Shown here piece by piece: positions 1 to 64,000 of a stretch of 64,000 bases of DNA; the stretch's first letter is position 1, and each line of letters opens with the position of its first letter. The notes beneath the pieces were generated by a model that saw nothing but the letters and a program-made list of their open reading frames with translations, was not told the DNA's origin and did no database searches. The stretch comes from Candidatus Thorarchaeota archaeon. GTDB lineage: Archaea > Asgardarchaeota > Thorarchaeia > Thorarchaeales > Thorarchaeaceae. The stretch is taken from NCBI GenBank assembly GCA_019057475.1, contig DXJO01000007.1, positions 43,192-107,191 on the forward strand. Direction: 5' to 3'. The translations under genes were made by a program, and so were the position numbers.

Positions 1-93
1 TACTGTCGTCTTCTTGCCACTACTTGACTTACCAGCGCTACGCTTCTTTTTCTTGCCAGACTTGGTGCGTCCAGTCTTCTTCGAAGGACTCAT
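1..93 (-). CDS. Partial CDS (runs off window), Lys/Ser-rich basic N-terminus MSPSKKTGRTKSGKKKKRSAGKSSSGKKTTV; possibly a ribosomal (S25e-like) or nucleic-acid-binding protein
   Basis: ATG at 93 preceded by SD-like GGAGTGA; frame open to the window edge; identity is a guess from composition. Confidence 0.55.
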   Translation of the reverse strand, partial: MSPSKKTGRTKSGKKKKRSAGKSSSGKKTTV

Positions 94-370
94 TCTAATC
101 ACTCCGTAGGCTTCATTGGTTCAAGCCCTAAGATCTACATTATTTCGTGGATAGGAAAACGAGCGTCTTCCCCACATAAAGCAGTTCTCTGCTTCTAGTA
201 ATCGTGGAATCTCCATTATGCCTATTAGGCTTTTGCCGGTATACATGCTTGTAGAAGCATTCTGGTCCTTCTGGAGCACTCCTCCGATAGAGTGGGTTTC
301 TTCCAGAGAAGTGAACAACAAACAGAGGATTTTTCCGTGTTACAGATACCGGGGGGGCCGAGATGAAGCA

Positions 371-1126
371 TTGAACAAGCAAAGTATCTCCATCATGGCC
401 CTGGTAGGTGTCCCCATCATTGATTATGGAGATGATGTTGCAGATGCTATACTCAATGCTCTTGAACCCTCAAACATCCAGCTGCTGGATGGAGACCTGG
501 TCATTATCGCTCATACAGTCGTTTCGAAGTCCGAAGGGAGAGTTGTGCACGGTGACGAGGTGTCAGTGTCAGGCAAGGCAAGAAAAATAGCTGAACAGAA
601 TGGCTTCGATCCCGTGCAAGTCGAACTGGCATTGAGAGAAAGCAAGGAAGTGATTCGGAGTGAGGGAACTCTCATTACTGAAACCAAGACTGGACTTGTA
701 TGCAACTTCAGTGGGGTTGACCGTTCAAATGCACCCGAGGATTCGTATGTTCTTCTCCCTGAGGATCCTGACCGGAGTGCAAGAGAGATTTTGAGGAAGC
801 TGACTGATGCAACCAGCGTCAGATTAGGAATTGTCATAACCGATACACAAGGAAGACCCTGGAGAAAAGGGTCCGTGAATCTTGCAATTGGGTCTGCAGG
901 GATTAACGCATTCAAACACAATAGAGGGAAGCAAGATCTCTATGGAAGAACTCTCAAGAGATCTACTGTCTGTCAGGTGGACGAGCTGGCAGCATCCGCG
1001 GAACCCCTCATGGGACAGGCAGACGAGGGGATTCCAGTTGTTATCATCCGGGGTTACGAGTATGAAGATGGTTCAGAGAGCGGTAGAGATATTCCTCGCC
1101 CAAAGAGCGAGGACCTCTTCCACTGA
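371..1126 (+). CDS. cofE: Coenzyme F420-0:L-glutamate ligase
   Basis: Motifs VVSKSEG, SGVDRSN, LLPEDPD, ITDTQGRPWR, MGQADEGIPVVIIRG; real start probably TTG 371 or ATG 395 rather than 218. Confidence 0.9.
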   Translation: MNKQSISIMALVGVPIIDYGDDVADAILNALEPSNIQLLDGDLVIIAHTVVSKSEGRVVHGDEVSVSGKARKIAEQNGFDPVQVELALRESKEVIRSEGTLITETKTGLVCNFSGVDRSNAPEDSYVLLPEDPDRSAREILRKLTDATSVRLGIVITDTQGRPWRKGSVNLAIGSAGINAFKHNRGKQDLYGRTLKRSTVCQVDELAASAEPLMGQADEGIPVVIIRGYEYEDGSESGRDIPRPKSEDLFH

Positions 1127-1138
1127 CGAAGGATCGTC

Positions 1139-1831
1139 CTAGACCGGTTGCCCACACTTGCCGCAGAACTTGGAACCCGCAGGCAGTGGTTGGCCACACT
1201 TCGTACAGAACCCGCCGCCTCCCTCTGTGGGCACGTGGATGTGGATGGTTTCGCCCCCGCCTTGAGCTGGTGCTCCTCCGCCGCCTTCGAGTGGCGCTCC
1301 ACACTTTGGACATGTTGTGGCATTGGGAGCAGTTGTACCGCAATATGGGCACTTGCCTTCGTTCTGGGCAGAATTGACATTTGCAATGACAGAGGGAATG
1401 ACCTTGCTCTGCTTGAACTCAAACTGCATGTTTCCGCCTGATTTGAGCTCGACTATCAGTTTCTTACCGCTCTGAGTTGCTTGACTGATTGCCACAAGCG
1501 GGAGGGCGATGGTTTCCGTATTTCCGTTCTTATCCTTGTTGTAATAGGAATCCATGGTCCATGAAGAGACCGCCACGCCAATGGATGCATAGGCTACTGT
1601 TCGGCCAGCACGCCGAATCGCGCGTCCGGCAACGCCGCCAATGCTATCTCCAATTATGTCAGCGGCTATAGCTCCACCAACTGCAGCAGCGATTCCTCCG
1701 AACTTTCCCATGCCGCCCCATTTCGAAGGCTTCTTGATCCATACGATGCGAACATCGGTGAGCTCGAGTGAGCCATCCTCACCATCAAACTTCACATCTT
1801 TTTCTCGTATCATCTTCTTTTCATAGTTCAT
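1139..1831 (-). CDS. Zinc-ribbon domain protein (two double CxxC ribbons at C-terminus, Gly/Ala-rich segment)
   Basis: CPYCG..CPKCG and CTKCG..CGKCG; start probably ATG 1831 (MNYEKK). Confidence 0.7.
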   Translation of the reverse strand: MNYEKKMIREKDVKFDGEDGSLELTDVRIVWIKKPSKWGGMGKFGGIAAAVGGAIAADIIGDSIGGVAGRAIRRAGRTVAYASIGVAVSSWTMDSYYNKDKNGNTETIALPLVAISQATQSGKKLIVELKSGGNMQFEFKQSKVIPSVIANVNSAQNEGKCPYCGTTAPNATTCPKCGAPLEGGGGAPAQGGGETIHIHVPTEGGGGFCTKCGQPLPAGSKFCGKCGQPV

Positions 1832-2021
1832 GGTCGTGAGACCAGAACCCGAATAGGTCACTGTTAGAAAGCCAGGTCGTTCTCCCAAGTTTAACACCGA
1901 CCGTTTCTTGATATCAAATGATTTTAACTTTGCTGAGGATGAACTACGGAACTGCATGTGACAATCAAATCATATCGTCGACCTTCCCACCAAGGAAGAT
2001 CTAGCAGTTCGCACTTAGTGA

Positions 2022-3533
2022 TTACTCCTCCATGGGTTTATCGTCGAATACTTCAGTAGGCCACGACTCCGTGAATTCTTCCGAAGACTTGTCCCCGAGC
2101 ACATCTGATTCCATCGATGGTGTCGCCCAAGTGTCCTCTGTAGGGATTGGTTTTGGCTGGGCAAGTCCGTGTCTAATCAACAGCACACCCACTAAGGATA
2201 CGATCGCTATCCCCGTTAGTGTCAACGGAAAGCCATACATGGGAACGAGCATACCAAATAGTGCGATCTGCGGAATGGCAAAGACAATCGCTACGGTTGG
2301 AATGAGCGAGTAGATGCTGTTACGAATGCGATTCGGAATGACATCCAGGAGCATGCGTTGTGTGAGAATCTCTGCAAATCCGCCAAAGAAGCTCGTAGCG
2401 GCAAATGTGATGAAAGCAAGGACAATAGGGATGATCGATTGCTGTGGTATGCTCACTATGATCAAGTCGGTGAAAGGCCACAATACATCAATTGTAGGCG
2501 CATTTGCCAGCGGCGGAGGAAAGATATAGGTAATTGCTGCAAGGATTCCAAAGAATAGGAAACCACACGTTTGAAGGAGACGAAAACGGGGTATCCATTT
2601 GATGGGCTCAAATCGTTTTGACCAAATGCCTGACCGCTCCCGTGCTGCGACTCCTGGCAAGAATAAGAGTGTACGATAGCTTGCTACTGCTACGTCGGTA
2701 ATAAGGTAGCTAAAGTAGAAAGGAAAGAGAATCAGATTCCCCCAAACCATTATGCTGCTGATTGTTAACATCCCTCCGATGATAAGGTATTTGACAAACT
2801 TATCACCGAACAGGAAATTCACTCCGGACCTGAGTATTGACAAGTATTCACTTGTGGAAGGGCGTTTCTCTCGGGCTTCTCGAACCTCTGGGAAGTCCAC
2901 TACATATTTGAATACTGCAATTGCTACCACCACACAGAGGACAGCCTGGAGCTGAAACACCCAAGCCCTCTGAAATAGCATGGCCAGAATGCTGCCAGGA
3001 ATCAGTGACAGCGTCGCGACTATCCCAAAGACCATTCCAATCCGACCTTGAAAGACACCGTACTGTTTTCTATCAGTGTCCTCAGGCATCGCCGCCCTGT
3101 AATTATTGTCAAACCAAGCACCAAATGCTCCACTCTCTTGCGCCGATGCGAATCCTTGTAGTGCATAGATTACAACCAGAAAGAGGAATGGAGTCGAGCT
3201 GGTGACCAGCGACACCATATAGAATACGACACCATATAGAATGAAGGCTGAAGAGATTATATATCGCTGGCCAAGCCAGTCCCCGATCCCTCCTGTAGGA
3301 TAGTCGAAAATTGTTTGTACCGCCAGCTGAATAACTACAAGAACACCTACCAAGCCCATACCCTGCATAAAGTCGCCGCTCCCCAGAGCCTCTGCTATGA
3401 AAATGACGTAAAACGTTGTTGAGAGCATGACCGTCACGGAAATTATGGGGAAGAATACAATCATGAGCCGAGCCATTCTCATTATCCTATCGTTGGGTTC
3501 AGTGAAACCAAAGAAGTTCGCTAATCTACTCAT
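2022..3533 (-). CDS. MFS transporter
   Basis: About 12 hydrophobic segments; motif-A-like DYPTGGIGDWLGQR. Confidence 0.85.
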   Translation of the reverse strand: MSRLANFFGFTEPNDRIMRMARLMIVFFPIISVTVMLSTTFYVIFIAEALGSGDFMQGMGLVGVLVVIQLAVQTIFDYPTGGIGDWLGQRYIISSAFILYGVVFYMVSLVTSSTPFLFLVVIYALQGFASAQESGAFGAWFDNNYRAAMPEDTDRKQYGVFQGRIGMVFGIVATLSLIPGSILAMLFQRAWVFQLQAVLCVVVAIAVFKYVVDFPEVREAREKRPSTSEYLSILRSGVNFLFGDKFVKYLIIGGMLTISSIMVWGNLILFPFYFSYLITDVAVASYRTLLFLPGVAARERSGIWSKRFEPIKWIPRFRLLQTCGFLFFGILAAITYIFPPPLANAPTIDVLWPFTDLIIVSIPQQSIIPIVLAFITFAATSFFGGFAEILTQRMLLDVIPNRIRNSIYSLIPTVAIVFAIPQIALFGMLVPMYGFPLTLTGIAIVSLVGVLLIRHGLAQPKPIPTEDTWATPSMESDVLGDKSSEEFTESWPTEVFDDKPMEE

Positions 3534-3725
3534 TCAGTCATTCCTCCATGGATTTCACCCTCTGCCTTGGAAACCGGAATTGAAAGAGTTAGGCCAAGAA
3601 TCCTTAAGACTTCTTGCATAACAGGAAGTCCAATTGACGGATGCCACTCAACTAGTTTCTTTGAACTCGAAGCGGGAATCATTCGTATCATTCTCCACTA
3701 GGTGGTTAGGCGGCCCCCAAGGGAG

Positions 3726-5174
3726 CTACTCCGCAGGGACCGCCAGTGAGATAGACTCTGTTTTGGCTATGTCGTCGTGCTTAGCTGGAATCGGGTAGCT
3801 TAGACCTTTCCGAATCATGACAACTCCGATCAAAGCCACGATTCCAACAGATGCTAGAGTCACAGGAAAGCCAGCTGTTGGTATTAGCCAGCCAAACAGC
3901 GCAATCTGAGGGATTGCGAAGATTGTTGCTATTGTAGGAGATAGAGAGTACATGCCGTTCCTGATCTTGTTCGGGATTACATCTAGTAGGATTCTCTGAG
4001 TTAGAATCTCAGCGAACCCACCGAACAATCCAGTCAGCGTGAATGTACACATTATCAATAGCACTGGCAAAACTGAACTAGCTGGCATCCGCATAATGGC
4101 AATGGTTGTGAAAGGTAGAATCACATCGATGATTGCCCCACCTGCGGCAGGGGGAAAGAGAAACATCGTGATTGCCAACACAATGTAGAACAAGAAACCT
4201 CCGAACTGAAGGAGTCGGAACCGCGGAATCCATGTCGTTGGATCGAATTTCCTAGACCAAACGCCAGATCTTTCCTGTGTGAAGATTCCGGGAATGAATA
4301 GAATTGTTCTGAAACTTGATACTGCGATGTCTGAAACCAAATACGAGAAGTATAGAGGGAAGAGAATCAGCTCAAACCATACGAATCCTGCGCTCCATAT
4401 AACGCAGCCTCCAATGGTTACGTACATCATGAACTTATTACTGAACAGGAAACTAACTCCAGACTTCAGTAGCGATGTGTACTCGTTCATGGTCGGCTTC
4501 TGTCTGGCAGCCTCTACTTCAGGGAAATCCTGCACCAGACGAAGCACGATTGCAGCTATGACCACGCACAACACTGCTTGAAGCTGGAATACCCACGCCC
4601 TGCCGAGAAGCGCTGCGATGATGCTTCCAGGTATCAGAGCTGCAGTTGCCACGATTTGGAAAAGCATTCCGATTTTTCCCCAAAACACGCCATACTGCTT
4701 TCTGTCCTTATCACCAGGCATCGCTACTCTGTAGTTATTATCAAACCAAGCATTGAATGAGCCACTGAGCTGGGAGCTTCCAATACCCATCAAAGCATAG
4801 AGAGCAATCAGGAAGACGAAGGGAGTGGTGCTATTAACCAGCGAGACCATGTAGTATGCAAGGCCATAACAAAGGAATGCGGACGCTATCACGTAGCGTT
4901 GACCAATCCAATCGCCTATCGCACCTGTTGGGTAATCCAACAAGGTCTGGACGACCATCTGAATGACGATCAAAAATCCTACGAGCATCATTCCGTCAAT
5001 GAAGGAGCCACCGCCCAAGGCCTCCGCCACGAAGACCATGAAGAAAGTGGTGCTAAGCTGTATTGTAGCAGCCACAACAGGAAGCAGCATAGACATTATC
5101 TTAGCTAACCGCAGGATCTTATCGTTTGCGTCAGTCAATCCAAAGAAGGTACCTAGTTTGCTCACTACAAGCAC
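3726..5174 (-). CDS. MFS transporter (tandem paralogue of 2022-3533)
   Basis: DYPTGAIGDWIGQR; shares AWFDNNYR and FGGFAEILTQR with its neighbour. Confidence 0.85.
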   Translation of the reverse strand: MLVVSKLGTFFGLTDANDKILRLAKIMSMLLPVVAATIQLSTTFFMVFVAEALGGGSFIDGMMLVGFLIVIQMVVQTLLDYPTGAIGDWIGQRYVIASAFLCYGLAYYMVSLVNSTTPFVFLIALYALMGIGSSQLSGSFNAWFDNNYRVAMPGDKDRKQYGVFWGKIGMLFQIVATAALIPGSIIAALLGRAWVFQLQAVLCVVIAAIVLRLVQDFPEVEAARQKPTMNEYTSLLKSGVSFLFSNKFMMYVTIGGCVIWSAGFVWFELILFPLYFSYLVSDIAVSSFRTILFIPGIFTQERSGVWSRKFDPTTWIPRFRLLQFGGFLFYIVLAITMFLFPPAAGGAIIDVILPFTTIAIMRMPASSVLPVLLIMCTFTLTGLFGGFAEILTQRILLDVIPNKIRNGMYSLSPTIATIFAIPQIALFGWLIPTAGFPVTLASVGIVALIGVVMIRKGLSYPIPAKHDDIAKTESISLAVPAE

Positions 5175-5376
5175 CTCCGCTCATGACTGCCATAGAGAAC
5201 TGCCGTGACGCGAGTCCCCTTTGGGGCAAATACTGCGCATTCCACGCAGGCTGCTGCATCTGTCGGTGTTGTTTCACTTCTCATTTCGTAGACCTCACAT
5301 TTCTTTGGACTGGTCACACTATATCCCGTTGATGGGCAATGGTGCCCAATTCTGTGACCACTCGTGACCATGCAGT

Positions 5377-5478
5377 TTACCTTCTGTAGGCAAAAGCGTA
5401 AGAAACCGCTTCAGTAGACTGAACCTTTGCGATCTTCTTCAGCACGGATGAATCTCGATTGTTTGATGCTAGGGCCAT
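5377..5478 (-). CDS. Small peptide A, 33 aa: MALASNNRDSSVLKKIAKVQSTEAVSYAFAYRR
   Basis: Hand-translated; GGAG SD upstream; TATA box at 5541-5548 (minus); clear paralogue at 5630-5737. Confidence 0.8.
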   Translation of the reverse strand: MALASNNRDSSVLKKIAKVQSTEAVSYAFAYRR

Positions 5479-5540
5479 ACTATCATACTCCTAAGTTTGT
5501 GTGCCAAACCTTTCTGTAGTCCATGGCTTGCACATAAGTC

Positions 5541-5554
5541 TATATAAAGGTTTT
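5541..5554 (-). promoter_or_regulatory. BRE/TATA promoter (AAAACCTTTATATA) for peptide A
   Basis: Matches the archaeal TTTATATA consensus with a purine-rich BRE, about 63 bp upstream of the ATG. Confidence 0.65.
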
Positions 5555-5629
5555 CTCTCCAAACCATATCCTGTGTAATCGTCTGGAGTTAAAACCCAAT
5601 CATTCACTTATCAGACACCTCTACACAAT

Positions 5630-5737
5630 CTACCTTCGGTAGGTGAATGCAAAGCTGATTGCTTCAGTTGACTGGATCTTCACGATATTCTTGTTCTTGA
5701 GCGCTGACGAGTTCCGGTTGTTAGTTGCTAGAGCCAT
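5630..5737 (-). CDS. Small peptide B, 35 aa: MALATNNRNSSALKNKNIVKIQSTEAISFAFTYRR
   Basis: Hand-translated; paralogue of peptide A with synonymous codon changes and an in-frame 6-nt indel; TTATATA at 5769-5775 (minus). Confidence 0.8.
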   Translation of the reverse strand: MALATNNRNSSALKNKNIVKIQSTEAISFAFTYRR

Positions 5738-5793
5738 TATATCTCACAAGATATCCTCTCAGAATCAGTATATAATGCGAAGCCACAATTCAG

Positions 5794-5823
5794 GGTCACA
5801 GAAAGTGGTCACATCTTGTGACT
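5794..5823. promoter_or_regulatory. Putative operator: GGTCACA repeats and near-palindrome TGGTCACA-tct-TGTGACTA
   Basis: Same motif recurs at 5311-5317, 5354-5360 and 5364-5370; lies just upstream of the peptide B TATA box. Confidence 0.4.
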
Positions 5824-6025
5824 ATGTAAAGGGAGTCTGACAGTCAAACATATATCTGAACGAGTGATTGATGAATCAGAGGATGAGGGTACAAAGAGCA
5901 CGCTCTCCTCTCACTCAGAAGACCCACACTGTTTGGGTTCCTTCTGGCATAAGTCACTTCTCATCCTAGTGAAGGATTACTTCCAATACAGGTCAATGGT
6001 ATTCCTGTGCTGACAGTACCTGCAC

Positions 6026-6579
6026 TTGAGTGGTTCTCCCGCCTTCAGCTTGGTGACCTCAATGAGGGTCAGAAACCGACCAAGTGATGATGCAAAGATG
6101 TTGATCCCAATGCTCGAAGGGATGTGGGCAGATGAGCTTGAGGTGGTCTATGGTGACAAGGCGTACCTGTCGAAGATCAATGTGACCTACATTCACAGTC
6201 TGAGTGCAAAAGCTGTGATTGAACCGAAGAGGGGATTGACTGGGAAGGCTCATGGACACGGGGAGTACGCAAGGCTGGTGAAGGAGTATCCTGGAAATCC
6301 CGAGGATGGAAGGAGAAATACGAGTACGGGAAGAGGAGTCTGGTGGAGAGTGTGTTTGGAGCCGTGAAGGTGAAGTTCGGAGGGATATTGAGGTCAAGGT
6401 GATACAACAGGAGTCTTGTGGAAACCGTGTTCAGCATGATGAAGCTGAGATTCGGGGGAGGACTGAGTTCGAGAAGGTACAGAGAGCAGAGGAGAGAGTT
6501 ACTCATCATAGTGATCCTACATAATATCGGGAGGGTGAACTTCTTGGAGTATGCCGGGAGGTGATTTATTGGACAGAGC
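6026..6579 (+). pseudogene. IS5-family-like DDE transposase remnant (5'-truncated, frameshifted, internal stop) with probable right end ...ATTGGACAGAGC
   Basis: YGDKAYLS motif; frameshift near 6300 into WKEKYEYGKRSLVESVF; TGA at 6400; ends ...ILHNI...* at 6564. Confidence 0.75.
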
Positions 6580-6620
6580 TTAAGAAAAGAAGGTTTTAAA
6601 TAAAACAATGATGAGTTAGA

Positions 6621-6649
6621 TAATTGCAATTATTTTTTGTAATTGCAAC
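6621..6649. promoter_or_regulatory. Perfect 12-bp palindrome TAATTGCAATTA plus a second TAATTGCAA copy; putative repressor site
   Basis: Lies between a TATA-like TTTTAAATAA (about 6594-6603) and ATG 6669. Confidence 0.45.
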
Positions 6650-6668
6650 GAAGTATAATGTGAGAGAA

Positions 6669-7283
6669 ATGAAAGCAAAATTCAAATCCAAATATAAATC
6701 TGCAATCTCTCTAGCGATGTTTTTGGTTTTAGTAAACACCATGGTAATTGCTGCACCCGTGAAAGCCGCTGATCCCAGTCGCATCTTAATGATTGATATC
6801 ATGGCGATAGGAGACGATTTTGATGTTCCTGGAGCTAGAAGCTCTATCATAGGTAGGATTGAATACAATAAAGTCACCGGTGAATGTCAGGGACAGGTAG
6901 AATTTCATTTAAAACTCTATGATGAATCAGGTGAGAAAGTTTATTCGATGAAGGGAAAGCTCAAAGACGCGGCAGTTATGGAAATTCCCGCCTATTATTG
7001 CAATGTACGGGACGTCACGTGGACTAACTTATGGCTTGTCATAGGCGAGGGAAAAATTAAAACTACTGATACAGATATCGAGATAGAATATCGAGGGAAT
7101 CTAATAACCTTGCCTAATACCGGAGGTCAGTATATCACAATAAACCTCGCTATGCTTGTAAGCCCTAATGGTGAATATATTGGGGGAGTTTGGGAACAAG
7201 GAGGATGGGCTGCTGCAGGAATGTTGGGAGTATTCGGTGCGGGAACCTATTTGACAAAATATATGGAAAAATTGGTCCCATAA
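6669..7283 (+). CDS. Secreted hypothetical protein, AT-rich gene
   Basis: Signal peptide MKAKFKSKYKSAISLAMFLVLVNTMVIAAPVKA; visibly lower GC than flanks. Confidence 0.75.
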   Translation: MKAKFKSKYKSAISLAMFLVLVNTMVIAAPVKAADPSRILMIDIMAIGDDFDVPGARSSIIGRIEYNKVTGECQGQVEFHLKLYDESGEKVYSMKGKLKDAAVMEIPAYYCNVRDVTWTNLWLVIGEGKIKTTDTDIEIEYRGNLITLPNTGGQYITINLAMLVSPNGEYIGGVWEQGGWAAAGMLGVFGAGTYLTKYMEKLVP

Positions 7284-7696
7284 CACCACATCAAGCACGA
7301 ATGTGCCTGAAATAAGAATGAGGATTCTTCTCACAAATGAGCCGCGCTATTGGGAAACGCCGGTGAAACCCCCGAAGACAAAAGGTCGTGAGTTTCGGGT
7401 TCACAGGGGTAGGAAACTCTCAAGTAGAATGGACTGGCAGCCAGACACAGCGAAGAGTACCAAGAAAGGAAGAGAGAAGCCAATAAGGCTCAAGAAGGAT
7501 TATCCTATAATCTGGCGTCGATATCAGACCATACAAGGCTCCAAGAACAACGAGCTTTGGTATTTGATGATGAAGGTCTCATGATGCACCTCGCCGCACT
7601 TGCACTATTAGATTGTGACCACAAGATGTGCTTGAAAACGGTTCAATCTCATTTTGTTCACTGGTACTGTAGGTTGACGGATCAGCCAACTAGGAA

Positions 7697-8041
7697 TTGT
7701 GGGGGAAACATCACAAAGTACTGCACCACCACAGACAGCAGGATGCCACTCAACACGAGCCCCTTTCCCTTCCCAGTGTTGATGTCAGTGAACCAGAGGA
7801 TTGCTTCCACAAGGACCACGATCACCCCACAGATGGAATGTTCGAGGACACAGATGGCTCCCCAACGGGGTTAGACGATTGGCCTATCGAATGGGTTGAC
7901 GTGGAAGAAGAGAAGCACATGCGAGATATGAGATCATGGACCTGTCCCAAATGTTGGGCATCCCTCCTGCCTGACCTTGTTGAATCCATTTTGGCGGGTA
8001 GAACTGGGTCCTGTCCATTCTGTGGCACCACCCTTGGTTGA
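7697..8041 (+). CDS. Small His-rich/acidic protein with C-terminal zinc finger
   Basis: CPKC...CPFCG; N-terminal HHKVLHHH. Confidence 0.55.
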   Translation: MWGKHHKVLHHHRQQDATQHEPLSLPSVDVSEPEDCFHKDHDHPTDGMFEDTDGSPTGLDDWPIEWVDVEEEKHMRDMRSWTCPKCWASLLPDLVESILAGRTGSCPFCGTTLG

Positions 8042-8322
8042 GCAATGCATAGATTGCTATTAGATTAAGGCCACGCTGAAAAAGGGAACCGTTTATGTTT
8101 ACTGGGTCAAGAAGTAGTTCTCCTACACTACAACGTCACATGTGAGTGAAGGCTGGGTGAAAAAATAAATCGCAAGAGTATTAGACCAAGAGACCCTTGA
8201 CAACAAATACTGACTCTCTGGGCCAGTGTTTCAGTGACACACGAAGTTCTCCATGAACAAACATATTACAGACCATCTTGCGAACCAATGACATACAAAC
8301 CATCAACGAGAGGTTGTTAACG

Positions 8323-9204
8323 ATGGAGATAAAGAAGATAGCAGTTCTCGGAGCGGGTCAGATGGGCAACGGCATAGCCCAAGTCTGCGCACAGGCCGGC
8401 TACGAAGTCACTATGCGAGACATCGCACAGAAGTTCTTGGATGGTGGCATGGCCACAATAAAGAAGAACCTAGAGAGAGGTCTCAAGAAGGGGAAAATCA
8501 CTCAGGAAGAGGTTGACGCGGTTCTTGGCAGAATTAAACCAGTTCTTGAGATGAAGGATGCTGTGAAGGACGCGGACCTCATCATTGAGGCCATTCCAGA
8601 GATTGTGAAGCTTAAGCTCGATACTTGGAAGGAGGTCGACGAACTGGCTCCCAAAGAGGCGTACTTGGCATCCAACACGTCGAGCATCAGCATCACACAG
8701 ATGGCTGCTGCAACAAAGAGGCCTGAGAAGTTCGTGGGTTGTCATTTCTTCAACCCAGTTCCAGTGATGGGTCTCATAGAGATCATCAAAGGCGCCGCAA
8801 CGAATGACGAATCTGTCGAGGTCATAAAGCGGCTTGCCAAGAAGCTGAACAAGCAGACTGTGATTGTCAATGAAGCACCCGGCTTTGCAGTAAACCGCCT
8901 GCTAGTCCCAGCAATCAATGAAGCGATATTCGCAATCCAAGAGGGAGTCACCACGGTTGAGGACATGGACCTCTCAATCAAGCTTGGGCTGAACTGGCCG
9001 ATGGGTCCGCTCACCTTGGCAGACTTCGTAGGTCTGGACACTCTGCTGTACATAAGCGACTACTTCGTCGACGAATTCAAGGACAGCAAGTACAGAGCAC
9101 CGGCTCTACTGAGGAAGATGGTGCGCGCAGGATGGATGGGACGAAAGACCCGGAAGGGCTTCTACGATTATTCCGGTGAAAAGCCCGTACCTCAGCGTTT
9201 CTAG
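8323..9204 (+). CDS. hbd: 3-hydroxybutyryl-CoA (3-hydroxyacyl-CoA) dehydrogenase
   Basis: GAGQMGNG Rossmann motif, ASNTSS, HFFNP, PMGPL, ADFVGLD. Confidence 0.95.
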   Translation: MEIKKIAVLGAGQMGNGIAQVCAQAGYEVTMRDIAQKFLDGGMATIKKNLERGLKKGKITQEEVDAVLGRIKPVLEMKDAVKDADLIIEAIPEIVKLKLDTWKEVDELAPKEAYLASNTSSISITQMAAATKRPEKFVGCHFFNPVPVMGLIEIIKGAATNDESVEVIKRLAKKLNKQTVIVNEAPGFAVNRLLVPAINEAIFAIQEGVTTVEDMDLSIKLGLNWPMGPLTLADFVGLDTLLYISDYFVDEFKDSKYRAPALLRKMVRAGWMGRKTRKGFYDYSGEKPVPQRF

Positions 9205-9212
9205 TTCAGGTC

Positions 9213-9268
9213 GAGGGTTGTGTGGACACCTGCAGGAAACCACAACACCCTCCCTTACTCTTTTTCTT
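9213..9268 (+). terminator. Hairpin plus T-tract after hbd
   Basis: GAGGGTTGTGTGG...CCACAACACCCTC imperfect stem followed by TCTTTTTCTT. Confidence 0.5.
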
Positions 9269-9317
9269 CGTCAAGATTAATTAGTGCAGTTCAACAGAAT
9301 CATTGATAGTGCCCAGG

Positions 9318-10160
9318 ATGAAGCATGAAGAGAGTGAGTACATCGGATATGATGGAACCAGAATGTTCATGCATGTCTGGCTCCCCAGTCGCGAGAGACC
9401 TCGTGCTCTGCTAGTCGCAATACACGGACTAGGCAGCCACGGAGGAGGCTTGCAGGGCATTGGTGAGTATTTCGCAGAGAAAGGTTTGGCCGTCTTCGCG
9501 CCGGACATGAGGGGCTTCGGTCACTATTCCGGTTTGAAAGGCCATGTCATGAACTTCGATGAGTTTACCGAAGACCTGCAGAACATCATCATGCAAGTCA
9601 AAGACCGTTTCCTCAACACGCTCACATTCCTCTATGGAATATCATTGGGCGGCCTCCATGTGATAAGATACGTAGCGAGATATCCAAAAATGGTCGATGG
9701 ATTGATGCTCACTTGCCCTGCAGTGTCTGAAACCCTAGATATTCCACTGGGCACGAGGATACTTGCTGAGCTGCTGTCTGTGCTGAATGTGAAGAAGTAC
9801 TTCTCAAACCTTGGCAGTCACGAAGATGGCACGCGTTCTCCCGAAGTGGTAAAAAGGCATGAAGAGGATCCTCTACGATTCGAATCTGTTACACCCCGAT
9901 TCGGCATCTCCGGCCTAAAGGCCTCCAAGGATGCATTCCATGCTGCACCACAAATTACGTTGCCAATTCTTGTTCAACAAGCAGGCGATGACAAGCTAGT
10001 GTCACCGGAGAAGAGCAAGACATTCTTTGACAATCTCAAGTCCGAGGACAAGACCTGGCGACTCTACGAAGGCCTCTATCACGAACTTCCCGAAGAGCCG
10101 GAGAAGGCCATGGTTCTAGGAGACATGAACGCTTGGCTTGAGAAGAGGCTGCCTAGATAG
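9318..10160 (+). CDS. Alpha/beta hydrolase, lysophospholipase/monoacylglycerol lipase family
   Basis: HGLGSH, DMRGFG, GISLGG nucleophile elbow, D and H triad residues. Confidence 0.9.
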   Translation: MKHEESEYIGYDGTRMFMHVWLPSRERPRALLVAIHGLGSHGGGLQGIGEYFAEKGLAVFAPDMRGFGHYSGLKGHVMNFDEFTEDLQNIIMQVKDRFLNTLTFLYGISLGGLHVIRYVARYPKMVDGLMLTCPAVSETLDIPLGTRILAELLSVLNVKKYFSNLGSHEDGTRSPEVVKRHEEDPLRFESVTPRFGISGLKASKDAFHAAPQITLPILVQQAGDDKLVSPEKSKTFFDNLKSEDKTWRLYEGLYHELPEEPEKAMVLGDMNAWLEKRLPR

Positions 10161-10213
10161 GAGTTGCACTGAGTCCACAAGACAAATAGCGGGGGAAGCA
10201 CTCTACCAGAGGG

Positions 10214-11062
10214 GTGGTCACAATGAAGACTGAAGAGAGTGAATATATTGGATATGATGGAACAAAGATGTTCCTTCGCGCCTGGCTTCCTGACGCTGAA
10301 CCGCGTGCGCTTGTGATAGGGATTCATGGACTCGGATCACACAGCGGCCTGATGTCGTTCCACGGTGAGAATTTCGCGGCGAAGGGTATGGCATTCTTCG
10401 CACCGGACCTGCGGGGTTTTGGCAACAATCCGGGTTTGAAGGGGCATGTCGAGAAATTCGATGATTACATAGAAGACATGAACAGCCTAGTTACACAGCT
10501 CAAGGACAGAATGTCGGACAAACCTACTTACATGTTTGGCCATTCTCTTGGGGGTTTGCATGTCATCAGATACGCCGCCACATATCCGGATGAGCTTGAT
10601 GGGATTATTATTCCGTGTCCTGCTGTTTCCGAGAGGTTAGAGATAAGTGCGGGGCTTAGGATCATGGCAAATCTTCTCTCCAAACTCAATATCAAGAAGA
10701 CCTTCAACAACGGTCTCAATTTCAATCTGCTTTCACGAAACCCAGAGGTTGTTAGGCGAAATCGGGAAGACCCGCTTAGAGTGGACGATGTGACTCCGCG
10801 CTTCGCCACTGAGGGACTAGCAGCTCGCGTGGAAGGAGCCAAACTGGGTCCGAAGATCACACTGCCGGTTTTAGAGCAACAAGCAGGGGATGACCTCATA
10901 CTTATTCCGGAGGAGAACAAGGCGTTCTTCGACACAATAGCCTCCTCTGACAAGACATTCAGGCTCTATCCGGGTTTCTACCATGACCCCTTCGAGGAAC
11001 CAGGCGGGGAAGAGCTCGTTGCAGACATGTTCTCCTGGCTTGAAGAGAGGCTGCCGTCGTAG
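10214..11062 (+). CDS. Alpha/beta hydrolase, lysophospholipase family (tandem paralogue)
   Basis: HGLGSH, GHSLGG; N-terminus nearly identical to the previous gene. Confidence 0.9.
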   Translation: MVTMKTEESEYIGYDGTKMFLRAWLPDAEPRALVIGIHGLGSHSGLMSFHGENFAAKGMAFFAPDLRGFGNNPGLKGHVEKFDDYIEDMNSLVTQLKDRMSDKPTYMFGHSLGGLHVIRYAATYPDELDGIIIPCPAVSERLEISAGLRIMANLLSKLNIKKTFNNGLNFNLLSRNPEVVRRNREDPLRVDDVTPRFATEGLAARVEGAKLGPKITLPVLEQQAGDDLILIPEENKAFFDTIASSDKTFRLYPGFYHDPFEEPGGEELVADMFSWLEERLPS

Positions 11063-11071
11063 CCCGTCAAG

Positions 11072-13906
11072 CTATGTGATAGTTTCGGCAGCAGCTGCAA
11101 GTTTCTCTTCCTTGTGGTGACCAAACAGAATGTGAGGCGGTATCAAAAGCGCCGGTATGCATGCAAGAATAATCACTACCCAGTCCAGCGGATTTAGCGG
11201 AACACACTGGAACAAGACCGCCACAAATGGCACGTAAATGGTAACCAGAGTCAATACAAATGAGAACATAACCGCAATCATCAGCGCCTTCGATCCGGTG
11301 ATGTGGGTCTTCCAGACAGGATGGTACTCATCCCGACAGTTCCATACGAAAAGCAGTTCAAAGAAGACAACACTTGCGAAAACTGTTGTACGTGCATGCG
11401 TTAACACATAATCCCAAGTCAAACCAGTAACACTTGACACATCTGTAGCCCAGTTCACCACGGGTCCAGTAAGACCAGGAATCCAACCACCGTAGACAGT
11501 CAGAGACCAGAAGAATGCCGTAGCTGAAGCTAGGAATGCCACAAATCCAGCCACAAGGATGAAAGACATCATGCCTCGGTCCATCATCTTTTTGCCAGGT
11601 TTCCTTGGAGGCCGATTCATCACGCCCGTCTCAGGAGGGTCGACCCCCAGAGCCAGAGCAGGAAATCCGTCAGTGGCAAGATTCAACCAGAGTATCTGAA
11701 TTGCAGTGATTGGCAAGGGCAGACCAATCATTATTATTGTGAAGATGAGGAACACCTCGTCGAAGTTGGCCGCCAGCAAAAAGCGGACGAATTTGCGGAT
11801 GTTGGAATAGATCTCCCTACCCTTCTCAACAGCTGAAACAATAGTTGCGAAATTGTCGTCAACCAGTATAACGTCAGAGGCTTCCTTCGTTACATCAGCT
11901 CCCCGTATTCCCATCGCGATTCCTACATCTGCGGCCTTTACGGCAGGAGCGTCATTGACACCGTCCCCAGTCATGGCAACGACTTGATTATGACCTTTGA
12001 GCGCCTCGACGATACGTAGTTTGTGTTCGGGAGCTACTCTTGCATAGACGCTGCATGTATCAACAATGGCGTTAAACTCCTCGTCAGTCATATCATCAAT
12101 CATGGCCCCGGTGATGACTTGACCATCACGTTCAATGAGACCGACTTCATGGGCAATGGCCCGTGCCGTGAGTTCGTGGTCGCCCGTTATCATGATTGGA
12201 CGAATTCCCGCCTTTGCGCATGTAGCCATCGCTTCAAGAACCTCATCGCGCGGTGGGTCAATCATTCCCTGAAGCCCAACAAATACAAGGTCCTTCTCTA
12301 CCTCCTCGGGTTCCCAATCGGGAATTTCGTGATCGAGGTCCCTGTAGGCGAAAGCTAAAATCCGGAGGGCCTTCGCAGCGAAACTGGCGACTGCTTCGAG
12401 GATGCTCTCGCGCTCATTCTCCTCCAATGGTCTAACAGTGCCATTCTCGTAGATGCGACTACAGAGGGACAAGAGGACCTCTGGAGCACCCTTGGAAAAC
12501 GCCGTTAGGCTTTCTTCGGGACCCTTGCAGATGGATGTCATCCTCTTCCTGGCTGAGTCGAAAGAAATCTCTGTTATCTCCGTATACGTATTCCACGTTT
12601 GATCGTATGGTACACCAGCCTTCTCCGCCACCACCAATAGAGATCCCTCGGTCGGATCGCCTACAATGGTCCAATCACCTGCGCCCGACAGATCTTTCTG
12701 AAGCAAGGCGTTGCTGCAGAGCTGACCTATCTCGATTAGCTTGATGACGTGAGGGTCTTGATGAACGTCAAACTCCTTGTCTTCTTGGAAGAACTGCCCT
12801 TCCTTGTTATACCCGACGCCTGTAACGTCGATAGTCATCCCATTGCTGAAGAAATTCGTCACTGTCATTTCATTCTTGGTGATGGTCCCTGTCTTATCAG
12901 AAGCAATGACAGTTGTAGAGCCTAGGGTTTCGACAGACGGGAGTCTACGGACAATTGCATTTCTCTGAACCATTCGCTGAACTCCGATGGCAAGCGTTAT
13001 GGTAACAACCGCAGGGAGCCCCTCGGGGATGGCCGAGACTGCAAGGGCGATTGCCGTCAGAAGCTCCTCCATCAGCCCGCCTACATTGCGAAGTATCTCT
13101 GCAGCGAAAACGATAACAACTAGTATGATCACAATGATTCCCAGCTTCTTCCCCAGGTCTTCAAGGTCATACTGGAGAGGAGTCATGTCCTTCTCGCTCT
13201 CTTGAACCATCTCGGCGATTTTGCCAAACTCAGTATTCATTCCAGTTGCTGTGACAACAGCTCGGCCCTTGCCGGACACGATGGTAGTGCCAGAGAATAC
13301 CATGTTGGTCATGTCAGCTATTATCGGGTTGTGAAGATGAATTGGGTCGTCAATCTTACGTACTGCCATCGATTCACCGGTGAGAACTGCTTCGTCTACG
13401 CCGAATCCAACAGCATAGACGACCCTGCCATCCGCAGGAACGCGGGCTCCTGACTCAAGCGCTACTACATCACCCGGGACCAATTCTTTCGAGTCGATCT
13501 CTATCCACAGGCCATCTCTCATGACAAGGGCTCGCGGTGCAGCCATCTCTTTGAGAGCCTCAAGCGCCTGCTCCGACTTATACTCCTGGACAAAACCAAA
13601 TACTGAATTGAAGACGACAATCGCAGAGATCACGATTGCGTCAATGAGCCCATGACCCCCATCATCGCCGAACATTGATGCGAAAACGGAGATGACTATG
13701 GCAACTAGAAGGATAATGACCATGGGGTCAGTGAACTGTCGCAGGAACATTCGGAGGGGGCTGATTCGGCCAATGGCGATTAGCTCATTGTACCCATGGG
13801 TCTCAAGACGTGTCTGCGCCTCGGAACTGGAGATTCCGTCCATCGTGGTGTCAAGATGTTTAATTGCGTACTCGACGTCGTTGCTGTGCCACTCATGTTC
13901 GGACAT
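11072..13906 (-). CDS. Cation-transporting P-type ATPase (P2A/Ca2+-ATPase-like)
   Basis: TGES, IPEGLP, DKTGT, KGAPE, MTGDGVNDAPA, WLNLATDG. Confidence 0.95.
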   Translation of the reverse strand: MSEHEWHSNDVEYAIKHLDTTMDGISSSEAQTRLETHGYNELIAIGRISPLRMFLRQFTDPMVIILLVAIVISVFASMFGDDGGHGLIDAIVISAIVVFNSVFGFVQEYKSEQALEALKEMAAPRALVMRDGLWIEIDSKELVPGDVVALESGARVPADGRVVYAVGFGVDEAVLTGESMAVRKIDDPIHLHNPIIADMTNMVFSGTTIVSGKGRAVVTATGMNTEFGKIAEMVQESEKDMTPLQYDLEDLGKKLGIIVIILVVIVFAAEILRNVGGLMEELLTAIALAVSAIPEGLPAVVTITLAIGVQRMVQRNAIVRRLPSVETLGSTTVIASDKTGTITKNEMTVTNFFSNGMTIDVTGVGYNKEGQFFQEDKEFDVHQDPHVIKLIEIGQLCSNALLQKDLSGAGDWTIVGDPTEGSLLVVAEKAGVPYDQTWNTYTEITEISFDSARKRMTSICKGPEESLTAFSKGAPEVLLSLCSRIYENGTVRPLEENERESILEAVASFAAKALRILAFAYRDLDHEIPDWEPEEVEKDLVFVGLQGMIDPPRDEVLEAMATCAKAGIRPIMITGDHELTARAIAHEVGLIERDGQVITGAMIDDMTDEEFNAIVDTCSVYARVAPEHKLRIVEALKGHNQVVAMTGDGVNDAPAVKAADVGIAMGIRGADVTKEASDVILVDDNFATIVSAVEKGREIYSNIRKFVRFLLAANFDEVFLIFTIIMIGLPLPITAIQILWLNLATDGFPALALGVDPPETGVMNRPPRKPGKKMMDRGMMSFILVAGFVAFLASATAFFWSLTVYGGWIPGLTGPVVNWATDVSSVTGLTWDYVLTHARTTVFASVVFFELLFVWNCRDEYHPVWKTHITGSKALMIAVMFSFVLTLVTIYVPFVAVLFQCVPLNPLDWVVIILACIPALLIPPHILFGHHKEEKLAAAAETIT

Positions 13907-14082
13907 GCTATGCGCTCCGAGGTCTAGTCAGATTGCAGACCTTTGCTAGGTGAGGTGCGGCAAATATTCGATAGAAATACCTTTCGGCATAGACTGGCCC
14001 CTTCAATCCATTCCTCTGACGAAAGGATTAAGAGATTGCCAGAACACGCAGCCGACCGGTTCCAGAAGAAAGGTGACTAGAT

Positions 14083-14679
14083 ATGAGTGAGAAGTCCAAG
14101 TTCAGCTTCAAGTGCCTTGAACAGAAATGCGACACAAAGGCATGCCACATTCGAGCGCGCATCAATGTCACCATGGGTGATATCGCAAGATGGACAAGCC
14201 AGAACTACCTTTCTCAGATCATACCTGGTATAACTCTGAGCATGCCATCCAATGAAAACGAACCTCTTGCTCTTACTACTCTTCGGAAGCCCTTGGAGAG
14301 CGACCCAGAGCAGACTGCATGCATCTTCTACCATGAGGAGTCAAACGGGTGCACAATAAGGTATTCGCGACCAATCTCCTGCAGAGCATTCCCACTTGAA
14401 TACAACGGCGAGAAGTACTTCTTGAGCGATAAGAACTGTCCCGGTGTTGGGGAAGGAGAAGTCAACAAGGACGCCTTGAAGGAGGTAAGAGACCTTGCCG
14501 AACAAGAGTACAGGGAGAAAATCGAAACGCTAGCGGCCTTGCCAGGCGTCTACTCCATCTTTATGGGAATGATGATAAGACAGTCCGCAGAGGCAATGAA
14601 GGACTTGTCAGAAGACGATAAGAAGCACATTGAAGACATCATGTCCAAACCATCGGAAGATGAGAAGCATGACGAATGA
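14083..14679 (+). CDS. YkgJ-family cysteine-cluster protein
   Basis: FKC..., CIFY...CTI...RPISCRAFP, CPG. Confidence 0.75.
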   Translation: MSEKSKFSFKCLEQKCDTKACHIRARINVTMGDIARWTSQNYLSQIIPGITLSMPSNENEPLALTTLRKPLESDPEQTACIFYHEESNGCTIRYSRPISCRAFPLEYNGEKYFLSDKNCPGVGEGEVNKDALKEVRDLAEQEYREKIETLAALPGVYSIFMGMMIRQSAEAMKDLSEDDKKHIEDIMSKPSEDEKHDE

Positions 14680-14689
14680 CCATTCAGAT

Positions 14690-15799
14690 TTATACATCAA
14701 TCTGAATTAGGTTCCTTGGCGAGTAGGTCAACACCTCAGGTCCGCCGTCCTTCACGCAAACCAGGTCTTCTACCCTGATTCCGAACTTACCTTCCAGGTA
14801 TATGCCAGGCTCAACACTGTGAGTCATGCCCACTCTGAGTTCACACGGATTCCCTCGAACGAGATAAGGCGGTTCATGTACTTCGATGCCAATACCGTGT
14901 CCCAGTCGGTGCGTGAAGTACTCGCCATATCCGGACTCTTCGATTATGCGGCGCGCAATGCCGTCGGCTTTGCCGCAGGCAAGTCCGGGGGCTATCTTCT
15001 CAATGGCAGTCTGTTCAGCCTCCAACACTACAGAGTGGACCCGGTTCTGTTCGTCCGTGGGTTCACCAACAACTCCTACTCGAGTCATGTCAGTGTTATA
15101 GCCACCTATTGAACAACCGCAATCCAAGAGAACGATATCGTGCGTAGTCAACTCTCTGAGAGAGGGATGAGCATGGGGGAGGGCACTATTCTCCCCAAAC
15201 TGAACTGCTGCGAATGTTGGCTTGGCGCCTAGACGAACTATCTCATTTTGAACTATCTGCTTCATCTCCATCTCAGCCATTCCCAGCTGTGCCTTACTGA
15301 ATGCCAGCATGACTGCGTCATCAATAATTCGCCCTGCCTTCTTGATGAGGTCAAGTTCTGCTTGACTCTTGATGAGTCGCATCTCACCAAGATAGGGAGT
15401 CAGCGATACAGCACTCTTGAACCCCCCAATAGATTTCTCAAGCGACCAGTATACGCCAAGGGGCAGACTGTTATCAAGAAGAACCGAGTAGCCTGATGTC
15501 TTTGAACTGAGTGTTTGTGAGATTAGCGAGTATGGGCTTTCCTCTTCCTCCCAAGGCAGAATCTCGTTAATCCAAGTCCCACTTGAGAGGTTGGAAACCT
15601 CAAATGCGGGAGCTATCATCTTGGGCACATCATCCGCTGTAAGAAGCAAACCAACAAGACGTTCACGCATCTCCAGATCCAGACCTGTGAGATACTGAAA
15701 GGCTGGCGAAGGCGTGAGAAACACAAAATCCGAATCAGTCTCCCGGATATGGTTTCTGATTCGATCCACTCTCTTCTGAAAGACCTTGTCTTCGAGCAT
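14690..15799 (-). CDS. Xaa-Pro peptidase (M24 family)
   Basis: HRLGHGIGIEVHEPP, EPGIY, GIRVED. Confidence 0.92.
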   Translation of the reverse strand: MLEDKVFQKRVDRIRNHIRETDSDFVFLTPSPAFQYLTGLDLEMRERLVGLLLTADDVPKMIAPAFEVSNLSSGTWINEILPWEEEESPYSLISQTLSSKTSGYSVLLDNSLPLGVYWSLEKSIGGFKSAVSLTPYLGEMRLIKSQAELDLIKKAGRIIDDAVMLAFSKAQLGMAEMEMKQIVQNEIVRLGAKPTFAAVQFGENSALPHAHPSLRELTTHDIVLLDCGCSIGGYNTDMTRVGVVGEPTDEQNRVHSVVLEAEQTAIEKIAPGLACGKADGIARRIIEESGYGEYFTHRLGHGIGIEVHEPPYLVRGNPCELRVGMTHSVEPGIYLEGKFGIRVEDLVCVKDGGPEVLTYSPRNLIQIDV

Positions 15800-15902
15800 A
15801 TATCAGCTCTCTCTACGCTTCACACGAGAAGTGACCAAGCAGATAATGCTGACGGTCTGTATCTTCAAGCTGGTTTCCTAAGACCTAGAGTTAATAGGGG
15901 AG

Positions 15903-17279
15903 ATGTCTGACCGAGGGTCTACTTCGGGAAGGTTACTCATGGAGCAGGATGCAACTCAACAACGCACCAAGAAGCTTCCGCCAAGAGCATACCTCCTAGG
16001 ATCGCTGCTGAGTTCTGCTCAGGGCATGTATGCTCCGTTCATGATGACATACTTGATTGACATGAATGCCAGTTTTACTGAGTTGGGAGCTTTCCGCAGC
16101 GTGGGCAACATTGCGCCTGCCATACTGCAGCCAGCATGGGGCGCTGGTTCTGACAAGGTAGGGCACAGGAACCTATTCGTGGCGTTTGGTAGTCTAACTG
16201 GGCTTCTCACGGTGTATCTGTTCCTCTGGGCCAAGACACCATTTGAGATGATTATCCTTTACGCAATTCAATCCATGCTTTTCAGCATTCAAATACCAAC
16301 TTGGCTCTCCCTTGTGGGCAGCTTCATTGATGAAGACAAGAGAGGCAATGAACTAGGGCGTCTCGAAATGATCACTCGATTGACCGCTCTTGTCGCCACG
16401 TTAGTGTCCGGATTCCTCATCGGACTAGAGGGCATGGTCACCTTGCTACGAAATACGCTGGGCGGAGTGGGAGTTATTCTTTTGCCCCCATCAGAAGCAC
16501 TGGGTGAGCCATACTACCTTTCGTTTTATCTTACTGCCATTCTGGGTATCGTAGCTGCGCTGATTTCAATCACAATCCATGAGAAGCCACTTGACAAGGT
16601 CAAGAAGAGAGAGTTTCCACCAATCATCCGGTTACTCAGGAAACCCGGAGACTTTAGGAGATTTTGTCTTGTCACCATATTATTCTCATTTGCCATGGCC
16701 ATGTCGTGGCCGTATTTCACCGTGATTCTGTATGGTAGGCTAGGGGCTACACATTTTGGTGTAGGAATTGCATCAGCAATAATGGCCCTAAGCGTCATTG
16801 TATTTACCGTTCCATTTGGACGCCTCAGTGACCGAATAGGTAGAAAACCCCTAATCGTCTTTGGGCGCGGCATTCTCTTCCTTGTTCCATTACTCTATGC
16901 CTTCGCACCGAATGTATACTGGATTTATGCAGCCAACACAATTGCAGGTATCTCCATGGCGTCATCATGGAATGCACTCACAGCATACATCTATGACATT
17001 GCACCGGAGGAAGAAAGAGGGGCGCATTTGTCGGTCTACAATATGTTCATTGGAATTGTCTTTCTTTCAGGCTCGCTTGTAGCGGGAGTGCTCGGTGACG
17101 TCATTGGGGTTTTCATGGAGGAATACGCAGTCGCATTCACGATGCTAGTGGCAAGCGGAGTGCTAAGGTTTGTGGCTTCATTTTTCTACCTGCTGCTCCG
17201 AGAGCCTCGGGACTACACATCCAACTTCTGGGCAGAACTGAGAGGATTTGTTCACAGGGAGAGACTTGATTATCCGTAG
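15903..17279 (+). CDS. MFS transporter
   Basis: GRLSDRIGRK motif A; about 12 TM segments. Confidence 0.88.
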   Translation: MSDRGSTSGRLLMEQDATQQRTKKLPPRAYLLGSLLSSAQGMYAPFMMTYLIDMNASFTELGAFRSVGNIAPAILQPAWGAGSDKVGHRNLFVAFGSLTGLLTVYLFLWAKTPFEMIILYAIQSMLFSIQIPTWLSLVGSFIDEDKRGNELGRLEMITRLTALVATLVSGFLIGLEGMVTLLRNTLGGVGVILLPPSEALGEPYYLSFYLTAILGIVAALISITIHEKPLDKVKKREFPPIIRLLRKPGDFRRFCLVTILFSFAMAMSWPYFTVILYGRLGATHFGVGIASAIMALSVIVFTVPFGRLSDRIGRKPLIVFGRGILFLVPLLYAFAPNVYWIYAANTIAGISMASSWNALTAYIYDIAPEEERGAHLSVYNMFIGIVFLSGSLVAGVLGDVIGVFMEEYAVAFTMLVASGVLRFVASFFYLLLREPRDYTSNFWAELRGFVHRERLDYP

Positions 17280-17381
17280 GCTTATTAGGAGACGGAAAAG
17301 TACTTAGTGTCACTATGTACTGCCCGGTTACAGGACTAGCGAGAATATGTTGATAAGAACCTGTGTTTAAACACTAGAGGA

Positions 17382-17744
17382 TTGTGGGAATTGAGGAAGG
17401 CGCCAAGCTTCGAAGACAGTTGGAAGGTCGAGATTAGGAGAGGAATTCTTCAATATGCAATTCTAGTCATTGTCAGTCGGCACAAAGATGATGGCATTCA
17501 CGGATATGGAATAGCTCGCGAATTGGAAAAGAAAACGGACGGTCTTCTTGAAGTTAAAGAAGGAACGTTGTACCCCATCCTGCATAGACTTCGCAAGGAG
17601 AGGCTCTTGAACGTCAGAACAGAGAAATCAGAAGCTGGACCGGTTCGTAAGGTGTATGTATTGACAGGGGACGGTGATCGGGTCTATCGGGAACTCACGC
17701 GTATTCTTGGTAGCATTTATGAAAAGTTGGAGGCTTTGCGTTGA
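17382..17744 (+). CDS. PadR-family transcriptional regulator
   Basis: RRGIL..., HGYGI, EGTLYPILHRL, RKVYVLT. Confidence 0.9.
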   Translation: MWELRKAPSFEDSWKVEIRRGILQYAILVIVSRHKDDGIHGYGIARELEKKTDGLLEVKEGTLYPILHRLRKERLLNVRTEKSEAGPVRKVYVLTGDGDRVYRELTRILGSIYEKLEALR

Positions 17745-18208
17745 GTATGAGAGAGATTGCGGAGATTGTTGAGGACTACCTCAAGAGTGTTGGTCGAGTC
17801 CTGCCGTCAGGTTTTGAAACTGAAGACATGCTCGAGGAACTCGAGATACACATTGACGAAGCTTTTCAAGAGAAGGTTCAAAAAAACCCTCAGGCCAGCA
17901 AAGTCGATCTCTTGAGAGAGGTGTTGAACGATCTGGGTGAGCCAAAGGAGATAGCTGAGGAGTTCAAAAGAACTGGCATTCATCTTCAGGAGCAGGAGGA
18001 ATACAAAAAGAGAATATTCCGGCTGGTGGTGCGATTCATCATCAACATGGTTGTGGTTGTTGCTGCATCATGGTTCGTGTCAAACCTCCCCGATGCTGGG
18101 ATATCCTTCTATTGGGCACTTGGTGTGCTTCTTGTGTTTGGTCTTTTTGAGTGGTTCATCCGAGTTTGGCAGATGCGAGAAGCTGGTCGGATAGATGTAC
18201 AAAACTAG
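17741..18208 (+). CDS. PadR-associated membrane protein (HAAS/DUF1700-like N-terminus plus 2 TM)
   Basis: ELEIHIDE...LGEPKEIAEEF; overlaps the padR stop. Confidence 0.75.
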   Translation: MSMREIAEIVEDYLKSVGRVLPSGFETEDMLEELEIHIDEAFQEKVQKNPQASKVDLLREVLNDLGEPKEIAEEFKRTGIHLQEQEEYKKRIFRLVVRFIINMVVVVAASWFVSNLPDAGISFYWALGVLLVFGLFEWFIRVWQMREAGRIDVQN

Positions 18209-18223
18209 GAGATAGCAGCGAAC

Positions 18224-19261
18224 CTAATCGAAGACCTCTACAAAGCTCTCCAAGTACTTCTTCTGTTCCTTAGTGGGCTTTTTGGGAATGTGGATCTTGA
18301 CTCGCACCCGCTGGTCACCTTGTCGCCCATCTTGGGCATGCACGCCTTTTCCCCTCAGGCGAAGAATCGTGCCACCCTTTGTGCCCTTCTTGATCTTCAT
18401 CTTGCTTGTGCCCCACATCGTAGGTACATCAACATCGCCCCCGAGTACCGCCACCGAGAAGGGTATGTCCATCTCCATGTAGACATGCAACCCACGACGC
18501 ACGAATTGCTTGTGGCGCTTAACTGAGAATATCACGATCAGATCGCCATTGAGGCCGCCACGTGCTCCCGCATCTCCACCGCCCTGAATACGCTGACCCA
18601 TGCTATCCTCTACACCAGGTGGTATTGGAACTGTGATCTCCATTCGTTTCGATTGTAGCCCGGTTCCGCGGCACGTCTTGCATGGGCTGTCGATAATCTC
18701 TCCAAGACCTCTGCAGCTTGGGCAAGTTTGTGCTACCGTCATGAATCCTCCCATGGACCGCATGACTTGGCCTTGACCTTGGCACGTAGGACATCTTTTG
18801 GGGGTGGTCCCAGGTTGGGCACCTGAAGCGCCACAGGTTTCACACCGCTCCTTTCGTTTGAATGCGATTTCCTTTTCGGTGCCAAAGAACGCCTCTTCAA
18901 AGGTGAGCCGTATCGTTATCCTGAGAGTCCTGCCCGGTGGCGGTCCGGCTCGGCCTCTCTGGCCAAAACCACCAAAGCCTCCAAATCCTCGGAATATCTG
19001 GCTGAACAGGTCGCCAAAACCTTCCATGTTGATGCTCTGGAAGTCTGCAGTACCGTACCGATCGTAGTTTGAGCGCTTCTCAGGATCACTCAGAACAGTG
19101 TAGGCTTCATTGATACGTTTCAGCTTTTCTTCGGATTCTTTGCTGTCGGGATTCCTGTCGGGGTGATGTTTCTTGGCTAGATTCCGGTAAGCCCGTTTGA
19201 TTTCATCTTGGGTGCTACTCTTGCTGACACCCAAAATGTTGTAGTAATCATTCTCAGCCAA
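18224..19261 (-). CDS. dnaJ: Chaperone DnaJ
   Basis: J domain with HPD; four CxxCxxxG zinc-finger repeats. Confidence 0.97.
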   Translation of the reverse strand: MAENDYYNILGVSKSSTQDEIKRAYRNLAKKHHPDRNPDSKESEEKLKRINEAYTVLSDPEKRSNYDRYGTADFQSINMEGFGDLFSQIFRGFGGFGGFGQRGRAGPPPGRTLRITIRLTFEEAFFGTEKEIAFKRKERCETCGASGAQPGTTPKRCPTCQGQGQVMRSMGGFMTVAQTCPSCRGLGEIIDSPCKTCRGTGLQSKRMEITVPIPPGVEDSMGQRIQGGGDAGARGGLNGDLIVIFSVKRHKQFVRRGLHVYMEMDIPFSVAVLGGDVDVPTMWGTSKMKIKKGTKGGTILRLRGKGVHAQDGRQGDQRVRVKIHIPKKPTKEQKKYLESFVEVFD

Positions 19262-19284
19262 TCTACGTCACCCAAACAAGGATT

Positions 19285-21159
19285 CTAGTCGAGGTCCTCA
19301 AAATCAACGTCAACTACGTCTTCGTCATCTGAGTCCTTCGACTTTGTCTTTTCACTACCTGGCATCTGGGTTGCATCAAAGCCCATCTTACTTGGGTCCA
19401 TTCCAGCCGCGCCCGGTCCCTGAGCACCGTAGGCCTTCTCTGATATCTTGAATATCACTTGCTGCAGTGCGTCTGTTCCGGTCTTCATCTTCTCGTAGTC
19501 ATCCGCTTCGATGGCTTTCTTGAGACCCTCAGACTCCTTCTCGAACTCCGTCTTGAGGTCTGCAGGGACCTTATCGCCGAGATCCTTCAGTAGCTTCTCT
19601 CCCTGGTAGACCATCTGATCTGCATTGTTCTTGGTTTCCACCTGTGCTTTCCTCTTAGCGTCTTCTTCAGAGTACTTCTCCGCATCCTGTACCATTCTCG
19701 CAACGTCGCCATCAGATAGGTTAGTGCTTGCAGTGATGGTCATGGACTGCTCGTTACCTGTTGCCTTATCCTTGGCTGCGACGTTGACAATGCCATTGGC
19801 ATCTATGTCAAATGTGACTTCAATCTGTGGGATGCCTCTGGGTGCAGGCGGGATACCAACTAGCTGGAAACGCCCAAGGGTCATGTTGTCCGCAGCCATT
19901 GGACGCTCGCCCTGCACAACGCGGATATCGACGGCGGTCTGGTGGTCTGCAGCAGTAGAGAAAATCTGACTCTTCCGCGTCGGAATCGTAGTGTTCTTGT
20001 CGATAAGAGGTGTTGCTACACCGCCCAGTGTTTCAATGCCAAGTGTCAGCGGAGTGACGTCGAGCAGAAGAATATCTGTGACTTCTCCAGACAGCACACC
20101 TGCCTGTGCGGCCGCACCCAATGCGACACATTCGTCTGGATTGATGCTCTTATCCCCTACTTTGCCGAACATGGCACGGATAATGTCCTGAATCATTGGC
20201 ATCCTCGTAGCACCTCCAACTAGAAGTATCTTATCGATGCCTTCTGGTTCGACCTTGGCATCAGTGAGGGCTTGTCTAATTGGACCCAGTGTGGCCTGTA
20301 CCAAGTCATCTGTCATCTGCTCAAGCTTTGCCCGCGTGAGGTCTAGATTCAGATGCTTTGGACCACTCTGGTCAGCGGTTATGTAAGGAAGGTTGATTGT
20401 TGTCTGTTTGACAGTAGAGAGCTCGATCTTCGCCTGCTCAGCAGCATCCTTGATTCTCTGCATAGCAGATAGGTCCTTTGAGATGTCCATGCCAGTCGCT
20501 TTCTTGAACTCCGCAATCATCCAGTCCATGACACACTGATCCCAATCATCGCCTCCCAACTGGGTATTGCCACTTGTGGAGAGTACCTCATAGACTTCTT
20601 CACCAATTTCGAGTATCGATACATCAAAGGTACCACCTCCGAGGTCGTAAACAAGGACCTTTAGTTCCTCATCCTTGTCAAGACCATAGGCCAGAGCTGA
20701 TGCTGTGGGTTCATTAACAATTCTTAGAACCTCAAGACCAGCAATCGTCCCCGCGTCCTTCGTTGCTTGCCGTTGACTATCGTTGAAATATGCAGGCACC
20801 GTGATGACAGCCTGCACGACCTTCTGTCCTAGAAACGCTTCTGCATCTTTCTTCATTTTAGCCAGGATCATTGCGGAGATCTCTTGTGGAGTGTATTCCT
20901 TATCTCCAATCTTCACTTTGTAATCCTGCCCCATCTTGCGCTTTATTGACCGGACTGTCCTTTCTGGCAAAGAAACTGCTTGTCTCTTTGCAAGCTCCCC
21001 AACAACAATCTCTCCATTTGGCATGATTCCCACGACTGACGCAGTGAGCCGTTTGCCTTCCGCGTTAGGGATTATCGTGGGCGTCCCGGCTTCCATGTAG
21101 GCAATGCCGCTATTGGTGGTTCCCAAGTCTATGCCGACAACTATGGTTTTCTTTGACAT
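19285..21159 (-). CDS. dnaK: Chaperone DnaK (Hsp70)
   Basis: [23 protein letters not shown]. Confidence 0.99.
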
Positions 21160-21161
21160 GT

Positions 21162-21779
21162 TTATTCACTATCCATTTCTGAGCTCTCATTAGCATCTTC
21201 TTCAATTTCACTGGCAGAGGGACTCTCGTGTCGGTTCACACGAACCATCGCGGGTCTTAGAACCTTTTCCCTTAGCATGTATCCCTTTTGATAGACCTCG
21301 ACCACTTTACCATCGGGCAGGTCAGGATTAGAGGTTCTGCTAGCAGCATGCTGGTAGTAGGGATCAAACTCTTTGTTCAAAGACTCAATCGGCCGAACAT
21401 CCTCCAGAGAGAGGATTTTGCTAATCTGTCGCTCGATTGCACCTATGCCCTCTTTGGCCGCAGCAGGGTCTTTCTTGAAGTCGACCTCCATTGCGCGCTC
21501 AATGTTATCATAGACTTCAAGCAGTTTAAGAAGAACTCCTTCCCTGGCGAACTTGGCGGCCTCTTCAAATCTACCGTCTATGCGCTTCTTGTAGTTCTCG
21601 AATTCCGCCTGCAGCCTCTGGAGTCGGTCCAGAAGATCGTTGGCCTGGGCTTCATCTTCATCAAGGTCCTGCTCAGGCTTTTTCTCAGGAAGCGCTTCAA
21701 AAGATTCAGCGTTACTGAGCGCTCCTTCCTCTTCAGGAGTAACATCTGCTTCCTGACGTTCTTCATTATTCTCCGGCAT
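21162..21779 (-). CDS. grpE: Nucleotide exchange factor GrpE
   Basis: [19 protein letters not shown]...LRPAMV; operon position. Confidence 0.96.
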
Positions 21780-22026
21780 TTTCGGTCACTCTGCCTGTCC
21801 ATAGATGACTCTAGCAAGCATAGCATGCACAGAAGTGCGCCGAGTTTAAAACATCGGCTGGGTTTGTTGCTGGATTGCAGCAATTCCCCCGGGTGACTCA
21901 CCCAAAAGCTCGGTTTTCCCAAAATAAGGCTTTCGACTTGACCACGCTATGCAGAATCGTTGTTCCTCTTTGTGCAGAGTAGCAACCGAAAACAACTTTT
22001 ATGCTGATGCCTAACAACCCGATGCA

Positions 22027-22779
22027 ATGCGCGATGAAAATGCTCTCGAGCAAGCAAAGAAACTTGTGGCCGCCGCCAAGAAGATCTCAGCACTGACCGG
22101 TGCTGGAATCAGTGTTGATTCAGGGATTCCCGACTTTCGATCCGAAGGGGGAATCTGGGAACGTTTCGACCCGTATGAATACGGCACTTACGACTCATTC
22201 CTAAATGACCCATCGAAATTTTGGACTATGGGACGGGAGCTTGCTAAGGTGATGCTCAAAGCAAAGCCAAATCCCGCTCACATAGCTCTAGCGGAACTGG
22301 AGCAGACAGGAAAGCTGCTAGGAGTCATAACACAGAACATAGACAATCTGCATCAAGCAGCAGGGAACACCAATGTCGTCGAACTGCATGGCAGTTACCT
22401 TCGCGCACACTGCATGGAATGCAAGACAGATTACGTTGGCGAGGAAGTTCATCAGCGCGTTGCGGATGGTGAGATACCTCCTAGATGCGAGAAATGTGGA
22501 GGGGTCCTGAAGTCGGAGGCAGTACTCTTCGGCGAACCGATGCCTGAAGGCCCAATGGCAAGGGCGGTCGATATCTGCAATGATACTGACCTGATGCTGG
22601 TCATCGGAACTAGCTTGAGTGTATACCCGGCAGCGTTTCTTCCGCAGTTGGCCAAGAACTCGGGAGCAAAAGTGATTCTCATCAATCTCGAAGGCGCGAA
22701 TCGTGACGATGTTGCGGATGTTATCCTGATGGGAAAAGCAAGCGACGTAGTTCCGAGATTGTTTGGTAGCTCCGAGTAG
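22027..22779 (+). CDS. cobB: NAD-dependent protein deacylase (Sir2 family)
   Basis: TGAGISVDSGIPDFR, TQNIDNLH, ELHG, two CxxC, GTSL. Confidence 0.93.
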   Translation: MRDENALEQAKKLVAAAKKISALTGAGISVDSGIPDFRSEGGIWERFDPYEYGTYDSFLNDPSKFWTMGRELAKVMLKAKPNPAHIALAELEQTGKLLGVITQNIDNLHQAAGNTNVVELHGSYLRAHCMECKTDYVGEEVHQRVADGEIPPRCEKCGGVLKSEAVLFGEPMPEGPMARAVDICNDTDLMLVIGTSLSVYPAAFLPQLAKNSGAKVILINLEGANRDDVADVILMGKASDVVPRLFGSSE

Positions 22780-22854
22780 GACATCAGCATCCCAGCAGAA
22801 ACCACTGCCCAGTCACACTTCCTTCATGCGAACTCCTTAAACGGGCCTAGTTCC

Positions 22855-23841
22855 ATGCATTTTCGGCAGGTCATGAAGGCTAATCCATGGACACTGGCTA
22901 GTCTTGGTCAGCTGTCGATACTATTGGAGGCAAGCTCTCCCAAACCAGGCAATGTTAACCGCCTGCAGCCTTTTTCGGACACGGATTATCGCCATTTCCT
23001 TGCTAGTGCATCACTAATGAGCCGGGGACTTCATTTAGCGGCTTCAAGGGGGGTAGCCCTTGCAGAAGACAAGTTGAAGCCAGAGGAGGTCAGGCTAGGT
23101 GAGATCATTTTAAGATGCGCAGAAGACGTTTTCACAGGGGTCAACAAAAGGAACACAATCTTGGGTACGATTCTGTTGCACGTTCCTCTGATTGTTAGTT
23201 CAGCAGCAGTTGTGCACCATGAATCGTGTTTTTCCGTGAAAGGAATCGCGCCCTGGATTAGAAAGGTCCTTGATCATACAACACCTGAAGACACCATCGA
23301 CACGTATAGAGCATTTCACCTGTCCAACCTGGGAGGGGAGATGCACAAGGAAGCTGGCACATGGACCGAGTTCCATGACCGCTATGATATCCGGAATCCA
23401 AGTGTCTTCGACAATATTAGAGAAGATGAAATATCACTGCATCAACTCTTTCGTGCATCTGCCTCAGTTGATGAAATAAGCAGAGAGTGGTCTGAATACT
23501 TCACGCCCACATTGTGCGAGGTATATCCTCGGCTCGAACGATATTCTGTGGGGCTCGAGGACTTGGAAGAGGGCATAGTGAAGCTTTTCGTGTGGCTTCT
23601 GTCGCAGCGCCCCGATGGACTAATTGTGAAAAAAGCAGGTCCCGTACGCGCCGAGGAAGTCAGAGTTCTAGCTGAAAAGACCATAAGAGAGTCTGGAGTC
23701 GCAGATGGAGCTAAGCTTATGCTTTTACTTGATAAGAAGCTGAGAGAGGAAGGAAACCTGCTGAATCCAGGTACGACTGCAGACCTTGTTTCTGCAGCGA
23801 TACTTTGCAAACTTGTGGCTGGAGAATTCCCGTGTGTCTAG
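22855..23841 (+). CDS. citG: CitG-family protein (triphosphoribosyl-dephospho-CoA synthase-like)
   Basis: PKPGNV, NTILG, NPGTTADL. Confidence 0.82.
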   Translation: MHFRQVMKANPWTLASLGQLSILLEASSPKPGNVNRLQPFSDTDYRHFLASASLMSRGLHLAASRGVALAEDKLKPEEVRLGEIILRCAEDVFTGVNKRNTILGTILLHVPLIVSSAAVVHHESCFSVKGIAPWIRKVLDHTTPEDTIDTYRAFHLSNLGGEMHKEAGTWTEFHDRYDIRNPSVFDNIREDEISLHQLFRASASVDEISREWSEYFTPTLCEVYPRLERYSVGLEDLEEGIVKLFVWLLSQRPDGLIVKKAGPVRAEEVRVLAEKTIRESGVADGAKLMLLLDKKLREEGNLLNPGTTADLVSAAILCKLVAGEFPCV

Positions 23842-23918
23842 CTCAGAACTTCGTTGAATAAGACAACGACTGGGATTAGCATGAAGGATGGTTGAAGGGA
23901 ATCAGCGCGACCCTGTTT

Positions 23919-24242
23919 CTACATGAGAAATTGACGGAAGATATGCTCGTACTTCGTACGAATCTCTCTCGCTCTGTCTGTGTCTGCCAAGTAGAGCGGT
24001 TGGCGCATGTCGTTAAGATTCGGGACCTTTCTGCAAAGTTGGTGGCCCAGGAGTTTGCGAAGGGCAAAGGAAACTGTTCGAGGAGCTAGGTCGACCTTGC
24101 TACTGAGGTCCTTTGGAGTCATAGGACCATCCACAGCTAGATGATTCAGAACTATGATTGCACTTCTTGGGAGGTCGAAATTAATACTCAACTTATCTAC
24201 CCTATGAGTCCGTTCTCTGCGCAGCCTCGTTATATATCCCAC
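23919..24242 (-). CDS. Small winged-HTH transcriptional regulator
   Basis: GPMTPKDL...LAPRTVSFALRKL...DMRQPLY; start may be downstream. Confidence 0.75.
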   Translation of the reverse strand: MGYITRLRRERTHRVDKLSINFDLPRSAIIVLNHLAVDGPMTPKDLSSKVDLAPRTVSFALRKLLGHQLCRKVPNLNDMRQPLYLADTDRAREIRTKYEHIFRQFLM

Positions 24243-24394
24243 GGCTCTGAATATAAAGCATAAGATGAACGCATGGTCTTGCAGTGGCGCGTGCTTACTA
24301 AATTATGAACTCGCAATAGTAGGATTCAAGTGGCAAAATGCGCGTTAAACTAAAACACTCACGGCTTTGGCCATCCAGGAGGCGTTAGGAACAG

Positions 24395-25387
24395 TTGAAG
24401 GAGAAGGTGTTTGTAACAAGAGAGATCCCGTCTGAGGGATTGGATATCATCAGAAGCAATTTTGAAACCACAGTCTGGCAGCCAGAAGTGCCCCCCACAC
24501 AAAATGAGATAGTGGAGAAGGCAAAAGACTGCGCAGGGCTCGTGACTCTGCTCACCGATCCGATAGATTCCGTAGTCCTTCAATCATTGCCCGATCTGAA
24601 GGTGATTGCGCAATACGCCGTCGGGTTTGATAATATCGATGTTGAATTTGCAACATCTCGAGGAATTGTTGTTACCAACACGCCCGGAGTCCTCACAGAA
24701 ACAACAGCGGACCTTACTTGGGCGCTCATAATGGCATCAGCAAGGGGGATACCCCAGGCAGACCGCTATGTCAAGGAAGGAAAATGGAAGGTGGGATGGG
24801 GACCTATGATGCTGCTAGGCAATGATGTCTATGGCGCAACGCTCGGTGTGATTGGAATGGGCAGGATTGGCAGCGCCGTTGCGCACAGAGCCAAGGGGTT
24901 CTCGATGAAAATCCTGTATGTTGACGTCTTTGAAAATGAAACAACAAGAAGTGTTGAGAGAGAGTTTGGAGCATCAAGAACTGATTTGGAAACGCTTCTG
25001 AGAGAAGCCGACATTGTTACAATCCATGTCCCCCTAAATCCTGACACAAGGGAAATGATAGGCGAGAAAGAGCTAAGCATGATGAAACCGGGCGCAGTGC
25101 TCGTTAACACGTCGAGAGGGGCAGTCATTAATGAAGCTGCACTTGCAGATGCTCTTCGATCCGGACATCTCCGCGGCGCTGGATTGGACGTATTCAACGA
25201 GGAACCACTTCAAGCGGACAGTCCGCTCCTCGAACTCCGAAATGTTATACTGACTCCACATATCGCCAGTGCCAGCTTCGCTACGAGAGCTAGAATGGCA
25301 ACCATGTGCGCAGAGAACCTGACTGCAGCCCTCGGGAGAGAGAGACCGCCAAACATTGTGAACCCAGAGGTGTTGAATGTTGATTGA
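24395..25387 (+). CDS. gyaR: Glyoxylate reductase / D-2-hydroxyacid dehydrogenase
   Basis: AVGFDNID, NTPGVLTETTADL, GMGRIG, NTSRG, PHIASA. Confidence 0.9.
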   Translation: MKEKVFVTREIPSEGLDIIRSNFETTVWQPEVPPTQNEIVEKAKDCAGLVTLLTDPIDSVVLQSLPDLKVIAQYAVGFDNIDVEFATSRGIVVTNTPGVLTETTADLTWALIMASARGIPQADRYVKEGKWKVGWGPMMLLGNDVYGATLGVIGMGRIGSAVAHRAKGFSMKILYVDVFENETTRSVEREFGASRTDLETLLREADIVTIHVPLNPDTREMIGEKELSMMKPGAVLVNTSRGAVINEAALADALRSGHLRGAGLDVFNEEPLQADSPLLELRNVILTPHIASASFATRARMATMCAENLTAALGRERPPNIVNPEVLNVD

Positions 25388-26724
25388 TGACTGTAGCAGC
25401 ATGTTAGAATCAAGAATCTCGATTCGTAAGTTTAGGAAAGCCACAATCCCCGATAATGACATCAACGAGATTATCGAGATTGGTACCAAAGCTCCCTCGG
25501 CGGGCAACTGTCAGCCTTGGAGAATTGTTGTTGTGAAGGATGCAGCTACCCGCGAAAAGTTGGCTGAGGCGGCGTGGGGTCAGGGCTTCGTAGCGAAGGC
25601 GCCGGTCATATTGGCAGTCTGTGCGGTGCCCGCCGAATCAAAGGAGAGGTATAGCGAAAGAGTCGCAGTGAGAAAGAAATTAGAAAAATGAAGGCGGAGG
25701 TCCACGATCTCAGGGGCAGCCGTCGGTGTGCTCCTCCAAGACTTCTAGTTAAGGGACAGAGGGTCACGCTCCAAGTCCCATTCTTACCTCCTAATGAGGA
25801 AATGCTCAACGATGTCATTGGTGAGCAGACTTATGATGCACTCGCAGGGGCTGACAGAGGAATCAGAGTTCCAATGGCTCTCTCAGTGCTCAACGAAGGT
25901 CAGTATGAAGACAGGCTAGTGTCATGCAACCATCTTATTGACAAGAGAGAGCGACTTAGAAAGCAAGCATATGCGCTCAATTCACAGATTGATAGGAAGA
26001 GAAACAACTGGGAGAAGAAACGGAAGGGATCGTTGCCCACAGTGGTTCTAAGGAAGCAGCGTCACCTTGATGCACTGTGGAGAAAAGTTCGTCGTCTCGA
26101 CCGTGAGGTAGCCCGGCAGGTTGCTTCTGAAACTGTCTGGTGGTGTGAACAGCATAATGTCAAGACCCTGTTCTTCGAGGACTTGAGGAGTTATCAAGCT
26201 CCCGGAGGACGGGGCGACCTATCATGGGCGCTGAATACAAACCTGTGGGGAAGGATATTCGATACAGTGAGGTATATGCGTGAAGCCCTAGGCCATAGAT
26301 ATGGTGGCCTCTGGAGCGTCAATCCATACCATACAAGCAAGAGGTGCCATGTGTGCGGTAAGGTGGGAATCAGAGTAGAGGGTAAGTCCTCAACCACTCA
26401 GAGAATGGGAGGAGAGTACTTCTATTGCTCCCACTGTCAGACCCACATGCATGCAGACCTGAACGCTGCGCGAAACATAATTCATGTTCAATCAAGGTCC
26501 AGTGCCGCTCCTGGACGGACAAATGTGGCATGTCCATGTTTGTCCAATTTACAATGAACGGTAGGAGCGTTTGATGAAGAAACAGTCACCAGGTCCTCAA
26601 CGTGCCTGCGGAAATGAGACCAGTTGCGTCAATTCCAATCGGAATCCCTGACAGCCCAGTTCCAAAGAAGCGAAAGCGACGCCCGCTATCGGAAATCGTG
26701 GCGAGAGAGTGCTTCGCCAAGTAG
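25377..26724 (+). pseudogene. Nitroreductase-family gene split by a tnpB insertion; N-half 25377 to about 25660, C-terminal piece 26561-26724 with a frameshift
   Basis: RISIRKF and APSAGNCQPW before the insert; VGAFDEETVT / VLNVPAEMRPVASIPIGIP...RRPLSEIV after it; central segment missing. Confidence 0.8.
25661..26560 (+). mobile_element. tnpB: 5'-truncated IS200/IS605-superfamily tnpB (RNA-guided nuclease) with right end
   Basis: RuvC-I GADRG, RuvC-II FEDL, Zn finger CHVC/CSHC, RuvC-III ADLNAARNI; hairpins at 26497-26516 and 26517-26545. Confidence 0.85.
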
Positions 26725-26832
26725 GCATGATTCCGGAGTTATGGCATCTAGTAGCTCCAGAATGAATTAGGCAGTTAGCGGCGGAGTCAAATCCAAACGT
26801 CAAGCATACTGCATTGTAATGTTGAAGACTCG

Positions 26833-26863
26833 AAAAAGAAAGGGGGAGGGGACTTTCGTCCCC
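26833..26863 (-). terminator. Terminator of the large S8 gene
   Basis: GGGGAC-GAAA-GTCCCC stem-loop followed by a pyrimidine/T tract on the minus strand. Confidence 0.65.
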
Positions 26864-26877
26864 AAATATACTGTGAC

Positions 26878-29800
26878 CTACCGCTTCTTGACTAAGAAGA
26901 GGATGAGCACAACAACAACACCGGCACCAATACCAGCAATCAAACCAATCCACAACGGGTCAAGAAACGGTTGAACCACCGTTGTTGTAGTCGTTGTAGG
27001 CGTTGTGTCTGTTGTGGTAGTTTCGGTGAGGGTTCCTGCACTAAAGACACTTGACTCGAGTGAGTCTGTCAGACCCATCCAGAATTCGCCGGTTGCTGCT
27101 GCATCCGGATTCTCTGTTGGATCGTTGTCATAGACTCTCACCATTGCTCTGTAGGTATCGCGCGCCAAGAATGACGTGGAGTCCCATACGTATGAGCCAG
27201 TGGTGACGTTCGTGGCAATTAGCTGATAGCTCTCGCCGCTGTCCGCTGAGATCAGCACCTCGTAGAAGTGCTCGTCTCCAGCGTTCAGGTCGCTAGAAGT
27301 CCAGGATATGGTCTTCGAGGCGCCTGTACCTGCGACAGTTACCGTCAGCATCTCTGGTGCGAAGAAGTTGTTGAACGTGAACGATGGATAGTTCACGTCG
27401 AAGTCGATGTTGGTTTCAGTCACGGCTGCGACTAGCACCTGGAAGCTACCGTTCTTGAGGAACTGGTAGGTATCGTAGGTGCACTCAGGACCGACTGCAG
27501 GGATATCTAGACCGACACGTGTGTCGACCGTCAATGTCCATGTTCCAGCCGCAAGATCGTAGTCGAAGCAACCGACTGCGATTTCACCATCGCGGTCAGC
27601 TGTGAATGAACCGACCTCTGGATGTGCTCCAGTGGCCATCACAGATCCAACAAGGTTGTTGTCGTAGGTCCAAGTCGAGTTGTCTACCGACGTCCACCAT
27701 ACCATGACGTCACAGTCACCGTTGGTGAAGTCAACTTCTATGTCGACAGTGTCACCGTTCTTGATTCCATCTACAAACATCCAGTCGAACTCATCAAATT
27801 GAATTGGACCACTGAATGGATCGTAGGATGAATCAGGAATGACTAGGTCCCGTGTCTCATGGAAGTACACACCTGCGAGGAACGAGATGGTTATACCCGT
27901 GACCTCGTATTCAGGCATGTTGACTAGCTCGAACGCTGGATAGCTTGCGTTAATGACAACGTGGTCACCAGTAGCAGTATCCTCGTCGATAGTTTCCCCA
28001 ACCGCCATCGGGATTGGGTTAGGCAGGTTGTCAGCATCGTAGGTTACGATAACTTCCTCAGTCCCCAGATCAGAGTACCACATTACTTCAACGTCGTACT
28101 CAACTGGCAAACCAAGAGTGCCGTTCAATGCTATCGGATGCAGGTGTAGGTAATAATCACCATCGCCTGTGACCGCAGCAATAACTGCAGTTGTCGTAGC
28201 TGTCATGCCGTGACCATTTGCTAGCTCAAGACCTTCTGAACTGAGCACTGAAACGTACATGTCGTTGCCAGTGTCGGCCCAGATGACGCGGATACCTAGG
28301 TAGCCTTCGCCCAAGTTGTTATGCACGACCAATGTTCTGAAGTCCCAGTCGTCCGGGTCTCCGTCCATGCAGCCGTACATCGCGTTGTCGTATGGCTCAA
28401 GCACAGCGCCGTAGCCTTCGACAATCGTGTTGACTTCGCCTTCATCAGCCGTCAGATTGGCCACTACAGTGTAGCTGTAGGGGATTTTCACAAACGGTGA
28501 AACGCCGTCAGAAACCATCGCGTAGCCAAGATGGATGCCCACCTCAGCAGGTGCAGTCAGAGTGACGTTGACAGTGTTGGTTGTACCACCAGCAGCAAAT
28601 TTGAGTTCAGGTGCCTCAACGAAGCCCCAGAAGATCACAGTGCAGGTGAAGTCATTGCCAGGCATCGTCTGGTTGTAATCGTGGATCGGATCATGGATCA
28701 CGAGTACAATGTCTCCGTCGAGCCCGGCTCCGACGGGTACTCCCATCGGACGCGCGAAAGGCATCATGTTGGTGTTGCTGACATCGCTGGCGCTTGTAAT
28801 GCGGCTCAGCTCGCTGCCTTCTCCACTGGATGCATTCCAGAGGTTGGGCATTCCGTCATCATTGAGGTCTTCCCAGTCGTACAGGAACATCCATGACTCG
28901 TTACCGGCAACATCTCCAGCATCGAATGACACACCGACAGTCATGTACCAATACAAGCCTTCGGAAGCATCATAGGCACTGCCAATCTGCTCGCTCAGGT
29001 TGAAGTAGCCGTACATCTGTTCATCGATCACAACCGTGTCATTGTACGAGAAGGTCGTGCTCGTGAACATGTATGTTTCATTCTCTAACCAGTAGCCCGC
29101 GGCAGCGCCCCAATCGACATCCCAAGTCATTGGAGTGTCGTACATGTCGGCAGCGTTATCATACAACGAGAGATGGTTTGTGACAACGTCACCAGCCATG
29201 ACCTGTCCAAAGAACAGGGAACCCTCGTAGTTGTCCAACGGGTAGGCTTCTGTGGTTGAGTTTACGTCTAGTCCAGTCCAGGACTCCGGTAGTACACCCC
29301 AGTAGGCCCATGCGTCTCCGATGAAGTTCGCGAAGTAGTTCCAAGAGTCTGTGCTTGCACCCACCATGCCAATATCGTTCACCACAAAATTGCATGCCGC
29401 CTCAGCGTCAACTCGACCGAAGCCTTGAGTGGCTGGATCGTAACCGAGATCAACAGCAGTGTATTGTAGGATGTTCTTGACTTGAGCAGGGTTGACAACT
29501 CCACCTAATGCTTCATAGACAAGTGCTGCCACACCGGCTGCTACCGGAGCGGCTTGGCTTGTGCCAGCAAACATTGTGTAGTTGTACCAGGTATGACCAG
29601 GCGCATGTCGATAGGATGGTAGCCAAATGTCGTTGAAGTATACTCCATACAATGGCATACCAGCATAGCCTCCAAGGCCTGGAGCCACTATGTCTGGCTT
29701 AATGTAACCAGAGAATGACGGCCCCTTGCTGCTAAAGCTAGCAATGCCTTCGTAGTCCATCTGATCGGGACCATACAAGTAGTCTAGCCAGTGGCTAGTT

Positions 29801-31686
29801 GTTGAAGCACCAACAGTCAGCACACCAGGAGAACTGCCTGGAGGACCAGTTGTCATGAACCCTGAACCCTCGTTGCCAGCCGAAAAGACATGTAGCACGC
29901 CAGGATAAGCTGGATCAAGGAACAAGGGTGTCGACAGAATGTCCCATGTCAAGGAGTAGTACGCGAACTGACTGGAAGGCTCAGTGACCCAACCCCAAGA
30001 GTTGGTAATCAGGTCGGCCCTGTGGTTGCCAGTGTATGTCATCTCCCTTGATGTGATGTTCGTCATGTCGAAACCACACGCCCAGATGTAGCTGAAGTAG
30101 TCCGATTCACCAGTAAGTGCCTTGACTGACAGAATGTCTGCACCAGGCGCGATACCGGTCATCTGGAAGGTGCTCTCATTGTCGAAGTTGTAGTAGGTAT
30201 TACCGATACCTGCAATGTGGGTCGCGGTCGAAGTGCCGTGACTGTCATCGTCGTAGAAGAGACAAAACATGTCACGATCGGACCTGAAGCCATTGAAGAT
30301 AGGATCGCCATTGTATTCCCCGGTAGTAGCATTAACGACGAACCACCCGGCAGCATCATAACCCCAACAGAGAGAACCGAAGCTGACGTCATCTTTCAAG
30401 TCACCATCATAGTCGTGAGTGACAATTGGATTGTTGAGATCGAAGATCTCACCCGCAGCGAACTCATCAGTGAAGTCGAAATCGAACTCCATGATGATCT
30501 CGTATGCGTCAAAGATGTCGGTAAGATCATAGTTTTTGTACCTGAAAGCACCGTTCCACATCTTCAACCAACCCATTGAGTCCTCCCAATTGAGGATGAG
30601 TTTGTTCGTATTGTCAGCAGTAGCATTGTAGACCATAACAGGTGCGAAGAACTTCGCGTATGGAGTCCACCTCTGCTGGAATATCCAACCTACAGAGTAG
30701 TTACCCTGCACGTTAGTTGGAGCAGGAAGCTTCCAGTCCTCTTGGATATAGTCCAGAATCTGGCCAACATCAACGCCCCAAGCTCCAGCATAGAGCCAGA
30801 TGAAGCCGACTCTATTTTTGTACCAAACACCTGGGCTTCCGTCACCGTAGAGGTATCGACCATAATTGCCTCCGTTCAGGAGTGGGTCCCAGTCGGTAAC
30901 ATTTAGGTAGATGTCGCCGCCTGACTCGTAGGTGAGCATATTGTATGGATCAGCAGTCCACTCAGTCAAGTTCGCTACTGGTGTCGAGTTTGCGTGATAC
31001 CAGCTCATTGCCATGCCAAGTCCAGTTCCGTCATATGTGCCGGGATCTAATGCATGCCGTAGATCGGGGTTACCGAAGTCACAGCCTGTGTCTACGTGCC
31101 CGACAACAACACCGGTGCCGTCATAATTTACCGCAGCACCTGATGTCGCACCAACGACCCCCTTAATGACTTCCATGTCGATACCCTCAGTCGGGGTTTC
31201 CCACTGGAAAGTCTGCGCAATGAGGTCGTCTTCCCTCTCGAATCTGTATAAATTAGAATCGATGAGACCGACACCTTCAATCTCAGCCAACATACTAATT
31301 CGGTCTGCTGATGGAATGGAAACCGACATTGTCGTAAAGATCTTGAGGTCCATAACCATCTCGACATTGACAAGCGCCTCGATTGCATCACGGTCTGCCC
31401 ATGGGGCGACCACAACCATTGCGCTGACACTGCCGTCACGCTTCGTTACCATTTCTTCACTTGCCTCGCCAGTCTCAACCCATTCGGCAAGGAGCGGTGC
31501 AACCGTGGCTGTATAGCCAGGCTGATTCAACGTGTCATACCACGTATCGATTTGCTCCATTGCTTCTGGAGTGAGTTCTGGTGAGCTTGCTAATTCCGCT
31601 CGAGGAGGCGCCGCGGGCGCCATGAAATATGAAAAACATAGTACGAACGCGAAGAGCAGAACTGCCGCTTTATTTGCGTAGCTCAT
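26878..31686 (-). CDS. Large membrane-anchored S8 (subtilisin-like) serine peptidase, about 1600 aa
   Basis: Signal peptide; VDTG, HGT, AGNEG, GTSQAAP; Thr-rich linker plus C-terminal TM; start ATG 31686. Confidence 0.9.
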   Translation of the reverse strand: MSYANKAAVLLFAFVLCFSYFMAPAAPPRAELASSPELTPEAMEQIDTWYDTLNQPGYTATVAPLLAEWVETGEASEEMVTKRDGSVSAMVVVAPWADRDAIEALVNVEMVMDLKIFTTMSVSIPSADRISMLAEIEGVGLIDSNLYRFEREDDLIAQTFQWETPTEGIDMEVIKGVVGATSGAAVNYDGTGVVVGHVDTGCDFGNPDLRHALDPGTYDGTGLGMAMSWYHANSTPVANLTEWTADPYNMLTYESGGDIYLNVTDWDPLLNGGNYGRYLYGDGSPGVWYKNRVGFIWLYAGAWGVDVGQILDYIQEDWKLPAPTNVQGNYSVGWIFQQRWTPYAKFFAPVMVYNATADNTNKLILNWEDSMGWLKMWNGAFRYKNYDLTDIFDAYEIIMEFDFDFTDEFAAGEIFDLNNPIVTHDYDGDLKDDVSFGSLCWGYDAAGWFVVNATTGEYNGDPIFNGFRSDRDMFCLFYDDDSHGTSTATHIAGIGNTYYNFDNESTFQMTGIAPGADILSVKALTGESDYFSYIWACGFDMTNITSREMTYTGNHRADLITNSWGWVTEPSSQFAYYSLTWDILSTPLFLDPAYPGVLHVFSAGNEGSGFMTTGPPGSSPGVLTVGASTTSHWLDYLYGPDQMDYEGIASFSSKGPSFSGYIKPDIVAPGLGGYAGMPLYGVYFNDIWLPSYRHAPGHTWYNYTMFAGTSQAAPVAAGVAALVYEALGGVVNPAQVKNILQYTAVDLGYDPATQGFGRVDAEAACNFVVNDIGMVGASTDSWNYFANFIGDAWAYWGVLPESWTGLDVNSTTEAYPLDNYEGSLFFGQVMAGDVVTNHLSLYDNAADMYDTPMTWDVDWGAAAGYWLENETYMFTSTTFSYNDTVVIDEQMYGYFNLSEQIGSAYDASEGLYWYMTVGVSFDAGDVAGNESWMFLYDWEDLNDDGMPNLWNASSGEGSELSRITSASDVSNTNMMPFARPMGVPVGAGLDGDIVLVIHDPIHDYNQTMPGNDFTCTVIFWGFVEAPELKFAAGGTTNTVNVTLTAPAEVGIHLGYAMVSDGVSPFVKIPYSYTVVANLTADEGEVNTIVEGYGAVLEPYDNAMYGCMDGDPDDWDFRTLVVHNNLGEGYLGIRVIWADTGNDMYVSVLSSEGLELANGHGMTATTTAVIAAVTGDGDYYLHLHPIALNGTLGLPVEYDVEVMWYSDLGTEEVIVTYDADNLPNPIPMAVGETIDEDTATGDHVVINASYPAFELVNMPEYEVTGITISFLAGVYFHETRDLVIPDSSYDPFSGPIQFDEFDWMFVDGIKNGDTVDIEVDFTNGDCDVMVWWTSVDNSTWTYDNNLVGSVMATGAHPEVGSFTADRDGEIAVGCFDYDLAAGTWTLTVDTRVGLDIPAVGPECTYDTYQFLKNGSFQVLVAAVTETNIDFDVNYPSFTFNNFFAPEMLTVTVAGTGASKTISWTSSDLNAGDEHFYEVLISADSGESYQLIATNVTTGSYVWDSTSFLARDTYRAMVRVYDNDPTENPDAAATGEFWMGLTDSLESSVFSAGTLTETTTTDTTPTTTTTTVVQPFLDPLWIGLIAGIGAGVVVVLILFLVKKR

Positions 31687-31978
31687 TTTTTTTCTCTTTC
31701 TCCTCACTTCTGTTACTAGAGAACAAGTCGCTGAGCTATGCAAGCCATAAGACATGACATTGCGTCAACGATAACAACTTCCATGTTTGCCAGGTAGCAA
31801 ACACATCTCCTCAATTTCGCGTTCTCTAGCTTCGATGTGATTGTTCCGTTTCTACAAAAGAGCGCAATAAAAGGATTGTGACTTGTTTTGGGCAAGCAAG
31901 AATGCGCATTTCTGCTGAGATAAGATAAAACGAAACCCGAATGTTTCCAATCTACAGTTAATGGGTCTGAGATGCCTA

Positions 31979-33088
31979 TCAAGCCCGGGTCATTTTCTTG
32001 ATGCTGTCAACGATCTCGTGAGCCATCATAACAGCCCCAATCAGTTCGATCTTGGGCTTATCCCGCTCGCTAGGTGGACCGGTGATTCGTCCCATTGACT
32101 TATCAAGGTTCTCTATCAGATTAGTCAGGGCCACCTTGGCACTGCCATCAATGGAGCTGCCTTCAACCTGTGATATCAACAGCGCCAAGTCTGACATGAC
32201 GCTGTCTGCAATCTCAGTTGCTGTTTGTGCGCGCCGGCTATAATCCTCAATCATAGATTCTCGGGTCTTCAGTGCATCTTCAAGCTGTGTGATCTTCTCG
32301 CCACCACCCACTGTCGCATCCTTTTCGGCAGACTCCATGATGAGTCTAAGGTTGGCAAGTTCTGACTGAAGAATACCTATCCGCTGGTCCTTCGCGCTTA
32401 TGGTCACCAAGAGCTCGTTTTCCTTGTCATCTAATCTCTCTGCCGGCGAAGCTGCTGCCTTTAGCTGGGCCTTCAGCTCCATGTGCGCAGCTTCACGCTC
32501 TGCAACCAATGTTTTTAGAGATTCAATTTCTCCCTGGAACGTTGACAGATTTGCTTCCTTTTCTGATACGAACTCGCTAAGTTTCTTGTTTTCACTCTCA
32601 AGCCTCTGAATCTCAGGCTTGTACCCCTTTGCATCATCCTTAGCTGCGGCCAACTCCTGTTTCAGACTAACGAAGTCCGGATTAGGAGGCGCAATGACAC
32701 GGTTTGCTAATACTGCGAACAGAACGCCGATGATGACTATGTATGCAACCCCTACGAACACTATTCCGAATACAGAATCCGTGACAAACTGAAGCACACG
32801 AACGAACAGACTCCAAGAACCAAGTGTAAGTTCATCAGGTCCCCACCAGATGGATCCAAAGCCTGCATACAGCACCAGCATGAATGCCAGAGCGTAGCAT
32901 ACGATACCTCCTAGAACTAGTAGATTCCTATTGCGTTTCTCCCGTGGCATGTACCTCTGATACAACAGGAAGACAGTTCCCACGAAAATGAGTGGGAGCA
33001 CATAGGGAACCACTGCAGCGACATCGCTGCCTGGAAACTCGAAGTCAATTAGGGCGCCAATGCCCGATGTGATGCCAGGGCTAACCAA
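31979..33088 (-). CDS. Membrane protein with long C-terminal coiled coil
   Basis: About 3 TM helices, then a heptad-rich E/K/L region. Confidence 0.75.
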   Translation of the reverse strand: MVSPGITSGIGALIDFEFPGSDVAAVVPYVLPLIFVGTVFLLYQRYMPREKRNRNLLVLGGIVCYALAFMLVLYAGFGSIWWGPDELTLGSWSLFVRVLQFVTDSVFGIVFVGVAYIVIIGVLFAVLANRVIAPPNPDFVSLKQELAAAKDDAKGYKPEIQRLESENKKLSEFVSEKEANLSTFQGEIESLKTLVAEREAAHMELKAQLKAAASPAERLDDKENELLVTISAKDQRIGILQSELANLRLIMESAEKDATVGGGEKITQLEDALKTRESMIEDYSRRAQTATEIADSVMSDLALLISQVEGSSIDGSAKVALTNLIENLDKSMGRITGPPSERDKPKIELIGAVMMAHEIVDSIKKMTRA

Positions 33089-33221
33089 AGCGAATCCTCC
33101 TAGGAGAGCTGATTATAACTCCAGAACATAGGTTAAATCATTTCTTCCCGTGAACTAACCATGGCTCCATCAAGGATTTGTTGTTCAAACCACCAAAAGG
33201 AGGCAAAATACTGATGCGGTC

Positions 33222-33377
33222 CTACTCCCTCCAAAGATCAGCCTTCAGGGTTTCGTGATCCTCAACTATGAGGTCCAAACTCTTGATGAGCCTGCTTACC
33301 TCGTCGATCGAGAGCAAGAATGCCCCCTTGATGTCACGGTCCTCACCGTTCATTTTTTCTTGGACAAACTTAGACAT
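33222..33377 (-). CDS. Small hypothetical protein (51 aa, MSKFVQEK...)
   Basis: Protein-like helical composition; lies in the gap before the true start of the next gene. Confidence 0.4.
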   Translation of the reverse strand: MSKFVQEKMNGEDRDIKGAFLLSIDEVSRLIKSLDLIVEDHETLKADLWRE

Positions 33378-33584
33378 CAAGCTGTCCGTCCAGGGACGGC
33401 ACTGGACTCTACTCTCAGATTGATTATGTTGCACTTAAGGTCGTATGAAAACTGCCAAAACAGCATCATCCAAACTTGTCAGAAGGCCTTCATTTGTCTG
33501 TCCAACTTGTTCCAGGTTCGTTGCAGCCGCAAGACAATCCTTATTTTGAGAAGGAAAACCCTCTGCACGGACGGAACCACCACA

Positions 33585-36473
33585 ATGTCGCTTATTCACA
33601 ATAACCTCATCAGGAAAGTCGCAGTCGCTGTATTCCTTGCGCTTCTTTTGATGCCCGTATCAATAGTGGTTGTAGAAGCTGCCACCACTGGAAGTACGGA
33701 GCAGACAAGCAAGATTAGCGCGAGCCTTAGCGAGAAGATGGCTAACATTCAGTCTAACGAATTGATACCCATTGTAGTGCAATTCCCTGATGGGTCCGAG
33801 TCTGATTGGATGCGATACGTAATCGAAGCAAGCGACATTGATGATGTCGTTGTCAGGCACGTATTCCACATGATACCAACGGTATCGCTCTATGCAGCCT
33901 CCGATGAAATCACTACATTGGCTACACTTCGTGATGTCAAGTTTCTCTCACTGGATGCGAAGATGTCCATTGACACCGAACTTTCAGACCAAGGAGAAGC
34001 TGCTGCTGCAGACGGTTTTGGCTATCAGCATCCAGACGAGGTTTTGGGCGTGGAGGACTTGTGGGCCCAGGGTTATGATGGTAGTGGCATCACGGTGGCG
34101 ATACTAGACAGCGGTGCGGATGCTTTGCACCCGGATCTCCAAGATAGCCTAGTTGGGTTCCGAGATTTCATCAACGACAATGAGGACCTAGATCCATCAG
34201 ATGGAATCGATGCCTATGACGACAACGGTCACGGAACTGCTTGTGCTTGGCTCGTGGCAGGCTCTGGAGCTGACAATGGAGGTAATTACACTGGAATGGC
34301 ACCGGGGGCGGATCTCCTCATCATCAAGATTCTAGACGCCGCGGGAAATGGAGAAGATTCATTGATAGCCGCAGGCATTGAGTACGCTGTTGACCAAGAT
34401 GCCGATGTAATTAGCATAAGCGTGGGAGGTCAGTGGGTGGACACCGCAGAACCCTCGATAGCCATGGCGCAAGAGGCTGTATCCCAAGGAGTGACAGTTG
34501 TGATTGCATCAGGAAATGAAGGGCCTTCTGCATATACTATGAACTCGCCAGGGGTGACACAGGAAGTCATAACTGTTGGCGCTACAGCGGGAGCCGACGG
34601 AGTTGTTGGGTTCAGCAGCAGAGGACCTGTTGTGAATCAACATACAGAGCCGTACGGCCACTTTGCTAAACCCGATCTTGTCGCACCGGGTTACAATGTG
34701 TTTTCAGGAAGGGCAGCCGATGCCTCGTTTGAGTACTCCATCTACAATCAATCACAGTATGGTAGCTCCTACACCATGTGGTCTGGAACCTCGGCATCAA
34801 CCCCACAGATTGCGGGTCTTGCTGCGCTCCTTCTCGACAAACACGTCGCTTTAACGCCTATCGAAACTAAGACGGCTCTGATGTCTGGGGCAACCGATCT
34901 CGGCGCAGACCCAATGGAACAGGGTTGGGGCCTAGCTAATGCAACAAGGGCATCCGAGATTCTTGAAGAGTCATCGAGGCTGCTGACAATCGTGACTCCA
35001 AAGAGATATCCCACGCTTCCCGGCGGTTCCAAGGTGTTCATTGTAGGTGACGAGCGGGCAGCACAGAATGTCACTGTAATGTCCACGGTGAACCGAGGTG
35101 CTCTTGACATTGAGCTGACCGGAAATGTGAGTCAATTCATCGTTGTTGACGAGAGCGTTGCTGTAGCAGTAGGATACTCGTACTTCACCATAGACTTGGA
35201 AGTTCCAACCAACCTATCACTCGATGCAGTCGGACCCTACGAAGGGCAAGTGGCGTTGATTTCAGGCACAGATACATTCGCTACAATGGACCTTCACCTC
35301 ACAATCACTGTATTTGGCGGACGATTGCTTGTAGATATGGCGCATCACTCGTATGAAGACCCTGATGATCCATCACTCTATCAATACTTCAGGGAATACT
35401 TAGAAGAACGCGGCGTGATAATGGAGGAATTCTCAAGCCCTGAGAATCCCCAACCCATTGACTCGGATGCATTAGCTGCCGCTGATACATTCATGATTAT
35501 GGATACGGAAACCCCATATGACGCAGACGAGATTGATGCACTTCATCAACTTGTTCAGGAAGGCGGAACTCTGCTTGTCATGTCCGAGTTCTACAATAGC
35601 ACCGACGGTACCGCTGCATTCGCGATAGATTCATACAACGAGATTTTGGCTCCTTACGGAATCGAGTGTGAGGAGTATGAGATCGGTGTGGGTTCACTTC
35701 CCATGACAGGGGAGGTATATGGAGCAGATCACGGAGGAGCTGTGGAAAATCACTCGCTAGTGGAGGGTGTGGATAATCTATACATCACGTGGGGATCCAC
35801 ATTGCACGTTGATAGTGCAGTCGCAGGAGCGCAAGGGCTGCTCTGGGTGGATGCTGCAAAAACACACGCAATCGTAGCAACGGTTGATTATGGTCTTGGC
35901 AGAGTAATAGTTGTTTCAGATGGGTCAATACTATACGATACATGGCTGTATGATGCCATCCGCGAAGACGCTGACAACTTGAGGCTCTTGAAGAATATCG
36001 CATCTTCGCTTCTTTCAGTAAAGCCAAGAATTTACGACGTCGAAATGAAGGCCGGACAGATAGGTGAACCAGCGAATGTGACTGCATTCGTCTTCAGTGA
36101 CAACATTGAGGAAGTCACAATCGAGGTGTATGCACCTAATGGCTTGAACATCACTGGAGCAGCTACGGAAACCCTAGGCTACAGATTCACTCAGGCATTC
36201 ACCTTGAAGAGTGCTGGGTTCTATGAGGTGAAGATAGTTGCCACCGATGCAGATGGAAACACAAGGATTGTGGAACGGATTTTCTTGGTGCCAATCGACT
36301 TTGTACCTGATGATGTTGTGATTGGGGTCATCGTTGCTCTGTTGGCAGTAGTTGTGACAGGGGTGGTATACGTCGGAATCAAACACTTTGGAATAGGCAA
36401 GCGAAGGAAGCGCCGAGTAGAACCCGAGTGGGAGATAAGTGTCGGAAACGGTGATCCTCCCACTATCCAATAG
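33585..36473 (+). CDS. Membrane-anchored S8 peptidase with site-1-protease (MBTPS1)-like domain order
   Basis: LDSG, HGT, GTSASTP; downstream RLLVDMAH...MDTETPYDADEI...LLVMSEFYN domain; C-terminal TM plus basic stop-transfer; start ATG 33585. Confidence 0.88.
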   Translation: MSLIHNNLIRKVAVAVFLALLLMPVSIVVVEAATTGSTEQTSKISASLSEKMANIQSNELIPIVVQFPDGSESDWMRYVIEASDIDDVVVRHVFHMIPTVSLYAASDEITTLATLRDVKFLSLDAKMSIDTELSDQGEAAAADGFGYQHPDEVLGVEDLWAQGYDGSGITVAILDSGADALHPDLQDSLVGFRDFINDNEDLDPSDGIDAYDDNGHGTACAWLVAGSGADNGGNYTGMAPGADLLIIKILDAAGNGEDSLIAAGIEYAVDQDADVISISVGGQWVDTAEPSIAMAQEAVSQGVTVVIASGNEGPSAYTMNSPGVTQEVITVGATAGADGVVGFSSRGPVVNQHTEPYGHFAKPDLVAPGYNVFSGRAADASFEYSIYNQSQYGSSYTMWSGTSASTPQIAGLAALLLDKHVALTPIETKTALMSGATDLGADPMEQGWGLANATRASEILEESSRLLTIVTPKRYPTLPGGSKVFIVGDERAAQNVTVMSTVNRGALDIELTGNVSQFIVVDESVAVAVGYSYFTIDLEVPTNLSLDAVGPYEGQVALISGTDTFATMDLHLTITVFGGRLLVDMAHHSYEDPDDPSLYQYFREYLEERGVIMEEFSSPENPQPIDSDALAAADTFMIMDTETPYDADEIDALHQLVQEGGTLLVMSEFYNSTDGTAAFAIDSYNEILAPYGIECEEYEIGVGSLPMTGEVYGADHGGAVENHSLVEGVDNLYITWGSTLHVDSAVAGAQGLLWVDAAKTHAIVATVDYGLGRVIVVSDGSILYDTWLYDAIREDADNLRLLKNIASSLLSVKPRIYDVEMKAGQIGEPANVTAFVFSDNIEEVTIEVYAPNGLNITGAATETLGYRFTQAFTLKSAGFYEVKIVATDADGNTRIVERIFLVPIDFVPDDVVIGVIVALLAVVVTGVVYVGIKHFGIGKRRKRRVEPEWEISVGNGDPPTIQ

Positions 36474-37746
36474 GACCAAGCATGTTCTCCAAGAGATCCT
36501 TGATGCGCTCATGTCTAGGCTTGAGAAGGGGCTTCTCGCTGAGCTTTGCTCCTGACTCAATCCGCTCAAGAATCTGATAGGCGATGGGAGCTCCCATTCT
36601 CGCGGAAAGAACCTGTCCTCCAATCAAACGATCATCCTTGGTCGTTACAAGTGCAATCTTGGCGAATTCAGCAGGATCATCCAGATAATGAGTTTTCGTT
36701 TTAATTCCTGCCCCAGAGGCGGTGATTGAAGAGTGTCCAATGCACACAATGTCTGTGTTGAAGATACGGTCGTATTGTAGCTTTAATGCCGTATCGCTGT
36801 AAACCTTCTTGCCGCCCACTGCAGTCACACCAGCCTGACGACCCGCACGAGCAGCGGCGCTACCAACCGGCAGCAGCATAGGTTTGCCAGATAGGCGATC
36901 CATCAGTTCAACGCAGTCACCCACTGCGTAGACTCCATCTGCAGAGGTTTCCATGGTCGGTCCAACTACTACGCCACCCAGGGAACCAATCTTCAAGCCA
37001 AGAGTCTTAGCGAGTTCTGTGTTCGGACTTACTCCAGTCATGAAGAGAACAGCGTCTGCAAGCATTTCTTCACTTCCGACGACCAGCCCCTTGACTCGGT
37101 CCGTCCCAGTAACTCGTTCGGGTGATGAGCCTTTGTGGACAATCACCCCAGGGGGGATGCGCGACTCCAACTCATCGCTCATTGGCTCTTCAAGAAGACG
37201 GCGCATGAAACGTGAACGAACGATGAGATGAACATCCTTGCCCATCTCGCGTAGTCGATCAGCAGTTTCCAACCCGCTGAATCCAGCTCCCACTATAATC
37301 ACGGTTTCCGCATCCCGTAGAGTCTCTCCGATTCTGCTTGCATCCACCATGGTCTGGATTGTGTGGACACCAGGCAGGTCTACGCCCGGCATCTCAGGAA
37401 CTGCAGGTACTCCTCCTGTGGCAAGAACCAGCTTGTCGTAGCTGATTGTGGAAGACTTGCCCTTCGAGTCAACTGTCTGGAGCGTACGTTCCCCAGTATC
37501 AGCGGAAATGACTCGCACGCCAGGACTAACCTCGATCCGTTTCTTGCGTAGTGTATCATATGACCAATCAGCTATGAAGAGTTTTTCAGAATCAGGAAAC
37601 TCCAGAGCTAGGGAAGAACCCGGCTTCCTGTGCGCCTGTATCGTTTCATCGGTAATGAGTAAAATCTCAGCATCTCTGTCGAAAGCTCTTGCGGCAGTTG
37701 CAGCTGCGACTCCACCCGGTCCATATCCTATTATGACAAGCTTCAT
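36463..37746 (-). CDS. FAD-dependent pyridine nucleotide-disulfide oxidoreductase family protein
   Basis: GYGPGG, ATGG, VGAGFSGLE, YAVGDC. Confidence 0.85.
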   Translation of the reverse strand: MKLVIIGYGPGGVAAATAARAFDRDAEILLITDETIQAHRKPGSSLALEFPDSEKLFIADWSYDTLRKKRIEVSPGVRVISADTGERTLQTVDSKGKSSTISYDKLVLATGGVPAVPEMPGVDLPGVHTIQTMVDASRIGETLRDAETVIIVGAGFSGLETADRLREMGKDVHLIVRSRFMRRLLEEPMSDELESRIPPGVIVHKGSSPERVTGTDRVKGLVVGSEEMLADAVLFMTGVSPNTELAKTLGLKIGSLGGVVVGPTMETSADGVYAVGDCVELMDRLSGKPMLLPVGSAAARAGRQAGVTAVGGKKVYSDTALKLQYDRIFNTDIVCIGHSSITASGAGIKTKTHYLDDPAEFAKIALVTTKDDRLIGGQVLSARMGAPIAYQILERIESGAKLSEKPLLKPRHERIKDLLENMLGPIG

Positions 37747-37751
37747 GGTTC

Positions 37752-40700
37752 TTAACCGCCTCTACGTCTTAAACGAATCTGGTAAATAACCGCTACTATA
37801 ACAACTAAACCCACGATTGGCAGCAGGAGCAAGACCATGGAGTTGTCTTCAATGACTGATAGCGTACCTAATTGGTGTTCGATTACATCGCCATCTAGGC
37901 CCTTGGCCACGGCGTAGACGTCATAGTCACCCACCATGAATCCAGATGCAGAGATATCGAACACGTATTCTCCTTGAGACCCAGACAGCGTGAAGTTTAG
38001 CCAGAGTCCTTGTTGTGAACGGAACCCAATGTAGACTCTGTCCACCAGATGGTAGCCTTCCAGGACAATTGTGCCTGTTACGTAATCCTGAATCAATAAC
38101 CCAACTCTCACAGTATTCTGATCGAGAACAGCAGAGGCAAAGCGCAGAACATAACCAAGACCTGCCGAGAGGGCTACAATTGGCATCGTGAAGCTCTCTT
38201 CGGAATCATTCACAACGAGAAGAACGCTGAGGAGATCATTTGCTTCCAGAATCTCAAGACCCACTTGAATATTCAGCGAGTTAATTCCCGATCCTAGTCC
38301 GGAGTCAATCACAGACAGGCTTCCTGTGACTACACTCCACTGAATACTCAGCGAGGATGTAGGGTCATCTCGGTCGCTGATTGCCACATTGAAAGAGTAT
38401 CCGATGTCTGAAGGCGTTATAGTAACACCATCAACAAGCGGACGCCACTGATTCATCAAGTCTGCCGGGTCTGTTACATCTGCAGGAGAAAGAGATTGGT
38501 TGTGAGTGGAAATAGCGATTGTACCACGCGTTGTGGAGTCTGAACGTTCAACCAAGAGAAAGACAGTACTCGCATCACTCCACCAGTCTGCGGCTAATGC
38601 TGAAGGTAGAAACGAGGATCCAAGCCAACCATAGGCGTGGGCTGCGCCTGCAGTCACATTTACCATGAGGTCCACACCACTTTGCCCAGTTGATGAATTC
38701 GAGTCAGTGTCCCATTTTAATGTCAATGTATTGCTGGAGGCAAAATCGGGAATTCCCCGCATCGTCACTGCCAGCCCAAGTTGATCTGCCTCTTGATATG
38801 CCTTCACAGAAAGAATGTCCAGGCTTGCATTCAATGCATTATCAACCGAGTCATCAATGACCTCAGTGAGTCCAACCCAATCTGCAGCAGTCATCCCAGT
38901 TTCGAAGGAGAGGTCGAGAACATGTCTGACTGACCAAAGTGAATCACAGAGGCCGTAGCCCCAATCAGTCAACGAAGGCGACTTGTGATCCTCCTCGCCT
39001 CCGGCACCCTCCAGCAGAGCTGTCATGCTCAACCAACCAGTATCACTCTGTGCTGCCTGCCGTATCAACGCAAGAACACCCGCCACGTGTGGAGCGGCCA
39101 TGCTTGTACCACTTTTCCCTATCCACAGAGATGTTATACTCCTGGATGCGGCTTTTATGTTGACTCCAGGTGCCGCCACTTCAGGCTTAGATACGCCGTC
39201 TATGCGGGGACCCATGCTGGATGATGTACTGATTGAATGAGAGGCTTCCGAGTACGCCGCCACGGTCACACCCAAATCGGCGGTGCCAGGAGAACTGATT
39301 GTTCGCATATCGTCAACGTGAGATGAGAATCTGAGATTCAACCCATCCCACCTGTTGTCCCATGCGTATCCGTCCACCCAGATGGATTCACCAGAGGGAT
39401 TGCTAACTGAGATGGTCCAGGTTCCAGAATCCCATTCGTGATTCTCCGTTGAGAGTTGAATTATGAGCCTGTTCAAACCGCGCGTACTGACATCAGCAAA
39501 GACGTAGGCGCTGATGTTGGGTGCATTCAAAGGCAGAGCTGAACCAGCCAAGTCGCTGAAAGCGCCCAGATCTATCGAATCACCGCTTCCAGGAGGTGTG
39601 AGTATTACATGCTCATCTCGGTCGGAGCTGTGCCACAGAAGGCTCACGAATCCATGCTGAGGGGGATTGAAAACCGACAGATTTACATCTGAACTTCCGC
39701 CAGCAGTAACTTCAAACCCTGCGTGCTTTGACAGTCCACGCAGATTGCCAGCAGCCAATGTCGAAAGCGTTCCGTTAATCATGAGTGCTTCAGACACCGC
39801 CAAATCCTCAATGTCCGTCCCATCGAGGAAGCCCAGATAGCTTGAGAAGGACATATTGATTATGTCCGCGTCGTTCATAACGGCGAAGTGAATGCCATCC
39901 AGAATATCACTTGATTCAAGGTCACTCTTGACGATAATGAGGTCCGCCCCAGGGGCAACTCCAACCAGTGAAGTGAAACCGGGCTGACCGCCCGCTATCG
40001 TTGATGCAACGTGTGATCCGTGTCCATGATAATCGCTAACTGATGGACCTTGAGTTGTGAGGTTGACTCCTCTGACATAGACCGCATTGTTCGGCTGGTC
40101 ATAGAAGATGGATATCTTTGACTCTCCAAACACCACGACCTTCTCCGTTGGAAGTGAGATTACATTGTCGTGGTTTGCATCCACTCCACCAATCCATAAA
40201 TCCCCGAGATTGTATTGGAAGACGCCGTCATCATCAACGTCGATGTACATGTAATTCTCTGAGTACGCGAATGCCGTGAGATCCTGAGAAACTACCGAAG
40301 CAATAGGTCCCTCTTTAGGATCAGCTATTGTGTCATTGTCCAGGTCCACATAGAAATCTGCACCCTGTTGAATCACCGTCAGTTCACTGGTATTCTGACG
40401 CCAAAAGCTGGGATGACGCCACTCTGCACCCGTGTCAATCACCGCAACGGTGATACCACTGCCATTGATTGAGTTGCCATCTTCCTTGATGTTGTTCCAT
40501 ACCTCTGGAGCGTTCACAGCGGGCACGGAAGTACTGAGTGCTGGGATGAACTTCTTGCTACCGGAGGTGGCTTTCACCAATCCGAGTGAATCTAGCGCAG
40601 TTAATGCATCAACACTTGGCACATATGCAGAGTAGATCCGCCCAACATTGACGATGGATGAGCCTCGACGGTCAAACACCACACCCATACCCTCAGCTAT

Positions 40701-40925
40701 CTCTATCTCTGAAGGCAGTAGCTCTTTCTCAAACTCAAGCAGCGCTCTTGCTTGAGCCTCGTCTGCCAACGACGTGTTAGGTCCCTTAAAGAGCTCCATG
40801 CACAACATCGAACCGATGATTGGACCAGAAGCATCCGCTGTAATTGGCGTTGATGATGCTAACACAATGGGAGGCGCCAGCAATGAAGCAACTACGAGCG
40901 CAAGGACAGCGTAATGTCTAAACAT
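37752..40925 (-). CDS. Membrane-anchored S8 peptidase
   Basis: IDTG, HGSHVA, GTSMAAPHV; signal peptide; C-terminal TM. Confidence 0.9.
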   Translation of the reverse strand: MFRHYAVLALVVASLLAPPIVLASSTPITADASGPIIGSMLCMELFKGPNTSLADEAQARALLEFEKELLPSEIEIAEGMGVVFDRRGSSIVNVGRIYSAYVPSVDALTALDSLGLVKATSGSKKFIPALSTSVPAVNAPEVWNNIKEDGNSINGSGITVAVIDTGAEWRHPSFWRQNTSELTVIQQGADFYVDLDNDTIADPKEGPIASVVSQDLTAFAYSENYMYIDVDDDGVFQYNLGDLWIGGVDANHDNVISLPTEKVVVFGESKISIFYDQPNNAVYVRGVNLTTQGPSVSDYHGHGSHVASTIAGGQPGFTSLVGVAPGADLIIVKSDLESSDILDGIHFAVMNDADIINMSFSSYLGFLDGTDIEDLAVSEALMINGTLSTLAAGNLRGLSKHAGFEVTAGGSSDVNLSVFNPPQHGFVSLLWHSSDRDEHVILTPPGSGDSIDLGAFSDLAGSALPLNAPNISAYVFADVSTRGLNRLIIQLSTENHEWDSGTWTISVSNPSGESIWVDGYAWDNRWDGLNLRFSSHVDDMRTISSPGTADLGVTVAAYSEASHSISTSSSMGPRIDGVSKPEVAAPGVNIKAASRSITSLWIGKSGTSMAAPHVAGVLALIRQAAQSDTGWLSMTALLEGAGGEEDHKSPSLTDWGYGLCDSLWSVRHVLDLSFETGMTAADWVGLTEVIDDSVDNALNASLDILSVKAYQEADQLGLAVTMRGIPDFASSNTLTLKWDTDSNSSTGQSGVDLMVNVTAGAAHAYGWLGSSFLPSALAADWWSDASTVFLLVERSDSTTRGTIAISTHNQSLSPADVTDPADLMNQWRPLVDGVTITPSDIGYSFNVAISDRDDPTSSLSIQWSVVTGSLSVIDSGLGSGINSLNIQVGLEILEANDLLSVLLVVNDSEESFTMPIVALSAGLGYVLRFASAVLDQNTVRVGLLIQDYVTGTIVLEGYHLVDRVYIGFRSQQGLWLNFTLSGSQGEYVFDISASGFMVGDYDVYAVAKGLDGDVIEHQLGTLSVIEDNSMVLLLLPIVGLVVIVAVIYQIRLRRRGG

Positions 40926-41068
40926 CGATCAACCTCAATGACGGTTGTTCTCTTCGTTTCCCGTGCCGACCTGATATGCTTTTGCCTGACCGTAGATGAC
41001 TGTATGTTTAGTGACATTGCGCACGCTCACCACAAAATCCAATACCATGAACTGTAACAATTCCCCAA

Positions 41069-43105
41069 GTGTGTACTGTGTTGCAGAAGGAGGTTCAACC
41101 TGAGTTCAGACATTTTCTCAATGATGATGCCATACCGTGGGGCAATCTTATCAAAGCAGCCAGCAAACGCACAAAGAAGGATATTGGCCCTTTCGAAGCC
41201 TTCACTGATGCAGCCATTGAGTTGGCATCAAAGGAGAGCATGAAAGAGAAATCAAACCCATCGATTATTCGGATGGGGGTAGAAGCGGGGCTCCTACGAG
41301 GGCGTCTGGCGGAGTGTCTGTTCATATCCGATGGTTCTAATGACCCGGACATCCTAAGCCTCAGAGCGATCTGCCTTTTTGTACTCTCTGATACCAAGGA
41401 AATCATAGAAGCTCTCAAGATAATGGAATCAATAATCGGGGCTGAGTCACCCCCAAGCCACCATGTAAAGCTCAGCACTGTCAAAATACTCTTGGCTGCC
41501 GCAGAAAGAGACACGAGTGTTATCACATGCATCATGGAGTTTGACAACCTGCTTGAAGCCCATCCCGAACAGGTCGAGAATCCCACCATAGAAACCATGT
41601 TCGCTCTCTATGTAGTGGGGTTTTTGCTTAGAGAAGTAGGCCAGCTCGACAGAGCGGCACACATTGTTGATACCTTGGAAGAGATGGCACGATCCAGGAA
41701 TCACAGAATGATACTCGCACTGGTAGAGAATCTTAGAGGCAATATCTGCAGCTTCCGCGGAGAGTTCGATCGGGCAAAGGAGCATTACCTTCGCTTCCAG
41801 AGTGCAAGTGCTAAGCTGTCGTTTAGCCTCGGACATGCGATGGCTCTCAACAATCTTGGTAACTTGATGCTTAGCATGCTGAAACTTGAGGAGGCCTTCG
41901 ATTATCTTGATGGTGCCCTTGACCTGATGCAAGTAGAGTATGGCAAAATAATGCCACTGACGAATCTTGGTGAGCTTTCGATTATTATGGGCAGATATGA
42001 GGAAGCCGAAAAATATCTCACCCAAGCAATCCGCATAGATGAGAAAGTGAAACGAGGGGTATTGGAACCCTACACGTGGTATGCAGTACTCCTGACCAAG
42101 ACCTCCCGATATCCAGAAGCAAGGAAGTACTTGAAGAAAGCGATGGCTATGGCAAAAAGTTCTGAGAAGCCGCTTGAGCAAGGCGCATACCTGTATGCAA
42201 TGGGCGTCTATGACACATCACAACACAAGTTTGAGGCTGCCATCAAGCACTTCGAAAAAGCACTCCGAACAGCAAAAGAGAACAACATCCTCGAACTGCT
42301 TGTCCATGCAAAGCCCCAGCTTGCCAGGATGTATGTAGAATCGCACAGCGTTACACAGGACCCTGAGGACATAATAAGTGCGGCCTATCATATCGGCGAC
42401 CTCATCCAAATCTCGAAGGAACAGGGACTCCAAGATTTGTACGCAGAAGCGCTTCTGCTCCGCAGTGATATAATGAAACTTGCTGGAAAGAAGCTTGAAG
42501 CCAAAGGGGATCTTGAGCGCGCGATGAGCGTTGCATCCTTCACTGGAAACTCTAGACTAGAAGAGAAGGTAGGCGTCAGACTCAAAGAAATCACTGCACC
42601 GGAAGCACAAGCGATGGAGATGGACCGCGAAGGATTCTCCAAAGCAATTGACCGCGTGTCTGCGTTCAAGTCTGCAGGAAGTCCGAAAAAAGTGCCCACT
42701 CCAACAGTGAGTGCCCTGATTGCAATAGATCGTATCTCTGGTTTGCCAGAGTACGTATACTATTTCGACACCAAGGTTCAGGTTGACAGCTCACTCGTCA
42801 GTGGGTTTGTCACAGCGATATCCTCATTCACAAATGAGCTAATGGAAACCCAGGGGCTTCTAAGGTCAATCAACCACGAAGGCTTCGCGCTTATTATGGA
42901 GCATACGGAATCCAGAACAGTCGCATTGGTAGCCAGCGAAGAAACCTTTGATATCCGGTACCTGCTTCGTGAGTTCAGTCAAAAGTTTGACGAAAAGTAT
43001 CCAGCGCCCAAAGTGTCAAGGCGTATTGATTCAAAGGATTATAATAACGCTGATGACTTGGTTATGCAGATCTTCGCTGCTGCTATGGGAACACGGGAAA
43101 CATAG
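41069..43105 (+). CDS. TPR-repeat protein with C-terminal longin-like domain
   Basis: Repeated ALNNLG/LTNLG/A...F.KAL TPR motifs; C-terminal SGLP...LVSGFVTAISSF...F...FDEKY. Confidence 0.75.
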   Translation: MCTVLQKEVQPEFRHFLNDDAIPWGNLIKAASKRTKKDIGPFEAFTDAAIELASKESMKEKSNPSIIRMGVEAGLLRGRLAECLFISDGSNDPDILSLRAICLFVLSDTKEIIEALKIMESIIGAESPPSHHVKLSTVKILLAAAERDTSVITCIMEFDNLLEAHPEQVENPTIETMFALYVVGFLLREVGQLDRAAHIVDTLEEMARSRNHRMILALVENLRGNICSFRGEFDRAKEHYLRFQSASAKLSFSLGHAMALNNLGNLMLSMLKLEEAFDYLDGALDLMQVEYGKIMPLTNLGELSIIMGRYEEAEKYLTQAIRIDEKVKRGVLEPYTWYAVLLTKTSRYPEARKYLKKAMAMAKSSEKPLEQGAYLYAMGVYDTSQHKFEAAIKHFEKALRTAKENNILELLVHAKPQLARMYVESHSVTQDPEDIISAAYHIGDLIQISKEQGLQDLYAEALLLRSDIMKLAGKKLEAKGDLERAMSVASFTGNSRLEEKVGVRLKEITAPEAQAMEMDREGFSKAIDRVSAFKSAGSPKKVPTPTVSALIAIDRISGLPEYVYYFDTKVQVDSSLVSGFVTAISSFTNELMETQGLLRSINHEGFALIMEHTESRTVALVASEETFDIRYLLREFSQKFDEKYPAPKVSRRIDSKDYNNADDLVMQIFAAAMGTRET

Positions 43106-43166
43106 GCGCAGTCAGCTGCGCTTATATTGGTGCCAGATTTCAGGTTGGCGTACAAGGTAAGACTCG

Positions 43167-44831
43167 ATGACATCAGAGCAGGAAATTCTGGAGATACTCC
43201 AGATTGGAGAAACCCAGAACGCGGAATTCAAGCAACGCCTTACGAAGGCTGATCTCAAGCAGGATAGACGCCAGAAGCTGGTCACGCGAATAAGATACAT
43301 GACTTGCGACAGTCCATTCGAGGGCAGATTCCTACTTGGGATAGAGGACGTCAGTGGGAGAGAATGGAAGGTAAGCGGGCTGACTGAGTCCAAGCTAAAG
43401 ACTGCTGAAAGGGTATTGCTAGAAATCTGTGAGGAGGCTGACGTCGAGATAATTGAAGAGGAGCGCATCGAAACCTCTCAGGGTCTAGTGGGAGTCTATC
43501 TCCTGAAACGTACCGCCGCTCCCGAAGTGAAGGAAACGTGTTCTATCAATGTTGCTGGCAGAGTGAACTCAGGAAAATCCACACTCATTGGGGCTCTTGT
43601 TACAGGTCACCCTGATAACGGCAGTGGGCGTGCACGGGCATTCCTCCTGAAACATCCCCAAGAGATAACGCGCGGCCAGACAGCTGATATCCATCTGGCC
43701 TTCATGGGATTCTCCGAGGACGGCGAATGCATACATCTTGAGAACCCTCTAAGCAAGGAGGAATCCGCCAGAGTACTAGATCAATCGGCAAAAATACTGA
43801 CATTCTTTGATGCGCCTGGACACGAGGAATACAGCAAGACTATGATTAGAAGCATTTTGGGTGCTGATGCGCAGTACGGTTTGGTTCTCATACCGGTTCC
43901 AGAAGAATTCAAGCTAATTCGGAGTGAAGAGAACAAGACGGGAATCAGACGACTCGATGATATCACAAGAGAACATATGATCCTCATGGCCAGTCAAGAA
44001 GCTCCTTTGATTATAGTGATGTCCAAGATGGACAAAGCAAAACCGGAAGAAGAGATGCTAGTTACCAAGGTCATACGAAGCACACTGAAGGAAATCGGAA
44101 GGATTCCTGTCAACATCACAGAACCGGGGGATATTCCACCCCTCGTAAAGGAATTAAGCCACGGCACGATTGTACCAGTTCTGCAGTTGGCAGCAACTGA
44201 GCATGAGTCCCTAGAGCTCTTTACCAAGCTCCTGAAGCATCTTCCCTCGAGTTCAAGGAATGGGGACGTGACAAAGCCAGCGTGGGCATATATTGACAAG
44301 GTGTACCGGGGAATCAGAGGCACAAACATTGTTGTCACTGGGACCGTCAACTCAGGCGTCTTCAAGAAAGGACAGTCTGTAATATTGGGCCCCATTGAAA
44401 ATGGAAATTTCGTTAATGGGCGCCTCTTTTCAATTGAGATGTTCAAGAAACGAGTAAGAGCTCTAAGGTCCGGAGACCTGTTTGGTTTTGACATCAAGGA
44501 TGTTGACAAGCACCTAGTTCGTCGAGGACAGGTTGTCGCTGATCCTGATGATACCATAGTGAGTTGTCGAGTCTTTGAAGCTAACATAGTTGTCACTAGA
44601 CACCCGACACGCATCACGGTGGGATATGCGCCGGTCTTTCAGTCCCACACCATTCAACACACTGTAATCCTTCGGGATATTTATGATGCGGACTATCTCT
44701 GTGTTGGAGATTTCGCAAGGGTAAGATTAGAATTCATGTCACATCCTGAGGCAGTCCAAGTCGGGGACAAGATAGTGCTGAGGGAAGCTAACACCAGGGC
44801 CATAGGTACAATCGTGGAAACGATCAGCTAG
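43167..44831 (+). CDS. GTPBP1/GTPBP2-like translational GTPase
   Basis: N-terminal GETQNAEFK; G1 GRVNSGKST, HPQEITRGQT, DAPGH, SKMD; EF-Tu-like domains II/III. Confidence 0.85.
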   Translation: MTSEQEILEILQIGETQNAEFKQRLTKADLKQDRRQKLVTRIRYMTCDSPFEGRFLLGIEDVSGREWKVSGLTESKLKTAERVLLEICEEADVEIIEEERIETSQGLVGVYLLKRTAAPEVKETCSINVAGRVNSGKSTLIGALVTGHPDNGSGRARAFLLKHPQEITRGQTADIHLAFMGFSEDGECIHLENPLSKEESARVLDQSAKILTFFDAPGHEEYSKTMIRSILGADAQYGLVLIPVPEEFKLIRSEENKTGIRRLDDITREHMILMASQEAPLIIVMSKMDKAKPEEEMLVTKVIRSTLKEIGRIPVNITEPGDIPPLVKELSHGTIVPVLQLAATEHESLELFTKLLKHLPSSSRNGDVTKPAWAYIDKVYRGIRGTNIVVTGTVNSGVFKKGQSVILGPIENGNFVNGRLFSIEMFKKRVRALRSGDLFGFDIKDVDKHLVRRGQVVADPDDTIVSCRVFEANIVVTRHPTRITVGYAPVFQSHTIQHTVILRDIYDADYLCVGDFARVRLEFMSHPEAVQVGDKIVLREANTRAIGTIVETIS

Positions 44832-46530
44832 AACGCCCATCGCTCCACATGAGACCCTCATGGTTAATTGGAAACACATCTTCACAGCGGAGGAAACCTC
44901 GGGATGAAACGATACGTATAATCGGGTAGACGCCTAGTCCAGCTGCAACAGCAGCTATGAGGAGCTCCTTCCCCCAGATATGTGGCGCTGAAACAATCGC
45001 ATAACTGCTCTCAGAAACCTCAAAGACAGTAGCCTCGAGCGCATGGACTGAAATCGTGGCCCTGACTGCCTTTGTTGCTCCGACAATGAGATAATCGTGT
45101 CTGAGGCCAAGATGATTGAAGTCAGGAACGAGCACGACACACCCCTTCTTCATCAGAGCCTCTAGTCGTTGGGGTGAGCCAATCAGTGTATTCGAGAGAA
45201 CATCCAATCGACCTTCTGCGAGACGGTCCAGTACCGCATGCTCTCCCGATTTGATCTCCGTGTCCTTCAGCATTAGACTGGCCTCGAAGGTTGCTTCTCT
45301 CTCTGACGGGACACCCAATGTGCGTAGAGCCCATCGCAACACATCCTTTCCATGCATCACTATCCCAGTGGGCTTAGGAAGGAAGTCTTCGATATTCAAC
45401 ATGTAATGGATTGACTCCAAGGGAAAAGCGCTGCTTGGTCTGATGGTAAGGAATTGGTCTTTATTCCCCTCAAGGTACTCAACCTCAAGCCACGTCGAGT
45501 CGTCCTTCTGGGAAGTTTTTGAGGTCTCCACAGTCAGCTGAATTCCAAGTGGAGTGGGATTACAAAGCACTCTTGGTGCCAAGTGAATGGCATCAAGAAT
45601 ATGACGGCGTGCAGCTAGCTTCCGGGGTTTGGCTAGTGTCTTGCAGAATCCATGTATAACGTGATAATGTTCGGTTCCCAAAGCAATCTCCAGATTTCCG
45701 TGAATGGTCTTCAGAGCCTCAATCAGGGGTGCCCCAGCGATTGGCCTGTTCAGTTCCTGAAGGAGCGATAGAACCCAAGAAAAGCCCTGATCGCTGTAGC
45801 TATCGGAGTGCTTCACGAGATGATTGACAAGAGGATGAAACGGCGTGTTTTTCGTGTTCTCTCTCCAGATCTTCAGCCATTGCTTTCTGGTTGCGCCCTT
45901 AAGCAGCGAAAAGGCGAGTGCATTCCCGATTGAACTGGAGAACGCTAGATCTGCATTGTCATTTCTTAAGAGAGTGAGGAATGCAGCACGCATCACTATG
46001 CCTTGAGCCCACTCCTCCTTGAGCGTTTTCTCGGCGAAGAAGATAGATCCGTCATCGGCGACCTGAAGACCAAAGCTTTGCAGCCCGGACCCAACGACCT
46101 CCTTCGTAACGAAGATTGTAGGAAAATCAGGTTCAGTCTGTGCGAGCACGCGGGAAACCCTTCGGATGGCGCGAGAGAGCGCGGACCTGAGCTCTTCGGT
46201 AGCCTCCATGCGTAGCTCTTCTTCTGTGGGTGGTATGGGTTTCTCGAACTTGCTCAGCAGGCGGGAGGTCTTGCGAATTCGAAAATACTGGGTTTCTTCC
46301 AAGTTTTCTGCGCCCAACATGACGCCAGCCTGGTTGAACATGTAGATTCTTACGCGATCAAGACTGACAACAGCGACCAGAAATGCAGTCCCCTTCAGCG
46401 ATTTGAAGTGCTTTCGGATCGTTGATGCTTTTACGCGGAGAATCTCAACAGCTGCGGCTCCTGTGTCATGAAACTGCTTCTCGCCGAAGGAGGCTAATTC
46501 CTTCGGAACTCCTCTGCTACGCTTCTGCAT
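44824..46530 (-). CDS. Hypothetical protein (568 aa)
   Basis: Long ORF, no recognised motif. Confidence 0.7.
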   Translation of the reverse strand: MQKRSRGVPKELASFGEKQFHDTGAAAVEILRVKASTIRKHFKSLKGTAFLVAVVSLDRVRIYMFNQAGVMLGAENLEETQYFRIRKTSRLLSKFEKPIPPTEEELRMEATEELRSALSRAIRRVSRVLAQTEPDFPTIFVTKEVVGSGLQSFGLQVADDGSIFFAEKTLKEEWAQGIVMRAAFLTLLRNDNADLAFSSSIGNALAFSLLKGATRKQWLKIWRENTKNTPFHPLVNHLVKHSDSYSDQGFSWVLSLLQELNRPIAGAPLIEALKTIHGNLEIALGTEHYHVIHGFCKTLAKPRKLAARRHILDAIHLAPRVLCNPTPLGIQLTVETSKTSQKDDSTWLEVEYLEGNKDQFLTIRPSSAFPLESIHYMLNIEDFLPKPTGIVMHGKDVLRWALRTLGVPSEREATFEASLMLKDTEIKSGEHAVLDRLAEGRLDVLSNTLIGSPQRLEALMKKGCVVLVPDFNHLGLRHDYLIVGATKAVRATISVHALEATVFEVSESSYAIVSAPHIWGKELLIAAVAAGLGVYPIIRIVSSRGFLRCEDVFPINHEGLMWSDGRSS

Positions 46531-46649
46531 CTGAGGTCCCTCTCAGGAGGTAGCTTGTTCTCACTCCGCATTAGATAAGGATGACTGCACTAATGCCCTA
46601 TGCGACATGCTTAATTCATTTGAATTCCCAAGAATGGTTAGTGTAAAAG

Positions 46650-46805
46650 ATGCAGATGGATATTTCATTCCTCGCTATATGGTGGGGATTACCAATAGCG
46701 ATACTTCTGGGCAGAGCTGGATTGGCCGCTTACAGGACAAAGAAGAAGAGACAAGAACTCCAGGAATTGGAAAGGAATACAACTCCATTCACAAGAAAGC
46801 TATAG
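46650..46805 (+). CDS. Small single-pass membrane protein, 51 aa: MQMDISFLAIWWGLPIAILLGRAGLAAYRTKKKRQELQELERNTTPFTRKL
   Basis: Hand-translated; hydrophobic helix followed by a positive-inside cluster; fills an intergenic gap. Confidence 0.6.
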   Translation: MQMDISFLAIWWGLPIAILLGRAGLAAYRTKKKRQELQELERNTTPFTRKL

Positions 46806-46810
46806 GATGA

Positions 46811-47287
46811 TCAAGCAGCTTGACTCGCAGATTCATGCTTTTCGTACGTTGGCATCAAGATGTCCCTCGTACTTTTTGTGTTCATGACAACGTCAAGAAC
46901 CTCTTCATCTCTCATAAGGATACATCCCAAGAACTCGTACGTGAATTTGTCCAATCGTATGTTTACGCCCCTACGCGGAACTTGTGTTAGCAGCAAGACA
47001 ATCGAGAAATCTCCACGTGGTAGCTGATTGAGAACACCTCGTTTCATATCTGGTTCTAGTTCTTTCTCGAGCTGACGGGTCATAACGCCGCGTTCGATGA
47101 AGTTGTAACGAATGCGCTCAAAGTCTCCAGTCGAGCTCTTCTTTGGTCTGATGAAGGAGATTGAATACCCAAGACGCTTGAGTGAATTGTAACCTATCAC
47201 GGTCCTGTAAAGCGGAGGGCTCAGTGGTTCGAGCTCCACCTTTCTAAGTTCCACAATTTCATCATTCCGTCGAACTTTCAAGTTCAC
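46811..47287 (-). CDS. Hypothetical protein
   Basis: ORF with GTG start, protein-like composition. Confidence 0.6.
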   Translation of the reverse strand: MNLKVRRNDEIVELRKVELEPLSPPLYRTVIGYNSLKRLGYSISFIRPKKSSTGDFERIRYNFIERGVMTRQLEKELEPDMKRGVLNQLPRGDFSIVLLLTQVPRRGVNIRLDKFTYEFLGCILMRDEEVLDVVMNTKSTRDILMPTYEKHESASQAA

Positions 47288-47359
47288 GTGTTCACGCTCC
47301 CGATATGCACAGGTCCCGATGGATAGGGATTCAAAGTCCGAATAAAGCCTTCTGAGTAA

Positions 47360-47896
47360 TCAATCCGCGAAAGCGCCTTCTTTCTTAAGGATCTTCACCT
47401 TGACGGAGAGTCCGGGACCGTATCCGCCAAGCCCAGTCGACGATACAACCCGATGGCAAGGAACTATCGGGCCAAGTCTGTTGGTCGCCATTACATTGCC
47501 CACGAATCGTGCTGCGCCGGGGACTCCGGCGCGGCTCGCCAGCTCACCGTAAGATGCCGTACTCCCTCGCGGAATCTTGAGTGCAGCTTTCATTACAGAC
47601 TTCTGTTTCGGCGTAAGTCCGGAAAGGTCAAGCTTGATTCCAGCGACCTTTGCACTCTCATTTCCTTCCGCCACGTCGTGCACAGCAGAGAGAACGCTAA
47701 TGTGCTCCTTCAAGGTGCTTAACTCAAGCTCGTCCCCATCAACCGCCTTGATTGCATCCTCAGTGGTGTTTCGAGGAAGGCATGTGGAATAGAGGCCAGC
47801 TTCAGTGAATACTCCCGCTGCGAACTTGCCGTTGCGTTCTAGAATGGCAACAACTCTTTTGGATACATCCCAATTGATTCGGGTTTCAAATTCCAT
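47360..47896 (-). CDS. ogt: Methylated-DNA-[protein]-cysteine S-methyltransferase
   Basis: IPRG...YGELA...ARFVG...VPCHRVV...GGY. Confidence 0.92.
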   Translation of the reverse strand: MEFETRINWDVSKRVVAILERNGKFAAGVFTEAGLYSTCLPRNTTEDAIKAVDGDELELSTLKEHISVLSAVHDVAEGNESAKVAGIKLDLSGLTPKQKSVMKAALKIPRGSTASYGELASRAGVPGAARFVGNVMATNRLGPIVPCHRVVSSTGLGGYGPGLSVKVKILKKEGAFAD

Positions 47897-48028
47897 TTGT
47901 TCCAAACTCCAGTACTTGCAGAGCTCAATTCTCATATCAAGTGTTCACTCAGTTCAACCGAGGGAGATTCCGTTTACACAACGGCACGTTATAATCATGG
48001 TCTATCCGGCGGATTTCTCTGAGTTTCC

Positions 48029-48910
48029 TCATGTATGAGCCGAACACCTGCTAACCACAAAGGCAAGAATTGAACTCAATTCCGGGTCGCTCTTCTTTGC
48101 ACCCATTATGCGCCATCCGCCATCGGGATTCTGTGATGAAACTACTAGGCCCACTGCATTCTTGACTAGTTCCCGTTCTTTCTTAGTCCCTGGTAGACCA
48201 ACTGAGAGCAGATCAACCATGTCACAGGTCAATTCATTCTTTACAGATGCTTTTAGACGTTGCAGAAGTGCGGCACGACCATCCTTGTACACTTTGTTGT
48301 TGGAGTTCACACCAATCGCTTTCAGTGCTGGAAGGATGTTCCCTGTGCCTAACGGATCTGATATGTTCTGACCTTTGAAGTCCGGCCAGTGTCCATCTTC
48401 ATGCTGGGAGTGTAGGAGAAAATCTCGGGCTCGCCTTAGCCGCTCCTCGTCACCATATCCAACAAGACAGAGTGCATCCAATGCCTTTCCAGTGAGCCAT
48501 GTAATGCTCTTACCTACAGGATACCATTCTCTTCCTGTGGTTGTGCCCCACTTGTCCTCAATCATATCGTTGAGATTCAAGGTTTCTGCAAACCCTCCAT
48601 CATTTTTCTGTCTGGCCACCAGAAACCCAATCATCTGCTGAATGATATCCCGGTGCGAGTCTTTGTACTTGTGAATCAAAAGCAGTATCTCAGCAGTTTC
48701 CTTGACTGAGCTGGGATTCCCAGATGCCATGTTGAATGGAACTCCTCCATCAGGATTGAGTATGTTCCCTAACTGATCAAGTGGTTCTTCCTGAAGCTGC
48801 GAGTCCATCTCATATCCAGCTGAAAGCAGTCGTAGCTTGTCAGCGATACTACCATTGTTCGAAATGAATTCCTGAAGATTGTAATGAAGCTCGATTCTTG
48901 ATTTTGTCAA
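48029..48910 (-). CDS. Prenyltransferase/squalene-oxidase-repeat protein
   Basis: QW-like repeats QKNDGGF, QHEDGHW, QNPDGGW. Confidence 0.7.
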   Translation of the reverse strand: MTKSRIELHYNLQEFISNNGSIADKLRLLSAGYEMDSQLQEEPLDQLGNILNPDGGVPFNMASGNPSSVKETAEILLLIHKYKDSHRDIIQQMIGFLVARQKNDGGFAETLNLNDMIEDKWGTTTGREWYPVGKSITWLTGKALDALCLVGYGDEERLRRARDFLLHSQHEDGHWPDFKGQNISDPLGTGNILPALKAIGVNSNNKVYKDGRAALLQRLKASVKNELTCDMVDLLSVGLPGTKKERELVKNAVGLVVSSQNPDGGWRIMGAKKSDPELSSILAFVVSRCSAHT

Positions 48911-49046
48911 CCCTTTTCCTCCTAGTAAGGATAGAATTTAGTGGTGATACAACAATCACCACAGAATAAGGATACAATTCTGACAGTTCATCCCGTCATC
49001 GAGTACATACTGTATTCTTGCTAACTTAAAGCTTGCTCGCGGCAAT

Positions 49047-49307
49047 TCAGTCTTCAGAACTGAAATGCTCCAAGATGGCCTTTCGGCGCTCACGGCGCTC
49101 GTCTTCGGACATCTCGTCCCCTGACTTGGCTTCTTCCTCTACAACGACTATCTTCTCGCGGGGGGAGTGTTTGATGCGATACTCAACCTTGTACGAGGGG
49201 GGCTTTCGGACCACTCGCTCATGGCCGCATTCCCTGCACTTCAGGATTGTCTTTTTTCCCTCTTTCTTCGGCAGCATAAGTGCGCCACATTTCTCACAGA
49301 ACTGCAC
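49047..49307 (-). CDS. RpoM/TFS-like protein with only the N-terminal zinc ribbon
   Basis: FCEKCGALMLP...LKCRECGH; no C-terminal ribbon or ADE motif. Confidence 0.8.
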   Translation of the reverse strand: MQFCEKCGALMLPKKEGKKTILKCRECGHERVVRKPPSYKVEYRIKHSPREKIVVVEEEAKSGDEMSEDERRERRKAILEHFSSED

Positions 49308-49491
49308 GGCTTCTACTCCTACATTTTATAGGTTCTCGTGCTCGCAGCGGTTCGCAATTTAAGTTTGACGTTTTGCTGAAAATGGGAAAAAACCGTGTTG
49401 TTGGGGGCAATGGGTGTCTAAAGAAACACTTATGAAAGAGGTCCGCACGCCCGTGGCCTGCAGCCACCCGTGAGATAGGACAGAACAGGTC

Positions 49492-50826
49492 ATGGTGCGA
49501 GTCATTCCATTCAAGGCCTACAGATACGAAAAGTCCAAGGTCAAGGATTTGTCGCAGGTTGTAACGCCTCCATACGATGTGATGAAGGGCGAGAAGGTTG
49601 ACGAGTTCCAAAGGCGTTCCGAGCATAGTATCGCGTGGATTATCAAGAATAAGCCAGAAGAGGGTGACACGAGCCAGAACAACCAGTACACTCGAGCTGG
49701 TAATATACTCAACAAGTGGATCGACGGCGGCATCCTAGTCCCCGACGATAGAGAGAGCTTCTATGTGTACGGTCAGGACTTCAAAGTTGATGGCAAAAGT
49801 CTATTCCGATTTGGCTTCATCGGGCTCATCAAGCTTGAGGAATTCGCTAAGGATGTTCAGGTGAGCAAGAATGTTTTCAAGGGCGTTCTTCAGCACGAGG
49901 AAACCTTTCCAAAGGATATCCAAGATAGACTCAATCTGTCCAGGAACTGCATGGCACAGTTTGGTCAAATCTTCGTCATCTACCCGGATCACAAGGGGGA
50001 TGTTGACAAAGTTCTGGAGAAGTACATGAAGAACGTGCCAACCACAGACATCACAGATTCCAAGGGCATACACCATAGATTGTGGCGCATTGATAATCCA
50101 GAAGATACCAAGATGATTACCAAACATATGGAGAATAAGTATGTCATTATCGCAGATGGACATCATCGCTATAAGACCGCATTGGCACTCTCCGAAGAGA
50201 ATCCTGATTTGGAAACCGCCAAATACCGGATGCTTTCATTTGTGAACATGAGCAATCCCGGACTCGTAATCCTTCCAACTCACAGACGGATACAGAACCT
50301 CGAAGCCTTTTCCAAGGAGAAACTCTTGGAGCAGCTTAATGCTTACTTCAAGGTTGTTGAGTTCAAATCCAAAGACAGCATGTTTGAACTGATGAATAAA
50401 CAGTTCGACGAGGGCAATCATGCATTCGGACTCTTCATGGATGATGGCAAGTTCTACGCTCTCATCTTGAAGAACAAGCGAATCATGAACGATCTTCTTC
50501 CAGATAAATCGGAAGAACTCCGCGGATTGGACGTAGCAATACTGCATACGTTGATTCTGGACAAGACGCTTGGAATTGACAAGAAAAAGCTCGCAGCTGG
50601 CAGCATTAAGGGCGGGGGCTACGTGTCCTACATCAAGGGAATCGGCGATGCAGTCGACGAATCAATAAGGGCAGTCGAGGGCGATGCCCAAGCCGTATTC
50701 TTCATGAATCCAACTCGTATTGGAGAAGTAGAGGCGGTTTCCAGGAACTTCGAAGTCATGCCGCAGAAGAGTACATTTTTCTTCCCTAAAATCTACACAG
50801 GTTTTACGATTAACAAATTGAAATAG
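49492..50826 (+). CDS. DUF1015 family protein
   Basis: PFKAYRY, PPYDV, HEET, IADGHHRY, PTHR, MPQKSTFFFPK. Confidence 0.88.
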   Translation: MVRVIPFKAYRYEKSKVKDLSQVVTPPYDVMKGEKVDEFQRRSEHSIAWIIKNKPEEGDTSQNNQYTRAGNILNKWIDGGILVPDDRESFYVYGQDFKVDGKSLFRFGFIGLIKLEEFAKDVQVSKNVFKGVLQHEETFPKDIQDRLNLSRNCMAQFGQIFVIYPDHKGDVDKVLEKYMKNVPTTDITDSKGIHHRLWRIDNPEDTKMITKHMENKYVIIADGHHRYKTALALSEENPDLETAKYRMLSFVNMSNPGLVILPTHRRIQNLEAFSKEKLLEQLNAYFKVVEFKSKDSMFELMNKQFDEGNHAFGLFMDDGKFYALILKNKRIMNDLLPDKSEELRGLDVAILHTLILDKTLGIDKKKLAAGSIKGGGYVSYIKGIGDAVDESIRAVEGDAQAVFFMNPTRIGEVEAVSRNFEVMPQKSTFFFPKIYTGFTINKLK

Positions 50827-50830
50827 CAAG

Positions 50831-51925
50831 GTGACAGTTATGACAAAAAGAGCTTACAACTTCTATGCAGGCCCTGCAACAATGGCGCTCCCCGTCATAG
50901 AGCGGGCTAAGAAGGAACTACTGGATTTCCAGGGTACCGGAATGTCAATCATGGAGATTTCTCACAGGTCGAAGGAGTATGACAAGGTACACCATGATGC
51001 AATGGATCTTGTCACTGAGCTGATGGGACTCCCAAGCGACTACAAGGTAATGTGGCTACAGGGCGGAGCATCATCTCAATTCTACCAAGTGCCGCTGAAC
51101 CTGCAGCTTCCAGGAAAACCCATGGAGTACGTGAACACGGGGGTTTGGTCCAAGAAGGCGATTGCTGAGGCAAAGCTGTACGGGGAGGTAAGGGTCGTTG
51201 CTTCATCGGAGGACAAGACATTTTCCTATATTCCAAAAGATTTGGACTTCAGCGATGACGCAGCATTTGTACATATATCCGGCAACAATACGATATATGG
51301 CACCGAATGGAGCAAGGAGCCCAAAGTCCCATCGGGCGTACCACTCGTATCTGACATGTCATCGAGCCTCATGAACAAGGTGATCGACCCCAAGAAGTAC
51401 GGAGTCATGTACGCAGGCGCGCAAAAGAACTTGGGCCCGGCTGGAGTGACCTTGGTGATTGTTAGAGAAGACCTCCTTGGCAGAGTTCCAGAGAACGCAC
51501 CAACAATGCTGAAGTGGAGTACACATGCTGCAAAGGACTCCATGTTCAATACACCTCCGGCGCTAGCGATTTATCTCTGCAAGCTCTCTCTAGAGTACAC
51601 AAAGGAGATTGGAGGTGTTCCAGAGCTAGAGAAGAGAAACAAGGAGAAAGCAAAGATTCTCTATGACCTGATAGATGGGTCTAACGGCTTCTACAAGGGT
51701 CATGCAGAGAAAGACTCGAGGTCCCTCATGAACGTGACTTTCAATTTGAAGGACAAGGACTTGGAATCCAAGGCAGTGGAAGAGGGCCTTGCAAGAGGTC
51801 TCGTGGGACTCAAAGGACATCGTTCAGTGGGCGGAATGCGAGCATCAATCTACAACGCTATGCCTATTGACGGCGTTAAGGCGTTAGCAGAGTTTCTCAA
51901 GGAATTTCAAGAGAAGAACGAGTAG
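50831..51925 (+). CDS. serC: Phosphoserine aminotransferase (bacterial type)
   Basis: NFYAGP, EISHRS, QGGA, GAQKNLGPAG (PLP Lys), GHRSVGGMRAS. Confidence 0.95.
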   Translation: MTVMTKRAYNFYAGPATMALPVIERAKKELLDFQGTGMSIMEISHRSKEYDKVHHDAMDLVTELMGLPSDYKVMWLQGGASSQFYQVPLNLQLPGKPMEYVNTGVWSKKAIAEAKLYGEVRVVASSEDKTFSYIPKDLDFSDDAAFVHISGNNTIYGTEWSKEPKVPSGVPLVSDMSSSLMNKVIDPKKYGVMYAGAQKNLGPAGVTLVIVREDLLGRVPENAPTMLKWSTHAAKDSMFNTPPALAIYLCKLSLEYTKEIGGVPELEKRNKEKAKILYDLIDGSNGFYKGHAEKDSRSLMNVTFNLKDKDLESKAVEEGLARGLVGLKGHRSVGGMRASIYNAMPIDGVKALAEFLKEFQEKNE

Positions 51926-51982
51926 AATCGTTTCAGAATTGGAGGAGGCCCAAAAGTCCCTCCACTTCTACTTCTTTACCGG

Positions 51983-52348
51983 TTACTTGCCTACACGCCT
52001 CTTTGAGAACTTATCAACAACTAGGTGGAGCTGTTCATTCAGTTCAGGAATCGAAGCTTGCTCCAATATTCCGTTGTAGGTTCGCTTCATGATGAATCCG
52101 TCTACCTGCACGTTCAGATTGCGCATGGACCTACTCTTGAAGAATCTCCTAAACACCGAAACGATGGGAATCAATACGCCACCAGGCAACTTATTCTTCA
52201 AGAGGTCACGACAACTTCCACAATCCACCAACACAACTGTGTGCTCCCCATCGACGAGAATCTCGACTGGGATACGCTTCTTTGGACCTCTCGCAATGCG
52301 TCCAGCTCTCTCACTGTATTCCAGCTGGAACTCACCAAGTTGCTTCAT
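51983..52348 (-). CDS. Hypothetical protein
   Basis: ORF with one CxxC. Confidence 0.6.
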   Translation of the reverse strand: MKQLGEFQLEYSERAGRIARGPKKRIPVEILVDGEHTVVLVDCGSCRDLLKNKLPGGVLIPIVSVFRRFFKSRSMRNLNVQVDGFIMKRTYNGILEQASIPELNEQLHLVVDKFSKRRVGK

Positions 52349-52478
52349 TGCATACCCCTTAGGAGCGTTCTATGGATAAGTGTACCTCATCTGATAGTTA
52401 TGTGTTAGCAGCTATGAACAAAGGAAATGTGTCGATAGAGGAGAACCCCTCCATCAACACGATCATCGAAAGCGAACT

Positions 52479-55400
52479 CTAGCTCCCACGTGACTTTCTG
52501 CGGCCGAGAAGCATAGCAATCACTATGAACGCTAGGATAGCGCTGAGCATCATGGCGAGTAGGAGGTAGTCGGGTTCATCAGGCAAGGGCGGTGATGGAG
52601 TAGTTGTTTCAGTGGGAGTTGTTGGAGTCGTAGTTCCCGTCGAAGACTGCACAGTGTACATGTAGTCATCTGATACAGCCCAGTTGCCTAGGGTGTCAAC
52701 TGCGTAGATCCTGAACGTGACCTCGGTTCCAGCTGAGAACTGAGGTATTGCTCCTTCGTAGTGAGTACCATTGCACACCATCGTCACGTTGTTCCAAGCA
52801 GTTCCATTGTAGTAGGACAGTATGACCGTTGCCACAGCAGTGTCATCAGTCACCACCACTCCGATTGTAACATTGACTAGTTCGGTCACGTTTGTGGGAG
52901 TGCGAACAGGCGTTCCGATTACTGGAGGGTTACTCTCGTCTGCAACTGTGATGTAACTGTATGTTGGCGTCGTATTGATGTTGCCTTTGGTGTCGTTCGC
53001 CCAGAAGAAGTACTGAACGGTCGTCCCTAGCGTTTGCCCGAGTATTGTGGCACGGTATGTTCCAGTATCATTGGTCATCGCGATGATATGGAATGTACTC
53101 CAAGAGTTTGTGGTGTAGTTCAGCAGAACTGTATCAAGCCCTGCCGCGTTTACAGTTTCGGATGCATCAATTGAAACTGCTACGGCACGCCCTTCTCCTG
53201 GAGTTGTGGCATTGCGCCAAGGGTTGCTCAGTGAGGGTCCAACATTGTCATCTATCCAAAATGATACATTCAGAGTCTCTGCATCATTGCCTGCACTGTC
53301 ATTTGCATAGACGCTATAATGAACCGTTTCAGAGAAAACAAAAGGACCAATGGATACTGTGAAGTTGCCTGATGGCTGCTGTGTCATCTCTGCATAGGTC
53401 GGATCAATCCAGCCACCGACCTCGTACTTCAAGAAGACTCTTGCTGAACCTGAGTTATCTGTCACATTGGCTTCAAACAAAGGTGCATGATAATACTCCA
53501 CAATAGATGGTGCATAATGAACTGAATGAATCACAGGCGAAGTCAAATCAAAACTTAGAACAGCACCGAGAACATCCAGTTTTCCGTGGCTCCAGATGGG
53601 ATTGGGTACAGCGCCAGTAAAGCCATCAGTAACTGCAGTGGATTTGATGATTTCATTCACATCGCTGCCAGCTGAGGAGTTAGCTTGAAGGATGAGCGCA
53701 GCACAGCCGGCCACATGTGGTCCCGAAGCGCTAGTGCCGCTGAATAGGCGATAGCTTCCAAACTGCTCACCGAACGGGAGAGCCCCATATCTATTATACC
53801 ATGTTGCCCAAGGAGAGGCATTAGCATAGTCGGAAACCACATCGAAGCCACCCGGCGCAGCTACACCTTGTTTCTGAACTTCGTCAACTCGCGGGCCGCG
53901 GGATGAGAAGCTGGCAATGTCGCCAATTGTTTCGGGACTTACTAAGTCTCTAGTTCTGTAGCTAGCAACACTCAACGCTTGATCAGCTGTGGAGGGCCAA
54001 GTGATCTCATAGTTGTCTGATATATCACTCAACCAGATTGCACCTCCACTCCACGAGTTGCTGGCGTCTGAGATGTAGGAGTGAAATGTCGTGGTCGAGG
54101 GGCTGGTTACATTGATTTGATGATAAGGCGGTGCAGCGACAACTGTAGTCGGGAGTGGAGAGGTGGTTGAGTTGATGTGAATTCCTAGCATTCTAGTTAA
54201 ACGGCTGGACGTGGAAATGAACGATTCAACCGATAGATTGTTTCCACCAAAACTGACCGTAGGTTCCAAGAACGAGTTGCAATATCCAATACCAGGATGA
54301 AGATGTATCGTAAAAACAGGTGGACCAGTCCAGGATTGTAAATTCATGATTATGCTGAAGTTGCAGGTACTGAAATCGGTGTCATTAACCGAGAGAACCG
54401 TGATGTAGACATCTTCAATGTGAGGCTCCATGCTTGGTATATGGAAGTCCACGTAGTATGGTGTATCCGGGTTTGTCGAAAAGAGAGCGTGTTTATCCTT
54501 GCCGCCAAGGTTTCCGCTAGGTGCAATCACTGGTACACCGTTAGCAACAATCGTATCGATAAGTGACTCACTTGCAGAGCTTCCATCAAGATAGTGATAG
54601 GTCCACGAGCCAATCTCGATTAGTATCACATCTGCACCATGGTTGTACGCCCAAGTCAAGCCTTCCTCGATTGTGAGCCAATCGTTCGACCCGCCTATGA
54701 CCTTAATCATCATAAGCTCGGAGTTGGGAGCAACGCCCACCATCTTCCTATGTCCAAGCTGACCACCAAGGAGTATTCCGGCGACCGCGGTTCCATGCCC
54801 ATCTGTGTCATCGTGTGTAGAGGTCGTTAGATTTACGCTACGGTCCCACACCTGAATATCTCTGGATGGAGTTCCGTCCCCCTCTACAATATACTTGGTC
54901 TTGGGGGTGCTCAACATAATCAGCTTCTCGTCGACATCCAGCTGACCATTATCGTTCGTATCATTGACTACAAAGAAGGGTTCACCTATGTCGGGCTCAG
55001 CATTCTGTAAGACACTATCTGCCCAGATCCATTCATTGGCCGTGTCGAATATCCCATCGGTATCATAATCAAGGTAGTACATCACCTCGTCAGACGTAGC
55101 GAGGCCACTGTCGTCCAAATCAATAGCATCTGTGCCATTCGTGGGAAGGCTATCGCCATCATCAAGCCAATCGTATTCGCCCCCATCTGCAAACCAGAAA
55201 TCAGGGTGCTTCCAGTCTATCCCCGAGTCCAAATCGGCAATGAGCAATCCCTCACCCGTGATATTCCTATCAAGACTGTCCAAGAGGTTCCAAGCATCAT
55301 CTGCATTTATCTCAGGAATTGAAACGTCCCTTGTGAGGTGAATGTGGTCTCTTGGAGTCTGAACGTCAATGTCTTCTACAATGCCCATCTCGACTAGGAT

Positions 55401-55706
55401 GGAGAAACCCTCAGCAGTGCCCCTCATAACATAGTAGTCACCTACTCGGCTTGAAACGGAGTTTCCAAGACTGAATCGGATTCCCAGTAATTCAAGCTCT
55501 TCTGCTAAAGAGTCCGTAGGAATATCAGAGAACCTCACTACAACCGGAATCTCGTTTCCAAATGTTTCCGCAAGAGACCAGAAATCAAGGTCTCTGGCTG
55601 CATCGTTCTCAGCCATCATCACCTTTTCTGGTTGCGACGGCATCAGTGGAATGAACCCGAGAATCAGTACAACTAACAAGAGCGTGCCTAGAATTATCTT
55701 CCTCAT
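52479..55706 (-). CDS. Membrane-anchored S8 peptidase with C-terminal Ig-like repeats
   Basis: LDSG, HGTAVA, GTSASGPHV; three repeats ending ANDSAGN/ANDTKGN/AVDTLGN; Thr/Pro linker plus TM. Confidence 0.9.
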   Translation of the reverse strand: MRKIILGTLLLVVLILGFIPLMPSQPEKVMMAENDAARDLDFWSLAETFGNEIPVVVRFSDIPTDSLAEELELLGIRFSLGNSVSSRVGDYYVMRGTAEGFSILVEMGIVEDIDVQTPRDHIHLTRDVSIPEINADDAWNLLDSLDRNITGEGLLIADLDSGIDWKHPDFWFADGGEYDWLDDGDSLPTNGTDAIDLDDSGLATSDEVMYYLDYDTDGIFDTANEWIWADSVLQNAEPDIGEPFFVVNDTNDNGQLDVDEKLIMLSTPKTKYIVEGDGTPSRDIQVWDRSVNLTTSTHDDTDGHGTAVAGILLGGQLGHRKMVGVAPNSELMMIKVIGGSNDWLTIEEGLTWAYNHGADVILIEIGSWTYHYLDGSSASESLIDTIVANGVPVIAPSGNLGGKDKHALFSTNPDTPYYVDFHIPSMEPHIEDVYITVLSVNDTDFSTCNFSIIMNLQSWTGPPVFTIHLHPGIGYCNSFLEPTVSFGGNNLSVESFISTSSRLTRMLGIHINSTTSPLPTTVVAAPPYHQINVTSPSTTTFHSYISDASNSWSGGAIWLSDISDNYEITWPSTADQALSVASYRTRDLVSPETIGDIASFSSRGPRVDEVQKQGVAAPGGFDVVSDYANASPWATWYNRYGALPFGEQFGSYRLFSGTSASGPHVAGCAALILQANSSAGSDVNEIIKSTAVTDGFTGAVPNPIWSHGKLDVLGAVLSFDLTSPVIHSVHYAPSIVEYYHAPLFEANVTDNSGSARVFLKYEVGGWIDPTYAEMTQQPSGNFTVSIGPFVFSETVHYSVYANDSAGNDAETLNVSFWIDDNVGPSLSNPWRNATTPGEGRAVAVSIDASETVNAAGLDTVLLNYTTNSWSTFHIIAMTNDTGTYRATILGQTLGTTVQYFFWANDTKGNINTTPTYSYITVADESNPPVIGTPVRTPTNVTELVNVTIGVVVTDDTAVATVILSYYNGTAWNNVTMVCNGTHYEGAIPQFSAGTEVTFRIYAVDTLGNWAVSDDYMYTVQSSTGTTTPTTPTETTTPSPPLPDEPDYLLLAMMLSAILAFIVIAMLLGRRKSRGS

Positions 55707-55853
55707 TGTGTTACTACCTCACAACGAATACCCGTAGAGAATCGCACCACGCGAAACCTACGTTCGACTACTGCTGTATGATACATATTCTATTTAATTT
55801 TTCCAAGCCTAGCTTGAGCATTGAATTAGAGGCCCTAGCTAGCACGCTCTTCG

Positions 55854-56156
55854 TTGCCGCTAGGATCCACCAGATTCGCATCACTTTCTCCGCGTTCCAA
55901 AGCGAGATTTGGAGAAGCATCCATCACATGGACAGCGGTCACAGGTGGCACCAAGGTCGCCGTTAGGATGCTAATGTCAGTCAGAAGAGCTAGGGGGCAA
56001 GTCAAGAAGGGCTCCAAGAAATTCTACGAGACTCTTGTTGATGCAGGACTCCCAAAAGACGAAGCGCATCAGATATCCGAGGCCTTTGCTTCTCCAGCCA
56101 TGGAGTTGCTCAGTATACGAAACATGGTCAATATGGCGAGAGAGATGGGTGAATGA
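55854..56156 (+). CDS. Hypothetical protein
   Basis: Fills the gap; helical C-terminal half. Confidence 0.55.
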   Translation: MPLGSTRFASLSPRSKARFGEASITWTAVTGGTKVAVRMLMSVRRARGQVKKGSKKFYETLVDAGLPKDEAHQISEAFASPAMELLSIRNMVNMAREMGE

Positions 56157-56177
56157 CCCCTCTCTCATTCCCGCATT

Positions 56178-56657
56178 CTAGTCCACATGAACTACTAGAA
56201 CAGCACAGTTGATTCTTCGAATTACCCGCTCGGTAGAGCTTCCAAGACCAGGCTTCCTACTTCTGCTCAAGCCTTTGGATCCCATGACGATTATGTCGAC
56301 ATCAATGGATGCTGCAAGTGCTGTAATCCTATCAGAAGGGAGCCCCTTTTCAAGCACAGTCTCGACCTCAAGCCCATAGCCGAGGGCGGCTGACTTGTAT
56401 CTCTGCAGAAGTTTTTCTCCATTTTCCTCGTAATGCCTGAGGATATCCTCAGGGTCCTTATCAGACATCCGTGCGACCTGCTGCACAACGCCTGTGTTGA
56501 TTACGTGAACAATATAGAGTTTGGACTTGGTCAATTCAGCAATTTCGTAAGCAACTACTGCTGCTCGATCCGAGCCCTCACTGCCATCAATTGGCAACAT
56601 GACTCTTTTGGTCCTGCTCAGCAATCTACCCGGCTCGTGGTACAGGGGGGCCTCCAT
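56178..56657 (-). CDS. Universal stress protein
   Basis: PIDGSEGS, IIVMGSKG, GSSTERV. Confidence 0.92.
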   Translation of the reverse strand: MEAPLYHEPGRLLSRTKRVMLPIDGSEGSDRAAVVAYEIAELTKSKLYIVHVINTGVVQQVARMSDKDPEDILRHYEENGEKLLQRYKSAALGYGLEVETVLEKGLPSDRITALAASIDVDIIVMGSKGLSRSRKPGLGSSTERVIRRINCAVLVVHVD

Positions 56658-56730
56658 AATATCCGCCGTAATTGAAGTTATCTCTAAATAAGGTTGCTAT
56701 CTAAAGGACGTGGGGAGTGATAATCTGGGC

Positions 56731-57237
56731 TTACTTCACAACAAACACGGGGCAACTGGCCCCTAGGACCACTCTCTCCGTAGAGCTCCCCATTCCTGAC
56801 TTCATAACTGCGGTGCCGCCATGTGAACCCAAAACTACCAAATCCACTCCGAGCTCTTCCGAGAGCGCAATTAGCATATCAGACGGAAGCCCTTTATCGA
56901 GTACTGTTTCAACCGGGATGTTAAAATCCCTGGATGCATCTTCATAGCCCTGCAGTATTCTCTTGCCATTGACTTCATACTTCTGAAGCAGTTCCTCTTC
57001 ACTGACATCAGACATCACAGAGATGTGCTTGATGTTGGGCAACGGGATGATATACACAATGTAAACCTTCGATTTTGTCAGCTCACCTATCTCAAAGGCA
57101 ACAGTAGCAGCTCGTGCAGCCCCTTCACTCCCGTCAACTCCAACTATAATTTTCCGTATCTTGCAAAATATCCGGTCGGGCTCACAATAGATAGTGTCTT
57201 CCAAAGCTGTATTCACCAACAGGATGCCCTGAAACAA
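56731..57237 (-). CDS. Universal stress protein (tandem paralogue)
   Basis: GVDGSEGA, VVLGSHG, GSSTERVV...CPVFVV. Confidence 0.9.
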   Translation of the reverse strand: MFQGILLVNTALEDTIYCEPDRIFCKIRKIIVGVDGSEGAARAATVAFEIGELTKSKVYIVYIIPLPNIKHISVMSDVSEEELLQKYEVNGKRILQGYEDASRDFNIPVETVLDKGLPSDMLIALSEELGVDLVVLGSHGGTAVMKSGMGSSTERVVLGASCPVFVVK

Positions 57238-57382
57238 TTATCTGAAATAGATTGTCATTCAGAGGAATCACACACGGACATCCATCCAGCGGAGAATCAG
57301 ATTCCAATAGTCCAGTGGTCTGCCCGAGTCGGAAGAGCCTGAAGCAGTTTGAGGAGGCAGGCAGCTGTGAAGCTGAAACGCC

Positions 57383-59569
57383 CTATCTGAATCCACCTGA
57401 AACACAGGCACTGTGACACGCACTATGGCAAGCACTGTGGCAGACGCAAGCACTATGGCATGCGCTGTGACATGCGCTATGACAAGCATCATGCGAAACA
57501 CATGCGGAGTGACAGGCGTCATGGGACACGCATCGACTGGTCTGCTCAAGAATGGGACTTAGTGGCTCCGAGATGACGCTTCCAACGCCCTCGAAAACGT
57601 CCCCGATTGTATTTGTGACATTGCTCATAATCTCAGATGTCGTGGCTGCAACATCACCGACGACGCGGCCCACATCACTGATTGCATGACCAGTAGCTTC
57701 CGAAAGATCATTGAACCAAGCAGGTATCTTTGGCGGCGAGATGGTTCCTCCAGGATGCCTGAAAGCGTCCTTCAGGTATGCGTCATGACGCGGGTGCTGG
57801 TAAAGGTAAAACCAAGCCCAACCGTTGTCATCGTAGTCCTCATCGAAGTAATAATCAGTGCGGCCTTCAAGCGTTGGATTAGATTCAAGTTTCTCCCAAG
57901 CGCCCTCAACTCGTTCATCATGGGCGACCTTGGTTGCCTCGAAGTCAGCATCCCACGCCTTGGCCTGGACTTTGTCTGCAATCTCTTCAACCATATCGTC
58001 TACTTTGTCAGCATCAAGCTCGTTGTTCACAATTGCATCGAGGAACATCTCTTCGTAGTATGTTAGGTCCTCAAACTGTAGACCTGTAGCAGAGAGTTTC
58101 AACGGATCGCTGGATATGACGCGAACCGCACCCTTACGCACACAAGACATCAGAATCATTGAGATTAGCGTCTTCCGACTGGTATTCACAAAGAGGGCTG
58201 ACTCCACGGGGTCGATGTCAGCCACCGTGCCGGGCGTGCCAAAAGTCTGTATTGCTATCTCTGGACTCTGGTACCCGGTCGTGGTTTCATCTGCCTCCCA
58301 CCTTGCACCATATGAGCTAGTTACTTTCTTGTAGCCATATGCAATGAGCCCAATGGCAAACAGACTACCTACTCCAAATGCAAACATCTGGGGGTCAATC
58401 AGCGGTGGCACTGCCTCCGTCACGTAGACAGCGATGTCGATGACCAGCCATTCTCCGGGGTCGAGATTATCAGCGGATACTAGAAAGCTAATCGTGAGGA
58501 TGGCAGGAAGATTATCCGGGATAAACGTGCAGAAGATGTAGATGGTGTCTCCGCCCGACAGGCTCTCAGCATGCCACGAAGTCTGCTCTGAGGTCAATGT
58601 TAGGTTCGCATCGTAGTTCATAGAAACGATAACATTCTCCAGGTCAGCGTCACCGTAGTTGAACACATTAACTGCCACTGAAAACTCTGTGCTGGCATAG
58701 GCGTTGATTATTCCGGCTGTATCGTAAGCCAGAATGCCAGGCATCAGATATTGTTCGTACCAGCTCCAGTTCGTGTAGTGAAATACTCTAAAGTGATTTT
58801 CAGCAGCTAGAGAGGAGTGACTCAAACTGACGCTGAAGTTGCGCGGAGAAGCTCCGGGGTCGGATGGATAAGCCAGAAGGTTCTCCTCATCGAACGAGTA
58901 CTGCGTTTCTGACACGTCATACAGACCCTGACGATAGTCGACCACATAACCTGCATAGTCGGCACCATCAGGAGTTATCCCACCCTCATCGGTAATCCAA
59001 GACGCATTCATCGCAATCGGATATATGACACGGACATTCTCAAAGCCTACACTCTGCGACCAGATGACAGGTGCCCAGTTGAGGACTGCAAGATCCCCTG
59101 TCACTTCCTCGCCCGAACCCTCCAGCGTGAAAGTTCCCGTCGTCTTCTCTAGAATCCGGTTTGTGCTGAAGTAGCCGAAGACAACTGTCACTGTTTCGCC
59201 CTCCTGTGTCCGAGGCAGCCAATCAAGCTTGTATCCTTCAGACACGACTTCAACAGTCAGGTCATACCTATTCTCACCCATCACCACATAGGCTCGACCC
59301 GGGTCGTAGATGCTTGTTTCCTGTATACCAAATAGATCAAAGCCGCCAAGTGACTCACTATGAACAGTGAAGGTCATCCAATAGGTCACGTTGATCCTAC
59401 CGTTATTCATTACTACGACGTCAACCAACACACTATCGACACTCACAACCGGACTCTGACTGGGTGTGCTTGTTCCCACGCACATGGGAGCAAATGCAAG
59501 CGCAACCAGCATTAGAGCAAAGATGAACCTCGGGCCATGTTTCACCGAAAAACTCCCCTTGAAACTCAA
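57383..59569 (-). CDS. Membrane protein (signal peptide, extracellular beta domains, TM, DUF2207-like region) with C-terminal Cys/His repeat tail
   Basis: N-terminal hydrophobic signal; TM FAFGVGSLFAIGLIAYGY-KK; ends in CVSHDA/CHSA repeats and CVSGGFR. Confidence 0.85.
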   Translation of the reverse strand: MSFKGSFSVKHGPRFIFALMLVALAFAPMCVGTSTPSQSPVVSVDSVLVDVVVMNNGRINVTYWMTFTVHSESLGGFDLFGIQETSIYDPGRAYVVMGENRYDLTVEVVSEGYKLDWLPRTQEGETVTVVFGYFSTNRILEKTTGTFTLEGSGEEVTGDLAVLNWAPVIWSQSVGFENVRVIYPIAMNASWITDEGGITPDGADYAGYVVDYRQGLYDVSETQYSFDEENLLAYPSDPGASPRNFSVSLSHSSLAAENHFRVFHYTNWSWYEQYLMPGILAYDTAGIINAYASTEFSVAVNVFNYGDADLENVIVSMNYDANLTLTSEQTSWHAESLSGGDTIYIFCTFIPDNLPAILTISFLVSADNLDPGEWLVIDIAVYVTEAVPPLIDPQMFAFGVGSLFAIGLIAYGYKKVTSSYGARWEADETTTGYQSPEIAIQTFGTPGTVADIDPVESALFVNTSRKTLISMILMSCVRKGAVRVISSDPLKLSATGLQFEDLTYYEEMFLDAIVNNELDADKVDDMVEEIADKVQAKAWDADFEATKVAHDERVEGAWEKLESNPTLEGRTDYYFDEDYDDNGWAWFYLYQHPRHDAYLKDAFRHPGGTISPPKIPAWFNDLSEATGHAISDVGRVVGDVAATTSEIMSNVTNTIGDVFEGVGSVISEPLSPILEQTSRCVSHDACHSACVSHDACHSACHSACHSACVCHSACHSACHSACVSGGFR
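57386..57532 (-). repeat. Degenerate 12/18-bp coding repeat encoding 7x CHSA and 2x CVSHDA
   Basis: Amino-acid repeat is exact while the codons vary. Confidence 0.9.
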
Positions 59570-59598
59570 CTTCTCATCTGACTACTTCCGTTGACACC

Positions 59599-60033
59599 TC
59601 AGTCGCCCCTTCTCGCTCGGACCACATCGGCCTGAGCAATAGTCAGACTTGAGAGGTCCGCCTTGGCAGCGGCCCATTCATCAAGGTCAGGAAATTCCTG
59701 AATCATGCCATCCCATATGAGATGGTAGACTCTCTTGAGGACGACCGATGAATTCGATTCCTTCCCCATGTATTCGAAGAACGCCTTGACCTGAGCAGGA
59801 GTCTGCTCTGTCATCTCCTGAGGTATGTCGGTACCAAAGCCTGCAAAGGCCACCTCAAGTTCGCGAAGGACATCCATCCGCTCACGGATGCCCGCAGCAA
59901 TAACAGGCAAATCAATGTCAAAGGCACTGAAGCTCATGATTAGCTTCTTCTTGCTAATTACGCCGTACGGCAGTTTGATTTCACTTGCGCTCAACTGACT
60001 CTCTCTCCAAATTGACGCTGTTCTTTCTCGCAC
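59599..60033 (-). CDS. Hypothetical protein, probably co-transcribed with the Cys/His-tail protein
   Basis: 29-bp gap to 59569; same strand. Confidence 0.65.
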   Translation of the reverse strand: MRERTASIWRESQLSASEIKLPYGVISKKKLIMSFSAFDIDLPVIAAGIRERMDVLRELEVAFAGFGTDIPQEMTEQTPAQVKAFFEYMGKESNSSVVLKRVYHLIWDGMIQEFPDLDEWAAAKADLSSLTIAQADVVRARRGD

Positions 60034-60130
60034 CTTTGGCTAGATAAGCGTTTCAGGTCGTCACACAGCTAATCGTCTTGAGCGAGCAAACGCGAATCCT
60101 TAAGACGATAGGAACGCTTCACCGATTTCA

Positions 60131-61552
60131 ATGCCCGTTCCTCAGTATGACTACAAGCTTGAAGATTTGCAGTGGGTTCCTGCATTCATGGAGGAAGTCA
60201 AGGACTACTTCTTCGCAAGAGCAGAAGACAATCTCCTGATTTTGAGACCCAACAAAGTGATGCATCTAAATGAAACAGGCTTGAGAATGCTGAAGCTGCT
60301 CCAAGAGGGGTCAACTCCCGAGGAGATCGTTGATCACTTCGTCAGTGAGCATGGAGCTGAGTTTCAGCTCGTGCTCAATGATCTCGCCAACTTCGTGGAC
60401 GACCTGAGAAACATGACGATGGGCAATCAGAACATCTATTCCTACAAGACCGCACGAATCATTCCCTTTGGCACGGGGGAGATCAAGTATCCTGTACTCA
60501 GTGAGATAGCCGTGACTTACAGGTGCAACAACAAGTGCCGGTTTTGCTACGCGTACTCGCCCTACCGGGAATCAGGAGAAATGACGACAGAACAGATCAA
60601 GCGAGTGATAGACATCATCGTCGATGACGCACATGTTCCAAGCCTGTCCTTCACCGGAGGAGAGCCCACGCTTCGAGAAGACCTCTTTGAACTCATTGCC
60701 TATGGCAGAGAGAAAAGCCTCCGTGTGAACCTTATTACTAACGGCAGGCGTTGTGCTGATAAGGGATATGTGCAGTCCCTGGTGGATGCAGGACTCAACA
60801 GCGCACAGGTTTCAATAGAGGGGCCCGATGCAGAATCTCATGACTACATCGTGGGGATCCCGGGAGCCTTTGACCAAACAGTTCAGGGAATAAAGAACCT
60901 GAGAGAGACCGACATCTACACACACTGCAACACAACAATTTGCAGCCCGAATGTTGATCGGTTAGAAGACCTTGTAGACTTCCATGCAGACGAGTTAGGA
61001 TTGACGTATTTCAGCATGAACATGATCATTTACACAGGAACTGCTGCCAAGTTACGCGATGAATTGCAAATCACCTTCTCTGAAATCGGAGATATCGTTA
61101 GGCGTGTGAAGAAGAGAGCGAACAAGAAAGGCATCCAGTTTGTATGGTACGCTCCAACACCGGTATGCCTTTTCAACCCCATAGCACACGGCCTGGGTGC
61201 AAAGCATTGTGCAGCCTGCGACGGCCTAATTTCTGTTGATGCCGAGGGAGGGCTTCTTCCTTGCTCAAGCTTCAGTGAGCCCGTTGGTAATTTGCTCGAA
61301 GAAGGATTTGAGAAGGTATGGTACAATCGAGCATCCAAGTTTTGGAGAGCCAAGGAGTATGCACCTGAGGGGTGCAAGAGCTGCGAACACTTCCATTACT
61401 GCTATGGTGCGTGCCCATTGTACTTCGATGTCATGGGCTTCGAGGAAATTGCACCTTTCTGGTCCGAGAAAGGTAAGATTGGGGTGAAATTAGACGACCT
61501 TAGGTTGCGACTGAGAAGGCGGGTAAGAGGCGACCAGCGCGGGATTACCTAG
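60131..61552 (+). CDS. Radical SAM/SPASM enzyme with N-terminal PqqD/RRE domain
   Basis: LNETG...TPEEIV...DLANFVDDL (PqqD-like); CNNKCRFC; TGGEP; SPASM CAAC..G.LLPC..GNL..CKSC....C..AC. Confidence 0.92.
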   Translation: MPVPQYDYKLEDLQWVPAFMEEVKDYFFARAEDNLLILRPNKVMHLNETGLRMLKLLQEGSTPEEIVDHFVSEHGAEFQLVLNDLANFVDDLRNMTMGNQNIYSYKTARIIPFGTGEIKYPVLSEIAVTYRCNNKCRFCYAYSPYRESGEMTTEQIKRVIDIIVDDAHVPSLSFTGGEPTLREDLFELIAYGREKSLRVNLITNGRRCADKGYVQSLVDAGLNSAQVSIEGPDAESHDYIVGIPGAFDQTVQGIKNLRETDIYTHCNTTICSPNVDRLEDLVDFHADELGLTYFSMNMIIYTGTAAKLRDELQITFSEIGDIVRRVKKRANKKGIQFVWYAPTPVCLFNPIAHGLGAKHCAACDGLISVDAEGGLLPCSSFSEPVGNLLEEGFEKVWYNRASKFWRAKEYAPEGCKSCEHFHYCYGACPLYFDVMGFEEIAPFWSEKGKIGVKLDDLRLRLRRRVRGDQRGIT

Positions 61553-61607
61553 CATATGCTTGCAACTATGCCTTCTCAGCAGGCCCTGAGCGATAGAACG
61601 CGAACTG

Positions 61608-62321
61608 TCACCGCCCAAGTTTGTTCGTGATTAAGTGACCACAGTAGGGGCAATATTCTTCTTCACCAGGCAATATTGGGGATGAGAGCTTTCCTCCACA
61701 GTTCGGACAGAATGTGACGGCCTTAGGCAGTTCCTCAACGGCCTCTTTCGTGTAGATCACCCTGGAATTTTCGTCAATCGTTCCACGGAACTTGCCTTTC
61801 TTGGATAGCTCAGTTATGGCTTCAACTATCTGTTCGTCTGTAGCTTCTGTGACCTCTCTCAGTTGGTCAAAAGTCATCCTCCGCTGAGCGAAGAGCAAAT
61901 GTAGGATGCTCTCCTTCAGTTCAACCGCTCGGGGACTGACTATCTCGTTGGAACGGCGGTCTAGGTACATTAGCGGCATTCGGCGGGTGGCCATCTTCTC
62001 CGCAGCGTCCGCTACTGCCTTCTGAGAAACCCCCAGTTCCTTGGCGGCTGCTGTTACGCTAATGCGACCTTCTCTCTGCACTAACGGCAAAAGTCTATCA
62101 CCGATACCTCCAATTCGGGCCTCTCGCGTTCCCTTCAATATCAACCACAATCCAATGACAAATTCTGGAAGACCCAATAGCCCCCACGAGATAACTGTGT
62201 ACAGCAAGACGTCACTGGGGGTTGTGACAACATCGAGTGTAGCATTATACACAATCAGAGCCATAACGGCGGAGATGATAACGAGTATTAGCCCGATGAG
62301 CTGTGCCAGACGCGGATTCAT
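61608..62321 (-). CDS. 2-TM protein with winged-helix/PCI-like domains and C-terminal zinc ribbon
   Basis: Two TM; ISVTAAAKELGV; ELSKKGKFRGTID (PCI-like G.ID); CPNCG...CPYCG. Confidence 0.7.
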   Translation of the reverse strand: MNPRLAQLIGLILVIISAVMALIVYNATLDVVTTPSDVLLYTVISWGLLGLPEFVIGLWLILKGTREARIGGIGDRLLPLVQREGRISVTAAAKELGVSQKAVADAAEKMATRRMPLMYLDRRSNEIVSPRAVELKESILHLLFAQRRMTFDQLREVTEATDEQIVEAITELSKKGKFRGTIDENSRVIYTKEAVEELPKAVTFCPNCGGKLSSPILPGEEEYCPYCGHLITNKLGR

Positions 62322-62487
62322 TTCAGTCAGACCTCATTCGTTTGCCTGTCATGCATCGTAATTATAGCTTCTGCCTCAAGTCCAGCGAAAAAAGGTCTTG
62401 GATGCCTTCGAACGTGATACAGACATTCAATACAGAATCATTTAAGAATGGAGAAGGTCACTTTCGCAATACAGACCCGTATAGGAC

Positions 62488-62916
62488 GTGAATGAATCTT
62501 TGGTTATTGATAGAGAGGGTGCGACCTCGGCAATCATTTTGCATTTTACAGAGGGGAAGCCTGTAGAATTTCCGGCTGAGTTTGTTGTTGACATCGGGGA
62601 AAAGGCAGCACTTACAGTGTTGCACCACAAAGACAAAGTTGTAAAATTGTTTCCTGTAGCCAGTGAAGACATCAACCTGCTTCGAATCGAAATAAGCGAC
62701 CTCTCTCGAAACTTCCTAAAGCAGCTCAACTTTGCCTTCAACGACGCCAAGTTGTCGGACATTATCTTCACAACTGGAGTTTGTCTTAGAGGCGAGCGTT
62801 GTTATTATGAATGCTACTTCACTCCGGAACAGCTGGTTGTAACCATGAAGGAGCTTGAGGACAACCTCAAGAAGATCCCCGGAGTCTCAAGAGTAACACT
62901 CAGGAAGGTCGAGTAG
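62488..62916 (+). CDS. Hypothetical protein, possible C-terminal ACT-like domain
   Basis: Ends LKKIPGVSRV; GVC...C. Confidence 0.6.
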   Translation: MNESLVIDREGATSAIILHFTEGKPVEFPAEFVVDIGEKAALTVLHHKDKVVKLFPVASEDINLLRIEISDLSRNFLKQLNFAFNDAKLSDIIFTTGVCLRGERCYYECYFTPEQLVVTMKELEDNLKKIPGVSRVTLRKVE

Positions 62917-63090
62917 ACTCTTCGCCTTTGCAGGCCGCACAACTCAATCATAGGTTAGGCAAAAGCTATTCACCCAAATGATACATTCAATATGAAACAA
63001 CTCACGCGCCTCATGCCGGAGTATCTAGGGTCGCCTTTATGAACGTCGAGGAGTAGCGCCTACCACTGACCCAAACAGGCAGCGACACCT

Positions 63091-63702
63091 GTGAGGCTCA
63101 CAGCCATCATCAACATCAGCATGATTGCATTCGCATTCGGACGCCCCGACTGGTGGAGGAACGATTGGAGGTTGACCGCAGAGTGGGCCGGTGTCTATAT
63201 TGACTCTTTTGACTGGTGGGTCGGAGAAACACTTCCGTCTGACAGGTATATCAATTCCTACCTTCTGCCTCCGTCTGAGCTTGGGTTCAGGACTGGTCAT
63301 CATGTGGACACTTGTGACGATCCGAACCATCAATATGGCTACCGATTCTATGCGCGACCACTGGATTACACTCCGCACCTCATGGCAATAGGAGAGATTG
63401 ACATATCAATCTCAGGCTGGTTCAGACAGTATGACACTCTGCCGCAGGCTGATTGGGAGAATCGCCGATACATCGAAGCCTATGTCATGGACTCGGATGA
63501 TCAGGTCATAAAGACCCAATGTATCGTTGAATACTATGATGGTACTGACTGGGTATATCGACATGTCCATTTCAAGTTGCCTTGGGGATGGTACTTTGGC
63601 TATTACCATATTGTGATTGGACGTTGGGATTGGTGGTATTCTGACTGGAATCTAACAGTCGAACTCTGCAGCGTGCAAATCACTGTGGGAATTACCTATT
63701 GA
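63091..63702 (+). CDS. Trp/Tyr-rich hypothetical protein with an internal repeat, possibly 5'-truncated
   Basis: FGRPDWWRNDWRLTAE vs IGRWDWWYSDWNLTVE. Confidence 0.55.
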   Translation: MRLTAIINISMIAFAFGRPDWWRNDWRLTAEWAGVYIDSFDWWVGETLPSDRYINSYLLPPSELGFRTGHHVDTCDDPNHQYGYRFYARPLDYTPHLMAIGEIDISISGWFRQYDTLPQADWENRRYIEAYVMDSDDQVIKTQCIVEYYDGTDWVYRHVHFKLPWGWYFGYYHIVIGRWDWWYSDWNLTVELCSVQITVGITY

Positions 63703-63723
63703 GCCATTTTCCTTCATAGTGAG

Positions 63724-64000
63724 TTAGTTGAACAGCCAGACCACGTCACAGAAGGTCACGTTCCCCAGACTGGACTCCGAGTCTACAGTTCCTCGAACGA
63801 CGACGATCGATTGTTCTGGTGGTGCTGTATCTCTCCACACGAAGTGCAGGCTACCGCTACCGTCGGATATGAAAACCCACTGTGTATTGTCAATGAACTC
63901 TATCAAGACCTGGGTGACGTTACCCTTCACAGTGACGACAGTTCCTGCAGGTATGATGCCCTCGTTTATATCTGATATCTTCGTGAGCTGTCCGTAGCCA
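63724..64000 (-). CDS. Partial CDS, OB-fold-like small protein
   Basis: Frame open to the window edge: KISDI...VTVKGNV...ISDGSG...VVVRGTV. Confidence 0.55.
   Translation of the reverse strand, partial: GYGQLTKISDINEGIIPAGTVVTVKGNVTQVLIEFIDNTQWVFISDGSGSLHFVWRDTAPPEQSIVVVRGTVDSESSLGNVTFCDVVWLFN

Follow-up and report, generated by a model that had tools for sequence, protein, structure and literature searches.

To our knowledge, an RRE paired with a YxxP sequence is substrate-delivery machinery in every characterised case. In LppB, N33 and D70 bind the Pro kink and the Tyr of the YxxP leader (PMC13381572). The enzyme CrpC installs thioethers in CrpA, a large archaeal protein (PMC13692751). Here we analyse a window of 64,000 nt from a Candidatus Thorarchaeota archaeon (GCA_019057475.1; contig DXJO01000007.1, positions 43,192-107,191 of the forward strand), in which a 728-aa membrane protein and an RRE-radical SAM-SPASM enzyme are confirmed as a conserved module. 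In our reading the C-terminal tail of the membrane protein is probably the substrate of the enzyme, whatever the chemistry, and we give a probability of roughly one half to Cys-thioether chemistry on the intact membrane protein. Searches of the literature available without subscription found no paper on this system, and none linking DUF2207, a family that the membrane protein remotely resembles, to radical SAM enzymes. The use of peptide-antibiotic-type chemistry on a whole membrane protein appears to be undescribed.

Gene content and distribution of the module

The membrane protein, the presumed substrate, is encoded by a single-copy gene (57383-59569, minus strand) and is predicted to be a single-pass type I protein. 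After a signal-like hydrophobic stretch at the N-terminus comes a beta-sandwich ectodomain (about residues 38-273; 58751-59458, minus strand). It matches 6ezn_A/6s7o_E (Z 16.4, rmsd 3.0, 187 aligned), which we take to be the oligosaccharyltransferase chain Ost1/ribophorin I, and the fold is also that of M1 aminopeptidase N-terminal domains (ERAP1, Z about 12). A lineage-specific Ig-like (CARDB-like) insert follows (about residues 279-386; 58412-58735, minus strand; family match below cut-off), then the one internal hydrophobic helix (about residues 395-413; 58331-58387, minus strand) with KK directly after it at 414-415. There are five N-glycosylation sequons before the helix and two after it. 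The basic residues after the helix are a family-wide feature and fit the earlier proposal that the tail is cytoplasmic. The folded cytoplasmic domain (about residues 451-604; 57758-58219, minus strand) tentatively has a GOLPH3/Vps74 (GPP34) fold, its two matches (Z 7.2, rmsd 4.4, 161 aligned; Z 6.6, rmsd 4.9, 177 aligned) being the top two of 48,161 chains and the sole chains at Z ≥ 5, both under the guide value of Z 8. This domain is DUF2207_C-like, and by profile comparison the protein is only a remote relative of DUF2207: PF20990 gives 13 bits against a gathering threshold of 33, PF09972 gives no match, and 16 of 79 relatives match PF09972 (best E 9e-8). Typical DUF2207 members have Gly/Ser-rich C-terminal tails. 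A DUF2207 mutant of Streptococcus mutans is stress-sensitive (PMC10457818).

The enzyme gene (60131-61552) lies on the plus strand. Between the two is a gene (59599-60033, minus strand) for a small, soluble, Cys-free protein of 144 aa, a putative Thorarchaeota-specific accessory found only where the module is present. It has no family match, an atlas search gave nothing above 0.82, and its derivation as a remnant of a Chloroflexota coiled-coil gene was rejected at an hhalign probability of only 5-7%. The first-pass annotation ended the system at 61552; the module reaches 62321, with a gene (61608-62321, minus strand) for a 237-aa 2TM-winged-helix-zinc-ribbon protein. The same Thorarchaeota genomes that lost the module have lost this gene as well, and its product is homologous to the small 2TM-zinc-ribbon gene of bacterial and Cys-Ala-type loci (hhalign 98.0% and 98.6%). 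Both are parts of the module. Homologues and a ribosome-binding-like site suggest starts at GTG 59545 for the membrane protein (720 aa) and at TTG 59994 for the small protein (probably 131 aa). The divergent arrangement reported earlier stands, and its gap would be 136 bp, not 97, if these starts hold. A sigma-70 promoter and terminator scan, of a kind not suited to archaea, gave results at chance level.

Several other neighbours were rejected as parts of the module. A D-serine-dehydratase-like gene adjoins the enzyme gene in most Thorarchaeota, but it occurs in genomes lacking the module and is absent here; a phosphoesterase gene downstream of the tail gene in some loci was not found in this genome; Usp genes and an S8 protease gene have no tie to the module in non-Thorarchaeota loci.

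By a hand tally of 400 Asgard genomes, 119 hold both genes, 253 neither, 21 the enzyme only and 7 the tail protein only. The enzyme family occurs in 140 of the 400, plus Chloroflexota and other lineages, where its gene adjoins that of the tail protein; the genes are operonic in most other lineages, and the module is not the Asgard-only system first envisaged. Assembly breaks explain several of the one-gene Asgard genomes. In one Asgard family, eleven genomes carry the enzyme without the tail protein (seven, 74-89% complete, were still empty when re-tested), and genome G369 has the tail protein without the enzyme. The membrane-protein gene is present in 22 of 22 Thorarchaeota loci with upstream DNA, and when loci were chosen from the tail side the enzyme lay at most 3 kb away in six of seven informative cases, so that enzyme homologues are indeed linked to Cys-tail proteins. 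The enzyme tree matches that of the cytoplasmic domain (tail excluded) clade by clade, also for unlinked gene pairs, and enzyme clade and tail type switch together. That a cassette is inherited together is not, on its own, proof that one gene product is the substrate of the other.

Tail, enzyme and predicted docking

The 49-aa tail (57386-57532, minus strand), presumed to be the modified core, is reproduced in the ORF as first written, with 11 Cys and 9 His; its pattern occurs as a coding repeat nowhere else in the 3.3-Mb genome. Among 20 distinct Thorarchaeota copies the tail diverges by 1.5% in amino acids against 22% in DNA, and the 49 residues preceding it diverge by 31%. The tail is under strong purifying selection, and a slippage artefact is excluded because the copies diverge synonymously. 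What had been called a C-H-S-A repeat is a genuine repeat in a different register, H-x-A-C. Across the 410 His positions found in His-type tails, Ala stands two residues after the His in 96% and Cys three residues after it in 97%, whereas the residue just before it is Cys in only 80%; H-x-A-C is fixed and the Cys-Cys spacing variable (4, 5 or 6). In rare swaps the His gives way to Trp or Tyr, and the Ala to Asp, Asn or Ser. A sister clade, the Cys-Ala type, carries (A-C)n tails with no aromatic residue, and hybrid tails with both repeat types exist; the one feature common to both types is a Cys after a small residue, nearly always Ala. The tail is preceded by a low-confidence linker and ends in small conserved termini. 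As the first-pass annotation had observed, there is no short precursor nearby: the region from 52 to 64 kb has no credible small Cys-rich or YxxP ORF.

The suggestion that the enzyme begins with an RRE is borne out by PF05402 (PqqD), which covers residues 37-94 at 39.4 bits (cut-off 23.4), and by matches to the TbiB1, TfuB1 and PqqD structures; Radical_SAM and SPASM domains are also present. The CxxxCxxC cysteines (C132, C136, C139) are kept in 52 of 52 enzymes, as are SPASM Cys 360, 378, 415, 418, 424 and 428, and the seventh SPASM Cys, C346, is kept in 50 of 52. C346, to which alignments to SuiB, CteB and anSME do not extend, could occupy the coordination site on auxiliary cluster I that thioether-forming enzymes leave open (CteB as against SuiB), which would count against the thioether reading. 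By profile, the solved structures closest to the enzyme include that of the sactipeptide synthase SkfB (E 3e-37), with the epimerase YydG at 5e-9. No NCBIfam equivalog is over its cut-off for this enzyme (AhbD, the best, 156 bits against 500; PqqE 123 against 381; HxsC 106 against 268; ACGX 87 against 400; MftC and NirJ likewise), and the 25 best NCBIfam matches include no triceptide-synthase model. Several Cys-Ala-type loci hold a second, catalytically dead enzyme copy with its RRE intact.

Conservation and modelling make it likely that the RRE docks on an internal strand of the lasso-leader type, [YW]xxPx[ILV], about 245 residues upstream of the tail. The predicted strand (residues 431-444, Y433-x-x-P436-x-I438; 58238-58279, minus strand) comes shortly after the transmembrane helix. 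Of all columns in 79 full-length homologues, P436 alone is invariant; 75 of these homologues have [YWF]xxPx[ILVMF] there, and the motif-to-tail distance across the family is 176-329 residues. The motif equals the published lasso RRE motif (PMC13381572, PMC12710340). On the enzyme side N47 is kept in 51 of 52 sequences and D84 in 50 of 52, with the same 37-residue spacing as N33 and D70 of LppB. A complex model of the RRE enzyme with the membrane protein places the strand in the RRE cleft and scored 0.82 (best of three controls, 0.00), a value that may reflect memory of solved RRE-leader complexes and shows likeness, not binding by this copy; 58 of 80 solved complexes reach the score mark, as do 2 of 110 mismatched pairs, the runs agree in at least 30% of contacts and partner pLDDT is at least 64. 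The confident interface joins RRE residues 44-50 and 84-88 and the linker 107-116 to partner residues 431-444, as predicted before modelling, and helix 524-544 of the folded cytoplasmic domain is a second predicted contact. The leader once proposed for the roughly 60 residues preceding the tail falls outside this interface, which has 431-444 near the membrane. The tail itself is placed without confidence in the complex model, which is evidence neither way.

Proposed chemistry and its alternatives

From the original proposal of the tail as substrate, the enzyme-tail linkage survives; a docking site beside the tail is not predicted, and release of a peptide is unsupported. A thioether is the most likely chemistry, a His-Ala cyclophane the next. 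In the thioether scheme, the enzyme would be a dedicated maturase of the neighbouring protein. In a first step, to which conservation and the model lend support, its RRE would bind the unstructured strand Y433-x-x-P436-x-I438 close to the inner face of the membrane, much as lasso-peptide RREs do with YxxP leaders, and would also touch the folded cytoplasmic domain. The tethered radical SAM core would then move along the flexible tail, abstracting H from the small residue before each Cys, and by analogy the radical would close onto the Cys sulfur to give several thioether rings, each at -2 Da. More speculatively, the protein would stay whole in the membrane, and its rigid His/thioether tail might bind a metal or a partner, perhaps acting together with the 2TM-zinc-ribbon protein.

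The strongest alternative, though an unlikely one, is that the enzyme uses the membrane protein only as an anchor or regulator, docked in the same way but with some other molecule as its substrate, and that the unmodified tail binds metal or Fe-S clusters or supplies sulfur or electrons. Cys/His and Cys-x-Cys tails resemble metal-binding modules, the top NCBIfam scores belong to heme-pathway enzymes (far under cut-off, as given above), enzyme-only genomes occur in one Asgard family, and the dead second copy shows that docking can persist without catalysis. Against this, a change of enzyme clade goes with a change of tail type, the loci, from archaea and bacteria alike, have no small-molecule pathway gene in common, and RRE-YxxP pairs are not known to do anything but deliver substrates.

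Also unlikely, and ranked after it, is a chain of three-residue cyclophanes in the His-type clade, each joining a His ring carbon to the Ala C-beta within H-x-A as triceptide synthases do, with Cys left free for metal. HaaB links His C2 to Ala C-beta on HAA (PMC11499958); the residue frequencies around His point the same way, the rare swaps are compatible with the aromatic-x-X rule, fixed H-x-A-C with variable Cys-Cys spacing fits a His-centred ring at least as well, and a fully ligated auxiliary cluster would suit C-C chemistry. However, the enzymes of the sister clade share all seven SPASM Cys at 30-35% identity and yet go with tails free of aromatic residues, hybrid tails hold both repeat types, and no triceptide-synthase model is among the 25 best NCBIfam matches.

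Other radical chemistry on the tail (C-alpha epimerisation, conversion of Cys to formylglycine or thioaldehyde, desulfurisation), with methylation in Cys-Ala-type loci, is quite improbable: the D-serine-dehydratase-like neighbour, a possible hint at D-residues, does not track the module and epimerase structures match weakly, even if repeats in which small residues alternate are reminiscent of epimerised peptides, most Cys-Ala-type loci have a class I methyltransferase gene after that of the enzyme and SPASM enzymes such as anSME oxidise Cys in proteins. Slighter still is the prospect that the membrane protein is a tethered RiPP precursor whose tail is cut free, possibly on an ectodomain signal, as the earlier idea of proteolytic release implied. 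The low-confidence linker, the RiPP-like composition and the small conserved termini would suit it, but no conserved peptidase or exporter was found in any locus read, nor a conserved cleavage motif ahead of the tail, and the S8 protease gene 1.7 kb away (52479-55706) encodes a signal peptide and is absent from the related loci seen. A chance neighbourhood of unrelated genes, suggested by their divergence here in place of one operon, is negligible given operons in most other lineages, joint loss, congruent trees, the motif and the model.

Beyond the thioether reading itself, we put forward, as less likely than not, a wider picture: in an old cross-domain system, a RiPP-type enzyme would read a leader that lies within a receptor-like membrane protein (ribophorin-I-like outside, GOLPH3-like inside) and is never cut off, reach past a folded domain and build a polycyclic tail, thioether or His-Ala, whose rings, some ten at most, would serve metal binding, redox or signalling in the cytoplasm. 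If true, RiPP chemistry would act in membrane signalling as a lasting protein modification, also in the archaeal relatives of eukaryotes.

Comparison with known systems

The analysis puts forward a probable substrate for a radical SAM family that is widespread and lacks annotation, and offers a handle on DUF2207-like proteins. It also changes the rule for RiPP-like searches, in that the recognition sequence may be part of a large membrane protein and hundreds of residues distant from where the modification occurs. Such partners would escape both precursor-finding tools and screens for Cys content; the membrane protein, with 12 Cys in 728 aa, is below a Cys-content threshold of 5% (PMC13692751). 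The system is open to testing in E. coli through the docking strand, the RRE residues, a soluble 418-728 fragment and two natural tail types.

DUF2207 (PF09972/PF20990) and TIGR04222 membrane proteins share remote homology in the ecto- and cytoplasmic domains, but the window protein passes neither model. The CXXX-repeat system (TIGR04114/04115/04117, PF27846) also has Cys every fourth residue; TIGR04117 is weakly matched by 9 of 36 family members and PF27846 by one, whereas the enzyme gives 23.4 bits against 350 for TIGR04115 and TIGR04114 (cut-off 20) has no match at the tail in a search of the genome; the likeness is one of repeat composition only. Triceptide synthases (HaaB, HtkB; PMC11499958) act on aromatic-x-X motifs including His-x-Ala, but on short precursors with no Cys requirement, and sequence models do not support them here. 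The QhpD/QhpC pair of quinohemoprotein amine dehydrogenase, CteB, PapB and SkfB share the domain order and a Cys-rich target, but their substrates are short with a removable N-terminal leader, the acceptors in QhpC are Asp/Glu, and the PapB model gives 91 bits against a cut-off of 340; unlike sactipeptide and ranthipeptide systems, the module has no credible short leader-bearing precursor between 52 and 64 kb, its docking motif being internal to a membrane protein. The lasso and LPP RRE-leader pairs (TbiB1, TfuB1, LppB; PMC13381572) share [YW]xxPx[LVIFA] and the spacing of the conserved Asn and Asp, yet in those pairs a short leader begins with the motif, some 15 residues away from the core, and in the module the motif is internal to a membrane protein of 728 aa. 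CrpC/CrpA of Methanococcus voltae (TIGR04463, PMC13692751) is likewise an archaeal RRE-radical SAM-SPASM system with seven SPASM Cys and a large partner with a C-terminal Cys repeat. The enzyme, at 45.9 bits, misses the TIGR04463 cut-off of 525, and where CrpA is a soluble 29-kDa protein with an N-terminal recognition sequence and C-x-x-Q/D motifs, the partner described here is embedded in the membrane, has its predicted docking strand within the chain and carries H-x-A-C or A-C repeats.

Gene content of the module

The tail protein of the module is a 728-aa ORF (57383-59569, minus strand) that, as first described, ends in a tail of 49 residues with 11 Cys and 9 His. It is accompanied by a small 144-aa ORF (59599-60033, minus strand), the 473-aa enzyme (60131-61552, plus strand) and a 237-aa gene encoding two helices, a winged helix and a zinc ribbon (61608-62321, minus strand). 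The N-terminal PqqD/RRE and the SPASM domain ascribed to the enzyme in the first-pass annotation both match above Pfam cut-offs, as does the radical SAM domain. For two of the minus-strand genes, comparison with homologues points to start codons a little further on, at GTG 59545 (tail protein) and TTG 59994 (144-aa gene). The tail-protein, 144-aa and enzyme genes are each single copy in the genome, which belongs to the Thorarchaeota judging by how its homologues are labelled.

The wider family has two tail types, the His-type with H-x-A-C repeats and the Cys-Ala-type of a sister clade with (A-C)n repeats; hybrids are rare. In hybrid tails (L078:9143-10462; P0147), His-type repeats are followed by a Cys-Ala end, and the partner enzyme comes from the His clade. 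The 19 Thorarchaeota genomes with neither main gene also lack the 237-aa and 144-aa genes; seven of these genomes are more than 90% complete. The 237-aa family aligns to a 164-aa gene of a Chloroflexota operon (hhalign 98.0%), and this gene in turn to the small gene for a 2TM-zinc-ribbon protein in Cys-Ala loci (98.6%). Because of this chain, we regard the enzyme, the tail protein and the 2TM-zinc-ribbon protein as the common core. The other genes are lineage extras: the 144-aa protein in Thorarchaeota; in other His-type loci, either a coiled coil of 395 aa or a membrane protein of 330-350 aa; and in Cys-Ala loci a methyltransferase, sometimes with a second radical SAM copy without CxxxCxxC.

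The methyltransferase, of a class I SAM family, is encoded next after the enzyme in most loci of the Cys-Ala type (L068, L069, L073, L081-L083, L092-L095) and is absent from His-type loci. The second radical SAM copies, often seen in Cys-Ala-type loci (L093:7315-8469, L107:10673-11818, L072:2-1231, L073:2288-3709), also lack most SPASM Cys and keep the RRE Asn/Asp pair; judged by these residues, they are likely pseudo-enzyme partners. Two tail-protein paralogues occur with one active enzyme in L107 (5016-6752 and 7449-9110) and L109. In one locus that looks archaeal (L110:6279-6971), a PspA/IM30 gene adjoins the 2TM-winged-helix accessory gene, a possible link to membrane stress. A D-serine-dehydratase/D-threonine-aldolase-like gene directly follows the radical SAM gene in L003 (9416-10576) and most Thorarchaeota loci; this PLP enzyme was rejected as a module part, being absent from the window's genome and showing no co-variation with the module.

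The next genes downstream of the tail gene are two tandem Usp genes (56178-57237, minus strand); elsewhere in Thorarchaeota, some loci have Usp genes a few genes further away. The window also encodes a secreted S8 subtilase of 1075 aa (52479-55706, minus strand) that carries a long insert, Ig-like repeats and a Thr/Pro linker and is anchored in the membrane at its C-terminus, and a 444-aa gene followed by another (49492-51925, plus strand) that resemble, by sequence appearance only, DUF1015/SerK-type and phosphoserine aminotransferase genes.

Co-inheritance of enzyme and tail protein

Homologues of the two proteins, whose co-occurrence and synteny the first-pass annotation proposed to test, proved to be linked. 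The membrane-protein gene is present in 22/22 Thorarchaeota loci whose sequence extends upstream of the enzyme (in L010, its first 90 codons only), and in loci picked from the tail side the enzyme is at most 3 kb away in 6 of 7 informative cases. Three non-Thorarchaeota enzyme homologues (about 48% identity; one labelled Chloroflexota) share an operon with a tail protein of the His type. Among 400 Asgard genomes, 140 have the enzyme and 126 the tail protein (33 of the 90 high-quality genomes in either case). A hand tally gives 119 genomes with both, 253 with neither, 21 with the enzyme only and 7 with the tail protein only, counts that include kin, are hence not independent and carry no p-value.

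On re-check, five exceptions (G019, G150, G012, G280, G349) are split or broken genes. Real-looking exceptions are 11 enzyme-only genomes of one family in which the genes are unlinked, seven of which again gave no tail protein on re-testing, and G369, with a tail protein and no enzyme. In family f14 (G093-G111; L101-L103), the enzyme is found in 19/19 genomes and the tail protein in only 8, and the methyltransferase remains adjacent to the enzyme; tail-protein loss or a different substrate is possible. Among damaged tail-protein genes, that of L104 (4364-5452; G280) ends just past the YxxP strand, that of L010 (G349) stops after 90 codons and that of L011 (G358) is broken by one TAG, through either sequencing error or decay.

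Trees of the enzyme and of the tail-less cytoplasmic domain agree in their supported clades, each tree having a single Cys-Ala clade, and the agreement includes two genomes with the two genes on different contigs. At the sequence level, linkage and matching trees show co-inheritance of enzyme and tail protein, and say nothing on catalysis. The module is real.

Tail protein, predicted docking and possible tail chemistry

In the AlphaFold model of the tail protein (mean pLDDT 82.8), a beta-sandwich ectodomain and an Ig-like domain precede a single membrane helix; after it come a disordered stretch (418-442), a folded domain at about 454-604, helices and a tail of low confidence. Structural matches to the first ectodomain are an oligosaccharyltransferase chain (Z 16.4, rmsd 3.0, 187 aligned), which we take to be Ost1/ribophorin I, and the N-terminal domains of M1 aminopeptidases (Z about 12). 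The cytoplasmic domain is tentatively GOLPH3/Vps74-like by model comparison, its best matches among 48,161 chains being GOLPH3 (Z 7.2, rmsd 4.4, 161 aligned) and Vps74 (Z 6.6). Neither fold is Asgard-specific, and a common fold indicates no function. Against the DUF2207 and TIGR04222 models, relatives gave weak matches. In S. mutans, a mutant in a DUF2207 protein is sensitive to stress (PMC10457818). A receptor-like envelope/stress protein whose tail binds metal or partners is a speculative cellular role.

P436 is the sole invariant column among 79 full-length tail-protein homologues and lies inside [YWF]xxPx[ILVMF] in 75 of them, 176-329 residues upstream of the first tail Cys across the family. 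This motif is the one read by lasso-peptide RREs, in the strand 3/helix 3 cleft (PMC12710340, PMC13381572). The enzyme RRE has matches in TbiB1 and TfuB1, both lasso RREs. It keeps N47 in 51/52 and D84 in 50/52 sequences, 37 residues apart, the same spacing as in LppB, where N33 and D70 are the residues binding the Pro kink and Tyr hydroxyl. In one pair whose partner has no Tyr, residue 84 is Thr; with Trp in the partner, it is Gln in one pair (the paeninodin pattern) but still Asp in another, so that a tracking of the partner Tyr/Trp by position 84 is only suggestive. RRE docking on the YxxP strand was predicted before a complex was modelled, and the model agreed, with confident contacts between enzyme 44-50, 84-88 and 107-116 and partner 431-444, where the RRE is predicted to dock, and a second patch at partner helix 524-544. 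The model scored 0.82 (best of three controls 0.00), and contact agreement between runs was at least 30%, with a partner pLDDT of 64 or more. Of 80 solved complexes 58 attained the mark, as did 2 of 110 mismatched pairs, counts that hold only roughly here. The score may reflect likeness to solved RRE-leader complexes.

The tail itself is, judging from its divergence, under selection: between 20 distinct copies from Thorarchaeota, its DNA diverges by 22% and its protein by 1.5%, the 49 preceding residues differ by 31% in the same copies, and whole proteins are mostly 55-64% identical among Thorarchaeota. Domains, motif, tail conservation and linkage are established at the sequence level. In the proposed mechanism, the enzyme, tethered via its RRE, would modify the flexible tail; we put the probability that the tail is its substrate at about 0.8. 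That the enzyme is anchored only, beside an unmodified, metal-binding tail, appears unlikely.

As to chemistry, H-x-A-C is a fixed block in His-type tails (385 of 423 internal Cys in 48 tails): Cys stands at His+3 in 97% and at His-1 in only 80%, Cys-Cys spacing is 4, 5 or 6, His is sometimes Trp/Tyr, and Ala sometimes Asp/Asn/Ser. By analogy, we give thioether rings an even chance, because the two tail types have only a Cys after a small residue in common, the best solved match is SkfB, and CrpC makes thioethers in a large archaeal protein (PMC13692751). His-Ala cyclophanes, for which HaaB is a precedent (PMC11499958), would fit the H-x-A block and Trp/Tyr for His but are inapplicable to Cys-Ala tails, and seem rather unlikely. 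Some other radical chemistry on the tail is improbable, and release of the tail as a free peptide, for which we found no conserved peptidase or exporter, is the least probable. The SPASM domain has seven conserved Cys, of which C346 may close cluster I. The residue 11-12 positions past C428, mostly Glu in His-type enzymes and Cys in many Cys-Ala-type ones, may provide cluster II with its last ligand.

Comparison with known systems

By profile comparison, the module falls outside all curated families tested: the enzyme passed none of the NCBIfam equivalogs, scoring 45.9 against TIGR04463 (cut-off 525) and 23.4 against TIGR04115 (cut-off 350). Among the papers that our literature search covered, none was on it. 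The module would work like CrpC/CrpA, QhpD/QhpC and RRE-dependent RiPP maturases. Unlike in those systems, its target is an integral membrane protein, its leader is internal and need not be removed, a folded domain lies between leader and core, and its tails are built of new repeat types.
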